Assembly: GCF_004010195.1 (NCBI RefSeq)
Contig: NC_057756.1
Span: 10,653,565 to 10,706,370 of the forward strand
DNA from: Chiloscyllium plagiosum
Taxonomy: Eukaryota
Length of the DNA: 52,806 nucleotides
Direction: 5' to 3'
In this document: one piece after another, positions 1 through 52,806 of the stretch
Layout: each line of letters begins with the position of its first letter
Numbering within the stretch: the stretch's first letter is position 1
Position numbers and translations under genes: made by a program
The notes under the pieces: generated by a model
Databases searched by the model: none
Told to the model about the DNA's origin: nothing
What the model saw: the letters and a program-made list of their open reading frames with translations, nothing else

Positions 1-1469
1 GTGCGGTGTTCCCCCGTCTCCTCCCGGTGCGGTGTTCCCCCGTCGCCTCCCGGTGCGGTGTTCCCCCGTCTCCTCGCGGTGCGGTGTTCCACCGTCTCCT
101 CCCGGTGCGGTGTTCCCCCGTCTCCTCCCGGTGAGGTGTTCCCCCGTCTCCTCCCGGTGCGCTGATCCCCCGTCTCCTCCCGGTGCGCTGTTCCCCCGTC
201 TTCTCCCGGAGCGGTGTTCCCCCGTCTCCTCCCAGTGCGGTGTTCCCCCGTCTCCTCCCGGTGCGGTGTTCCCCCGTCTCCTCCCGGTGCGGTGTTCCCT
301 TGTCTCCCCGTCTCCTCCCGGTGCAGCCTTCCTCCGTCTCCTCCCGGTGCGGTGTTCCCCCGCCTCCTCCCGGTGCGGTGTTCCCCCGTCTCCTCCCGGT
401 GCGATGTTCCCCCGTCTCCTCCCGGTGCGATGTTCCCCCGTCTCCTCCCGGTGCGGTGTTCCCCTGTCTCCTGCCGGTGCGGTGTTCCCCCGTCTCCTCC
501 CCGTGCGGCGTTCCCCCGCCTCCTCCCGGTGCGGTGTTCCCCCGTCTCCTCCCGGTGCGCTGTTCCCCCGTCTCCTCCCGGAGCGGTGTTCCCCCGTTTC
601 CTCCCAGTGCGCTGTTCCCCCGTCTCCTCCCGGTGCGGTGTTCCCTCGTCTCCTCCCGGTGCGGTGTTCCCCCGTCTCCTCCCGGTGCGGTGTTCCATCG
701 TCTCCTCCCGGTGCGGTGTTCCCCCGTCTCCTCCCGGTGCGGTGTTCCCCCATCTCCTCCCAGTGCGGTGTTCCCCCGTCTCCTCCCGGTGCGGTGTTCC
801 CCCGTCTCCTCCCGGAGCGGTGTTCCCCCGTCTCCCCGTCTCCTCCCGGTGCAGTGTTCCCCCGTCTCCTCCCGGTGCGGTGTTCCCCCGTCTCCCCGTC
901 TCCTCCCGGTGCGGTGTTCCCCCGTCTTCTCCCGGTGCGGTGTTCCCCCGTCTCCTCCCGGAGCGGTGTTCCCCAGTCTCCCCGTCTCCTCCCGGTGCGG
1001 TGTTCCATCGTCTCCTCCCGGTGCGGTGTTCCCCCGTCTCCTCCCGGAGCGGTGTTCCCCAGTCTCCCCGTCTCCTCCCGGTGCGGTGTTCCATCGTCTC
1101 CTCCCGGTGCGGTGTTCCCCCGTCTCCTCCCGGAGCGGTGTTCCCCAGTCTCCCCGTCTCCTCCCGGTGCGGTGTTCCATCGTCTCCTCCCGGTGCGGTG
1201 TTCCCCCGTCTCCTCCCGGAGCGGTGTTCCCCAGTCTCCCCGTCTCCTCCCGGTGCGGTGTTCCATCGTCTCCTCCCGGTGCGGTGTTCCCCCGTCTCCT
1301 CCCGGAGCGGTGTTCCCCAGTCTCCCCCCCCCCGGTGGGTGTTTCCCCGTCTCCCCGTCTCCTCCCGGTGCGGTGCTCCCCCGTCTCCTCCCGGTGCGGT
1401 GTTCCCCCGTCTCCTCCCGGTGCGGTGTTCCCCCGCCTCCTCCCGGTGCGGTGTTCCCCAGTCTCCCCG
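1..1469. repeat. CpG-rich 26-bp tandem satellite (GTGCGGTGTTCCCCCGTCTCCTCCCG)n with 34-bp variant units
   Basis: The unit recurs every 26 bp from position 1. Some units carry an extra 8 bp. The array runs into the assembly gap. Confidence 0.97.
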
Positions 1470-1969
1470 NNNNNNNNNNNNNNNNNNNNNNNNNNNNNNN
1501 NNNNNNNNNNNNNNNNNNNNNNNNNNNNNNNNNNNNNNNNNNNNNNNNNNNNNNNNNNNNNNNNNNNNNNNNNNNNNNNNNNNNNNNNNNNNNNNNNNNN
1601 NNNNNNNNNNNNNNNNNNNNNNNNNNNNNNNNNNNNNNNNNNNNNNNNNNNNNNNNNNNNNNNNNNNNNNNNNNNNNNNNNNNNNNNNNNNNNNNNNNNN
1701 NNNNNNNNNNNNNNNNNNNNNNNNNNNNNNNNNNNNNNNNNNNNNNNNNNNNNNNNNNNNNNNNNNNNNNNNNNNNNNNNNNNNNNNNNNNNNNNNNNNN
1801 NNNNNNNNNNNNNNNNNNNNNNNNNNNNNNNNNNNNNNNNNNNNNNNNNNNNNNNNNNNNNNNNNNNNNNNNNNNNNNNNNNNNNNNNNNNNNNNNNNNN
1901 NNNNNNNNNNNNNNNNNNNNNNNNNNNNNNNNNNNNNNNNNNNNNNNNNNNNNNNNNNNNNNNNNNNNN
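1470..1969. other. Assembly gap (500 N)
   Basis: Run of N of round length, so probably a scaffolding placeholder. Confidence 0.99.
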
Positions 1970-2229
1970 GCAACACATTTTCAGCAACTGTTATATCGAC
2001 ACTGGCTCATTGCTTGATAAGCAACAACATCAGAGATGAAATGATTCCAAATGTGTAAATACCTGAATTTATTATCTTGATAATGCCTGTGGTTCAGGGA
2101 ACGTGATAAATTTAACTGTGAAATGAAATGGCCCGAGACAATCATTTTATTTCATTGCATTAAGGATCAGATGGCACATGTTCCCCATTACTCTCTGGCT
2201 CTTCATCTTTGACCCTGAATGAGGGAAGC

Positions 2230-2231
<2 letters not shown>

Positions 2232-2266
<35 letters not shown>
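2232..2266. repeat. (GA)n microsatellite
   Basis: Pure AG dinucleotide run. Confidence 0.95.
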
Positions 2267-2269
<3 letters not shown>

Positions 2270-2349
2270 TGAAAAAGAGAGGGAGAGAGAAGCAAGTGAG
2301 GGATGAAAGAGAGATAGTGATGGGGAGAGACACGTGATCTACAGATGCT

Positions 2350-2730
2350 GCATAGTCAATATTGGAGTGCTCAATGAATGGAAGAATACGAGGATGCTTC
2401 AAGGAACAGCGGGATCTCGGGGAGTTTGTCCGAAGTTCCCTGAAAGCAGCAGGCAGGGCAGATCAATAGGATAGCTAAGGGATCAGTGCTGGGACCACAT
2501 TTGTTTGCAATATACATCAATGGCTTGGATTCGAGAAGCGAAAGAACTCCAGACAAATTTGTAGATGGTACAAAACTACGTTGATAGGCAACTGCTGGGG
2601 ATGACACAAAGAGTCTGTGAGGGGTATAAACAGGTTACATGAGTGGACAAGCACTTGTCAATTAGAATATTACGTGGGAAAGTATGAGGTTATACACTTT
2701 CGCAGGAAGAACAACGGAGCAGAATAGAAT
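2350..2730 (+). mobile_element. CR1-clade LINE ORF2 (RT) fragments
   Basis: Degenerate GSVLGP...YIN and KF(V)DGTK (FADDTK-like) coding remnants. Confidence 0.7.
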
Positions 2731-3789
2731 GACTTGAAGAGACATGCTGATGAAATCATCCAATTATCCTCGACTTGGGCCTGAGGATACAGAGGTCTCA
2801 GGTTCTGTCTTGCAAGACGTTCTGATGAAATCTTTGTCCCTGAATAGCCGAATACTTGCCCAGAGATTTTTGTGTCTGTGAATGTAACAGATTAATGTAA
2901 TTTCGATTCTGGTGGATTCTTCAATACCACATTTCCCATGTATAGTTCTTATGCTTCGTGGGATCACATAACCATTGCCACTTCAGGCGCAAATACCTTG
3001 CTGAAGGCAAAATGCAGTAACACAAAAGTAACACAGGCCGTTTGCAAGGAAAATCAACTGGACGTCAAAGAATTTGGATATTCAGCGCTATCAATTTCTG
3101 TGAATAAAGCACACAGTTTATTTCTGCTTACAATATAGCTTCTTTCAAACTAATGCAAATTTCTAATCATTAACTTGCCAATACAGTCCTGCATTGAAGC
3201 AATGAACAAACTTTTTCTTTCTTCCCATCGAACAATAGGACTGTCAGGATACTGTTCTGATTTTGTTAATGAATGGCAATTTAATGTTCCTGATAGCATG
3301 GCTATTAAGCTCTTCTGAAAATAAATATAGATACCAAAACACTACAAGGTTATATTGATGATAGCATGCCTTACCTGTCTCCTGTGAATGGTTTTTCCGT
3401 TCCCCATTTTCAATACAGTAGGGAGGTAGAGAGAACCCTGTGAGGCATCATCATTCCTTCTTTGGTTCAAACATCAGCTCGTGGCTGGGAAAGTAGTAAG
3501 AATGAGAAGAAATTGATAAACAATACATGTTAAACTTTTTAAAGATGAAAGCAAAGATCTCTGACAAGAAATATGAGACAGCCAATTATAGTTTTACTAA
3601 ATTAAAACTTGAAAAAAGTATGTTGTTTTACTTTCAGCTCAGATGACAAATGATTGCAAGAAGAGATATCTGAAATGACTACTTGCCAACAGTAAAGGAG
3701 TTTCCACAGAATTATTACATCCAGGTTCGCTATTAATGCACAAAAAGATCCAGAAAAGGTCTTGGAAGCTTTTGAAGACTAGATTTAGT

Positions 3790-4185
3790 TGTGTGATGTG
3801 GGCATCATTGGTTGGGGCAGTATTTATTACCCATCTGGTTGCCACTTGGGAAAGTGGTGGTAAGCTGCCTTCTTGAACTGATGCAGTCCTTATGCTGTAG
3901 ATACATCTGGAGAAAATTCCAGGATTCTGACCGAGCAACACTGAAGGAAGGGCGATATATTTTCAATTAAAGATGGTGAGTTGTTTGGAGGGAAACTTGC
4001 ATGTGGTGTTGTTCCCATGTATCTGCCTCACCGTCCTTCCAAATGGAAGTGGTCATGGGATGAGCTGTCTGAGGATCTTTGGTGACTTTCTGCAGATGCA
4101 GTACATCGTATAGACAGTGCTCACTACTGCCGTCAGTGGTTGAGGAACTGGAGGTTTCTGAAATGTGGTGCTCATCAAGCAGGTT
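3790..4185 (-). mobile_element. 3' end of an L2/CR1-like LINE
   Basis: Reverse complement resembles the LINE 3' region at 37430-37760 and 50750-51090. Confidence 0.65.
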
Positions 4186-4249
4186 GTTTGGAGAAGAATA
4201 AATTTCAAGATTAATGAAGAAGGAACATCTTACCACTGCAAATAGAAAA

Positions 4250-6620
4250 TATATTTCACAGAGGTTTACTGGGGAAAATATATGGTTTAGAAATTAGAAA
4301 TGAAAAAGGAAAGATCACCTTGATGGGATTGTACTATAGGCCTCCCGATAGTCAGAGAGAGATTGAGAAACAAATATGTTGGGACATCGCAGATATATGT
4401 AAGCAGAATAAGATTGTAATAATGGGGGATTTAAATTTTCCAAACATTGACTGGGACTACAATAGTGTTAAAGGTTTGGATGATGAGAAAATGTGTTCAT
4501 GACAATATGTTGATGATCCTTCGAAAGAAGCAGAGAAACCAGACCTTCTTTCAAGTAATAAGTCAGGGCAGGTGATAGAAGTAAAAGTGAGGGAATGCTA
4601 TGGGTCCAGCGATCATAGTTCTATTAGGATCAAAATGGCTATGGAAAAGTAGAAGCCTTCCATAAAAGTTAAAGTTTTTAATTGGAGTAAGGCACATTTT
4701 AATTGTGAGACAAAAGCTTTCAAAAGGTGATTGGAGTAGACTGTTTATAGATAAAAGTTCGTCCGACGAGTGGGAGACTTTCAGGAGTGCGAGACAAGAG
4801 TTCGGAGGTAAGATGTTCCTGTTAGAGTGAAGGGTAAGGCTGGTCAGATTAATGTATAATGGATAAATAAAGATATGTGGTCCTAGTCAAGAACAAAAGA
4901 GAATCTCATTTTAGATGTGTACGTGTTTGTTCAATTCAATTTCTTAATCAATATAATGAGAGTTGGGAATTCTTAAGAAAGAAATCAGGAAGGCAAAGAG
5001 GGGATATGAGATAGCATTGGCAGATAAGGTTATGCATAATCCAAAGATGTTCTACAAATGCATGAAGTGCAAGAAGTTAAGTGGAAAGGGGGTAGGGATC
5101 CTTAAAGATCGAGGAGGCCATTTTTGTGTTGAACCACAGGAGATGGAAGCGATACTAAATGAATGTTTAACATCAGTGTTTACTGTGGAAAAAGAAATGG
5201 TGGCTAGAGAACACATAAAATTAAATTTTAGTGTTTAAATTACATTTCAGATTACTGAACAGGACGTTCGGAAGATCTCAGAGAATATAAAGGGACATAA
5301 ACCTCCGTGATTTGATCTAATATATCCCAGAACGTGGTGGTATGTAAGGGAGGAAATTACAGGACCCCAAGCAGAAATATTAGGATCAAATATACATACG
5401 GGTGAGGTGCCTGATAACCGTAAGGTGGTTAATGTTGTATTTTTATCTCAGAAAGGTTGTAAGGGGAAATTGGGAATGTATAGGTCTGTGAGAGTGACTT
5501 CGATTGCGTGTAAATATTTAGAGGTTATTTTAAAAGACAGGATTTACGGAAATTTAGGGAGGCAAACATAAATTAGGGATAGTCAGCAGGGATTTTTAAA
5601 AGGAAAATTACATCTCACAATTTTGGTTTTTTTTGAGCTTTTTGAAAAAGTTACCAAAGAAGATTGATGAAGGCAGAGCCGTAGACGTTGCTTCTGTAAA
5701 GCCTTTGAAAAGCTTCTGGATGGTAGACTAAATGAAATAAATTGTCATATGGGATTCATGGCTTAATGGCAGGAGACAGAGAGTGGTTGTGGAAGGTTGT
5801 TTGTTGGACTGGAAGCCAGTGACCAGTGGTTTTCCACAGGGATTTGATCTGGGTAGTGCTTTGTTTGTCATTTATATTAAATTAGATTGCTTACAGTGTG
5901 GAAACAGGCCCTTCGGCCCAACAAGTCAAAACTGACCCGCCGAGCCACAACCCACCCAGACCCATTCCCGTACATTTACCCCTTCACCTAACACTCTGGG
6001 CAATTCACCTAATCTGCACATTTTTGGATTGTGGGAGGAAACTGGAGTACCCGGAGGAAACCCACGCAGACACGGAGAGAATGTGCAAACTCCACACAGT
6101 CAGCCGAGGTGTTAATTGAACCCGGGTCTCTGGCGCTGCGAGGCAGCAGTGCTAACCACTGTGCCACCATGCCGCCCACGATTTGGCTCAGAATACAAAA
6201 GCATGTGGTAATGAGTTTGTGGACAGCATCAAATTTGGTGGCATAGTAGACAGTAAAGAAAGTTTTCTAATATTACAAAGGAATCTTGGTCAAATGGGTC
6301 AATCAGCTGAAAAATAGCAGATGGAGTTCAATCTGGATAAACGTGAGGCATTGTATTCTAGTACAATAAACAAGGTTAGGGCTTATACAATTAATAGTAG
6401 GGACTTGGGTAGTGTTGTATACAACAGAGGGATCCATGGTGCAGCTATATAATTCATTGAAGTTTACATCACACAATTTTGTTTACATCTGGACGTGGTT
6501 TGTTCAGAAGGCATTTAACATGTTTGCCTTCTTTGTTCAGTTCTTTGAGTAAAGGAGTTGAAAAGTCTTTTTTGAGATTGAACAGGAAATTAGTGAGGCC
6601 TCCTCGGGAATATCGTGTCT
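4250..6620 (+). mobile_element. Decayed CR1 LINE ORF2 (APE endonuclease + RT), split by a SINE
   Basis: ORF remnants GLYYRPP...IMGDLNFPNIDW (endonuclease) and KKEIRKAKRGYE...NPKMFY...L.SVFT. RT motifs follow, with many stops and frameshifts. Confidence 0.9.
5881..6177 (-). mobile_element. HE1-like (V-SINE) tRNA-derived SINE
   Basis: The minus strand starts GGGCGGCATGGTGGCACAGTGGTTAGCACTGCTGCC (A box), then GGTTCAATT (B box) and the V-SINE core TGTGTGGAGTTTGCACATTCT...TTTCCTCCCACA, with a CR1-like tail. Confidence 0.9.
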
Positions 6621-7410
6621 AGAGAGCAAAGAGGGACCTTAAAACGGCTTTGGCAATTTGGATTAAAGAGAGTCCCAAGGCATTCCATGATACATTAAAA
6701 ATCAGAGGATAACTCGGGAGAATGTAGAACCATTTAAGGATAAAGGACGCAACTTGTGCTTAGCAGAGGATGTGGGTGAGATCCTAAATCACTACTTTGC
6801 ATCAATATTCACCCAGGAAAAGCATATGGAAGATAGTGAGATTTGTGTGGAGCATGCTGATGTACTGGGGCGTTTTTGAGTTCACGTAAGAAGTAAGGGA
6901 TTGCTCGAAGATAATTAGCGTGGAGAAATCCTGAGGACCCAATTGTAGAGAGAGAGGCAAGAGAGGTGATTCCTGGGGTGTTGAACATAATCTTTGTATC
7001 CTCACTAGCCCCTGGAGAGGTCCCGGAGGACTGGAAATCAGCTAATGTTGATCCTCTGTTTAAGAAGAAAAATAGGGACAATCCAGGAATCTATAGACCA
7101 GTGAGTCTCACGTCAGTGATTGGGAAGCTATTGGAGAAAAGTCTTCGAGATAGGATTTAAGCACATTTGGAAAAGCATGGCCTAATTAGGAACAGTCAGC
7201 ATGGCTTTGCGCAAGGTCTTACTAACGTGATTGAACTTTTCAGGGAGTTGAGGAAGGTGATCAGTAAGGGTAGAGTAGTGGATATATTCTTGATGGATTT
7301 TAGTAAGGATTGCAATAAGGTACCTCATGGTAGGTTTATCAAAAAGATTAAGATGTGTTTGATCCAAAGTGACTTGGCCATGGGAATTCAGAGTTGGCTT
7401 GCTTATAGAG
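6620..7410 (+). mobile_element. CR1 LINE ORF2 fragment
   Basis: GEVPEDWKSANV.PLFKK...YRPVSLTSVIGKLLE; SQHGF...MDFSK...VPH. Confidence 0.92.
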
Positions 7411-7417
7411 GCAGAGG

Positions 7418-7530
7418 GCTTCCTGATAAGGGCTCCTGCCCAAAACGTCGGTTTTCCGGCTCCATGGATCCTGCCTGACCTACTGTGTTTTTCCAGCACC
7501 ACTCTAATCTTTACAAACTGAATAAAGTCA
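7418..7530 (+). mobile_element. Penelope-like element 3' end with decayed hammerhead motif
   Basis: CTGATAAGGGCTCCTGCCCAAAACGTCG, then CTGCCTGACCTACTGTGTTTTTCCAGCACCACTCTAATCT. Homologous to 47472-47566 and to the insertion at 14047-14568. Confidence 0.75.
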
Positions 7531-8049
7531 TGTTTAAAAATAAGCAAATATCGTTTTCCCTCTTGTTGCCTTCAGAGACAGGGATGCAGACTGACAATCA
7601 CAAACTCATACAGGTACATATCTGTGGTTCCTTGCTTTGTAAGAATTACAAATGAATTTGTCTTTGGCATCACGCCATCACTGTCCCCTGCTCCCACCCT
7701 CTCAGACATTCTGAGCGGTATGCAATCTCAAAAACTCCTGGTTTCACTCTACTTCCAGCTTCCTTCAGTTGTGATGAAAGGTCATCACCTTGAGCCTTTC
7801 ATTGTGTTTATTTGCACCTATTCCCACTGACCTGCTGACTATATTCAGCTATTTGTATGGTCACTGACAGGCAGTGTCCCCTGAGGAGAGTTCTGATATG
7901 TGCCATTCAGGACACGTCTTTAAACAGCAGAGTAACTGAGAACCCTCCACCTAGGAAATGTGATGCAGATAAACAGGGTTAAGCGGTGATTTTGCATATC
8001 AAAAGGTTCACTGATATATCCTGAGCAATTTGCTGATGTGGGACATTCT

Positions 8050-8812
8050 AACAAGTTCGAGGAATACAGAGGGTGAGCGAGTGTTCCAAACGAATGGGTA
8101 CCCACTGAACACAGTACACCAATTTCTCAGCAACAATCCCAAAACAAACAAAAAAAACAGGTCCAGAAAACCTAGCCACTCTCCCCTACATTAAGACATC
8201 TCGGGAATGACTGCCAGACTACTCATACCCCTTGGCATCATGGTAGCCCACAAACCCACCAACACAATAAAACAGCAGCGAATGAACTTGAAAGACCCTA
8301 TGCTAATAATGAGCAAAACTAACGTCATTTACAAAATACTGTGCAAGGTCTGTAACAAAAAATACATTGGATAAACAGGCAGAAAAATAGCCACCAGGAT
8401 ACATGAACACAAACTAGCCACAAAACTACATGACCCTCTCTCACTAGTGTCCTCACATACAGATCAGGAAGGACACCACTTCGACTGGAACAATGCAGCC
8501 ATCCTAGGACAAGCCAAACAAAGACATGCACAAGAATTCTGAGAAGCAATGCATTCCAACCTGAACTCTATCAACAAACACATCGAGTTAGACCCCATCT
8601 ACCTCCCCCTGAGAAAAGGAACAGGAAATTAGTTCACCACAGGAAATAACATCATCAAAGGAAATGACATTACTAACCCAAAGAAATAAATATGAAGCAG
8701 GAAGTTACAGAATTGCTACACCTGAGGTCCACTGAAGATGTTAACTAGTACGGTAATGAAACATCTGGAAATGAACCTTTCAGATCAGCGAGCAAACCTA
8801 CATCCAAAACAA
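8050..8812 (+). mobile_element. Penelope-like retroelement 3' part (GIY-YIG endonuclease remnant and hammerhead-bearing pLTR)
   Basis: ~8320-8410 reads NVIYKI.CK.CNK/YIG*TGRKIATRIHEH across a frameshift, a GIY-YIG signature. A hammerhead core sits at 8728-8769. Confidence 0.85.
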
Positions 8813-8939
8813 AGTGTGAGTTGTATGTTTTCTCAGCTATTTCTCAAATGCTTATTGCCGTTGAAAGATTTTGTCTGATACCTCATTTATCTGACTCAGC
8901 TTCATTTTCTGAAATAGTTCCTGTTGGTCAGTTGTCCAT

Positions 8940-9480
8940 CTGTATTGCATCCTGCAGATTGAACTGCAGTGAAATGAGAATCTGTTCGAATAGATTCCGC
9001 CTGATCAGGCAGCATCTGTGTCGAAAGGAACAGAGTTAATGCTTGGAGACTGTAAGCTTTCAATAGAATAAGGAACACTTAGAGATGTAACAGGATTGAC
9101 GAAGGGCTGGGTGTGAAAATGTCAAAAGGAAGGTCTGTGATCGGGGTGGAGACGGGGGAATTGACTGACAGAAGAGTGAGTCTTCCTGGGTCAAAGAGAT
9201 TGGTGATGGGGCAAGAAAAGGTACAGAGAAACTGAGGATGTTCCTAGGGCAGATGGGCTGCTGACTGAAGGGAACCTAACATAAACAATTGGAGACAAGA
9301 CGTTGCTGTCAGAGTTGTTGAACCCAGTTTTGATCAAGAAGTTGTAAAATCGCAAGGTGAGGGACTTTTTTCTGAAATTTACTTTGAGCAACACTAGAAC
9401 AGTGCAGTATATCAAGATCAGAAATGTCAGCATGAGAGCAAGGTGGAGAATTAAAATGACAGGCCATTTTCGAATCGTCT
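8940..9480 (-). mobile_element. Decayed Penelope-like element 3' region
   Basis: The reverse strand reads ACHFNSPPCSHADIS.L.ILHCSS, similar to the Penelope remnant at 47400-47730. A GCAGCATCTGTG...AACAGAGTTAA end motif is present. Confidence 0.6.
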
Positions 9481-9529
9481 CTTCCCACTGATGAAGAGCT
9501 AATATTGTCCAGATATAACAGCAATTCGG

Positions 9530-9803
9530 GGTGATTCTGTGACTCAGTGGTTAGCATTGCTGCCTCACGGAGCAAAGGTCCTGAATTCAATTCCAATGCT
9601 GGGATACTGTCTGTGTGGAGTTTGCACAGTCTCCCAGTGTCTGCGTAGGTTTTCTCTGTGTGCCCCGGTTTCCTCTCATTGTCTAAAGATATGCAGGTTA
9701 GGTGGATTAGCCACAGTTGAATGTTCAAGAATGTGCAGACGAAGGTCTGTGTGGACTCGATGGACCAAATGACCTCTTTCTTCACTGTAGGGAATCTATG
9801 ATT
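9530..9803 (+). mobile_element. HE1-like (V-SINE) SINE
   Basis: GTGACTCAGTGGTTAGCATTGCTGCCTCA head, V-SINE core and TCTATGATT tail. Confidence 0.85.
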
Positions 9804-9829
9804 ACATGCGTAATGGAAGAAGTAGTAGA

Positions 9830-10446
9830 CCAGGAATTTAGAGCCTAATCAGGGTAACCACTGTGATGGGGAAGTTATCAGAAATAATATGCGTCAAATC
9901 GCACTTTAAGCAATGATAGCAGCAACAAAATATGAAGGGAAGGTTGTGTTTGACAAACGTGAGGAGGAACCCAAAATTGTTGATGCATTTGATTTAATCT
10001 ACATGGGTTTTAGCAAACTTCTGATAAATTCCTTCATTGAATCAACACCCAAAATATGCAAGGCAAAATGACAAAATAGGTGGTGAGGCAGGAAACAGAG
10101 GAAGATGGTCGAAAGATGTTTCTATGACATGAAGTCTGCTTTCAGTGGGATTGTACAGAGCGTGATGCAGAGGCCCTTGCTATTTATGGTAGATTTTCAG
10201 GATTTGGAAATAAGTCAGCTGATATGATCAAGAAGTTTGCATATGAGATAAAAAATGGGCGGACGTTCATGAGTGAGAGGGAGGATGTAAACTGGAAGAG
10301 ATTATGAACAGATTGGTCAGCTCTGCAGTGCAATGGTAAATGGAATTCAACTTGGTAAATAGTGCGAGGGTATATACTTGGGGAAGGCTAACAAGGATGA
10401 CACATGAACAATATGACCATAGAAAGTAGTGAAGGTCAGTTGGTAT
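9830..10446 (+). mobile_element. Old CR1 LINE fragment into which the ERV integrated (resumes at ~18253-18300)
   Basis: RT remnants (YMGFSK, KFAYEIK, WxMEFN). CR1-like sequence continues after the ERV as TTGGGATATACATCCATAGATCCCTG. Confidence 0.7.
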
Positions 10447-11046
10447 TGTAAGAAACAAACTCAAAATTTTAGACGAGACCAACAAATCTGGAAACAAGAC
10501 AATTTATTACGGACTTGCAAGTACGGGCTGCAACTGCACAAAGCAATTGAGCGAATTAGACTCGGGTTAGTTTACAATTATACCTTTGAGCTGAGTGAAG
10601 TCATCTCTCCAGACTCCTAATTGCCCAATCTCTCTTACTAGGCTATACAACTGCCCATCCTCGCTCCACCCTTGTTACTTCCCCTTCCCCATGTTGGCAA
10701 TCTTCCTCCTTGTTAGTGCTGACATTTTCATTATTTTGTCGATAGTACATCAAGATATAATTTAACATTTTGTATCAATACTGCTGGTACATTCCATTCT
10801 CCGTACACTTCATCAATTTTGTATCATTTTTGTACAGCTCAGGCATTTTAGTTATCTCAGTTTTTTTTGCTGAAAACTTATTTTAAAAAAGTTAACTTGA
10901 CGCCAGAATTAGTATTAAATTAACCATAATTAAAAGTAAACATGCGCTTCCCTAAGTACCTGCAGAGTTAATAGTTTTTCTGCTGGAACCCTTTTCTTCA
11001 TGTTTCTATATAGCTGCAAAAACAACATTTCCTTTCATTTCTAACA
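10447..11046 (-). repeat. ERV 3' LTR
   Basis: Direct repeat of 17672-18252. On the minus strand it starts TGTTAG right after the PPT and ends TTACA. AATAAA lies at 10503-10508 (minus). Confidence 0.93.
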
Positions 11047-11068
11047 ACTCCCCCATTTCTTTTATTTT
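11047..11068 (-). promoter_or_regulatory. Polypurine tract (PPT)
   Basis: Minus strand AAAATAAAAGAAATGGGGGAGT immediately precedes the LTR TG. Confidence 0.8.
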
Positions 11069-11137
11069 ACTATTTGTTGTTTTTGCAATTTCTATTCTCT
11101 GTCCTCTTTTCACCCTAAGGTGTAGAGGTTCACAACC

Positions 11138-12453
11138 TTACCGTTCCTGCTTTCTTAAGTCTGCCTCTTTTTCAAACTCTATGAGTAATCTATTACTCTC
11201 TCTTTCTTGTGTGTTTAATGTTGTCATGATCATCATTGATTGTTGACCTCCCAAGGACATTATCGACTTACTCATTACCCACTTTAAGATGTTAAATCCT
11301 ATAATTAGTCCTATTATTATTAGTAAGACATAAATGCCTAAATTAGCGAACCATTTTCCACAACTAGTCAGTTCCCAATCACCCCATTCCCATCTCTAAT
11401 CTTTTCGAAGTTTATTCTCAATTTCTTTTATATTCTTTATCTTTTTCTTTACTATTTCTGCCTTATCTTCTACTAGGGAAATGTCGTCTGCGATGAGGGT
11501 GCAACATTCCTTACCAATAGCTGCACAGGTTCCCCCTTTTTCGGCCAAGAGATAATCTAGAACGATTCGATTTTGTAAAGCTGTTAATCTGTGGCAATCA
11601 TTTCGGTGGTTATGGCCGATATTTGGGTCTGAGTTTCTTCCATTGCATCGGAAGTATTATTAATTAATTTCTCAAGGGCAGCCGCCAGTTTTTGTATCTC
11701 TCCCCCTGCCCTTGCAGTACTGAGGCTTGGGAATAAAGTCCACAACAGACGGTCAGAGACCTCTCGGGTCTTACGTTTTACTCCCTCTTCATTTCTCAGG
11801 TTGTGTTCATGTTTTCTAATCGGAGGTGAGGAATTATATAAGCAAGATAACAGCAGCCACTCCAGCTTTTCTTGTTTTGAGGCAATGACTTATCAATTTC
11901 AAAACATGCATTTCTTCCTATACATTCGGTTATTTGAATGTATTTCTCTCCGGGAATAAATGGATAGGCCTTCCAGCCGCATACCCAATATGTTCCATTC
12001 AATATTTGGGGAACGGTCTTGGCCGTGGCTGGTGGAGACATAAGATGATTTTCCTAATTGGAAGGGTTCAGCATTATTCTGATTACAAAAGCAGGTTGTA
12101 TTCACTGCTCCTTTTGGTGGGGTAATTATAAAGCCATCGATAATACCCTTGGTTCTCAGAGCTGGTCTAGGGAATCATACTGCAAAGTTATATTTACCCT
12201 TTTCATGACTCCACATTGTGTTATTTGTGCCTGAATCAAATTGTTGTACATCATACACTTCCTTTTTGGTAAGTGGTATTACCGAAGTGGGGATTCCAGA
12301 TTCACCATCGTGTGGGATCTCTGCACAGACCCAACAATTAGTATGTCATTTTTGTTCAGCATAATTTTGGCATAGTGTCGTAAAGTGATTTCTCCCGTTT
12401 CCTCGAATAGTTAGTATTACTATTGTTATAATATTATACCAATACCCACCCAT
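11138..12453 (-). pseudogene. env: Retroviral envelope, gamma-type, frameshifted
   Basis: Signal-like MGGYWYNIITIVILTI; CWVC at 12325-12336; furin site RKTR at 11764-11775; immunosuppressive domain LQNRIVLDYLLAEKGG; CX6CC (CAAIGKECC, 11501-11527); TM LGIYVLLIIIGLIIGF; TAA at 11138-11140. Confidence 0.93.
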
Positions 12454-14139
12454 TTCTAACAACTATCTGCCTTCCTCTCTATCTGTCTTATTTCTTTAGG
12501 CGCCAGGAAGAAGTGAATCACACAGCCTTACAATCAATAACAATATATCTGCAAATTTTAAAAGAGTATTTTGTCTCAATTTATTCTTTCTTTCTCAAAT
12601 TAATTTTCAGAGGATTTTCTGTAGAATGGGCGTGCCACTCCGCCCCTGGGGCGTTCACAGGACCTTTGACACGAGTGTGATGGCTCCACACTTTCTCAGC
12701 AGTCCGAACAGCTGTTTCGGTGGTTAGAAGAGTTAGGAACGGTCCCTCCCAACTTGGGTGTAGTTTGGTATCCTTCCAGGTTTTAATCAAGACCCAATCA
12801 CCTGGTCGTATACGGTGTACTGCAAACTCTAGTGGTGGTGTTTGTCCAAATAAGCCTTTGTTCCCAAGAACAGATAATGAAGAACCAAGTGCCATAATAT
12901 AATTTTTCAAAAATTTATCATTAAACTCGGCTGTGGGTACCTCTCCTTCCCCTCCTGGAAATGGTAGTCCAAACATCATTTCATAAGGGGGAAGACCAAT
13001 ATCGCGCATCGGGGCAGTTCGGACGCATAGTACAACAGGCAAACATTTGGTCCACGGCAATCGAGTCTCTATGACTAATTTAGATAATTGTTTTTTTCAA
13101 ATTCTGATTCATGCGTTCCACACGTCTGGAGGAGGTTGGGTGCCAAGGGGTGTGAAATTCCCAAGAGATTTCTAATCCTGCCATTATTCCTTGTAGGATA
13201 CTGGAAGGAAAATGGCTACCTTGATCTGAATCTATATTTTCCACTATTCCATATCTTGGAATAATATGTTCGAGAAGTGTTTTTACCACTCCTTTTGAGG
13301 TGGCTGATGACATTGGGAATGCTTCTACCCACCCTGTTAAATGGTCTACTAAGACCGACAGGTATTTCTGCTTTCCTACTGGGGGTAGTTCAGAGTAGTC
13401 TACTTGTATACTTTGGAAGGGTCTGACCCCTGGTTTCTTCCTCCTTTGGGGATTTCCCTTATTATTTTCTTATTAATCTTCTGCCACGTTGTACATCCTA
13501 TGCATATTTGTTTTGCTAATGTATAGATTCGCTTGCATCCATATTTCCTTAACTCAATGTCACACATAGCTTGGGAGCCCCAATGACTACCTTGGTGTAA
13601 AGTAGCTAGGATGCTTCTCATAACTGGTTTACTCACCAATTCCCTCCCATCTGGCAAGATCCATTTTCCTTCAGTTGTCTTATTGGCCCCTATTTCCTGA
13701 AATTCTTTTTCTTCTTCCTCCGTGTACACGGGGTTCACGGAAGAAGAATCAACTAGGGGCGTTAGTACTTGCTTTCTTTTTACTGTGTGTTTCATAGCTA
13801 CTTCTTTGGCTATTTCGTCTGCTCGCCTGTTTCCCTTTGCTTCTAGTGTGTGTCCATTCTGGTGTCCGGGTACATGGACTCTAGCTATCTCCCAGAGTAA
13901 TTTTAGGCTCACCAATACTTGTCCTATCAATTCTTCATGCGCTAATTCCTTTCCTCTACTATTGAATAGTACCCGTGCTTGCCACATCTTTCCAAAGATA
14001 TGAGCTACCCCGTAACCATACTTAGAGTCAGTGTAAATTGTTCCATGGAGAAAGTGAGGTCTGCAGACGCTGGAGATCAAAGCTGAAACTTTATTGCTGG
14101 AACAGCACAGCAGGTCAGGCAGCATCTAGGGAACAGAAG

Positions 14140-14175
14140 ATTCGACGTTTCGGGTACATGCCCTTCTTCAGGAAT
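14140..14175 (-). ncRNA. Minimal type I hammerhead ribozyme motif (one stem II mismatch)
   Basis: Minus strand ATTC-CTGAAGA-A-GGGC-ATGT-ACCC-GAAA-C-GTC-GAAT. Confidence 0.75.
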
Positions 14176-14482
14176 GAGCAGAGAGTGTTCAGCAGGAGAA
14201 GATAAAAGGTAGGGAGGAGGGACTTGGAGGAGGGGCGTTGGAAATGTGATAGGTGGAAAGAGGTAAAGGTGAGGATGATAGGTCGGAGTAGGATGGAGGC
14301 GGATCCCTCCAGCCTGGCACCGCCTTCCTGACCTGCAGTCTTTTTCTTGACCTCTCCGCCTCCACCCTACTCCGACCTATCACCCTCACCTTGTCCTCTT
14401 TCCACCTATCACATTTCCAACGCCCCTGCTCCAAATCCCTCCTCCCTACCTTTTATCTTCTCCTGCTGAACACTCTCTGCTC

Positions 14483-14518
14483 ATTCCTGAAGAAGGGCAT
14501 GTGCCCGAAACGTCGAAT
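14483..14518 (+). ncRNA. Minimal type I hammerhead ribozyme motif (Penelope-type)
   Basis: ATTC-CTGAAGA-A-GGGC-ATGT-GCCC-GAAA-C-GTC-GAAT: CUGANGA and GAAA cores, stem I ATTC/GAAT, stem II GGGC/GCCC, GUC cleavage triplet. Confidence 0.85.
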
Positions 14519-15464
14519 CTTCTGTTCCCTAGATGCTGCCTGACCTGCTGTGCTGTTCCAGCAATAAAGTAAATTGTTCCATCTCGATTCTGTAAGTATT
14601 TTAAAGCCTGGTTTAATGCGTGCAATTCACAAGACTGTACTGACCATGCGTTAGGTAGCCGGTCAGCATCCAATATTCGGTTCTCATTACCGTCCATTAC
14701 TGCATACCCATTGTATAATTTTCCTTCCACTACTCTTGATGACCCATCTATAAACAATCTGTCTCCTTCATGTAAAGGAATGTCTCTCAGGTCTTGCCTA
14801 ATCTGAGTCTGATAGTCTATAACATCTAAACAGTCATGTTCTAGTTCTCGTTTGTCTAGAGGTTCTCCCTTCCATAAGAAGGTAGCTGGGTTTAAACAGG
14901 TGTCTCTTGCTAATACAAGGTCATCTTTTTCCATCAGAATGGCTTCGTACTTTAAAATTCGCGAATCTGTTAGCCATCTTCCTGCCTTTTGGTTTAACAC
15001 ATTTCTGACTTGATGGGGGTATTAATTACTAGTGCTCCTGCAAAAGTGAGCTTCCGACTTTCTTCTTCCAATACTGGAGTCGCTGCTATTGCCTGTATAC
15101 ATTCAGGCCACCCTCTTGAAACTGGGTGCAAAACTTTAGACAGGAAGGCTATAGGCTGTCTATTTCCTCCTCCTTTCTGAGTAAACACTCCTAAGGCTGC
15201 TCCATCATTTACTGTTCCAAAAAGGCGTAATGGTTTCTCTAGTGAGGGAAGGGCCAAAACTGGAGCTTGTATTAAACTACGCTTTAACTCGTGTAATTTT
15301 TCTTTTTCTTCTTCTGTCCAGTGCAATTTTTCATGTTCGGACACAATCAATTTATAATATAGCCCCTTTGTTTTCTGAGCGTATGACTCTATCCATAATC
15401 TGCAATAGCCCATTAACACTAGAAACTTCTGTAATTCTCGTTTGGTTTCCTGGAGGGGCAACTC

Positions 15465-16642
15465 TAACTTCTTTTATATGTCTGGCCATGATTTGGTTAC
15501 GAACTGGACCTTCAAATGTCCCTGAGCTACTAGATCATTAGGATTTATTCCTGAATATTTTCTCGTGATTTATTTTAGTCTTTGCAAGAAAGCTGACGGG
15601 GCTTCATCTTTGTCTTGTCTTACTTCAAAAGTTTTCGTAAAATTTTGGGATCTAGACGCCGCCTCTCTGATTCCTAAGATAACCATCTCTCGAAAGTCCA
15701 TCATTTCTCCTCTATCATGTTCATCCATACCCTTCCATCATGGGTCTATATTGGGGAATTTGTTTTCAGCTGGTATTGCTCTCTCGCCCACAGGGTGTCT
15801 CTTTTCCCATTCCCTAAGCGCAGCTCTTCTAATCATACCCTTTTCTTCTCCTGAAAATAGTGTTCCCATAACACTCATCAGTTCACCCCATGTATACAAA
15901 TTCGGCCCCAGGAATTGATCCAACTGTTCTGACAATCCTACTGGATCTTCAATCAAACTTTTCATTTCTCTTTTAAAAGACTAACTTCACCACTACTCAG
16001 CGGTGCATTAACATATCCGAATTCGCCATTACCTACGGGTACTTCTCTAAGGGGATATATTTGTGCCGCTGCCCCGCCTATGTCCCCCTCTTCCCTTCTT
16101 TTTACTGCTGATTTTGTTCTAAGCGGACTCAAGGGAAGGTCTTCCCCCGGACCTTTTTTTCGGTTCTTGTACCGGAGGAGGTACTGTGGGAGAGGGAAAT
16201 GACGGGCCATTATTATCATTGTTATATGGGGGAGGGGGAAAACTTGACAAAGGATCCCAGCGGGAATCCTTTGTTTCCTCATTGCCTTCTTCCGTTTTTG
16301 TCTTTTTCAGCATTAATATTTTCGGGCTCCCTGGCCAAAAGGCGGCGTAGTCAGATTCTTTATATGAGCACTTATGTTTCCTATTTGCATATATATTTAA
16401 GTCTTGACATAACCAATCCTCGTCTGACCCATGTTTAGGCCAAAATACTTTTGGGGCTTTAATGCTTTCCTTAGTCCACTCAAAACAACAAAAAATTATC
16501 TTTTTTTGTCTTTTCCTAGCGTCTGAGGATTGTATTTCCAATCTCTTAGCATTTTTCCCAAAGGACTGTCCATTGGGATATAGTCTTCGGATGTCTCTCT
16601 CATGTCTCTTTCTACATCTAAATTGTTATTTTTATTTCTCAT
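15465..16642 (-). pseudogene. gag: Retroviral gag (MA + CA), frameshifted, NC missing
   Basis: MRNK...IPMDSPLGKMLRDWK...CCFEWT...FWPKHGSDEDWLCQ (HERV-I-like MA); WDPLSSFPPPPY late-domain-like motif; YPLREVP...VNAPL; EDPVGLSEQLDQFLGPNLYTWGEL; KSWPDI.KKL. Confidence 0.93.
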
Positions 16643-17649
16643 TTTAATACTCGGCCGATTTCTTTATATAATTTCAATTAACCTCTCTGATGTTCGGCGT
16701 TACCTTCTTCCACACCCACTTTAGGGTCCTAATCTCCGTGAGGGGGTTTCCCTTCTTAATAACTGGTCTAAGGCTGGGTGATCGAATCAGTTAGACACCT
16801 TACTTGTTAAATTAATCTAGCCAATTAAAGACCTTTATTCTCTATTTTTTAAGTTGCCAATTCCCCCGTACTTCTCGTATGGAACCGACCACCAAGGGAA
16901 TACTTAAAGGTCAATTTTCATACCTTGGTCTGTGCACAAATGTTACCTGGTAGAATGCGCGCCCCGTCCCTCGGCAATACCAGACAGCAAAAACCGTTGT
17001 CAATCTAGGTCAGCCAAAATTTACCTTTACCCGGGTCTCATGTACACAAGAGTAACCCAACCAAACCACCACGTCTTAGTGCCCTTCGCACCACAGCGAA
17101 ACAGCATGTAATGCTGCAAATCCCAGCCGTCCGTGCTTGTGGCAACCTGCCGCGTCTTAGTTCACCTTGTCCGTGGCAAAGACTATCAATAAATGTCGCT
17201 ACAAATCTAGATCGGTCTTGTGCACATAAGAGTTACCCGACAAACCACCACCTCTCAGCGCACCTAGAACCACGGCAAAACAACAAGTACTGCTGCAAAT
17301 CCCGGCTGCCAGCGAATGCGGGTCTTAAATCCATAAGAGTTACGCGACCAACCCGCTGTGTCTTAGTGTTCCTCGCTAAGCAAAGACTGACTACAAAACA
17401 AAATCCACTGCCTACCCCGGTCGCCTGGATAATACTTACTTAAGACCTTTTTCTTACCCGGGTCTTGTGCACAACAGTTACCTGACTGAACCCGCCATGT
17501 CGCGTCTGCTCCTCTTGTTTCCAGGGCCCCTCAGTCATGATCTCGCTCGCCCGAGCCATCGCGGCAATGGGTGAAAGTAGAGACCGCCGAAATCGGCGGG
17601 GTGCACCTTCTCTGATTTTTCCGAAATTGCCGAGCAACCGGAGCTTGGG

Positions 17650-17667
17650 ATCCCAGACGAGCCGCCA
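17650..17667 (-). promoter_or_regulatory. Primer-binding site, tRNA-Pro
   Basis: Minus strand TGGCGGCTCGTCTGGGAT matches the MLV-type Pro PBS TGGGGGCTCGTCCGGGAT at 16/18 positions and lies 4 nt from the 5' LTR end. Confidence 0.9.
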
Positions 17668-17671
17668 AATC

Positions 17672-18252
17672 TGCAAGGAACAATTCAATAAAATTTTAGA
17701 CGATACCAACAAATCTGGAAACAAGACAATTTATTACGGACTTGCAAGTACGGCTGCAACTGCACAAAGCAATTGAGTGAATTAGACTTGGGTTAGTTTA
17801 CAATTATACCTTTGAGCTGAGTGAGGTCATCTCTCCAGACTCCTAATTGCCCAATCTCTCTTACTGGGCTTTACAACTGTCCATCCTCGCTCCACCCTTG
17901 TTACTTCCCCTTCCCCATGTTGGCAACCTTCCTCCCTGTTAGTGCTGACATTTTCATTATTTTGTCGATAGTACATCAAGATATAATTTAACATTTTGTA
18001 TCAATACTGCTGGTACATTCCATTCTCCGTACACTTAATCAATTGTGTATCATTTTTGTACAGCTCAGGCATTTTAGTTATCTCAGTTTTTTTGCTGGAA
18101 ACTTATTTTAAAAAAGTTAACTTGACTCCAGAATTAGTATTTAATTAACCATAATTAAAATATACTCGTCCCTAAGTGCCTGCAGTGTTTATAGTTTTTC
18201 TGCTGGACCCCTTTTCTTCATGTTTTTATATATCTGCAAAAACAACACTTCC
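17672..18252 (-). repeat. ERV 5' LTR
   Basis: Roughly 94-95% identical by eye to 10447-11032. Ends TTGCA before the PBS. About 14 nt of its U3 start appear to be missing. Confidence 0.93.
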
Positions 18253-18929
18253 ATAATTTGGGATATACATCCATAGATCCCTGTAGGGAGAGGGCAGGTA
18301 AACCCGTCCATATCACTGTTTTCGTTTCCAATCCCAAAACTTTTCCTATCTCTGTATCCACTACATATCTCCCTCCCTATCCCTTACAGCAACTTCCTCC
18401 CTCCCTATCTCATTCTCCAGCAACGTCGGGTTTGTGAGGGGAGGACGTGAAGTTTCTGACTCAGTTCTAAGTTGTAAACTTCAACCAATTTCTAAATGCC
18501 CACAGAATAAGTGTCTGACCATTAATTTTCCATGCCCCCAAACCCTCAGTCAGTGCAAGAGGAAAATTTTAGATTAACATTTCAAACCTCACCACCTTCT
18601 TCCTGATTACCTCCCTGATAGTATTTTCACAGCGTTGTGTTGTGGAAAGTGAAGCAGTTTTGATCCTCTCTCTGATCACTCTCACTCCCGGACAGATCAG
18701 CCTGAGACACAGTCAGTGCAGTGACCTTGCCATCCCTGGGTTTCCTCGTGCAGCCTCGTGTCTCACACAAAGCCAGGTTACAAACCGATTGTGATGTCAG
18801 GTATTTCCCTGTGTTGTACACGGTGAGGTCACACTGCAACTGTGAGGTCACGCTTTGACCTGTCCAGAACAAGGGGCCAGACTGCGATCAAACAGGGAGA
18901 CACTGAAACCCTCACTGTCATATTCCAGA

Positions 18930-19017
18930 ATGTACAAAGCTCTTCCAGACATTGACAGTAGGGTGTACCCGTGCTGGGCAGTGATGGGATTGCCAGGATT
19001 ATTTGCACTTTCTCTTG
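18930..19017 (+). other. Candidate GPR139-like first coding exon (orphan or alternative)
   Basis: MYKALPDIDSRVYPCWAVMGLPGLFALSL + G|GTAAGT. It contains a TM1-like YP..AVMGLP and ends at a phase-1 donor. Confidence 0.4.
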
Positions 19018-19504
19018 GTAAGTCATTTTTTCTGTGGGTTACTCAGGGGCATCAGCCTGGCAATGAGGGGTGTGGGGAATAGCTGCAGATTCCTGCTTGT
19101 CTGGCTTGGTGAACGTGGCTCCCTCCGGTGATTGATGGGAGACTCACAGGCTGACCCAGACTCCAGGCTATGTATACGTCAGGTGTCCCTATCAGAGCAT
19201 ACAAACAACTTTACAGAGATAGGATTTAGACATTAAAATATGGACCCATTCTTATCTTTGGCTTTCTGTCATTTCTACTGCCGTTTTTAAAATTCTGATT
19301 TTGTAACCAAGATGACGCCAGAGAATGGTGGCTTTGTACACGTTTCATTGTACATATATATTTCTGTACATGAGTACATGTGACAATGATTGTAATTCTA
19401 ATTCAATACTCAGTAAACATTTGTCACTCATGTCCAATCTCTAGTGATCACCCGTGACTGGAAAAAGCTGCTCTGTGATGGAGCTGAGAATTAATATTAG
19501 TCAC

Positions 19505-19900
19505 CACTCCCTCCCTATCACTGTAACCACCTCCAGCCCCACATCCCTCCCTATCTGTGTAACATCCTCCAGCCCCTACACACCTCCCTCTCTCTAAACC
19601 TCTCCAGCCCCCAGCCCCTACACATCTCCCTATCTCTGTAACACCCTCCAGCCCCGACATCCCTCCCGCTCTCTGCAACCTCGTCCAGCACCTGCACCCC
19701 TCCCTATCTCTGTAACCTTCTTCGGAACATGCTTCTCTCCATATTTCTGTTACGTCTTCCTGCCCCCAAACACCTCCCAATCATTGTACTGACATTTGGG
19801 AAACTCTGTAATCTCCTTCAGCACTCCACCCGACTCTATCTCTTTAACCTCCTACATTCCCTACATCTCTCCCTTTCTCTGCATCATCATCCCGCCCCTC
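19505..19900. repeat. Degenerate ~35-bp minisatellite (CCCTCCCTATCTCTGTAACCTCCTCCAGCCCC...)
   Basis: The motif recurs about 8-10 times. A few decayed units also lie at ~18345-18420. Confidence 0.85.
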
Positions 19901-20511
19901 ACCACAAGCTTTCTTTGTGATTTCCTGTTGATATGTTGGAGATTTGTCATGTTCATAAAGATTGCTTATCAACAGCAGACACAGTGAGGTTTTATTTAAT
20001 GGAGAGATCCCGGGATATAACAGTGCCCTGAGAGGACGGGCCCATAACACCAACAGCAAGTGGATATTTCCCAGTGTCTTCTCACTGGAACTGGGCTGGA
20101 CTTACATTTGTATAAAACCAAAGAATGAGTCACTTGACTCTAGGGCTGTTTGCTGAAACAAGGTATTTTAAAACTGAGAGCAACAGACCATGGTCGAGTT
20201 AATGATGGGAGACCAGACAGAATTCATTCAGAATCTGACAATAACCATGCAACATGTAAACAGTGCTGGGGACATAACATGGTACCTCACTTTTGAAAGT
20301 CTCCGTCACCATTTTGTGTCATTTTGATTGCTTTCCAGTGACAGTTTGTGATGATCCTGTCATTTACATCCCCATATTTTGCTTCTACTCTTTTACCATT
20401 CGATCCCCCCAAACCAAAAAAAAAACCCAAAACCTCAGTTCTTGCACCATTTTAGCTATTACTGTGGAAGATTAAAACTGCCTGCTCGGCCAGTAATTAA
20501 AGATAGAATAG

Positions 20512-21462
20512 TGTAATGATTAAGTAAAGGACAAAATAGTTTAAGGAATAAAACATATTGCTACTGACAATAATGTTATTAAGCGAAAAGCATAAAGCAG
20601 CAACCATTTTAAAGCATAGAACTTGCTTGTCACGCAGACATTTTGTGGTCACAATCCAAGAGACTTCGGGAGTTTTGGTCTTTTAGGCTAGAATCCCCAG
20701 GAAAGAACACACAGTGTGTATGACCTGAACAAGCTGTCATTTACGTTATAATGTTTTAGACGTGTACTGTACCTGAAGGGAGCTGAAATTACCGGCTGGT
20801 ACAAAGTGTTCTGAATGATTTTAAATTGTAACACTGGATTGAAACAATTAGCTGGAGCTGTGTTGCCATGATGCACAACAAATTCAAATTTGGCCAATCA
20901 GTTTAAATTATAGCCCCAAATTGCAAAATACAATCGACTTTAAAATAATGTTTCGACAACACAAAACAAATGAGATGATCCAATGTTTTGGGGTGTAAAT
21001 ATCAGGCATTTTGAACAGTTAGACAGAGCACAAACAACAGCCAGCACCAACACGTGGAGACTGCTTCGAGAAAGACCTGCTCTTGGAAAGGTCCCATTAT
21101 CTGGGAAGCAGAATATGGAAGAAGAAAGGAAAACAAGGATCTACAGAGGAGAACCGAAAGCTTCCTGGTTTTGAAATAAGAATTTTTTTTTTGTAAATCT
21201 TAATCGGAGTTTTTATCAGACTAGTATTGTAGAGGGGAAGGTAAAAGATAGGTTTAAGATAAAGGAGTTGTAAATAGTTACTGTCTCAGGTTTTAATTTG
21301 AACTTAAAGAATAAAATCATTAATTTTACTTGAAATAGTGAGTTCTGGGATAATTCTTTAACACTCGAAATTTAACAATGCAGGTGTTTAGCCAAAAGCG
21401 ATGTTAGCTTTTTTCAGAGTGGCTGGTTTAAATTGGCAGAGGGTTTACCTCATGTCATGTCA
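20512..21462 (+). mobile_element. Probable solo LTR of an LTR retrotransposon
   Basis: Starts TGTAATGA and ends TCATGTCA, with AATAAA at ~21310 and no coding motifs. No TSD was found. Confidence 0.45.
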
Positions 21463-22075
21463 CATGCACACACACAAATTCTCTCTCTCCCTTACATGCC
21501 CCCGCACACTTTCCACCTCCCTCAAACGTATACATAAGCGCATACAGATACATGTAAATCTATGGGATGAATTTGTATTTCAGATTTGTAGTTGCAGACA
21601 GATTCTATGTTGTTCAAAAAACACACAATCTATAAACAGTCAGTCAACATTTTAAAATTTCCTACTTTGGAAATAAAATTTGCCTGTCTCTAGGCTGGGA
21701 TGCAGACAGAATTTAACCTCACACCTTTAATGCATTGTCTGAGCTGAGATGCTACCTTTTATTCCATTGATAAACCTTCAGTTATCTCAGGTCTGTGACA
21801 TGAAAGTATTTCTGGGATTTACATATTAATGGAGTGAAACCTGCATCCCCATTCTAAATGATTAAAGACTTAACAACCACCTAAATGTATCTAATACTTT
21901 ACAACAGTTATATGATATTTTGATCATTTACTTATCAATTCTGTGTCCTACGGATCTACTCCACTAGCTACCTGATGAAGGAGCAGTGCTCCAAAAGCTT
22001 GTACTTTCAAATAGACCAGTGGGAGTATAAGTTGGTATTGTGTGATTTTTTTAACTTTGTCCACCTCAATATCGT
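21463..22075 (+). mobile_element. Penelope-like 3' region with hammerhead remnant
   Basis: TAC-CTGATGA-A-GGAGC-AGT-GCTCC-AAAA-GCTT-GTA at 21969-22003. The tail resembles 48101-48185. Confidence 0.6.
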
Positions 22076-22084
22076 CACCCCTAC

Positions 22085-22820
22085 GTCTCCTATGCCCCAA
22101 AGGAAAATACGTTTTAGCCTCTTCAGTCTCTCCTCATAACTCAAACCTTCCAATCTCGATAGCATCCCAGTGAAACTTCTCTCCATGCTTTCTAGGTTAA
22201 TAATATCCTTTCTGTAGTTGGGTGACCAACACCGCATGCAGTACTTCAAATGTGGCCTCACCAGCATCTTGTACAGCTGTAACAAGATTTCTCAACTCCT
22301 ATACTCACTGTTCTGCCTGATGAAAGAAAGAATGGATTTCTTCTTTCTACAACAGTCCTCAGAGGTCTACCATTGTCTGTGTAAATACTCTCCTGTTTTG
22401 ACCCACCAAGTGCAACATATTTATCTAAATTAAACCCCATCTACCATTCCTCAGCCTACTGGTCCAGATCTCGCTGTATTTCCAGATGGTCTCCTGCACT
22501 GCCCACTATGCCACCAATCTTAGTGGCTACCGCAAACGTAATAACTAAGCCTCGTAAATTCTCATCCATATCGTTTCTATGAATAACGTGTAACAGTGGA
22601 CCCAGCAATGATCCCTGACACACACAGCTGGTATCAGTGCTCCAACTCTACCAAGACCCTCTGTCTTCTACCACCAAGCCAATTTTGTATCCAGGTGGCT
22701 GGCTTCCCTTGGATCTGGTGAGATTTATCCTTACTCAACAAGCTACGAAGAGATACTTTGCTAAAATCGACGTAGTGAATGACTACCACACTGCCCTCAT
22801 CTCCTTTCTTGGTCACCCCT
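22085..22820 (-). mobile_element. CR1 LINE RT fragment
   Basis: YVDFSK...WIQNWL..RRQRV; LYKMLVRPHLKYC..CWSP...SYEERL. Confidence 0.88.
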
Positions 22821-22831
22821 TAAAATCCCAA

Positions 22832-23455
22832 AACAACAGGGCATTGATTAGGCCACAACTGAAATATTGTGTGCAGTTCTGGCGCCTGCATCTTAGGAGG
22901 GAGGTTAGTGAGTTTTCAGAAGATTTAGCTCAGGTTGAGGTTTTGATTGTAGGTTTGCTCACTGAGCTGGATGGTTCAAAAGCAAGAAGGATGTAATTGT
23001 TCTGGAGGGAGTGCAAAGGAGATTCACCAGAATGTTGCTAGGGATGTAGCAATGCAGCTGAGAAGAAGGAGGCTGGATAAGCTCGGGCTGCTTCCTTTAC
23101 AGCAGGGATCAGGATGGATAAGACTACGAGGGGCGTGGGTGGGTTGGATTGAAAGCAGTTGTTGCCCTTAGTCAAATGACCAATGACAAAGTGGAATAAT
23201 ACTAAGCTGAAAGGGAGGAGGTTTGGAAGGGAAATACTACCCAGAGGATGGTATGGTCTGCTCTGCACTGCTTGAGAGGGTAGCTCAGGTGGGAATACCA
23301 AAACATTTCAAAGTTACTCAGATTAGCGCTTGAGTTGTCAGAACATTTAAGGCAATAGACGAAGTGTTCAGAAGTGAGACTTGTGCAGCTTCAGTGTAAT
23401 TGTGGAGGCTCAAGCAGGATGGATCGATGCACTATATCTGTCCTGTATGATGACA
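22832..23455 (+). mobile_element. CR1 LINE 3' fragment with a ~95-bp insert at ~22905-22985
   Basis: RALIRPQLKYCVQFW, continuing GVQRRFTRML...RLDKLGL after the insert. Confidence 0.75.
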
Positions 23456-24065
23456 TAATTCTCCGAATATGAGGAGAAGGTCCTGCATTCATTTCTTCTT
23501 TGTTTTGAGAAAATATTACACAGCATGCATTCCAGCTGTCGTTGTAGTCAATATCAGCTTCAGATTCTGTGTCAGAGTGCTCACTCAAGACAGAATTTAC
23601 CAAATGTATAACTGAATTAACAAGGAAAGCAGTATTATAACAGTTTGTAGTAAGAACAGCTCTCAAGGAGCTCTACAATATGCAGAATGAAAAGTTTGAA
23701 TAACCTCAGAAAAATGAAAGCCATCACTGAAAAGATTATCAAAAGGTATTTCGATGTTGATGGGACTGGTCGGGTGTGAAATAATGCAAGCATTGTTGTT
23801 TGAAGATAAGCTGCAATTACCATGTCTGACCTAATATGATCAGATTAATACAGTCTCTTGGGTATTCAGATTTACATGAACCTGTTGTCGTAAACTGTTT
23901 GTTCAAAATGAATGAAAAATTGATGGTGTAAAATCAATTTCCCTGTGGATATATCACACAACATAAAATAAAATCTTTGGACTTGTCAGCTCCAGTCTGA
24001 GAGAATTCTCCAATTTACAGAGATTGCCAGCAACAAAAAGGGAAAAGTGTTTAACAAACGATAAA

Positions 24066-24129
24066 ATGTCTCTTCTAATGCAAATTGTCAAATTATACTA
24101 CACCATACTTGCAACTGTTGCTGTTCCTG
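24066..24129 (+). CDS. GPR139-like class A GPCR, coding exon 1
   Basis: AAAATG start, MSLLMQIVKLYYTILATVAVP, then CCTG|GTAAGT (phase 1). Joins in frame to the acceptor at 31559/31560 to complete TM1. Confidence 0.85.
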
Positions 24130-24714
24130 GTAAGTCTTGTAATTTGAGTTTTAAGTGAATAGTTTGTCGATTAAGGAGTTCGTGAGTAATCTGCAGCATT
24201 GACTGTGTTTCTATCCTGTTCAGAATGGGGTTTCCTGATGTCATATCGATGGGGTATGACTGAGCAACGGCCCTGGCTAGTTTGGAAAGTGTTTCGCAAA
24301 ACCACTCTCGCTCTGTGGGAGTTCAGAGCCTGCTATTGGTCAGATGGGTTTTGAAACAACCCACCTCTTAGCGATACTTGGTGTTTCCCATTCCATGATG
24401 TGAGGGGATTGTGATGGTGGTTCTTGCTCAAGCAGCTCGCTCCAAATGGGAGCCCAGATACAACAGGTGGACAATGGAGGGCGGCGGTATTCAGCAGTTC
24501 ATTATAGAGTGAGAAGTGAAGGTCAGCACAGATGGTTTCAACCACCTTGTTGGTTTTCATTAGTCAGCGGATGTGTGGGGTCATGACATTTGTGAGGGCA
24601 ATTTGTTCAGATCAGTGATGAGCACAAGCTTCTAAGTACAATGTGCATTGTCAAAATTATCTGATTGTCAAAAATACATGTAAATTGTGCCACTTATAAA
24701 AAGATGCACAGTCC

Positions 24715-25514
24715 TGTGGTGTAGTGTTTAATCGGATAAGTGCTTAGATCTGGAGTGTAGTGGCAGCAGCTGTCCCACAGAGAATCAAACAACTTTGTCC
24801 AATGGGATGTTTCCCACTTTGCACTTTGTTGCTGTTATCCCTTGATGTTCTCAGGCTGATAATTCTGTTAGAGCTATCAATTGTGATGAGATGTGGCTTT
24901 AATAGGGATTTGTTTTGCCCTGTTTCTCTTCAAGAAAGATGTGGTGAACTTGTTCCCGAGTTATCTGCTCCATAGAAAGCAGCGTGAATAGATTTGGGGT
25001 GTTAAAAGTAGACAAAATAAGAATGTGTGGCAGGAGTCTGGCTCACAGAAACCCGGGGTTTTCCTTTTCCGTTCTGGAAGTTGGGTTTGTTTGGAGTTGA
25101 AGGTGTTATTTACAACTCTCTGCTGCTGAAAATTCTTGAGGTCTCTCTGTCTGCTGCTAGCTTCATTCTGCCGCTGTTCCTTCTCTTGGACTGAAGGGGA
25201 TAACAAGTGAGGGAAATCTGTTTTGCTGTATGTCCTTTTGCCAAAGGTGTTTCTGTGATGCTGTTGTGTTGGAACAGTTGATTAGTGGAAGTTAAATAAT
25301 ATTATTTTTTGTTAAGTATTTCGCTCGTATTAAAGTGATGTCAATTGTTCATTTCTGGTTTCCATCTTCACTTTGAGGTAAGAATAAAATACGTTATCTA
25401 ATCAAATCACGTCTGGAGTGCAGCATTTTGCACTTGCCTTTTAAGCAAAATGAAGTTGAAATCTAGGCTATCTCCATGCTATGTTTTAAGGGATTTCGGT
25501 CTAGTCCAAATCAC
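24715..25514 (+). mobile_element. Probable solo LTR in the GPCR intron
   Basis: TGTGG...TCACA ends, AATAAA at ~25383 and non-coding content. The 3' end resembles that of 20512-21462 in style. Confidence 0.4.
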
Positions 25515-25879
25515 AGTGGAGTTTGGAAAGACAACAGATTACAAATGCAAAAGTCTTTACAGATCGTTGAATATGTTTATTGCTAAGTTTACAAAATGAC
25601 ATGTCCTGTTGGAGATAAATTGATGTGACGATTTTCATAAAGGCAATTGCAGAGCAGCAATGTTTATTCCATCAAATGCTCTGTAGACATGTTATGCTTA
25701 CTCAAATAATTGGGTCTGATTAATCTTCTAGCAGGGTTAGGATGTGCAGTCCTTATTATCTTGACATTAATGGGGGATGTATGTAGAGTTGGATGGGTCG
25801 ACACTATTTCACATCTGTAGATTCTTAGATTTGGAAAAACAGTTTGTCAATTGGTACATCATAAACAGGTAATTTTCCA

Positions 25880-27630
25880 GTGGTTGCTGCACTTTGTGAG
25901 GAAGGTTTCTTCTGCCCTGGGAAAAGAGTCCTGTACCGTCTGTGCTCTCCATGCCAATCTTAGAAATTTCTATCAGGTTGTCCTTCAATATCCTGCACTC
26001 GAGTGAAAACAAAAGAAGTCCATCCAAATTTGCTTTTTAGCTAAAATTTCCCCATGTTAGGCAACATCTGGTAAAAAAAAATGTACCCTCTCCAAAGCAT
26101 CCGTAACCTTCTGGTAGCATGATGACCAGAACTGTGTGCAATATTTCAAGCGTGGCCTAACTAAGTTCGATAAAACTGCAACGTAACTTGCCGATCCTTA
26201 TACTTAATATCCCTCCCAATGAAGGCAAGTATGCCATAAGCCTTTTTCTAACTATCTTATCTACCTGCACGACCACCTTCAGTCATCTGTGGATCTGCAC
26301 ATGGAGATCCCTCTGCATATCAATACACCTCAGGGTTCTGCCATTCACTGTATATCTTCCACCTATACTTGACCTTCCAAAATACCTCACATTTTTCCAT
26401 CTGCCATTTTCCTGCCCATGCCTCCAACTGACCTGTATCCTGCTACATCCTCTGACAATCTTCACGATGCGCAATTCCAACAATCTTGATATCGAGTGCA
26501 AATATGCTAATTCGACCAGCTACATTTTCCTCCAAATCATTTGTGACGATCACGAACAACAGAGGTCCCAGTACTGATCCCTGTGAAACACCACTAGCCA
26601 CAACCCTCCATTCCGATAAGCATCCTTCTACCGCTACCTTCTTTCTCCTATGACTAAACCAGTTCTGTTTTGATCTTGCCATCTCACCACTGATTCCATG
26701 TGACCTCACCTTTTGTAACAATCTTCCATTAGGGGCCTTATCGTTTCATCATAAACCTCGAACAGGTTGGTTTAGCATGACCTCCCCCGCAAGAAACCCT
26801 ATTGCTATTTAGTCCGTTTTATTCTAAATGCACATACATCTTGTCCTTGAGAAACTTTTCCAATAATTTCCCTACTACCGATGTGGGGCTCACACGCCTG
26901 TAATTTTCAGGATTGTTTTTCCTATCCTTCTTAAACAATGGGGCAACATTGGCAATGCTCCTATCCTCTGGGGCATTACCTGCAGTAAAAGATGAAACAA
27001 CAATATCTGTCAATGCTCCAGCAACTTTTTCTCTTGCCTCCGTCAATATTCTGGGATATATCCCATCAGGACCCGGGGTCTTTGCTACCTTAGTACGTTT
27101 CAACACCACATCTTTTTAAACAGCAACTTGGCTTTGAAATTTGACACATCCTTCCCTGAGATCATTCTCCATAAATTCTTTCTCTGTGGTGAACAATTAC
27201 GCAATGTATTCAGTTAGGGCCTCACCCACCTCTTCTGGCTCCACCAATAGACTCTCGCTTACATGTATAAAAAGCCATGGGATTCACCTTAATCCTGATT
27301 GCTAATGAATTTTTATGACCGCTATTAGCCCTTCTAATTCCTTGTTTAAGTTCTTTCCTCCTTTTCTTATATACTTCAAGGGCTTCTTTAGTTACCATCA
27401 GCTTAGGCCTAAGGTATGCTTTCCTTACCTTTTAAACAAGGTGAAAATATCCCTTGTCATTTCAAGGTTCATGTAACTTGCCATACGTTCTCTTCATTCT
27501 CACAGGAACGTGCCCCTTCTAAACTCCTACTAACTGAAGTTTGGAATACTCCACATTCCCGATATAGATTTAACCTCAAACAGTCACCTCCAATCAAAAT
27601 TCTCCAGTTCCTACCTAATGTTGCTTTAGT
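25880..27630 (-). mobile_element. CR1 LINE ORF2 fragment
   Basis: KTPGPDGIYPRIL...ANVAPLFKK...NYRRVS.TSVVGKLLE; SGVSQGSVLGPLLF...NDL. Confidence 0.93.
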
Positions 27631-28029
27631 ACACCTTCACCCAAGGACTGCTGTGTGTGCCATATGGCAGAGACCAGGAAAACCGTCGAAGGTAAAAGGT
27701 TGGATGCTTGGTGCTGAAGCCTTGCTGAATTCAGGGTATCGGCTGTCTCAGCAGATAGTTTGTGTCATCGTTTATTTTGCCGATTCCAATGAATTTCACA
27801 ACTCTTTTGACAAAAAAGCCAGGAGACAGATACTTTTGCCTCAGTTGTTGATGGTGAATACAACACAAGGAAACTACGTTGAGTCAAGTGTAGCACGTCT
27901 GATCTTCGATAGTGGATCAATTTTGAGAGTTTATGATTATATCAATATACTCAGTCCTAGAAAATGGTCTAAAAAGGGAGTAGTCGTCTCCATCAGGGGA
28001 TTGGCTGGACATGGGGAGCACCATTTTCT

Positions 28030-28300
28030 GTTATGCATTCAAGCATGTGGGTATCACTGGTTAGACCAACTCTTGCCACCCATCCATAATTGCCCAGAAA
28101 AGAGCTGAGAGTCAAGGAAATGACTGAGTCTGGGTTCTCCTGACAATCCACAATGGTTTCATGGCTATCATTAGATTTTTAAGTGCATGTTTTGTTGAAT
28201 TCCATTTCCACTATCCACTGTGACAGACATCAAACCCAGCTCCCCAGAATATTACCTCGGCCTCTGAGTTAATAAAACTATTAGGCCATCATCTCTCGAA
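28030..28300 (-). mobile_element. Decayed tRNA-derived SINE (shared with paralogous intron at ~43570-43890)
   Basis: CAAACCCAGCTCCCCAGAATATTACC resembles the reverse complement of the SINE head at 49600-49650. Confidence 0.55.
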
Positions 28301-29106
28301 ATCTTTGGTATTGCCTTGAATCCACAGAAGCAGTTTCTGATACCAACAATGGCACACCAACTATGGCACAATTCTGGTGATTTTCATGGAAAATGCCGAT
28401 TCAACAATCGAGATTCTTAGCTACAGTGTGCTCGGGAGTGAGATCTATGACCACAAGGAGGGCAGATGGAGACGTAAGCCTGGACATCAGGCTGCAACAT
28501 TTGCTTAATCCCAGATAAAGTGTCTGATTTTTAAACCAGGAAGTAGCAATGACCTGTGCTGCATGGATTCAGATTTTATTTGAGTCAGGGCTGTAGTGTA
28601 CCATCTCAGGCAGATGGACAGGAAACCAATGCTAATGTTAAATTTCTTCTGATTGCAGTGAGCATCCAACCTGTGATATGGTGTTTGGATGTACTGCTGA
28701 ATATTTTCATAGTTCAGATTGCCAAGATTATTAGAGACAGTGTCTCAACGCCCTATCATTTGTGTTTTTTTTTTCATGTTGTAGAGGGCATTCAATCCTT
28801 GACACTGCAGAATGATTCAGTGCACTGCACTGTAGCTCATAAAATGCGCATGTACACATCTAGGAGCAATGAGAGATCTGGAAACTCGAAAACTGATAGA
28901 AAGAATTTTACAATCAATGTCTGTGATAGGTGGGTCTACCATTCTTTATTTTACTGATCTTAGGTGTCTTTGTGTGGATGTTTGAGCCTTAAAGGAAACT
29001 CAACTAAGTTGGAGTAAACCATAAAGACAACAAAATCAGGTGTTCTCAATCCCACATAATCCTGAGTACATGCCCGTGTTTCTGGGAGTAATCAACTGTT
29101 CGTGTT

Positions 29107-31315
29107 ATAGAATCGTAGAATTTTACAGTACAGAAAAAAGCCATTCGATCCCTCGGAAAGCTATCCCTCGAAAGAGCTGCCCACTATCAAGCCCTATCTC
29201 TGTAGGCCTCGAACCTCATCACTTGCAATAATATATCGAGCAGGTTTGTGAAATCTCCTTTGGAATCAGCCTCCACTACTCTCCAAGGCAGTGCATTTCA
29301 AATCCTAACAGCTTTCCAAATAAAAGACATTTCTCCTCACCTCACTCCAAGCCCTATTGTTGACAATCTTGACATTGTAACCAATAGTTACTGAAATACC
29401 AATTAATGAAAATATCACTCATTACCCTCTCAAAATTGCTACCAATTTTAGATATTTTAATAAAGTTCACTTAGAGTCACAGAGTCATAGAGATTTACAG
29501 CATGGAAACTGACCGTTCAGTCCAATTTGTCCTTGCCAACTAAATATCCTACCGTAATCTAGTCTCATTTGCCAACTTCCTATTCATATACCTATTGAAA
29601 TGCCTTTTAAGTGCTCTGATTGTACAGCCTCCACCACTTCCTCTGGTAGTTCATTCCATACATGCACCACCCTCTGTGGGAAAGACTTGCCCCTTACGAC
29701 GCTATTAAATCTTTTTCCTCTCACCCTAAGCCTATGGCCTTTAGTTCTGGACTTTTTCTCTTCAAACTATCCATGCCTCTCATGATTTTATAGACCTCTA
29801 TAATGTCACCCCGCAGCTTCCGATGCAACAGGCAAAACAGTCCTAGCCTATTCAGCCTCTCCCAAGAGGTCAAATCCTCAAACCCTGCCAACATCCTTCG
29901 AAATCTTTTCTGAACCATTTTAAGTTAACAACATCCTTCCGATAGGAAGGAGACCAGAATTGAACGCAATATTCCAACAGTGGTCTAACTAATGTCCTGT
30001 ACAGCACAACATGACCTCCCAACTCCTGAACTCAATACTCTGACCAATAAAAACAAGCATACCTAATGTCTTCTTCACTATCCTATCCACCTGTGTCTCC
30101 GCATTCAAGGAACTCTGAACCTGCATTCCAAGTTTTATTTGTTCAGCAACACTTCCCAGGACCTTAGCATTAAATGTATAAATCCTAGTAAAATTTGCTT
30201 TTCCAAAATGCAGCAACTCACATTTATCTCAATTAAACTCAATATGCCACTCCTCACCTCTTTGGCCTATCTGATCAAGATCCCATTGTAATCTGAGTAA
30301 TGTTCTTCGCTGTCCATTACACCTCCAATTTTGGTGTCATCTGCAAAATTGCCTCCTATGCCTCCTATGCTCACATTCAAAATATTTATATAAATGTCGA
30401 AAGATAGTGGACACATTATTGATCCTTGTGGCACACTACTGGTCACAGGTCTCCAGTCTGAAAAAGAACCCTCCACCACCACCACCACCACCCTCTGTCT
30501 TCTACCTTTGAGCCAGTTCTGTATCCAAATGGCGAGTTCTCCCTGTATTCCATGAGATCTAACCATGTTAACCATGTGGATCCTTGTCGAATGGCTTACT
30601 GAAGTCCATATAGATCACATTTGTATTGTCCATATAGATCACATCCGCTCTGCCCTCATCAATCATCTTCAAAAAACTGAATCAAGTTCATGAGACATGA
30701 TTTCCCACACACAAGGCCATGTTCACTATCCCTCATCAGTCCTTGCGTTTCCATATTAATTTAAATCCTGTCCCTCAGGATTCCCTCCAAAAGCTTGCCC
30801 TTCTCCAATGATCTATAGTTCCCTGCTTGTCCTTACCACCTTTCTTAAATACTGGTACCATATTGGCCAACCACCAGTCTTCGGGCACCTCACCTGTGAC
30901 TATCGACGATACAAATATCTCAGCAAGAGGGCCAGCAATCACTTTTCTAGCTTCCCACAGATTTCTAGGGTACACCTGTTTAGGTCCTGGGGATTTATCC
31001 ACTTTTATGAATTTCAAGAAACCCAGCACTTCCTCGTCTATACTATCGACATTTTTCAAGATGTCACCATGTATTTCCCCACATTGTATATCTTACATGT
31101 CCTTCTCCAGATAAGCACTTAATGCAAAATGCACGTTTAGTATTTCTTCCATCTCTTGTGCCTCCACATATAGGCTGCCTTGCTGATCTTTGAGTGGCCC
31201 TTTTGTCTCCCTAGTTACCTTTTTGCCCTTAATATATTGATAAAAGCCTTTTGGATTCTCCTTAATCTGATTAACCAAAGCTATCTCATGTCCTCTTTTT
31301 GCCTGCCTGATTCTT
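29107..31315 (-). mobile_element. CR1 LINE insertions (old 3' end 29107-29470 plus younger ORF2 3' half 29475-31315)
   Basis: IKENPKGFY...; DKSPGP..YPR.LWEAR..IAGPL; SSVPQGS...FADDTK; AGAGTCATAGAG tail. Confidence 0.93.
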
Positions 31316-31559
31316 AATCTCGTATGCTACAAAAAAGAATATGCTCAATCTCTCTAATACTTAAAATTATTCGGTTGTTACTTATCTCTGATTCATTTTG
31401 AACGACTTTGATGTTGTAGTTCTGATTCTTAAACATGATATCGCATGGAACAACAATCATCTTTTTTATGAAAAGCCATCAATTGCAGTATGGGCTAAGG
31501 CACAGAGAACATTTGATCAGTAACTTCAAGTCTTTTTTTCCCCTTTCTCTCCCCAACAG

Positions 31560-32450
31560 TTTGTCTCGTGACGATTGTATTCTTGTCCAGGGGCAAGTGT
31601 GATCTTTCCAATTGCACCACTCGCTACCTTGTTGCCATAGCAGCATCTGATCTATTGGTCATTATTTTTTGAAATCACAGTTGGTTGGTTTGGTTTCCTT
31701 TATTATCCACCATGCTTCTTGGACATTGTTCCTGTTTGTCGTATTACCTTTATCCTGAACTTCATAGCAATTGATTATTCTGTCTGGTTCACTGCTGCTT
31801 TTTCCTTTGATCGATTTGTCGCCATTTGTTTTCATCAGATGAAAACTAAGTATTGCACAGAGAAAACTGCAACAAAAATTCTAGCAACAATCTGCATTTT
31901 GTTTTTGTTAAAAAACATTCCCAACTACTTTCGATATGAACCATTAATGATAATTGACAATGTCCCATGGTATTGTTATAGCAGCTACAGTTATTATAAT
32001 GACCCTCGGTGGGCAAGTGTTAAGTATTTTGAACAATTTTTGACACCAATGTTACCATTCACTGTTATTGTCTTTATTAACATTCTGACTGTCAGACATA
32101 TCTTCGAGGCTATTAAGGTGCGTAAGGGTCTAAGGGGTCAGAGAAAAACAGAGCATGACACAGTGGTAGAGAGCAGAAAGAAATCTGTGACTTTACTCTT
32201 CTCTATTTCAGCCAGCTTCATACTTCTCTGGTCGGTGTATATTTTATATTTCTTTAATGCTGGATATTCCTTGAAGCGTGCTGCTTTCGATCTCTTTATA
32301 CAAGTTGCATATATGCTGCGGAACTTAAGTTGCTGCACAAATGCATTTATTTATGTGCTGACCCAGAAAAAATTCAGAGACCAGTTAAAGTATGCAGTGA
32401 AATATCCAATTATAAAAATACATCATTTGATGAATACATCCAGTAACTGA
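31560..32450 (+). CDS. GPR139-like class A GPCR, coding exon 2, with a +1 T frameshift at 31665-31670 (young pseudogene or assembly error)
   Basis: Polypyrimidine tract + CAG acceptor; LSRGKCDLSNCTTRYLVAIAASDLLV (TM2); FSFDRFVAIC (DRY-like); PMLPF (TM5); ILLWS (TM6); SCCTNAFIY (NPxxY-like); KFR helix 8. About 317 aa if the extra T is removed. AATAAA at 32728-32733. Confidence 0.9.
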
Positions 32451-32930
32451 GAGCCAACATGAGATTCAGTAGATGTCTACGTGAACCAGGTGTCCACGTG
32501 AGGACTGGACCAAAAGGAGAAGGAGGAGCAGCCATATGATAACATTAATTTTCTAATGGCCAAGGACTGACTCCATCTGAGGAGCAAACTGAAAGAGACT
32601 TTAGGAGCAAAGGAGCAACAGTTAGAAAGGAGCAACAGTTAGTAGAAAGCTGAATAACAAAAGTATAACCGATAGAGGAATCAGACGTGCTCAGAAGTAT
32701 TCATTCTAAGCAATCACAGTGAACAGAAATAAATGACCTGGAGGAAAGTACCATTATTCGCGCAGGCCAGAGTGGGAACAGCAATGACAGGTTCCTGCTC
32801 GCTACTCCTCATGGAATTCTCTGATCAACACATCTGGACAAAAGTAAAAAAAAAAGACGTTTCCTATTCTAAAGAGTAATACACTGAAAAAATGTGTCTT
32901 TTGATCACAAATGTATTTTCAGCAACACTT

Positions 32931-33124
32931 CCCTTTGTCTGTTTCCATTCAGTTTCCCCCTGGCCTGATGCTGATATCACTCTCTTTATTTATTTGTTTA
33001 TTTGCACTAATCGGCTGCTGTGTTGTTCTCTTTGTCTGTTTCTATTCAGTTTCCCTCTGGCCTGATGCTGATATCACTCCCTTTATTTATTTGTTTATTT
33101 GCACTAATCAGCAGCTGTGTTGTT
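32931..33124. repeat. Tandem duplication, 2 x 97 bp
   Basis: TTTGTCTGTTT starts at 32934 and 33031, with about 5 mismatches between copies. Confidence 0.92.
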
Positions 33125-33834
33125 GGGGGAATCCAAGATCTAATCAGAGGGCTCAACGGCAGACGTGATCCGCATCTCAGGAATGGGGTGCGATGTGGGA
33201 AATGAGCCACCATCCTCAGTACTTCCATAAAAATGTTTTCTGGATCTCGCTGCTGCAATGAGCTCTGTGGGAAGTGACTGTGCATGAACGCTGTTTTCTT
33301 GTGGCTTCATATTAGAGCCTGACATGAATGTAAAAAGATATTTGCATTGTCACCAGCAATTCGTTTCCATCTGGAAAACAGCTCCTAAATCCATCCCTGC
33401 CCCAGCTCATAAATGGGTGAAATATCCATTCATTCCATTGTTATCTCTGCCCCCTTGAATTTTAAGTGCCCTATCGGCCTGACACCAGATTATAAACTCC
33501 ATACACTTACTTTGTGCAAACTTCTTCCACCTTCCTGGCTTGCTTTTCCAACAAATCCTGATCATCCACTGACCACAGTGATCTACACAGGCATGCTGTC
33601 CCCCAGATTTTCGATGTTACGTTCCCACCCGTCTTTTAATATGCTCCAAGCTCATCCATTGATCAATTTGCTTTCTTGGACTGGTGTAAATCTTGTGTTG
33701 TAAAATGTCAATGAAAGTGTTCAACTGTGATATAAATTTTACCAGATGGGAAAAGAAATGACTGACTTCATAGAATTAAATCAAATATGAAATGGCAGGT
33801 CAGAACGCTAGAAACAGCAGTAACAGATTAAAAA

Positions 33835-33950
33835 AATACTGCAGATGCTGGAATCCAAACTAGACAGGTAGGAGGCTGGAAGAACACAACACGCCAGGCA
33901 GCATCTGGAGGTGGAGAGTCGACATTTTGCGTGTAACCCTTCTTCAGTAA
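33835..33950 (-). mobile_element. Penelope-like 3' end with decayed hammerhead
   Basis: Minus strand CTGAAGAAGGGTTACACGCAAAATGTCGAC...GATGCTGCCTGGC...TTCCAGC...CCAGCATCTGCAG. Confidence 0.7.
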
Positions 33951-34139
33951 CAAAAGTAAGACTGACCAATTCTGTATCATTGAGCTGTTTAAACGTCTGG
34001 TCTCCCCATCACATTCTGTCTGAGTATGCAGCTCCTTCTCCTCTTCGAATAATTTACTCTCAACTGACCTAATATTGTCTCCGATGTGTCAACAATAACT
34101 ATTTAATTTGCTATGATAAAGATCTTTTGAAATATGTTT

Positions 34140-34900
34140 CTAGATATGGAGTTCAACAGCATGGAAACAGAGCTTTCCATTCAACTGAATCATTCCAACC
34201 AGATACTTTCAGCTAATATTTGTCATAATTTGATCCATATACATCTAACCCTTCCTAATCATAAACCCATTGAGATGCTTATTAAATATTGAAATTGTAC
34301 CCACCTCCTCCGGCAGCTCATTCCGTCCAAGTACCACCAGCTGTGTGTGAAAGTAACCCATCAGGCCCCTTTCAAATCTTTTCCCTCTCACTTCAAACTG
34401 ATGCCCTCCAGTTTCAGACTTTCCTGTGGTGGGAAAAAAGACCTTGTCTATTTCCGCTATCCATGCCCCTCATGATTTTACAAACCTCTCAAAGGTCACC
34501 CTTTTGCCTCAGGCACTGTAAGGAAAATAGCCCCAGCCTATTCAGCCTTTCCAGCAGCCTCTCGCTGTAGCCCCAACGCTCCAAAATTCAGCACCATCCT
34601 TGTAATCTTTTCTGAACGATTTAAAGTTTCAGAACATCCTTCCTACAAAAGGGAGATCAGAATTAAATAAAGAATTCCAAAAGTGCCCAAACAATGTCCT
34701 GTACACCAACAAGTCAATGCACTGACCAATAAAGCTTCCCGAATGCTTTCTTCACTGTCCTGTTTACCTGTGGCTCCACTTTGTTCAGCAACACTCCCCA
34801 GAACCTTCCCATTAAGTGGATAAGTTCTGCCCTGATTTACCTTTCCAAAACCTAACACCTCACATCTGTCTAATTCAAATTCCATTTGCTATTCATCGGC
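34140..34900 (-). mobile_element. CR1 LINE 3' fragment
   Basis: MEFELDRCEVL.FGK.NQGRTY.LNGKVLGSVAEQ plus a CR1 3' UTR. Confidence 0.88.
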
Positions 34901-35319
34901 CGATCAGAAGACAGCCCATCAGTGTTGAGCCAATTCACCATCAACGGCACTTACACCTCTATCACATCATCACCACAGTCTACATCATACCCAAACAACA
35001 TCGAAGTCACTTGACCCTCAGGCACCATCTTTGCTGCAGGTCAGATACTCCTCTGCCACAACCTCAGCGCCATCTGTGCCAGGCCAACCAATTCCAGAGT
35101 CACGTCTCTCACCATTGCCCCACCTAATTGATGTTGCCGTCATGTATATCTGTCATTGCTTCACCACCACCAGTGCCAGGCCCAACCAACATCAACGTTG
35201 TTGATTCTCAGGTGCCATCTTTTGCCTACCTCGATGACATTGACCTCATTGATGTGGCAGCCACTGATGACAGGTCCCACACTTGCTCCAATCAGGTAAG
35301 TAGGGGCTCACTTGAGATC

Positions 35320-36160
35320 CACACTGGGTACACTTTCTTCCACACTGTGCCCTGGGGCTCACTCTCAACCGCGCTGACCCACTCTCCTCCCACTGAGTCC
35401 ACTCTTCTCTGCTCTGGGACCATTTTCCTTTGCGGTGAGCCCACTGTCCACCAGGCTGAGTTCACATTCTTTCACGGTGGGCACACTTTTCTTCACACTG
35501 GGCACACTCCTTTCTGTTCTGGGCCCATTCTCCTCCATGTTGAGTCCATTCTCCACTGCAAAGGCACCACTCTCCTCCCAAGCGGGCCCACTCTTTTCCG
35601 CGTTGGTCCCACTCTTCTTTGCAGAGGCCTCACTCTCCTCTGTGCTGGGCCCAGTCTCGTCTGCACTGGGCCCAGTCTCCTCCGCGCTGTGCCAACTCTC
35701 CTTCACGCTGGACCCATTCTCCTCCATAATAAATCCAGTCTGCTTCCCAGTGGGTACACTCTCCTCCCCACTGCGCCCTCTGTCCTCCACGTTGGGCCCA
35801 CTCTCCTCCGTGCTGGGCCGACTGTCCTCCATGTTAAGCCCACTCTACTTCACGGTGAGTCCACTCTGTTCCACGCTGGGCCCAATCCCCTCCACACTGG
35901 GCCTACTGTCCTCCATATTAAGCACACTTTACTTCATGGTGGGTCCACTCTATTCCGTGCTCGGCCCATTCTCTAACATGTTGTGCCCACTCTCCTTCAC
36001 CCTTGGTTCAATCTCCTACACATTAGGCTCACTTTCCTTCACGGTGGATCCACTGTCCTCCACGCTTGGCTTGTCTATGGTCAGCACCCTGGGCCTAGCT
36101 TAGTACAGCTTTAGGTCCATGTCCTGGATCCATTCACGGTCCATGTACTGGGCCCTCACC
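35320..36160. repeat. Degenerate 21-bp tandem repeat (GGGCCCACTCTCCTCCACGCT)n
   Basis: 7-aa periodicity in overlapping ORFs (GPTLLHA on plus; EESGPSA on minus). Confidence 0.9.
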
Positions 36161-36319
36161 ATCGCCAATGTTGGCCAAGCTTAGGTCAAAGTGAGTAAGT
36201 CAAATAAAAGAGGAAAATGGGATATAAAGCTGGTTGGAGCCGACAAGCTCCAGCACAGGAAGCAAACGTACTGCCAACTTACCAAACATATGTCCGACAT
36301 TCATATACAAATCATTTAG

Positions 36320-36810
36320 TTAAGCAACAAAATACAGTGGACCCAGAATCGATCCTTGCAGTGTACACCTGGCCACAGACCTCCAGTTCAAAAGACAATC
36401 CTCCAACACAGACCTCATAACGCCAATTGGCAAACTCACGCTGAATCCCATGTGATCTAACTTTATCAATAATACCACCATTTGGAACCTCTTCAAAGGC
36501 TTTACTAAAGTCCACGTAAACTACGTCTACTGCTGTTCCCTCATCAATCTTTTTGCTACTTCATTGAAAAACCCAGTCAAGTTTTTTGAGGCACGATCTT
36601 CCTCACACATAACAATGCTCGCTATCAATAATGAATCCTTGCCTGTCCATATGCATTTAATCCGATCTTTCGGAATCTCCTCCGACAACTTTCACAGCAC
36701 TGATGTCATACCTAGAGGTCATTAGTTCCCAGGCTTCTCCATACAGCCTTCCTTAAACAAGAGCACAACATTGGCAAAACTGCAGTCCTTCGGTACCGCA
36801 CCCGTTGTTG
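36320..36810 (-). mobile_element. CR1 LINE RT fragment
   Basis: VDFSKAFE.VP...KVRSHGIQ. Confidence 0.85.
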
Positions 36811-36819
36811 TAGCTAGGC

Positions 36820-37765
36820 TCAAACATCTTCAGCTATTTCATCCATGACCTTCCCTCTGACACAAGGTCAGAAGTGGGAATGGTCACCGATGATTGCACA
36901 GTGTTCAGCACCATTCGCGACTCCTCAAAAACTGAAGCAGTCCGTGCTCAAATGCAACAAGATCTGGGAAATATCCAGGCTTGGGCCGACTAGTGGCAAG
37001 TAACATTCATGCCACAGAAATGCCAGACAATGTCCATCACCAATAAGAGACACTCTAACATCTGCCCTTTGACATTTAATGGTATTACCATCACTAAATC
37101 CCCCACTGTCAACATCCTAGGAGTTAGCATTGAACAGAAACTCAACTGGACTCGCCATATAAACACAGTGGCTACAAGATCACGTCAGAGACGAGGGATG
37201 CTGTGGCAACTAACTCACCTCCCGACACTCCAAAATCTCTCCACCATCTACAAGCCATAAGTCAGGAGAGTGATGGAAAAGTCCCCACGTTCCTTGATTG
37301 GTGCAGCTCCAACAACACTCAAGAAGCTTGACACCATCCAGGGCAAAGCAACCCGCTTGATTAGCATCACATCTATAAACATTCAATCCTCCACCACCTG
37401 CGCTCAGTAGCAGCAGTCTATACTATCTACAAGGTGCACTGCAGAAATTCACCAAAGAGTCTTAGACAGCACCTTCCCAAGCCACGACCACTCCCATCAA
37501 GAAGGACAAGGGCAGCAGGTACTTGGAAAAACCAAACATGCAAGTTCCCTTCCAAGCCACTCACCTCCTTTATTTGGAAATATATTGCCGTTCCTTCACA
37601 GTCAAAATCCAGGCATTCCCTCCATAAATGTATTGTGGGTCAACCACAGCAAATGGACTGCAGCAGTTCAAGAAGCAGCTCACCACCACCTTCTCAAGAG
37701 GCAATTAGGGATGGGCTATTAATGCTGGCCAGCCAGTGACGCCCAAGTCTCAAGAATGGATTTTT
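36820..37765 (+). mobile_element. L2/CR1-like LINE 3' part
   Basis: FSYFIHDLP...TDDCTVF; WQVTFMPQKCQ; ILGVSI..KLNWTRHI; tail GCAATTAGGGATGGGC...GCTGGCCAGCCAG. Confidence 0.85.
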
Positions 37766-37789
37766 CAAAATTATTTACTTGATTGCTGA

Positions 37790-38365
37790 ATGAAACACAA
37801 ATAACAGAAAACAACATACCGAATTACTTATCATATTCGAAAACACTATAGATCATCCCAGCTTAATGATGTTGTATCAAATAATTGCAACAATGTTGTG
37901 GTTCTGTTCGCAACACAAATTCCCAGCTCGGCGAACAGAACCACAACAACTAGCACCCGAGATACAAATCTTTGCACAAACCTTGAATTGCAACAATCCC
38001 CATAAAAATGCCTTGGCACAAAAGGTAAAATCAAACACAGGTTGTTACAGGATCAAAGTTAGAGGGAGAGTACCAGCCTGCACCTGCTTCTTTGTGCCCA
38101 GCAGCTTTTTCCACACTCCTGCCAAAAACCCAAACAAACCAGAGACAACCTGAGCTGGGTGAACTGGTCACTCCCCTTTCTTTGTACAACGGTTTTCTTC
38201 AAAACTTATAAGCCTTCTGCCTGTGGCAGTATCTGTTAGCTATTGGTACATTGACCCAAAAACCCTTCCCCTTTCAGATTTTATGCTGTCGGTGTCGTTT
38301 ATCACCTCTCTCTGAAAATAAAACGCCAAGGACAGCATAACCTTGTGAAAAAGAGCTTTGTCACA
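37790..38365 (-). mobile_element. Probable LTR fragment
   Basis: The minus strand begins TGTGACAAAG and is non-coding with LTR-like composition. Assignment rests on general resemblance only. Confidence 0.35.
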
Positions 38366-40839
38366 CACCGAGATGATCATTCCCACAATACATTGTAAAT
38401 GTCAGGGCTGTGATTCAACAAGGCTGCTGGGACACATCTAGCACAGTATGTTTTACATCAGGGAATAATGCAGAAAATCAGTCTCTTTGATGCAATAATG
38501 TTCTGTTTCTTCAATTCCTAAATGGTTCACTTGAGGGTTAATGCTGTAATTGGTAATTTGGGTGTCAAGATATCAAAAAAACTAAATGATAAGACCCCGT
38601 AAGATTCAGAGAACATGTATTACTGCCATAATGCCACCGGTCACACAATACAGAAGAATGAGTGTTCTGGCATTCTGGGATGGACTGTCTTGGAGCATTT
38701 AGTGCTTCTCTTGAAATTTAATCTTTATTTCCCCAGAAGACATCGGATGTTGTCTGAATTCTGCTCCACTGCTGTGCATGATGGAGACATTTAACCCTTG
38801 ACTTATTGAGTACTGGACTGGGGCAGGACGAGTTCCCAACATGTGATATCAATGTATGCAGTTCACTTTGCCAAACTAACGCTGTGGTGTGATTCGTCAA
38901 CTGATAAAAGGAAGAAACTTGTCTGTAGCTCACAGGCTCCCTGAATTATCGAATTATCCAGTGATTGACGGGAATGCTGTGTACTATTGATCCAGATCTC
39001 CAGGAATCACTGAGTGTCGGTATCACTGATCGTAGGATTGTACTGAATGGGGATCACAAACTTCAGGCTGGACCCTCTGATTGCTGTAGTCTCATGTTAC
39101 TGGGAGGATGTGTCACTATAGAATTGTACAGAGCGTAGGTAATTGCTCACATAGGAACTTCTGACCCAGTATTCTTGTTTTGCTGGGTTTCCGTAAATGC
39201 AACATTGTAAGTATAGAGCACTAACAGGTAACTCCAATCTCAAGTATTTCTGAGGATGTCGAACTGGAGAACTGCAATGCACCCGGGCCAACAACCTGAA
39301 AGGAACACTCGATTCCAGTGGCAAAGTGATTCAGTGAACATCTTTCAATTAGAATTTTACTGAGAGTGAGCTCCGAACCAAAGGGGAACAACTAACCCCA
39401 GTGTCTACATGTTACTGGGAACATCTCTCAAAATGAAATTACACTGAGTGTGGATTTACTAACTGTAGGGGACAAATTACCCCAGTGGTCTTGCATAAGA
39501 AGACTTATCTCTGAGTGTAGAATTTAATAGATTGTGCGGAATAGAATGAAATGGAATATCTAACTGCAGTGGTAACTAGGACCATAACGATATGAAGCAT
39601 TAGATTCTTCATTTATATTACTTTCCTTATTTTTCTCTGCCCACTGATGGAGCTGTCAATGTAGTTATTTAGTGTACATTGAATTGCAAGTGGGACCTTC
39701 TTTCCAGCTGGTTGCATATTTTTGATGCTAAGCTTACAAAGTGAAATGCCCAGTGAGATTAAACAGATCTGATATTTTTCGGGGTTGGAAAATGGCAGGG
39801 CAACAATGTTAAACAAAATACCCATCGACATATTACGTTGACCCAAATAATCATTTTGCTACTGATTACTCTTCCAACAAGGTTAGAACAAGTTGTGCAA
39901 CGTGGCCAGTCTAATGTATCATCTATGCATTAATGAGGATGGATACGGAGCTGGAAATATTGCCACAGTTTCACATCTACTTCTGATTATATTCCGATTA
40001 ACAATTTTTAATCTGTAATTCAGGACCTACCCACAGCTTTCTAGTGATCCCTGCCTTTCACTTTGTCATGTGTGCCCTCCTTTGGAGGAAGAAGTTTTGA
40101 TGAGGGCCATACATCAATCAATTTTCAGTAACATATAAAAAATAAGAAATGTTAATAGTAGTCTACATAAAGATGTCTTTTTTTAAAATAACTAACTTCA
40201 GTACCTTGCAATATTATGAGTAAGGTTAATAATTAGGTTGGTCAGCATGGCATAAAATTAACAGGACAGAATACGGACCATTCAACATGGCGCTTTTATA
40301 TACCATACAAGCCTCTCCCGTTACCAAGGGTTCGAACCCTGAATTAGTATTCCACACTAATTAACTCCAGTTGTCGTCTGTCCCATTAATGGAAATACCA
40401 GTTATATATTTGGACCACAAAGTCCTTTATACTCTCCATGCATCAACATACTCTATGCCATTAATACATCTCACAAATCCAATTTCCAGAACTCTGAGCA
40501 TTTTTCTTCTTTTCGTGTGATAATGGCAAACATTTTGACTTTACCAGGAACCTAACTCTGTCTCTCCATGGTTGTTTTTTGTATCATTGCCTCTGACCTT
40601 CCAACACAAACACGTTAACTCTGTAGTGCGCCAATCTCAAAATAATTTCACTTGTATTTACAGAAGCACTGACTTGTGTTCTTGGATCAGTTGTGCCTGC
40701 TTTTACAGTTAAAGTTTAGTTCCTAAAAGAAATGTTCAGCTCTTAAACATATAAATTAAGAACTCATATTCACAATAAAGAGCATATGAAAAACTGGGGT
40801 CAATGAGATTACAGATCTGTTTTGTTTCATCCTGAATAC

Positions 40840-41490
40840 AAGTGAAGATGGTTATAGCTATTGGAGGTCAATCACCTCAGCCATCGGACATCTTTGCAGT
40901 AGTTCGTCAGGTTCATAACCGAGGATTTAAAGTCTGAATATTCCTTAACAACGCTCAAATTGGAGATGCTTTTTTTTGTAAATGCACAATATTCAGCACC
41001 ATTTACAATTCCTTAGATAAAGAAGAGATCTGTGAGATAGCATCTAGCTTGGGTCACAATTGACAAGTAACGTTCACATCCTACAAGCACCAGGGAAAGA
41101 CCATCTCAAAATGTGAGAATTTACTATTCTCCCATTGGCTGACTATGACATCACCATCACTAAATACATGGCTATCAACGATATGGGCCAAACATTGACA
41201 AGAAAATGTCCTGATCCAGCCTTGCAATTGCCGTGGCCACAGGAGTATGTCAGACACTCTGATTACTGTGGCAATCAGCTCCCACCTGCCTCTCCAGTCC
41301 ATGTCCACCATACAGGAAGTACAGCTCAGGGCTGGGATGGAATGCTCTCCATGTATCTGTCTGAGAGCAGCTCAAATACAACACTGAGGGAAACACTCAC
41401 AAAGCTCCACATCGTGCAGGATAATCAGCTGATTGATTAGCATGCCAATCACAACTCAGCACTCACTTCCATCACTAATGATGCATACGA
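40840..41490 (+). mobile_element. Highly decayed L2/CR1-like LINE fragment
   Basis: Similar to 36820-37400 (TTCAGCACCATTT, CAAGTAACGTTCA, CATCACCATCACTAAAT, GCAGCTC.AA.AACACT). Confidence 0.7.
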
Positions 41491-41599
41491 CTAGAAGTGA
41501 ATATATTGTGGTATGTAAGACACTACAAGTTCATTTTAATTTAGCTACATATTCAGAAATCTCACGGCGAATCGAATTTGTATTGGGGTGTAGATCCTT

Positions 41600-42410
41600 G
41601 AAGTAGGTGGCCAAATGTCTAGCAGATAGAGTACAATGCTGATAAATGTGAAGTCATCCATCTAGGTAGGAATAATGGTAAAACGGACTATTATTTGAAC
41701 GGCAAAACATTGCAGCGTGGTGCTGTGCAGAGGGACTTGGGTGTCCTTGTGCATGAATCGCAGGAAGTTGGTGTGCAGGTGAAACTGATAATTAAGAAGG
41801 CAAATCCAATTTTATCCTTCATTGCTACAGGGATTGAGTTAAAAATAGGGAGCTTATGTTGTAGCTGTGGAGGGTACTGCGTGCAGTTTTGGGATCCTTA
41901 CATGAGCAAAGATGCACTGGCGAGGGTGCAGAGGAGGTTCACCGGACTGTATCCAAAGTTGATGGGGTTGGCTTATGAAGGAAAGTCTGAGAAAACTGGG
42001 ATTATTATCACTGGAAATTACAAGAATGGGAGGGATCTTATAGAAACATATATATTTATAGATAAGATCGAAGCAGGGAGGAAGTTTCCACTGGTGGGTG
42101 AAACTAGGATAAGAAGGCATAGCCTCAAAATTAGTGGGAGCTGATTTAGGACTAAATTCAGGAGGACATTTTTCACCAAAACCATTGTGAATCTGTGGAA
42201 TTCCTAGCCCGGTGAAGTCATTGAGACGACCTCATTGAATATGTTTAACGCGAGGAAAGAGAATATTTGAACAGAAAAGGAACTGGGATTATGGTTAAAG
42301 GTATGGTAATGGGAGCTGAGGCCATGAAAAGATCAGCCATGATCTTATTGACTGGCAGGGTGAGCTCGAAGGGCAGATGGCCTACTCCTGCTCCTGCGTC
42401 TTATGATCTA
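41600..42410 (+). mobile_element. CR1 LINE 3' fragment
   Basis: VQRDLGVLVHESQ...YCVQFW.PY...RVQRRFT; 3' end GATCAGCCATGATC...CTCCTGCTCC. Confidence 0.9.
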
Positions 42411-42589
42411 AGTATTGAAACAATGGATTAAACTTTATTGCATAGAGAAATAAGGCATCCCAAGTCAGCAAGTTAAGCCTCATACTGCAACTTGGCTATG
42501 ACCCAATTAATGGAGGACTCTGGCCAGGATTCCAACAACAGTGATCTGTCTCTGAAAATGTAGTGGGTTTGATCTTTATGCAGTGTTGT

Positions 42590-43440
42590 CCTTCGAACGG
42601 GATGTTGATCAGATTGGCCAATGGGCTGAGAAGTGGCAGATGGAGTTTAATTCAGATCGTCAAGAGGTGCTGCATTTTGGGAAAGCAAATTTTAACAGGA
42701 CTTATACACTTAATGGTAAGGTCCTAGTGAGTATTGTTGAACAAAGGACCTTTGAGTGCATGTTCATACCTCATTGAAAATTGAGTCGCTTGTAGATAGG
42801 ATAGTGAAGAAGGCAATTGGTCTGCTTTCTTTTATTGGACAGAGTATTGAGTATAGGAGTTGGGAGGTCATGTTGCGGCTGTACAAGACATTGGTTAGGC
42901 CACTGTTGGAATATTGCGTGCAATTTTGGTCTTCTTCCTATCGGGAGAATGTTGTGAAACTTACAAAGATGTTGCCAGGGTTTGAGGATTTGAGCTACAG
43001 GGAGAGGTTGAACAGGCTGGGGCTGTTTTCTTTGGAGCATCAGAGGCTGAGGGGTGACCTGATAGAGGTTTATAAAACCATGAGGGGCATGGCAAGGATA
43101 GATAGGCAAACTATTTTCCCTGAGGTCGAGGAGTCCAGAACTAGAGGGCAAGGGTTTAGGGTGAGAGGGGAAAGATATAAAAGAGACCTAAGGGGCAACT
43201 TTTTCACGCAGAGGGTGGTACATGTATGGAATGAGCTACCAGAGGAAGTGGTGGAGGCTCGTACAATTGCAAAATTTAAGAGGTATTTGGGTGGGTATAT
43301 GAATAGGAAGGGTTGGGAGTGATATAGGCCAGGTGCTGGCAGGTAGGACTAAATTGGGTTGGGATCACTGTTCGGCATGGACGGGTTAGATTGAAGGGAC
43401 TGTCTCCGTGCTGTACATCTCGATGACTCTATGACTCTTA
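42590..43440 (+). mobile_element. Relatively young CR1 LINE 3' end
   Basis: 188-aa open frame LYKTLVRPLLEYCVQFWS...RLRGDLIEVYK...FFTQRVV..WNELP; GACTCTATGACTCT tail. Confidence 0.95.
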
Positions 43441-44882
43441 TTTGTGACAATGAACTAAGTATGGGGCTATCTAATCCAAGGGAGTGATCTCAAAAAAGGA
43501 GCAGTCATCTGTGAGGGGGTAGCTGGCTCTGCATTGGGGAGCTCAATTTACTTTTATTAATTGAACAGATGTGGGTATTACTGGTTAGATCAATATTTAC
43601 CACCCTTCCCTAATTGCCAGAGGGAAGGTAAGAGTGAACTACATTTTTGTATATTTGGATTCGCGAGACTGGGTAAGGATGTCTTTTTCTGAAGGGCATC
43701 AATGAATGACGTTGTGTTTTCCCCAACAACTGGCAGAAATTGTATCATCATAACTGAACTCTTAAATCCAGATTATCATTGAATTGAAATTCCAGCATCT
43801 GCAATGACAGACATCAAACCCAGCTCTCCAGAACATTACCTAAGTCACTGATTTAATAGTTTAGTGATAAGACCATGAAGCCATTGCGTCCCATAACCTT
43901 TAGCATTGGCCTGAATCCACAGAAGCAGTCCCTGATACCAAGCAACTGGACAATGTTTGGATCTCCAAGAACAAGCTGTGGTGCAGTGCTGATGATCTAC
44001 ATGGGGGGTGCCGGTCAAACTATGGAGATTTCTAGCCCCAGGGTCTGCTCTGGAACTTGGAGGGAGCTTTCTGTTCACAAGGAGAGGACCAAAGATAGGT
44101 ACTTGTATATATGAGCCTGGAAATCAAACATGAAACTTTGCTTATTCCGTGAAAGAATGTCAGATTTCTAAACTGGAAAGTTGCAATGTTGCACGGATTC
44201 AGATTTTATTTGGGTGAGTGCTGTGATGTGCAGTGTTGGACATGTGGAAGTAGTCCATGCCAAATATTGAAGTTCTTCTGATTGTGATGGGTATCCACAA
44301 TGGTTGGATTCATTGTTGAAAACCTTCATATTCAGATTGTCCGCATGTTCAGGCAGAGTGACTAAATGCCTGATCATTTCTTCATGTTGTGGTGACCATC
44401 CATTTCTAGACACTGTGGAATGATTCAGTGCTTTCTAATGTAGTTCATATTATTCTAGAGGCAGTCTCAACTGTGCAGGCTGCAGAACTGAATACAGGAC
44501 TTTTGCAATCCATATCTGTGCTGATATATCCCATTCAATGTTTCACTGATTACCGGTGTTCTTGGATGGATGTCATTGTCTAGTGGATGACTCCAGCTAA
44601 ATGGAATAACCTATAAAGCAGAAGAAATCAACCACGGTCAACCCCATTCAAACGCTGAGTACATGATCGTTCTTCTGGGAGTAATCACCTGCTTATGTTC
44701 TTCCTTACCTCTTTTAAATGTGCAACTGATTCATTTCAAGAGTGCAGATACTTTAAACTTCACATGGCATGGAACAATAATTATCTTTGCGCTGAAAACA
44801 ATCCCTTACAGTCTGGGCTCAGGCACAGTACTATTTGATTAATAACTTGAGCACTTTTTGTTCCCTTCTCACTCTCTTACAA

Positions 44883-45043
44883 TTAGTCTTGTGTTGATTG
44901 TATCCATAGCTTGGGGCAAGTCTGGTCTTTCCACACGCACCTCTCATTACCTGGTTGTCATGGCAGCGTCTGATCTACTGTTCATTATTATGAATGTTAT
45001 ACTTAACCGATTTTGGTATTATTATGATCCACCATGTTCCTGG
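44883..45043 (+). pseudogene. Truncated paralogue of GPCR exon 2
   Basis: ISLVLIVSIAWGKSGLSTRTSHYLVVMAASDLLFIIMNVILNRFWYYYDPPC aligns to 31560-31718. The acceptor reads CAA instead of CAG. The exon is cut off by a minus-strand CR1 fragment (~45045-45290). Confidence 0.88.
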
Positions 45044-45889
45044 AAAAAGTGCATTTTCCTCCACATCATTGATATATATTACAAACAGAAAAGGTGTCAG
45101 CACGAATCCGTGCAGAACACCACTACTTACTGATCTCCATTTCGAAAAGTGCCCTTGACTATTACTCACTGCCTTCTTTGATCAAGCCAGGTCTATATCT
45201 ATCACATCCCGGATCCTACAAAACTCTACCTTTGCTCCAGCTTGCCATACAGAACCTTATCAAATATCTTGTTTTAAGTCCGAGTTGATCGCATCAAACA
45301 TGAATCACATTTCACCACATTAAGTTTGGTCTGTCAATGTTTTAAATATAATTCACACAACGCACGAAGCAAAGTAGATGATATGATGAGATGTAACAAA
45401 CGCTGTTACACTTAGTATCTTCAGGTTGCAATGTAATAATATCGAATCAGAAATCTGGCCTCCCTTAGGGACAAAACCTCACCAGATGTGGGAATGTGTG
45501 CAGGACAGGGAATGGAGGTTTTAATGTGTCACTGAGTGGGTTTGTAAACCTCTGCAACAAGCGGCCATTTCTCCACCGATAATCCCATCTGCCAAATCTA
45601 TGTCCACTCAGTGAAGCTGTCCATATCTGCTTGCAGCCACTTCGGTCATTCCTCATATCTTTCCATCCCACCCACGATGAATATTGGCAGTGAATTGGAG
45701 ACATTACATTGAAACATAGAAGATAGGAGCAGGTGTAGGTCATTCCATCCCCCGAGTCTACTCCCCCACACAGTATGATCATGGCTGATCATCGAGCTCA
45801 GTTCCCTAATCCCACCCTACTCCCAATATCCCCTGGGCCTTCTGGATACAAAAGGAAATCTAGAAAATGTATCAGAGAGAGAGAAAGAG

Positions 45890-46142
45890 CCTGTGTATGA
45901 GAGATATAGTGAGATTGTGTATGAGAGAGATGGTGCGTGTTTGTGTGAGAGAGATAGTGAGATTGTGTATGAGAGAGATAATAGGATTGTGTATGAGAGA
46001 GAGATAGTGGGATTGTGTATGAGAGAGATAGTGGGATTGTGTATGACAGAGATAATGTAATTGTGTATGAGAGAGATAGTGGGGTTGTGTATGAGAGAGC
46101 TAGTGGAGTTCCATATGAGAGAGATAGTGGGATAGTGTATGA
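45890..46142. repeat. 24-bp minisatellite (GAGAGAGATAGTGGGATTGTGTAT)n
   Basis: About 10 units; 8-aa periodic ORFs. Confidence 0.93.
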
Positions 46143-46143
46143 A

Positions 46144-46181
46144 TCTCTTTGGAGTCGTGGATTCGAATCCCACCACTGCCA
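46144..46181 (+). pseudogene. 3' half of a tRNA-Leu (AAG/TAG type) gene
   Basis: TCTCTTTGGAGTCGTGGATTCGAATCCCACCACTGCCA vs vertebrate tRNA-Leu TCTCTTCGGAGGCGTGGGTTCGAATCCCACCGCTGCCA (34/38). D arm and anticodon are absent. Confidence 0.85.
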
Positions 46182-46235
46182 GCCAGCTAATTTCTGCATC
46201 GACTATTTGTTCTGTTGCTTTGAACTTAGGTTGAA

Positions 46236-46560
46236 GTGGCACGGTGGTTCTTTGGTTAGCACTGCTGTCTCACTGCGCACCAGGGTCCCGGGTTCAATTC
46301 CAGACTCTTTCTGGTGCTTGCACATTCTCCTTATGTTTGCTTGGTTTTCCTTCGGGTGCTCTGGTTTCCTCCCACAGTCCAAAGATGTGCAGGTTACGGT
46401 GGGTTGGTCATGCTACATTATTGTTCAGGGATCTGCAGTTTCAGTGCATTAGTCAGGCGGTAAATATTGGGGAGTGGATCTGGGTGGGTTACTCTTTGAA
46501 TGATCAGTGTGAACGTGTTGGGCCAAAGGGCCTGCTTCCACACTATCAGGATTCTAGATC
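46236..46560 (+). mobile_element. HE1-like (V-SINE) SINE
   Basis: GTGGCACGGTGG...GGTTAGCACTGCTG...GGGTTCAATTCC head and TTTCCTCCCACAGTCCAAAGATGTGCAGGTT core. Confidence 0.88.
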
Positions 46561-47089
46561 AAGGTAGCAAGAGTGACTACGAAAGGGAGAGAATAAGTCT
46601 GGGAAAGAGGTAGGATGTAGGAGTTCCAGCGTTAATTCGAGAGAGAGAGAGAGAGATTGTGCATGAGAGAGTATGGAGAGATTGTACGAGAGTGGAAGTG
46701 AAGTTGCGAGACTGGGTATTAAAGAGAGAGGAAGGGCGTGTTTCTGTGTATCTCTATCTGTGTATCAGCATGTCTGTGTGTGCGTCTCTCTATCTCTGTG
46801 TGTCTATCTGTGGCTCTGCATATATGCATCTATGCACTAATGTGTGTACCAATGATTCTATATCTGTGTGTGTCTGTTTATATCTGTCTGACCATCTGTG
46901 TGTATGGAGATGTTTGCCTTTGTGTCTCTCAGTGTGTGAATCAGTGTTTGTGTGTCTGTCTGTGTCTGTATCTCTGTGCAATGTTCTCTCTGTTGTTTTA
47001 GCTGATGTATTGATTGAAATGGAGTTAAACACCCACTCTATCTGTGTCTTGAAGAACTGCAGATGCTGTAATTTCTCCTCCTCTCCCCT

Positions 47090-48075
47090 CCCCATCATCT
47101 ACAGTGACCGTTACCCCCGGGACACCCAGATCGACTCTTACTTCATTCCCAACAGCCCTCGCTCCACCCACTGCGTCCCAGCACCTCTCCCTACAAGAGC
47201 TGAAGGTGTAACACCTGCCCATTTCCCTTCTACCTCCCCAGTATCTAAAGGCTCAACCATTATTTTCTCAGGTGAAGCAGCGATTTACCTGCCCTTCCCA
47301 CAATCTAATCCAAAGCATTCACTTGTCACAATGTGCTATTGTCTACACTGGGTAAATGAAGGATAGACTGGGTGACTGCTTCACAGAACATCAACGTTCA
47401 GCCTCCAAAAAGACCCTGAGCTTCCAGTTGCCTTCGACTTTTACTCTCCACCTTTCAGGCTTTCTGCCTGTATTCCTGATGAAGGGCTTTTGCCCGAAAC
47501 GTCGATTTTACTGCTCCTCGGATGCTTCCTGAACTGCTGTGCTTTTCCAGCACCACTCTAATCTAGCCCATTCCAGTTTAAAACCCTACCCATTTCCCTG
47601 GCCAACATCTCTGTCTCAGGCATGCTGCAGTTTTCCAGTGAAGTTCAGCACAAACTGGAACAACAACATCTCATTTTCCATTTGGGGACCCTGCAGCCCT
47701 CCGGATTCAATATAGAGTTCAATAATTTTAGGGTCTGAACTCTCCCCTGTGCGATTCCCCACCCCTCACACTATGCCTTGGTATCACTTAGACTGCTATT
47801 ACATACTACCTATTGTTAGCCACTAGCAGTCTCCATTTACAGGTATTCAGCCTCCCAGCCAGATCATTATCCATTCCTTTATCCAACTGTTCTTCTCTCT
47901 CTTTGGGCTCTATTCCCATCTATCGTTTACGCCTTACCCCCTCCCCACTACCCTATCCCCTGCATTTAAAATGACATTTTCTCAGTTACCACCAGTTCTA
48001 AGGAAGGGTCATCCGCCCTGAAATGTTGACTCTGATTTATTTTCAAAGACGCTGTCAGATTTGCTGATCTTTTCA
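47090..48075 (+). mobile_element. Decayed Penelope-like element 3' part (GIY-YIG remnant) with a nested younger PLE end at ~47455-47566
   Basis: TGTCACAATGTGCTATTGTCTACACTGGGTAAA...AGACTGGGTGACTGCTTCACAGAACATC reads as C..C...YxG...RLGD.F.EH; KLEQQHLIFHLGTLQPSGFNIEF. Confidence 0.8.
47472..47507 (+). ncRNA. Minimal hammerhead ribozyme motif
   Basis: ATTC-CTGATGA-A-GGGC-TTTT-GCCC-GAAA-C-GTC-GATT. Catalytic cores are intact but stem I is weak. Confidence 0.75.
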
Positions 48076-48306
48076 GTGACTTGGAGGTGCCAGTGTTGGA
48101 CTGGTGAAGGAGCAGCTCTCCGAAAGCCAATGCTTCCAAATAAACCTGTTGGACTAAAACCTGCTGCAGTGTGATTTAACTTTGATTTTTTTTCCGGCAA
48201 TTACTGTTTTTGTTTCTGACTTACAGTATCCACATTTCATCAGATTTTCATTCATTCAGACAGTGGCTCCTCCTGGCCACCAGTGGGAGCCACTTTGCCT
48301 CGCCTC

Positions 48307-48425
48307 ACTTACCTGACCCGAGTACCTCTTGCCTCCTCCCTCTTCCTCCTTGTCTATCCTTCCCCATGGCTGGCGGCCATCTTGGGGTGACGTCACCGTG
48401 CAGCCCCTTGCACTTTTGCGTCAGT
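48307..48425 (-). promoter_or_regulatory. Promoter/first-exon-like module (CRE, YY1 motif, Kozak ATG, splice donor)
   Basis: GGTGACGTCACC at 48386-48397; minus strand CAAGATGGCCGC at 48373-48384; GCCATGG with ATG at 48367; CAG|GTAAGT donor at 48313/48312. Confidence 0.55.
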
Positions 48426-49569
48426 GAGGTAATTGTGCAGTTGCACGGGGAGGCCAGCAGAGTGTGGAATTGTATCACTTTAAACACAAGAGGAACAAAC
48501 ACGGAGAGAGAGAGAGACAGGGAGAGTCCTATCATCTCCCTCCATCCTGAATGTTAACCTCCTGAATATATTTACAGCTAACACTGAGGTAACAACATGA
48601 TATCGGTAAATGGTAAGAATTCTGCAATGAACTTCCCCCTGCCCTGTTTTCTGAGTTAGAATGGAATTGCCCCAGAGACATGGAACTTGGAATTCACACC
48701 ATTACAATAGAATGCCATCACCTTCAATTGGTTATTTCACAGATAGACACACAGAGACAGAGACACACACACACAGACACGCTGACACACACATAGAGAT
48801 ACACAGAAATACGCCCTTTCTCTCTCTTTAATACCCAGTCTCACAACTTCACTTCCACTATCGTAACATCTCTCCATACTGTCTCACGAGAAGTACCCTG
48901 CATCTGATTGCGACCAGTCAGTAATGAGGATCTAAATGATGGAGTGGCAGGGCAGGAGCTCTGTAAGGTAGTTCATCCCTTTAACTGGTGGTATTCAGTT
49001 TTTAAATTTCCAAGCTAAAAGCATAATTCTCAGGACTGTTCTGCTCACGTTTGGTCTGTGCTTGTCCTTGTTAACTATTTATAATGAATGATTGGTTCTT
49101 AGGTCACTGTGAAGGCTAGATCATCAATTAATTAATTACATAACCGAATTCTGATGCAGTGTTTCTCTCACAGTGGCCTCTCTTCATTCCTTAAGACTAT
49201 AAGACAGCAGAGCAGGAACAGGCCATTCAGCCCATTTCGTTAGACCTTTCAGTGGTGACATCACAAAGTTTCACCTGATCCTTTAACTGTGTCGATTAGG
49301 CGAACAGTGAGGATAGTTTTTTTCTTGATCTAGAAGTTGCAGAAATAAATGGGTAGACTGCTTTCACTGAGTTCAGGATAAGGAATTAATATTCTGACAC
49401 AGCAGCTGGAATCAACACTGTTCTGAATAACTTTACATCCTAACCTCTTGGCTTCACTGGGTTTTCGTTTGTCTGTTTGTTGAGTCTGCCCTCATGTCTT
49501 TGTTCTTCTGTTTTTAATTTTAACAAAGACGTTACAGTGACCAGCATTAACCAGCAATGACTTATGACA

Positions 49570-49865
49570 GTCAGGGAGTGATATTATTTCTGGACTGTTA
49601 ATCCAGACACCAGTTAATGTTCTGGGGACTTGGGTTTGAATCTGACCAGGGCAGATGAAGGAATTTCAATTCAATGTAAATATTGTCCCTCAATCTGTTG
49701 TCAATTGTTGGAAAATCCTATCTGGTTCATTAATGTCCATCCAGGAAGGAAACTGCCATCCTTTCCTGTTATGGCCTGAGCATGACTCCAGACCCACAGT
49801 AACATGCCCTCTGGGTAATTTAGGGATGGGCATTAAGTGCTGGCCTGGCCAGTGACCCCCTCATC
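49570..49865 (+). mobile_element. tRNA-derived SINE with L2-like 3' tail
   Basis: GGGTTTGAATC B-box-like head. The tail TAGGGATGGGCATTAAGTGCTGGCCTGGCCAGTGAC matches the LINE tail at 37700-37745. Confidence 0.7.
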
Positions 49866-49869
49866 GCCT

Positions 49870-50380
49870 ACTTTGGGAAAAACCTTGTCGATTTATGCTA
49901 TCTATGCTCTCATGATCCTATAAACCTCTATAAGGTCACCCCTAAGCTTCCAACGCTCCAAGGAAAATAGCCCTGGCCTATTCAGCGTCTTCCTATAGCT
50001 CAAGTCCACCAATTCTAGCAACATATTTTCTGTACCCTTTCAAGTTTAACAACATCTTTCCTATAGCAGTGAGACCAGAATTGAACGTAATATTCCAGAT
50101 GTCCCCTAACCAATGCCTTCACAGCTGTGACATCACATCTCAATTCCAATCTCAGTGCAATGACTAACTACCTTCTTCACTATCTTGTCTACCACTAACT
50201 CTCCCTTCAAGGAAATATAAGTCTGCACCCCAGTGACTCTTTCTTCAGCAAGAGACCTCCCATGACCCTATTATTAAATGTATATATCCATCCCAAAATG
50301 GTGATTGTGATTTGCCGTTTCAAAGTGCAACATCTCACACTTAACTAAATTAAACTACACCTACCAGTCATCGGCCCATT
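49870..50380 (-). mobile_element. CR1 LINE fragment
   Basis: Reverse complement of the type of sequence at 42650-43130. Confidence 0.85.
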
Positions 50381-50589
50381 TTCTGATGAGCTATTTTATT
50401 TAATTCCATCAGAACCTCGGAAGGATCTGATTGTGATGGAGACTTACAGAGGACTCCAAGCCGACAGGAATTCCCCAGTAAGAAATTTCATTTTCCCGGA
50501 CAATTCCTTGGGATTGTACTGCGACGGGAAATCTCAGGTTCCCAGCTCAACTCTCTGCCTGCACTGGGATAAGGACACTTTGTCACGAG

Positions 50590-51095
50590 TGTGAGGGAAT
50601 ACTCCCCACTTGCCTGGATGGGGTCAGCTCCAACAATCACTCTAGAAGCTTGACACCATCCAGGACAAAGCAGCCCTCTTGATTGTCCCCATATCCACAA
50701 CCGTTACTTCCCTCCACCTCGATGCTCAATAGCAACAGTGTGTACCATCTCTATGATGCTCTCCAGAAATTCACTACAGATCCTGAGGCATCACTTCCCA
50801 AACCCACGACCACTTGCTTCTGGAGGGACAAAGGCAGCAGTTTCATGGGCATACCAGCCCTCACAAGGTCCCAAGCAAGTCCCTGACCACTCTGACTTGG
50901 AAATATATCACTGTTTCCTCAGTGTCACTGGGTCAATATCCTGGGATTCACTCCTTAACAACATTGTGGCTCTACTGACAGCAGGTGAACTGCAGCGGTT
51001 CAGGAAAACAGCTCACCCCCATCTTCTCAAGGCGGGAAGCTAGGGACGAGCAATAAACACTGACCCAGCCAGTGACACCCACATCACATGAGAGA
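50590..51095 (+). mobile_element. L2/CR1-like LINE 3' end
   Basis: Colinear with 37265-37760. Confidence 0.85.
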
Positions 51096-51839
51096 ATTTT
51101 TCAAAGATCATCTTCGGTTTGGTGCCAACAGAATCCCTCCTGTTGGATTTTGTGAGGAGTTTTATTCATTCATAACGCAGGGAATTCATGTAAGCAGGTA
51201 TTTTACTGCGTTACTGATCTGCACTCTGACTCCAGACAATGTTGCGGAGTACATAAATGTATTTGTGCAAAAACTTAGATTCCACAGCATGTGACCAACT
51301 TTTCTGAAATCATTTACAAAAAACGAGAGAGTCTGGGTGGATTCTTTGAATGGCATAATAGAAGAAATTTACACCAACGGCTGACCACAGGAGGGGGTGA
51401 GATGGTGGGAAAAAAGACTGAAAACGTGCAGACAGAGAGAACAGAGTCAGAGAAAGATGGAGCGAGATGGAGAGACTCTCTCTCTGTCTGTGTCTGTCCC
51501 GTCTTGTGTTTAAAATGATAATGCCACCCTCTGCTGGCTTCTCCGTGCCACTGCACACTGCATTTCTATTTCACAGAAGTAAATGGACTTAACAAAAATA
51601 ATTTTACCAAAAAACATTGCAAACACATCTGGATCAGTTGTGCTCTGTCTCCACTACCGACGCTCTTTAGCAAAGGTGTGTCCCACTGGCCAGATGCATG
51701 CAGAAACTCACCAAGTTTCCTGACAGAGCAGCTTCCAAGCCATAGCACTGTAACCTGGGATGCAAGCACAGCAGATAGATGGAAAACCACCACGTGACAT
51801 TTCAACATCACTATTGCTTGGAAAAACAGCTCAGTTCCA

Positions 51840-52154
51840 TATAGAGTCATGGAGTTATAGAGATATACAGTACAGAATCAGACCCTTCGGTCCAACTCAT
51901 CCATGCCGATCAGATATCCTAACCTAATCCAGTCACATTGCCATCGCTTGGCCCATACCCCTCTCACATTTCCTATTCATGTGCCCATCCAGATGCCTTT
52001 TAAATGCTGTAATTGTACCAGCTTCCATCACTTTCTCTGCCAGCTCAATCCACACATGCATGATCCACTGAGTGAAAAGGCTGCGCCTTAGATCCCTTTT
52101 ATATTTTTGCCCTCTCATCCTAAACCTATGCCCTCTAATTTTGGACTCCCCCAC
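51840..52154 (-). mobile_element. CR1 LINE 3' end
   Basis: RGHRFRMRG..YKRDLR...FTQ...VW.EL; ATAGAGTCAT tail. Confidence 0.9.
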
Positions 52155-52806
52155 CCCGAGCACTCAAGGTCGGTATGAGCAGTCAAGTTCGCTCCCATCA
52201 CAGTTCGGACCACTTGCCGACGTTGGCAATGCACGAAAATTGGCCTGAACGCGGGGGCCGGTCTGCTCTCGAAGGCGAGACCTTCGGCAGAACCGCCGGG
52301 TCAAATCCGGACGAGCTAGCCGGCCCCGAGCACTCAAAGTCGGTATGAGCTGTCAAGTTCGCTCCCATCACAGTTTGGACCACTTGCCGACTTTGGACAT
52401 GCACGAAATTCGGACTGAACCCGGGGACCGGTCCGCTCTCGAAGGCGAGACACTCACCCTAAGCCTGACCCCACCGCCGGTGGCGATCCAGGCAAACACA
52501 CCCTTCAAAATCACACCCATCCGGCAATGCTACTCAAAAAAGGATCCAAATTCAGAAACACCCCCTTCAAAAGGCACTCCGTCCCCGGCCACACTACCGG
52601 GGCATGCTCCCCTGGGCGATAATTAAGCCCCCACCACTATTTGAAGCCAACCACAGCCGCAACTTGAAAGGAGAAGTCAGTAACCAATTCAAAAATGCAC
52701 TTGGTTACTGACTTCTACACACTCAAAAAAATTCTAAGTGTCGTTGGTTACTGATTTGTACTGAGCCTAAAAAATTCTAAGTGTCACTGGTTACTGATTT
52801 GTACTG
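52155..52806. repeat. CpG-rich repeat block: 170-bp tandem (~1.75 copies), 16-bp inverted repeat and 43-bp tandem
   Basis: CCCGAGCACTCAA starts at 52155 and 52325. AGAAGTCAGTAACCAA at 52672-52687 is inverted at 52701-52716. AAAAAATTCTAAGTGTC recurs with a 43-bp period. Confidence 0.85.

Follow-up and report, generated by a model that had tools for sequence, protein, structure and literature searches.

A decayed class I provirus in Chiloscyllium plagiosum with HERV-IP/ADP-like gag-pol and a shark-type envelope

Introduction

A retrovirus-like element lies within the stretch of Chiloscyllium plagiosum DNA analysed here (the window; 52,806 nucleotides of contig NC_057756.1), and it raises the question of which retroviral lineage it belongs to and whether gag, pol and env point to the same relatives. 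An earlier note, made from the sequence alone, had described it as a structurally near-complete HERV-I/IP-like provirus with env. In our best explanation, it is very probably a class I (gamma-like) shark retrovirus that integrated into the germ line and is now dead, with gag-pol related to HERV-IP, HERV-ADP and ChiRV1 and an env of a fish/shark lineage.

Results

Anatomy of the element

The features of the element and its left flank, with the evidence for each, are as follows.

10447 to about 18259, minus strand: provirus
9850..10446, plus strand: left flank, a decayed CR1-like RT remnant (tblastx match to an RT-like remnant at 26530-26667)
10447..11046, minus strand: 3' LTR, 600 bp, with TG...CA ends and an 8/9 terminal inverted repeat (LTR alignment; ends read from the sequence)
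11048..11063, minus strand: polypurine tract (PPT), one base before the TG that starts the 3' LTR (read from the sequence)
11138..12453, minus strand: env remnant (Pfam TLV_coat, E 2e-8; motifs; shark Env relatives at 50-54%)
12581..14046, minus strand: 3' part of pol, C-terminal half of RNase H plus integrase (Pfam RNase_H, rve, MLVIN_C)
14047..14568, no strand given: palindromic Penelope-like repeat insertion (target duplication, arms, hammerhead-like cores)
14583..15467, minus strand: middle of pol, RT thumb/connection, tether and N-terminal half of RNase H (Pfam RT_RNaseH_2, E 2e-12)
15462..15473, minus strand: in-frame deletion junction from capsid end to RT thumb (tblastn jumps and junction sequence)
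15474..16642, minus strand: gag remnant with matrix, proline-rich linker and capsid (Pfam Gag_p30, E 2e-19; tblastn)
16643..17649, minus strand: leader, about 1 kb long (a 33-nt unit present in four degenerate copies, plus longer partial repeats)
17650..17667, minus strand: tRNA-Pro-type primer binding site (PBS), 4 nt inside the 5' LTR (by-eye comparison with the table of Vargiu 2016)
17672..18259, minus strand: 5' LTR that has lost about 6-14 nt at its outer end, with a polyA signal near the inner end

The element thus retains the class I provirus order LTR-PBS-gag-pol-env-PPT-LTR on an A-rich sense strand (33.9% A), with every gene broken by frameshifts or stops and decay spread evenly across all genes. 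The earlier description was right about the LTRs, the PBS, the PPT and the gag, pol and env remnants, the latter now matched in Pfam for gag, RNase H, integrase and the Env transmembrane subunit (TM); near-completeness does not stand, with about 1.5 kb deleted. Across the window, ARAGORN found no tRNA genes and Rfam gave no matches at gathering score.

The LTR pair aligns over 553 matching positions, with 25 mismatches and 8 gaps (p 4.3%, K2P 0.045), a lower divergence than the roughly 5-6% previously estimated by eye. At 7e-10 per generation, this would put the insertion about 32 million generations ago; with the two per-year rates of Han 2015 (PMC4422223), its age would be roughly 10-100 My. 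A by-eye comparison of the 18-mer PBS with rows 40, 203 and 205 of the table in Vargiu 2016, supplement 6, gave one mismatch to two Pro rows and two to the top-scoring Pro row; priming would have been by tRNA-Pro, in line with the tRNA-Pro PBS of the note. No tandem array was found in the leader. The 3' LTR reaches 11046, and because some 6-14 bases are missing from the outer end of the 5' LTR, the provirus has no clean target duplication. The best candidate for one, a 5-mer with one mismatch that requires an eroded LTR end, was not accepted.

Gag and Pol resemble HERV-IP/ADP

The gag remnant carries at least three frameshifts and at least three stops, and its translation, with X at the stops, matches Gag_p30 (PF02093) at the E-value given above. 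The matrix motif quoted in the note is present, spread over two frames. In by-eye counts on short stretches of the Vargiu 2016 consensus proteins (cut at about 400 letters), the matrix is identical to HERVIP at 37 of 63 positions, and the N-terminal half of the capsid is identical to HERVADP at 42/63, compared with 10/52 for HERVW. Over 52 residues of the RT thumb, the corresponding counts are 31 for HERVIP, 19 for HEPSI1, 16 for HERVI-10250 and about 16 for HERVW. The closest Gag carrying an organism name comes from Chiloscyllium plagiosum itself, which, together with the mostly shark Env relatives, gives good support to the shark host proposed in the note.

The middle of pol has one frameshift, near 15018, and shows 65-69% identity to relatives P0003 and P0004, while the 3' part has two and shows 56-65% to P0004 (tblastn). 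Among solved structures, the thumb/connection is nearest to MLV RT (E 4e-31, compared with E 4e-5 for foamy virus), with 61 of 149 residues identical against 68% for the nearest relatives. The integrase combines an rve core with an MLV-type C-terminal domain (PF18697, E 1e-10), and a GPF motif lies in the 12581-13096 frame.

In a tree of 111 rows, the element falls within a 28-row clade (SH-aLRT 99) that includes catshark, skate, snake, lizard, bird and bat rows, and a 31-row tree supports the same grouping at 98/100. Both trees rest on 150 columns, without HERV, MLV or walleye-virus rows, and do not fix the position of the element inside the 28-row clade. A single clade of the chondrichthyan rows is rejected (AU p 0.029). 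Swan rows are the group in which the shark capsid falls, with 66% identity, and of the 15 listed members of a skate cluster, 6 have open Pol frames of 882 aa.

A different lineage, epsilon-like or another class I group with only superficial likeness to HERV-IP, has several points in its favour: the ERVs described from elephant shark are of epsilon- or snakehead-like types (PMC4422223), Xu 2018 restricts the gamma clade to amniotes, the Env of the element is fish-type, and our trees contain no true epsilon reference. Against these points, the RT thumb scores 19/52 with HEPSI1 and 31/52 with HERVIP, matrix and capsid agree with HERVIP/ADP motif for motif, and the AU test rejects a grouping with the one teleost row taken as putative epsilon (p 0.011). 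We therefore regard this alternative as largely refuted already and very improbable. On the proteins compared, the HERV-IP/ADP-like assignment of gag and pol holds. The label HERV-I is itself ambiguous, as the HERVI (10250) of Vargiu does not match, while HERVIP and HERVADP do. The HERV-I/IP-like label of the note is accordingly retained for gag and pol in its IP/ADP sense, and dropped for HERVI (10250) and for env, which is not of the IP/ADP type.

Env belongs to another lineage

The env remnant, broken by several frameshifts and stops, shows a signal-peptide-like start, a CxxC in the surface subunit (SU), a basic cleavage-like site, an immunosuppressive domain of the LQNR type, CX6CC and a membrane stretch; it thus has the features of a gamma-type Env (immunosuppressive domain and CX6CC in TM, CxxC in SU). 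The immunosuppressive domain of HERVIP/ADP Env is of the WENR type (Vargiu 2016, PMC4724089). Ten Env relatives were matched, and of the seven with an organism name, six are sharks and one is a hagfish. Judged by motifs and protein matches, this Env is placed outside the HERV-IP type, its best relatives being shark Envs of a lineage annotated as PABL-like. With an LQNR-type Env and shark relatives, the element is therefore IP/ADP-related in gag-pol and not a member of the supergroup, and, with the same high probability as our overall explanation, the virus was a mosaic of gag-pol and env when set beside the human and chicken members.

An in-frame deletion removes nucleocapsid, protease and the RT core

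At the junction, the capsid end is joined in frame to the RT thumb, and the missing 1.5 kb or so corresponds to nucleocapsid (NC), protease (PR) and RT fingers/palm. The tblastn match of relative P0013 jumps there from residue 236 to 707, nothing in the window matches residues 1-369 of the full-length Pol P0004, and the last 125 or so Gag residues of P0039 are also absent from the element. Relatives P0039-P0042 carry PF00098, and the corresponding NC region is deleted in this copy. The three minus-strand frames contain no YxDD motif, no DTG/DSG of a protease and no zinc knuckle. A splice scar was considered as the origin and rejected, as no donor or acceptor consensus is found at the junction.

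The deletion may have arisen through template switching during reverse transcription or through later recombination. The copy would have had no protease or RT of its own and, had the deletion come before integration, would have been copied by the enzymes of a helper copy. It would afterwards have undergone neutral decay and received a Penelope-like piece in RNase H. A stronger version, in which NC-PR-RT was lost once in frame and the product spread with a helper's enzymes as a non-autonomous subfamily, is consistent with the in-frame junction, the retention of both LTRs, PBS, PPT, integrase and env, and the multi-copy nature of the family. We nevertheless consider it unlikely: none of the 104 relative proteins has the same junction (tblastn matches that cross it are run-through alignments of undeleted Gag/Pol or gene-model joins elsewhere), no junction-bridging piece occurs among the contig pieces listed, and one third of random deletions keep the frame.

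The palindromic insert and the host repeat

The insert (522 bp) is a palindrome of two arms of about 215 nt that differ at 7 of 214 positions, flanked by a 14-bp target duplication (14033-14046 and 14569-14582) within RNase H, and its depth is very high in three DNA runs. Each arm holds a minimal hammerhead-like core in which helix II appears paired by eye. The hammerhead pattern has five matches in the window, three of which are 14487 (plus), 14171 (minus) and 47476 (plus); no Rfam hammerhead match was obtained. In a relaxed Rfam search of the insert, all 33 matches fell below gathering score, the top ones being hairpin-shaped miRNA models, and were set aside as palindrome artefacts. No RT or GIY-YIG endonuclease reading frame lies inside the insert. 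Before the sister copy at 47476 stands a putative GIY-YIG-like remnant, so named from its motif, with no Pfam or NCBIfam match. From its hammerhead core (PMC4209133) and by eye, the insert looks like a piece of the pLTR of a Penelope-like element (PLE). It resembles the pLTRs of Cervera and De la Pena 2014 (PMC4209133) in its minimal hammerhead, short helix I and palindromic helix III position, and differs from them in consisting solely of two inverted, non-coding ends, without Rfam or Pfam support.

Could the palindrome, or the deletion, be an assembly artefact of a repeat-rich region? The share of the stretch's words is at most 0.18 in any sequencing run listed, no contig piece listed spans the element, and a 500-N gap lies elsewhere in the window. 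The target duplication and the differing arms of the insert, the 25 substitutions between the LTRs and the decay spread over all genes nevertheless make an artefact hardly credible.

The proposed nesting order of CR1, then ERV, then PLE is confirmed for its last step by the 14-bp duplication in pol, and its CR1-first step is weakly supported. The left flank matches the RT-like remnant at E 2e-4, with no Pfam match in any of its three frames, and alignment scores for CR1 continuity across the provirus were reached by 165/300 and 198/300 shuffles. A possible CR1 continuation of about 40 bp lies at 18260-18300. A single CR1 split by the provirus is plausible but weakly supported.

Occurrence of the family

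Family sequence covers the whole element in sequencing runs of three organisms. Among the runs listed, no RNA run contained the stretch, with shares of at most 0.18. None of five candidate viral contigs held a relative, and 133 candidate metagenome contigs gave two weak loci, neither matched by the four test proteins.

Discussion

Among the known systems closest to the element is the HERVIPADP supergroup (HERV-IP/HERVIP10 and HERV-ADP) together with chicken ChiRV1 (PMC4724089), with about 59-67% by-eye likeness in matrix, capsid and RT thumb. Markers of HERVIP are a Pro or Ile PBS, GPY/F at the integrase end and A above 31%, and the supergroup has one zinc finger in NC, no dUTPase or G-patch at the protease, and LTRs of the LTR10 or LTR71 type (Vargiu 2016, PMC4724089). 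The element has in common with it the Pro-type PBS, the GPY/F-type integrase end and the A-rich sense strand, and differs in its LQNR-type Env with shark relatives, its shark host and its missing NC/PR/RT core.

A retroviral fragment from lemon shark is reportedly labelled HERV-I and is said to be a short pol piece spanning protease to RT; it covers the region deleted in the element, so the two cannot be compared directly. As summarised by Han 2015 (PMC4422223), this fragment (Martin et al. 1997; Herniou et al. 1998) is human-ERV-related. The CmiERVs of elephant shark are complete or nearly complete proviruses with LTR divergence of 0.024-0.033 (Han 2015, PMC4422223) and, unlike the IP/ADP-related element, are epsilon- and snakehead-related.

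According to the available text of the preprint by Chen et al. 2021 (bioRxiv 10.1101/2021.11.23.469661), ERV-GA.a-Cpu and ERV-GA.a-Ara are gamma-related ERVs with gamma-type Env, their full-length genomes were obtained by extension and sorted into lineages, Chiloscyllium has 46 orthologous groups, and pol/env incongruence is widespread. We infer that the suffixes denote Chiloscyllium punctatum and Amblyraja radiata. These lineages are like the element in combining gamma-related pol with gamma-type Env in cartilaginous fish. The statement that full cartilaginous-fish proviruses are sparsely described must therefore be tempered, since full-length gamma-related enveloped ERVs, Chiloscyllium and Amblyraja lineages included, already appear in that text, and the novelty of the element is correspondingly lower. 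The same text draws no link to HERV-IP/ADP and does not mention "HERV". No explicit shark HERV-I/IP provirus was found in the literature searched, most subscription papers lying outside its scope, and the explicit IP/ADP identity and the direction of transfer may be unpublished.

As a locus, the element is one decayed copy and reveals no new mechanism. On a single molecule it carries LTR, PBS and gag together with a shark-type env, and it links the old lemon-shark fragment and the gamma-related shark lineages of 2021 to the HERV-IP/ADP clade. We tentatively suggest, as a possibility rather than a probability, that several HERV-IP/ADP branches, each possibly with a fish-type envelope, were acquired independently by sharks and skates through repeated jumps between amniotes and elasmobranchs enabled by env exchange. 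If true, this multiple-branch reading would contradict the view that the gamma clade is amniote-only (Xu 2018). The element bears on the frequency of retroviral jumps between sharks and land vertebrates, and on whether env swaps accompanied them.

Structure and age of the provirus

The element is a genuine, doubly damaged provirus of class I (gamma-like) type, whose limits were set by local alignment of its ends together with reading of the sequence:

10447 to ~18259, minus strand: provirus
11048-11063, minus strand: purine tract, read from the sequence, one base before the TG of the 3' LTR
14047-14568: Penelope-like insert in the provirus RNase H, flanked by a 14-bp duplication

In a local alignment of the LTR pair (10447-11032 and 17672-18252), 553 positions match and 25 differ (13 transitions and 12 transversions), with 8 gaps, for a divergence of 4.3% (p; K2P 0.045), lower than the 5-6% judged by eye in the earlier note. 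Read directly from the sequence, the 3' LTR reaches 11046; it starts with TG, ends with CA and has a terminal inverted repeat of 8/9. The 5' LTR match stops at about 18259, and because its outermost 6-14 bases are missing, no clean target duplication was found at the LTR ends, the best candidate being a 5-mer with one mismatch. At 17650-17667 an 18-mer resembles a primer binding site (PBS), being one base off two Pro-assigned rows and two off the top-scoring Pro row in the available part of the PBS table of Vargiu et al. 2016 (PMC4724089, supplement 6). A mutation rate of 7e-10 per generation (PMC10587355, as far as available) dates the LTRs to 0.045/(2 x 7e-10), or about 32 million generations, and the per-year rates of 2.2e-10 and 2.2e-9 quoted in the part of Han 2015 (PMC4422223) available to us give about 100 My and about 10 My, so that, with gene conversion and rate error, the age is a range only.

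Coding remnants and internal deletion

Every gene of the provirus is broken: gag by at least three frameshifts and at least three stops, pol by three frameshifts, insert apart, and env by several frameshifts and stops. Among 13 stop-free segments scanned, the Pfam families above cutoff were RT_RNaseH_2, RNase_H, rve, MLVIN_C and TLV_coat, and the capsid, translated with X at stops, matched Gag_p30 (E 2e-19).

The earlier note called the provirus structurally near-complete, overlooking the absence of about 490 codons, some 1.5 kb, that comprise nucleocapsid, protease and the RT fingers and palm. This absence follows from the limits of three relatives: P0004, a 1163-aa Pol, aligns from residue 370 onward only; the match of P0013, a Gag-Pol model, skips from residue 236 to 707 at 15462-15467; and the match of P0039, a 546-aa Gag, to the capsid segment ends at residue 417. 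It follows also from the lack of YxDD, protease and zinc-knuckle motifs in the minus-strand frames. At the junction the capsid continues in frame into the RT thumb. A splice origin was rejected, as the junction has no splice consensus; template switch or recombination may have made the deletion.

Affinity of gag-pol and env

In the RT-connection search, 38 proteins matched among 1229 candidates, with identities of 68-69% at most (catshark 60-63%, skate 61%, bat 58%, snake 57%, birds 50-57%). The capsid search (31 matched among 527) returned a Chiloscyllium plagiosum relative with 74% identity across 72 residues, as well as swan proteins, forming one cluster, at 64-66%. MLV RT agreed with the element at 61/149 positions. 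We also set the window translation against the consensus proteins of supplement 3 of Vargiu et al., each to about 400 letters, counting identities by eye. Of 52 RT thumb residues, 31 were identical to HERVIP, 19 to HEPSI1, 16 to HERVI (10250) and about 16 to HERVW; the matrix agreed with HERVIP at 37/63, and the N-terminal half of the capsid with HERVADP at 42/63 and with HERVW at 10/52. These counts, manual and over short stretches, support affinity to the HERVIPADP (IP/ADP) supergroup without amounting to a formal phylogeny. HERVIP markers in the available parts of PMC4724089 are a Pro/Ile PBS, one zinc finger, GPY/F and a WENR-type ISD (supplement 2), with 31-33% A (supplement 5); the element shares the Pro PBS, GPF and a high A content (33.9%, vs 24.0% T), whereas its ISD is LQNR-type.

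The TM search matched 10 proteins among 303 candidates. Six of the seven with an organism name are from sharks (sawshark, sevengill, white shark and catshark; 50-54%) and one from hagfish; P0109, a white shark relative, aligns from SU into TM (E 9e-26). The HERV-I/IP-like reading of the whole provirus holds for gag-pol, which is IP/ADP-related in RT thumb, matrix and capsid, and, given these shark relatives and the LQNR-type ISD, not for env, which is not of the supergroup's type.

A profile-free search of cluster representatives found 3820 proteins, of which 150 were listed. For the trees, 110 of 163 candidates, those with long enough alignments, were kept, plus the window. The window belongs to a clade of 28 rows that has a long stem (SH-aLRT 99) and includes rows from catshark, skate, snake, bird and bat. 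Among 20 rows looked up, a lizard and a swallow proved to be further members of this clade, and those from cat, mole-rat, anole, gecko, garter snake, turtle, caecilian, stork and minnow do not belong to it. A 31-row tree gave the clade support of 98/100, and AU tests, on groups picked after earlier trees, rejected a grouping of the window with that of the minnow (p 0.011) as well as one of all chondrichthyan rows (p 0.029); these results come from the simpler model, the trees use only 150 columns, and none of them contains a named HERV, MLV or epsilon sequence. In the little skate cluster of the relative P0007, 6/15 members among the matches listed are open Pol frames of 882 aa, and such frames occur on four or more separate large contigs; the lineage therefore has much younger branches, and the skate Pol branch belongs to the same clade, grouping apart from shark rows.

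Penelope-like insert and nesting order

The insert is palindromic, with 216-nt arms that are 97% identical (differences at 7/214 positions), and sister copies of it lie at 7420, 33875 and 47472. Each arm holds a minimal hammerhead-like core, the type reported for Penelope-like elements, fish ones included, in the part of PMC4209133 available. Rfam did not confirm this core in the insert. At 47200-47560 (+), the sister copy comes after a decayed frame that resembles a Penelope GIY-YIG endonuclease; neither Pfam nor NCBIfam matched this frame. Since the 14-bp duplication flanks the insert inside RNase H, the insert is younger than the provirus, as the proposed order of CR1, ERV and Penelope-like element had it. 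The first step of that order is plausible but weakly supported: the left flank looks like the remnant of a CR1-type RT (tblastx E 2e-4), but it has no Pfam match, and CR1 continuity from left into right flank was not above shuffles.

Related copies in sequencing runs

Small shares of the window, at most 0.18, are held by 20 of the 24 sequencing runs among the matches listed. Four of these runs were compared with the element at 85% likeness. Each of the three DNA runs (coded organisms A, B and C) covers 30/30 element bins, mostly at 90-95% likeness, and copies related to every part of the element therefore exist in three organisms; read depth over the element is not copy number. In the RNA run (about 2% read), depth is 5-10 reads across the 3' LTR and the end of env, and zero across 14656-17565. 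Its reads are almost all oriented alike, which would fit proviral-sense polyadenylated RNA, and they come from other copies, since they differ from the element at several positions. Within the proviral leader, 16930-17495 holds a 33-nt unit in four degenerate copies, along with partial repeats of 58-81 nt; contigs of run X1 jump about 190 nt in this part, which suggests that repeat copy number varies within the family.

Other features of the window

A 269-aa open frame at 31641-32447 (+) has a rhodopsin-family GPCR match (7tm_1, E 5e-15) and resembles GPR139/142-like receptors, a group that has expanded in sharks. An array rich in GC, made of units of about 21 nt with 26 copies in register, occupies 35128-36100 (+); two of its frames stay open for 240-280 aa, and it has no Pfam match. 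A 26-bp tandem satellite (GC 72%) takes up positions 1-1470, and the 500-N gap of the window comes after it. At 9530-9800, 5993-6173 and 46238-46396 lie three SINE-like copies, tRNA-derived and related to one another, which we assume to be HE1-type SINEs of elasmobranchs.

Relation to published lineages

A lemon shark retroviral sequence was reportedly labelled HERV-I in the original papers. Within the portions of the sources available, Han 2015 (PMC4422223) describes complete elephant-shark proviruses and cites a human-ERV-related lemon shark sequence; Xu 2018 (PMC6001957) and a 2022 review (PMC8922424) confine the gamma clade to amniotes; and Chen et al. (bioRxiv 10.1101/2021.11.23.469661) report gamma-type Env ERVs in six cartilaginous fish, name ERV-GA.a-Cpu and ERV-GA.a-Ara as gamma-related lineages, count 46 orthologous groups for Chiloscyllium and describe pol/env incongruence as widespread. 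The supplementary sequences of Chen et al. may include the very family of this element. The available parts of PMC11089739, PMC4977317, PMC12287698, PMC4133949 and PMC10435555 contain nothing specific to it, and no shark provirus named HERV-IP/ADP-like was found in the literature, subscription journals lying mostly outside the search. The lineage is already known from sharks in outline, and the part worth pursuing is the wider question of possible repeated land-sea jumps within the IP/ADP clade.

Follow-up and report, generated by a model that had tools for sequence, protein, structure and literature searches.

How two nearly identical pieces of a retroelement, facing in opposite directions and each carrying a hammerhead ribozyme motif, come to lie head to head at a single target site is the question raised by a short insert in the genome of Chiloscyllium plagiosum (NCBI RefSeq assembly GCF_004010195.1). 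The insert lies in a stretch of 52,806 nucleotides of contig NC_057756.1 (positions 10,653,565 to 10,706,370, forward strand), which we term 'the window' and to which all coordinates below refer. An earlier note on this DNA, made without database searches, proposed that the insert was either a clean record of the integration mechanism of Penelope-like elements (PLEs) or a small mobile palindromic unit, and that it might truncate or silence the RNA of the provirus around it. Our own reading, to which we assign a probability of roughly 0.75, is that the insert comprises two 5'-truncated 3' ends of a PLE, head to head within one 14-bp target-site duplication (TSD), and that they likely stem from a single, double-primed integration. 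Genome-wide counts refer to the whole C. plagiosum assembly (3.56 Gb), and comparisons with published systems refer to excerpts of the papers cited by PMC or preprint number.

The insert, its host and its parent element

The outline drawn in the earlier note holds up in a repeat search. The TSD is a direct repeat of 14 nt, 100% identical between its left copy (14033–14046) and its right copy (14569–14582, plus strand), and the inverted arms (14088–14303 and 14355–14570) are 216 nt each, 97% identical with exactly seven differences, and 51 nt apart. Comparison with the family redraws the parts inside this outline. The left arm is a 5'-truncated PLE 3' end of 257 nt on the minus strand (14047–14303), closely similar to a real family copy (96.5%) and to many genomic copies (98%), and it finishes in a long end that bears a one-sided 'tail' of 41 nt (14047–14087, minus strand). 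This tail is family sequence, and in ORF-bearing copies it runs on into the leader. The right arm is a second 5'-truncated 3' end, 265 nt on the plus strand (14304–14570) and 97–99% identical to family copies; its end is short, and as drawn to 14570 it shares 2 nt with the TSD (14569–14570). The 'spacer' (14304–14354, plus strand) is the further 5' reach of this right arm. It includes the last eight codons of the PLE ORF and their stop codon (14329–14331), so that the insert is non-coding, as had been claimed, except for 14305–14331. Head to head, the arms meet at a 4-nt microhomology (14300–14303), and this junction is unique in the genome. An AATAAA does follow each hammerhead motif (14563–14568 on the plus strand, with its mirror at 14090–14095), but it is confined to one subfamily: nine of 46 sampled relatives have it (ten were flagged, one of them because of its flank), and most, including a sister subfamily, have AACACA instead. 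The element ends are not followed by A-tails.

The host is a degraded endogenous retrovirus on the minus strand (10463–18252), with its pol in pieces. Its terminal repeats (10463–11032 and 17690–18252) are 94.4% alike, stop-free stretches between them reach at most 241 amino acids, and pol is interrupted in several frames. The insert sits in the RNase H, as the earlier note had recognized: the Pfam RNase_H profile is split, with positions 6–57 on one side (E = 0.032, below the curated cut-off) and 66–140 on the other (E = 2.8e-6), and both pieces are flanked on the minus strand by pieces of RT_RNaseH_2, Integrase_H2C2, rve and MLVIN_C. Nineteen sister proviral loci were fetched, and in the seven with both flanks alignable the site is empty (no extra bases, versus 536 in the window). 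The insertion is therefore later than the provirus, and is present in one of eight comparable proviral copies. The same order agrees, within a wide error, with the private changes, of which the arms have 5 over 2 × 206 nt and the terminal repeats more, at 25 over about 563 nt.

The PLE origin of the arms is supported by what lies directly upstream of the arm sequence in other copies. Against the genome, the insert proves to be an abundant young repeat, with 97–99% identity among the 40 scored of 3,128 candidates. Upstream of the arm sequence other copies encode a GIY-YIG endonuclease, and longer ones encode, in one frame, a reverse transcriptase (RT), a CX4CXXC linker and the GIY-YIG domain. 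RVT_1 is found in this ORF at E = 1.2e-8 (35.4 bits; cut-off 29.6), and the C-terminal GIY-YIG scores 22.9 and 23.1 bits in two copies (cut-off 22.6) and 21.5 in a third. Candidate places for the endonuclease number 163,028 genome-wide. By the linker motif in its translations, the parent appears to be a Neptune-type PLE, the Neptune clade being defined by a CX2-5CxxC linker between RT and EN (PMC8557442).

Endonuclease-positive (EN+) PLEs of this general form are well described. Their inverted, 5'-truncated copies with a 30–40-bp tail at one end are reported in PMC8557442, and head-to-head inverted pLTRs with tail and TSD had already been published (PMC3846280). The insert resembles the elements in these papers and in PMC2377424 in its head-to-head pLTRs, single TSD, tail at one end, pLTR hammerhead and heavy 5' truncation. 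Its own tail is 41 nt, versus about 33–37 nt in most relatives, and its pLTR likewise lies after a stop and before a start: the stop at 14329–14331 is upstream of the hammerhead, and the ATG, seen in ORF-bearing copies, lies 162 nt downstream of the hammerhead core. Unlike in these published elements, both arms here are short stubs without an ORF body, and the TSDs are 14–15 nt rather than the 8–10 nt of rotifer examples. The architecture of the insertion is thus already in the literature, and the window's insert is an ordinary example, one of thousands.

Origin of the two arms

An in vitro study of an anole PLE (PAc, the Poseidon of Anolis carolinensis) provides the closest mechanistic parallel. 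Both target strands are cleaved and extended, and the RT has two internal start sites, the spacing of which equals the tail (PMC11167929). With two start sites, every double-ended insertion should have a long end and a short end, and this is what we observe. The fetched loci, which were picked by similarity searches rather than at random, contained 43 head-to-head pairs; a TSD was found in 37 (one doubtful, 10 nt), and all 37 of these join a long end to a short one. The same holds for 38 of 46 mini fold-backs, the rest having one arm cut short (five), being unreadable (two) or joining two long ends (one). Where both ends and the TSD could be resolved (63 insertions), the TSD is 12–18 nt, and 14–15 nt in 40 cases; the long end is at 0 to +2, also in 40 of them, and most short ends lie between −33 and −37. 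The window's parent differs from PAc in its CX4CXXC linker, and in that its ATG comes after the tail rather than in stem II.

We propose that the endonuclease would cut the two strands about 14 nt apart. One end would then prime cDNA synthesis at the distal start site, giving the tail end, and the other would prime at the proximal site, about 35–41 nt upstream. Each cDNA would copy the pLTR of a sense RNA, reaching back into the end of the ORF, and both would stop early (at about 257 and 265 nt) and be joined by way of the 4-nt overlap. The suggestion in the earlier note of a 'record of the integration mechanism' is supported to this extent: the arms belong to the family, one end is long and the other short, the junction is unique with an overlap of 4 nt, and the insertion postdates the provirus. 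LINE-1 twin priming (PMC11702581) is alike in that both ends of a staggered break are primed, in its discrete 12–18-bp TSD and in the extra G at full-length 5' junctions. It is unlike in that the L1 cDNAs copy adjacent, non-overlapping parts of the RNA, whereas both arms here copy the same 3' region, without a poly(A) tail.

The alternative that survives best, although we consider it improbable, is that a single, self-priming cDNA folded back on itself and that the hairpin was then trimmed at the short-end site by the endonuclease or by repair. Self-priming has been proposed for this same architecture (PMC3846280). The window's 4-nt overlap could have acted as the snap-back primer, and the arms of such a molecule would be identical at birth. 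The window itself speaks against it. Its short-ended arm extends 51 nt beyond the tail arm on the 5' side. The spacer is thus absent from the tail-primed cDNA, just as the tail is absent from the short-primed one, and neither can have templated the other. A short-ended arm that is the longer one cannot result from snap-back of a tail-primed cDNA, and this polarity is found in four of ten listed junctions, the window included.

The arms of single insertions point the same way. They differ at 29 of 164 non-CpG sites that are polymorphic in the family versus 41 of 4,812 other sites, 20 times background, although the arms were part of the panel of alleles and the polymorphic sites may be prone to hypermutation. 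The comparison left out insertions under 93% identity and the site at −108, at which the query had selected. Differences at polymorphic sites occur in 13 of 32 insertions (the window differs at two), but the other 19 show none, as snap-back predicts, and the arms are more alike than random family copies would be (29 differences versus about 72 expected). Inspection by eye showed no allele to be consistently favoured in tail arms or in short arms. Junction overlaps are 4 nt in the window, and 0–2 nt or inserted bases in the other nine, so that annealing is no general rule. Six fold-back junctions hold short pieces of the hammerhead's own 5' part, as if a brief snap-back had preceded joining; some of these self-copied pieces lie in hot-spot junctions (discussed below), and snap-back therefore does occur. 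On balance, the geometry and the allelic differences between arms speak for two cDNAs rather than a single snap-back.

Two independent insertions, back to back at one site and at different times, are very unlikely. The family is huge, with its 163,028 candidate endonuclease places, and the arms do differ at seven sites. A single TSD brackets both arms, however, with no second TSD, and both arms are of one subfamily. This, together with the long–short pairing of 37/37 and 38/46 cases, largely refutes the idea.

We give still less credence to a non-autonomous palindromic unit that transposes whole. The earlier note had expected the central junction of such a unit to recur in the genome, and the 23-mer spanning the window's junction occurs once in 3.56 Gb. 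Eight other fold-backs of about 520 nt do exist, but their centres differ where readable, and arm lengths of head-to-head pairs span from about 115 to over 1,100 nt. Among much shorter fold-backs a single junction sequence is shared by about 15 of the 50 places listed, but even the mini fold-backs with this commonest junction carry the tail on one side or the other and come from different subfamilies. We also considered non-LTR retrozymes (bioRxiv 10.64898/2026.07.22.740005), which like the insert are non-coding, derived from PLE pLTRs and equipped with a type I hammerhead. These are tandem repeats with consecutive hammerheads on one strand, and the available text of the preprint describes tandem units without mention of palindromes. 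The insert is one inverted pair with one motif per strand, and we do not class it as a retrozyme.

A hot spot at the 5' edge of the hammerhead

Fold-back junctions in this family are far from evenly spread. In a search with exact patterns (reverse complement, a gap of up to 11, then the motif), 5,372 junctions were found genome-wide at the start of the hammerhead core, versus 195 just after the cleavage site (with a degenerate motif), 126 at a position further 3', and 12 and 2 at two positions further 5'; these counts are raw rather than normalised, the two 5' controls are subfamily-specific, and reversed controls all gave 0. Junctions at the cleavage site are thus roughly 28-fold fewer than at the 5' edge of the hammerhead. 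Since almost all copies include both of the 3' controls, the peak is not accounted for by copy number. The objects concerned are fold-back stubs of about 220 bp, from several subfamilies. That a rare allele in the query (at −108) had merely selected these tiny fold-backs was considered and rejected, since patterns free of the allele kept the hot spot.

ORF-bearing copies tend to begin at the same place. Of copies picked only by their ORF start, 14 extend to the core, and 11 of these start no more than 5 nt from it. Four begin exactly at the A equivalent to 14483, and all four are preceded by G (one ambiguously), where the element has C. A pattern that excludes most of the native upstream sequence matches 32,412 places. 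A hand count of the first 100 listed gave 19 native variants, six entries from three symmetric junctions, and 75 others in which the base before the A is C (38), G (21), A (8) or T (8). The share of G among the non-C bases exceeds the expected 27% (p about 1e-4 to 3e-4), although some of the excess may stem from an adjacent inverted fragment. In four family copies the 5' junction contains or adjoins a long array of short head-to-tail element repeats, which may have arisen by successive template jumps or have expanded afterwards.

In the window's right arm this A (14483) lies in an initiator-like motif (14481–14487, plus strand) that fits the initiator consensus. The motif also fits the splice branch-point consensus. 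Because of the junction pile-up, the starts of ORF-bearing copies and the excess G, we regard the A equivalent to 14483 as probably a capped RNA start. In Drosophila, transcription of Penelope begins within the upstream pLTR (PMC2377424), and in full-length L1 insertions an extra G marks copying of the cap (PMC11702581). The rival explanation is that the RT stalls at a splice branch point: besides the fit of the motif, an intron end in D. virilis maps to the 5' end of helix I (PMC4209133). A stall at the hammerhead structure itself seems unlikely, since a polymerase coming from the 3' side would already have opened stem I.

The window's arms run 120–180 nt past the hot spot, and their templates were therefore likely a 3' pLTR or a read-through RNA. 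Whether the insert and its relatives amount to a genome-scale record that settles how PLEs integrate is, in our judgement, evenly balanced. The record would read as follows. A capped sense RNA, starting at the first base of stem I, would be copied from both ends of a staggered cut of about 15 nt, with one cDNA per internal start site and often with different pLTR templates. Run-off at the cap would give the tens of thousands of stubs of about 130 nt, and read-through the longer arms; the cleavage site would have almost no part in defining template ends.

The family-wide counts bear on several matters: the template strand, sense or antisense (left open in PMC3846280), the origin of the inverted structures and tail (called undefined in PMC8557442), and the role of the hammerhead. 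The sharp hot spot, the excess G, the initiator-like motif and the low count at the cleavage site lead to testable predictions. Searches of an open-access library turned up no paper on the hot spot with its excess G or on the arm-allele test; either may be described in subscription papers, in Repbase notes or in Fig. S2 of PMC11167929, a figure that may present the 5' ends of genomic copies.

Contigs of another organism have joints at the same place. In one RNA run aligned to an ORF-start copy, 96% of the reads run into unrelated sequence, with no common start or end, and they are neutral as to the proposed RNA start. The window also has three older, diverged stubs of related Penelope ends (7420–7510, 33839–33950 and 47472–47564), the first and last of which also begin at the 5' edge of the hammerhead.

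Hammerhead motifs and transcripts of the insert

Of the two hammerheads claimed, one per strand, the plus-strand copy (14483–14518) is intact and the minus-strand copy (14140–14175) has lost one stem II pair through a substitution at 14155. Read directly, the plus motif comprises a 4-bp stem I, CUGAAGA, a bulged A, a 4-bp stem II and GAAA-CG-UC; C17 is 14514, after which cleavage is predicted. It has the features of minimal type I hammerheads, with CUGANGA, GAAA and UH in the core, a bulge after A9, G10.1-C11.1, palindromic 15.2–16.2 and a short helix I. Metazoan PLE hammerheads (PMC4209133) share this core, the bulge, G10.1-C11.1, an ACGU palindrome in place of stem III, and the 4-bp helix I, but their helix II is 7–8 bp rather than 4, and one of our copies has the broken stem II pair. 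The same paper reports paired minimal hammerheads on opposite strands in Schistosoma, 100–700 bp apart, and the two in the window are about 310 nt apart. Among 296 copies, gathered by a pattern that itself favours a conserved core, variation falls mainly at N7, loop II and one stem I base; stem II is near-invariant, and the common stem I variant is a mismatch that creates no new pair. The Rfam check proposed in the earlier note gave no hammerhead match at E up to 10 in 13900–14700 or in 14440–14582; the models expect a stem III. In 13900–14700 Rfam returned long-hairpin miRNA artefacts only, below their gathering scores.

In folding predictions the plus motif alone has pairing probabilities of 0.99–1.0 in stem II and 0.3–0.5 in stem I; in the whole insert, both fall to 0.0. 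The hammerheads appear to be passengers of the pLTR, and in any read-through RNA they are predicted to be sequestered by the hairpin. Single minimal motifs show no cleavage in vitro, and dimers little (PMC4209133); the anole hammerhead cleaved only with protein, and insertion did not need it (PMC11167929).

These results leave little of the idea that the insert is a cassette of ribozyme, poly(A) signal and dsRNA that truncates or silences proviral RNA, a weak inference that we judge highly improbable. Part of it stands: a 216-bp hairpin is predicted for transcripts in either direction (−455 kcal/mol), and in Drosophila a PLE pLTR can drive downstream transcription (PMC2377424). Against self-cleavage, the hammerhead stems of the folded insert are predicted to be unpaired, and monomeric minimal motifs are inactive. 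On either strand the antisense arm is transcribed ahead of the sense hammerhead, and one transcript cannot supply the dimer that minimal motifs need, since the two lie on opposite strands. Against polyadenylation, AATAAA is not conserved in sister subfamilies. The insert is present in only one of the eight comparable proviral copies, and this provirus is broken elsewhere. The insert is likely a dead, neutral stub, an ordinary object.

None of the reads of four sequencing runs (one large, and probably of DNA) fell on the proviral flanks; these runs are likely from other species or were filtered, and are uninformative here. In one run, T-rich loose ends occur in 59 reads immediately past the short end (14084), at an agreement of 0.57; the reads are likely from another species. 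Their ends could reflect polyadenylation there or an oligo-dT from the library.

Elsewhere in the window we noted three tandem arrays, at 1–1468 (26-nt units), 35379–36071 (21-nt units) and 45844–46166 (24-nt units). Two open frames, of 241 and 282 amino acids, contain the array of 21-nt units.
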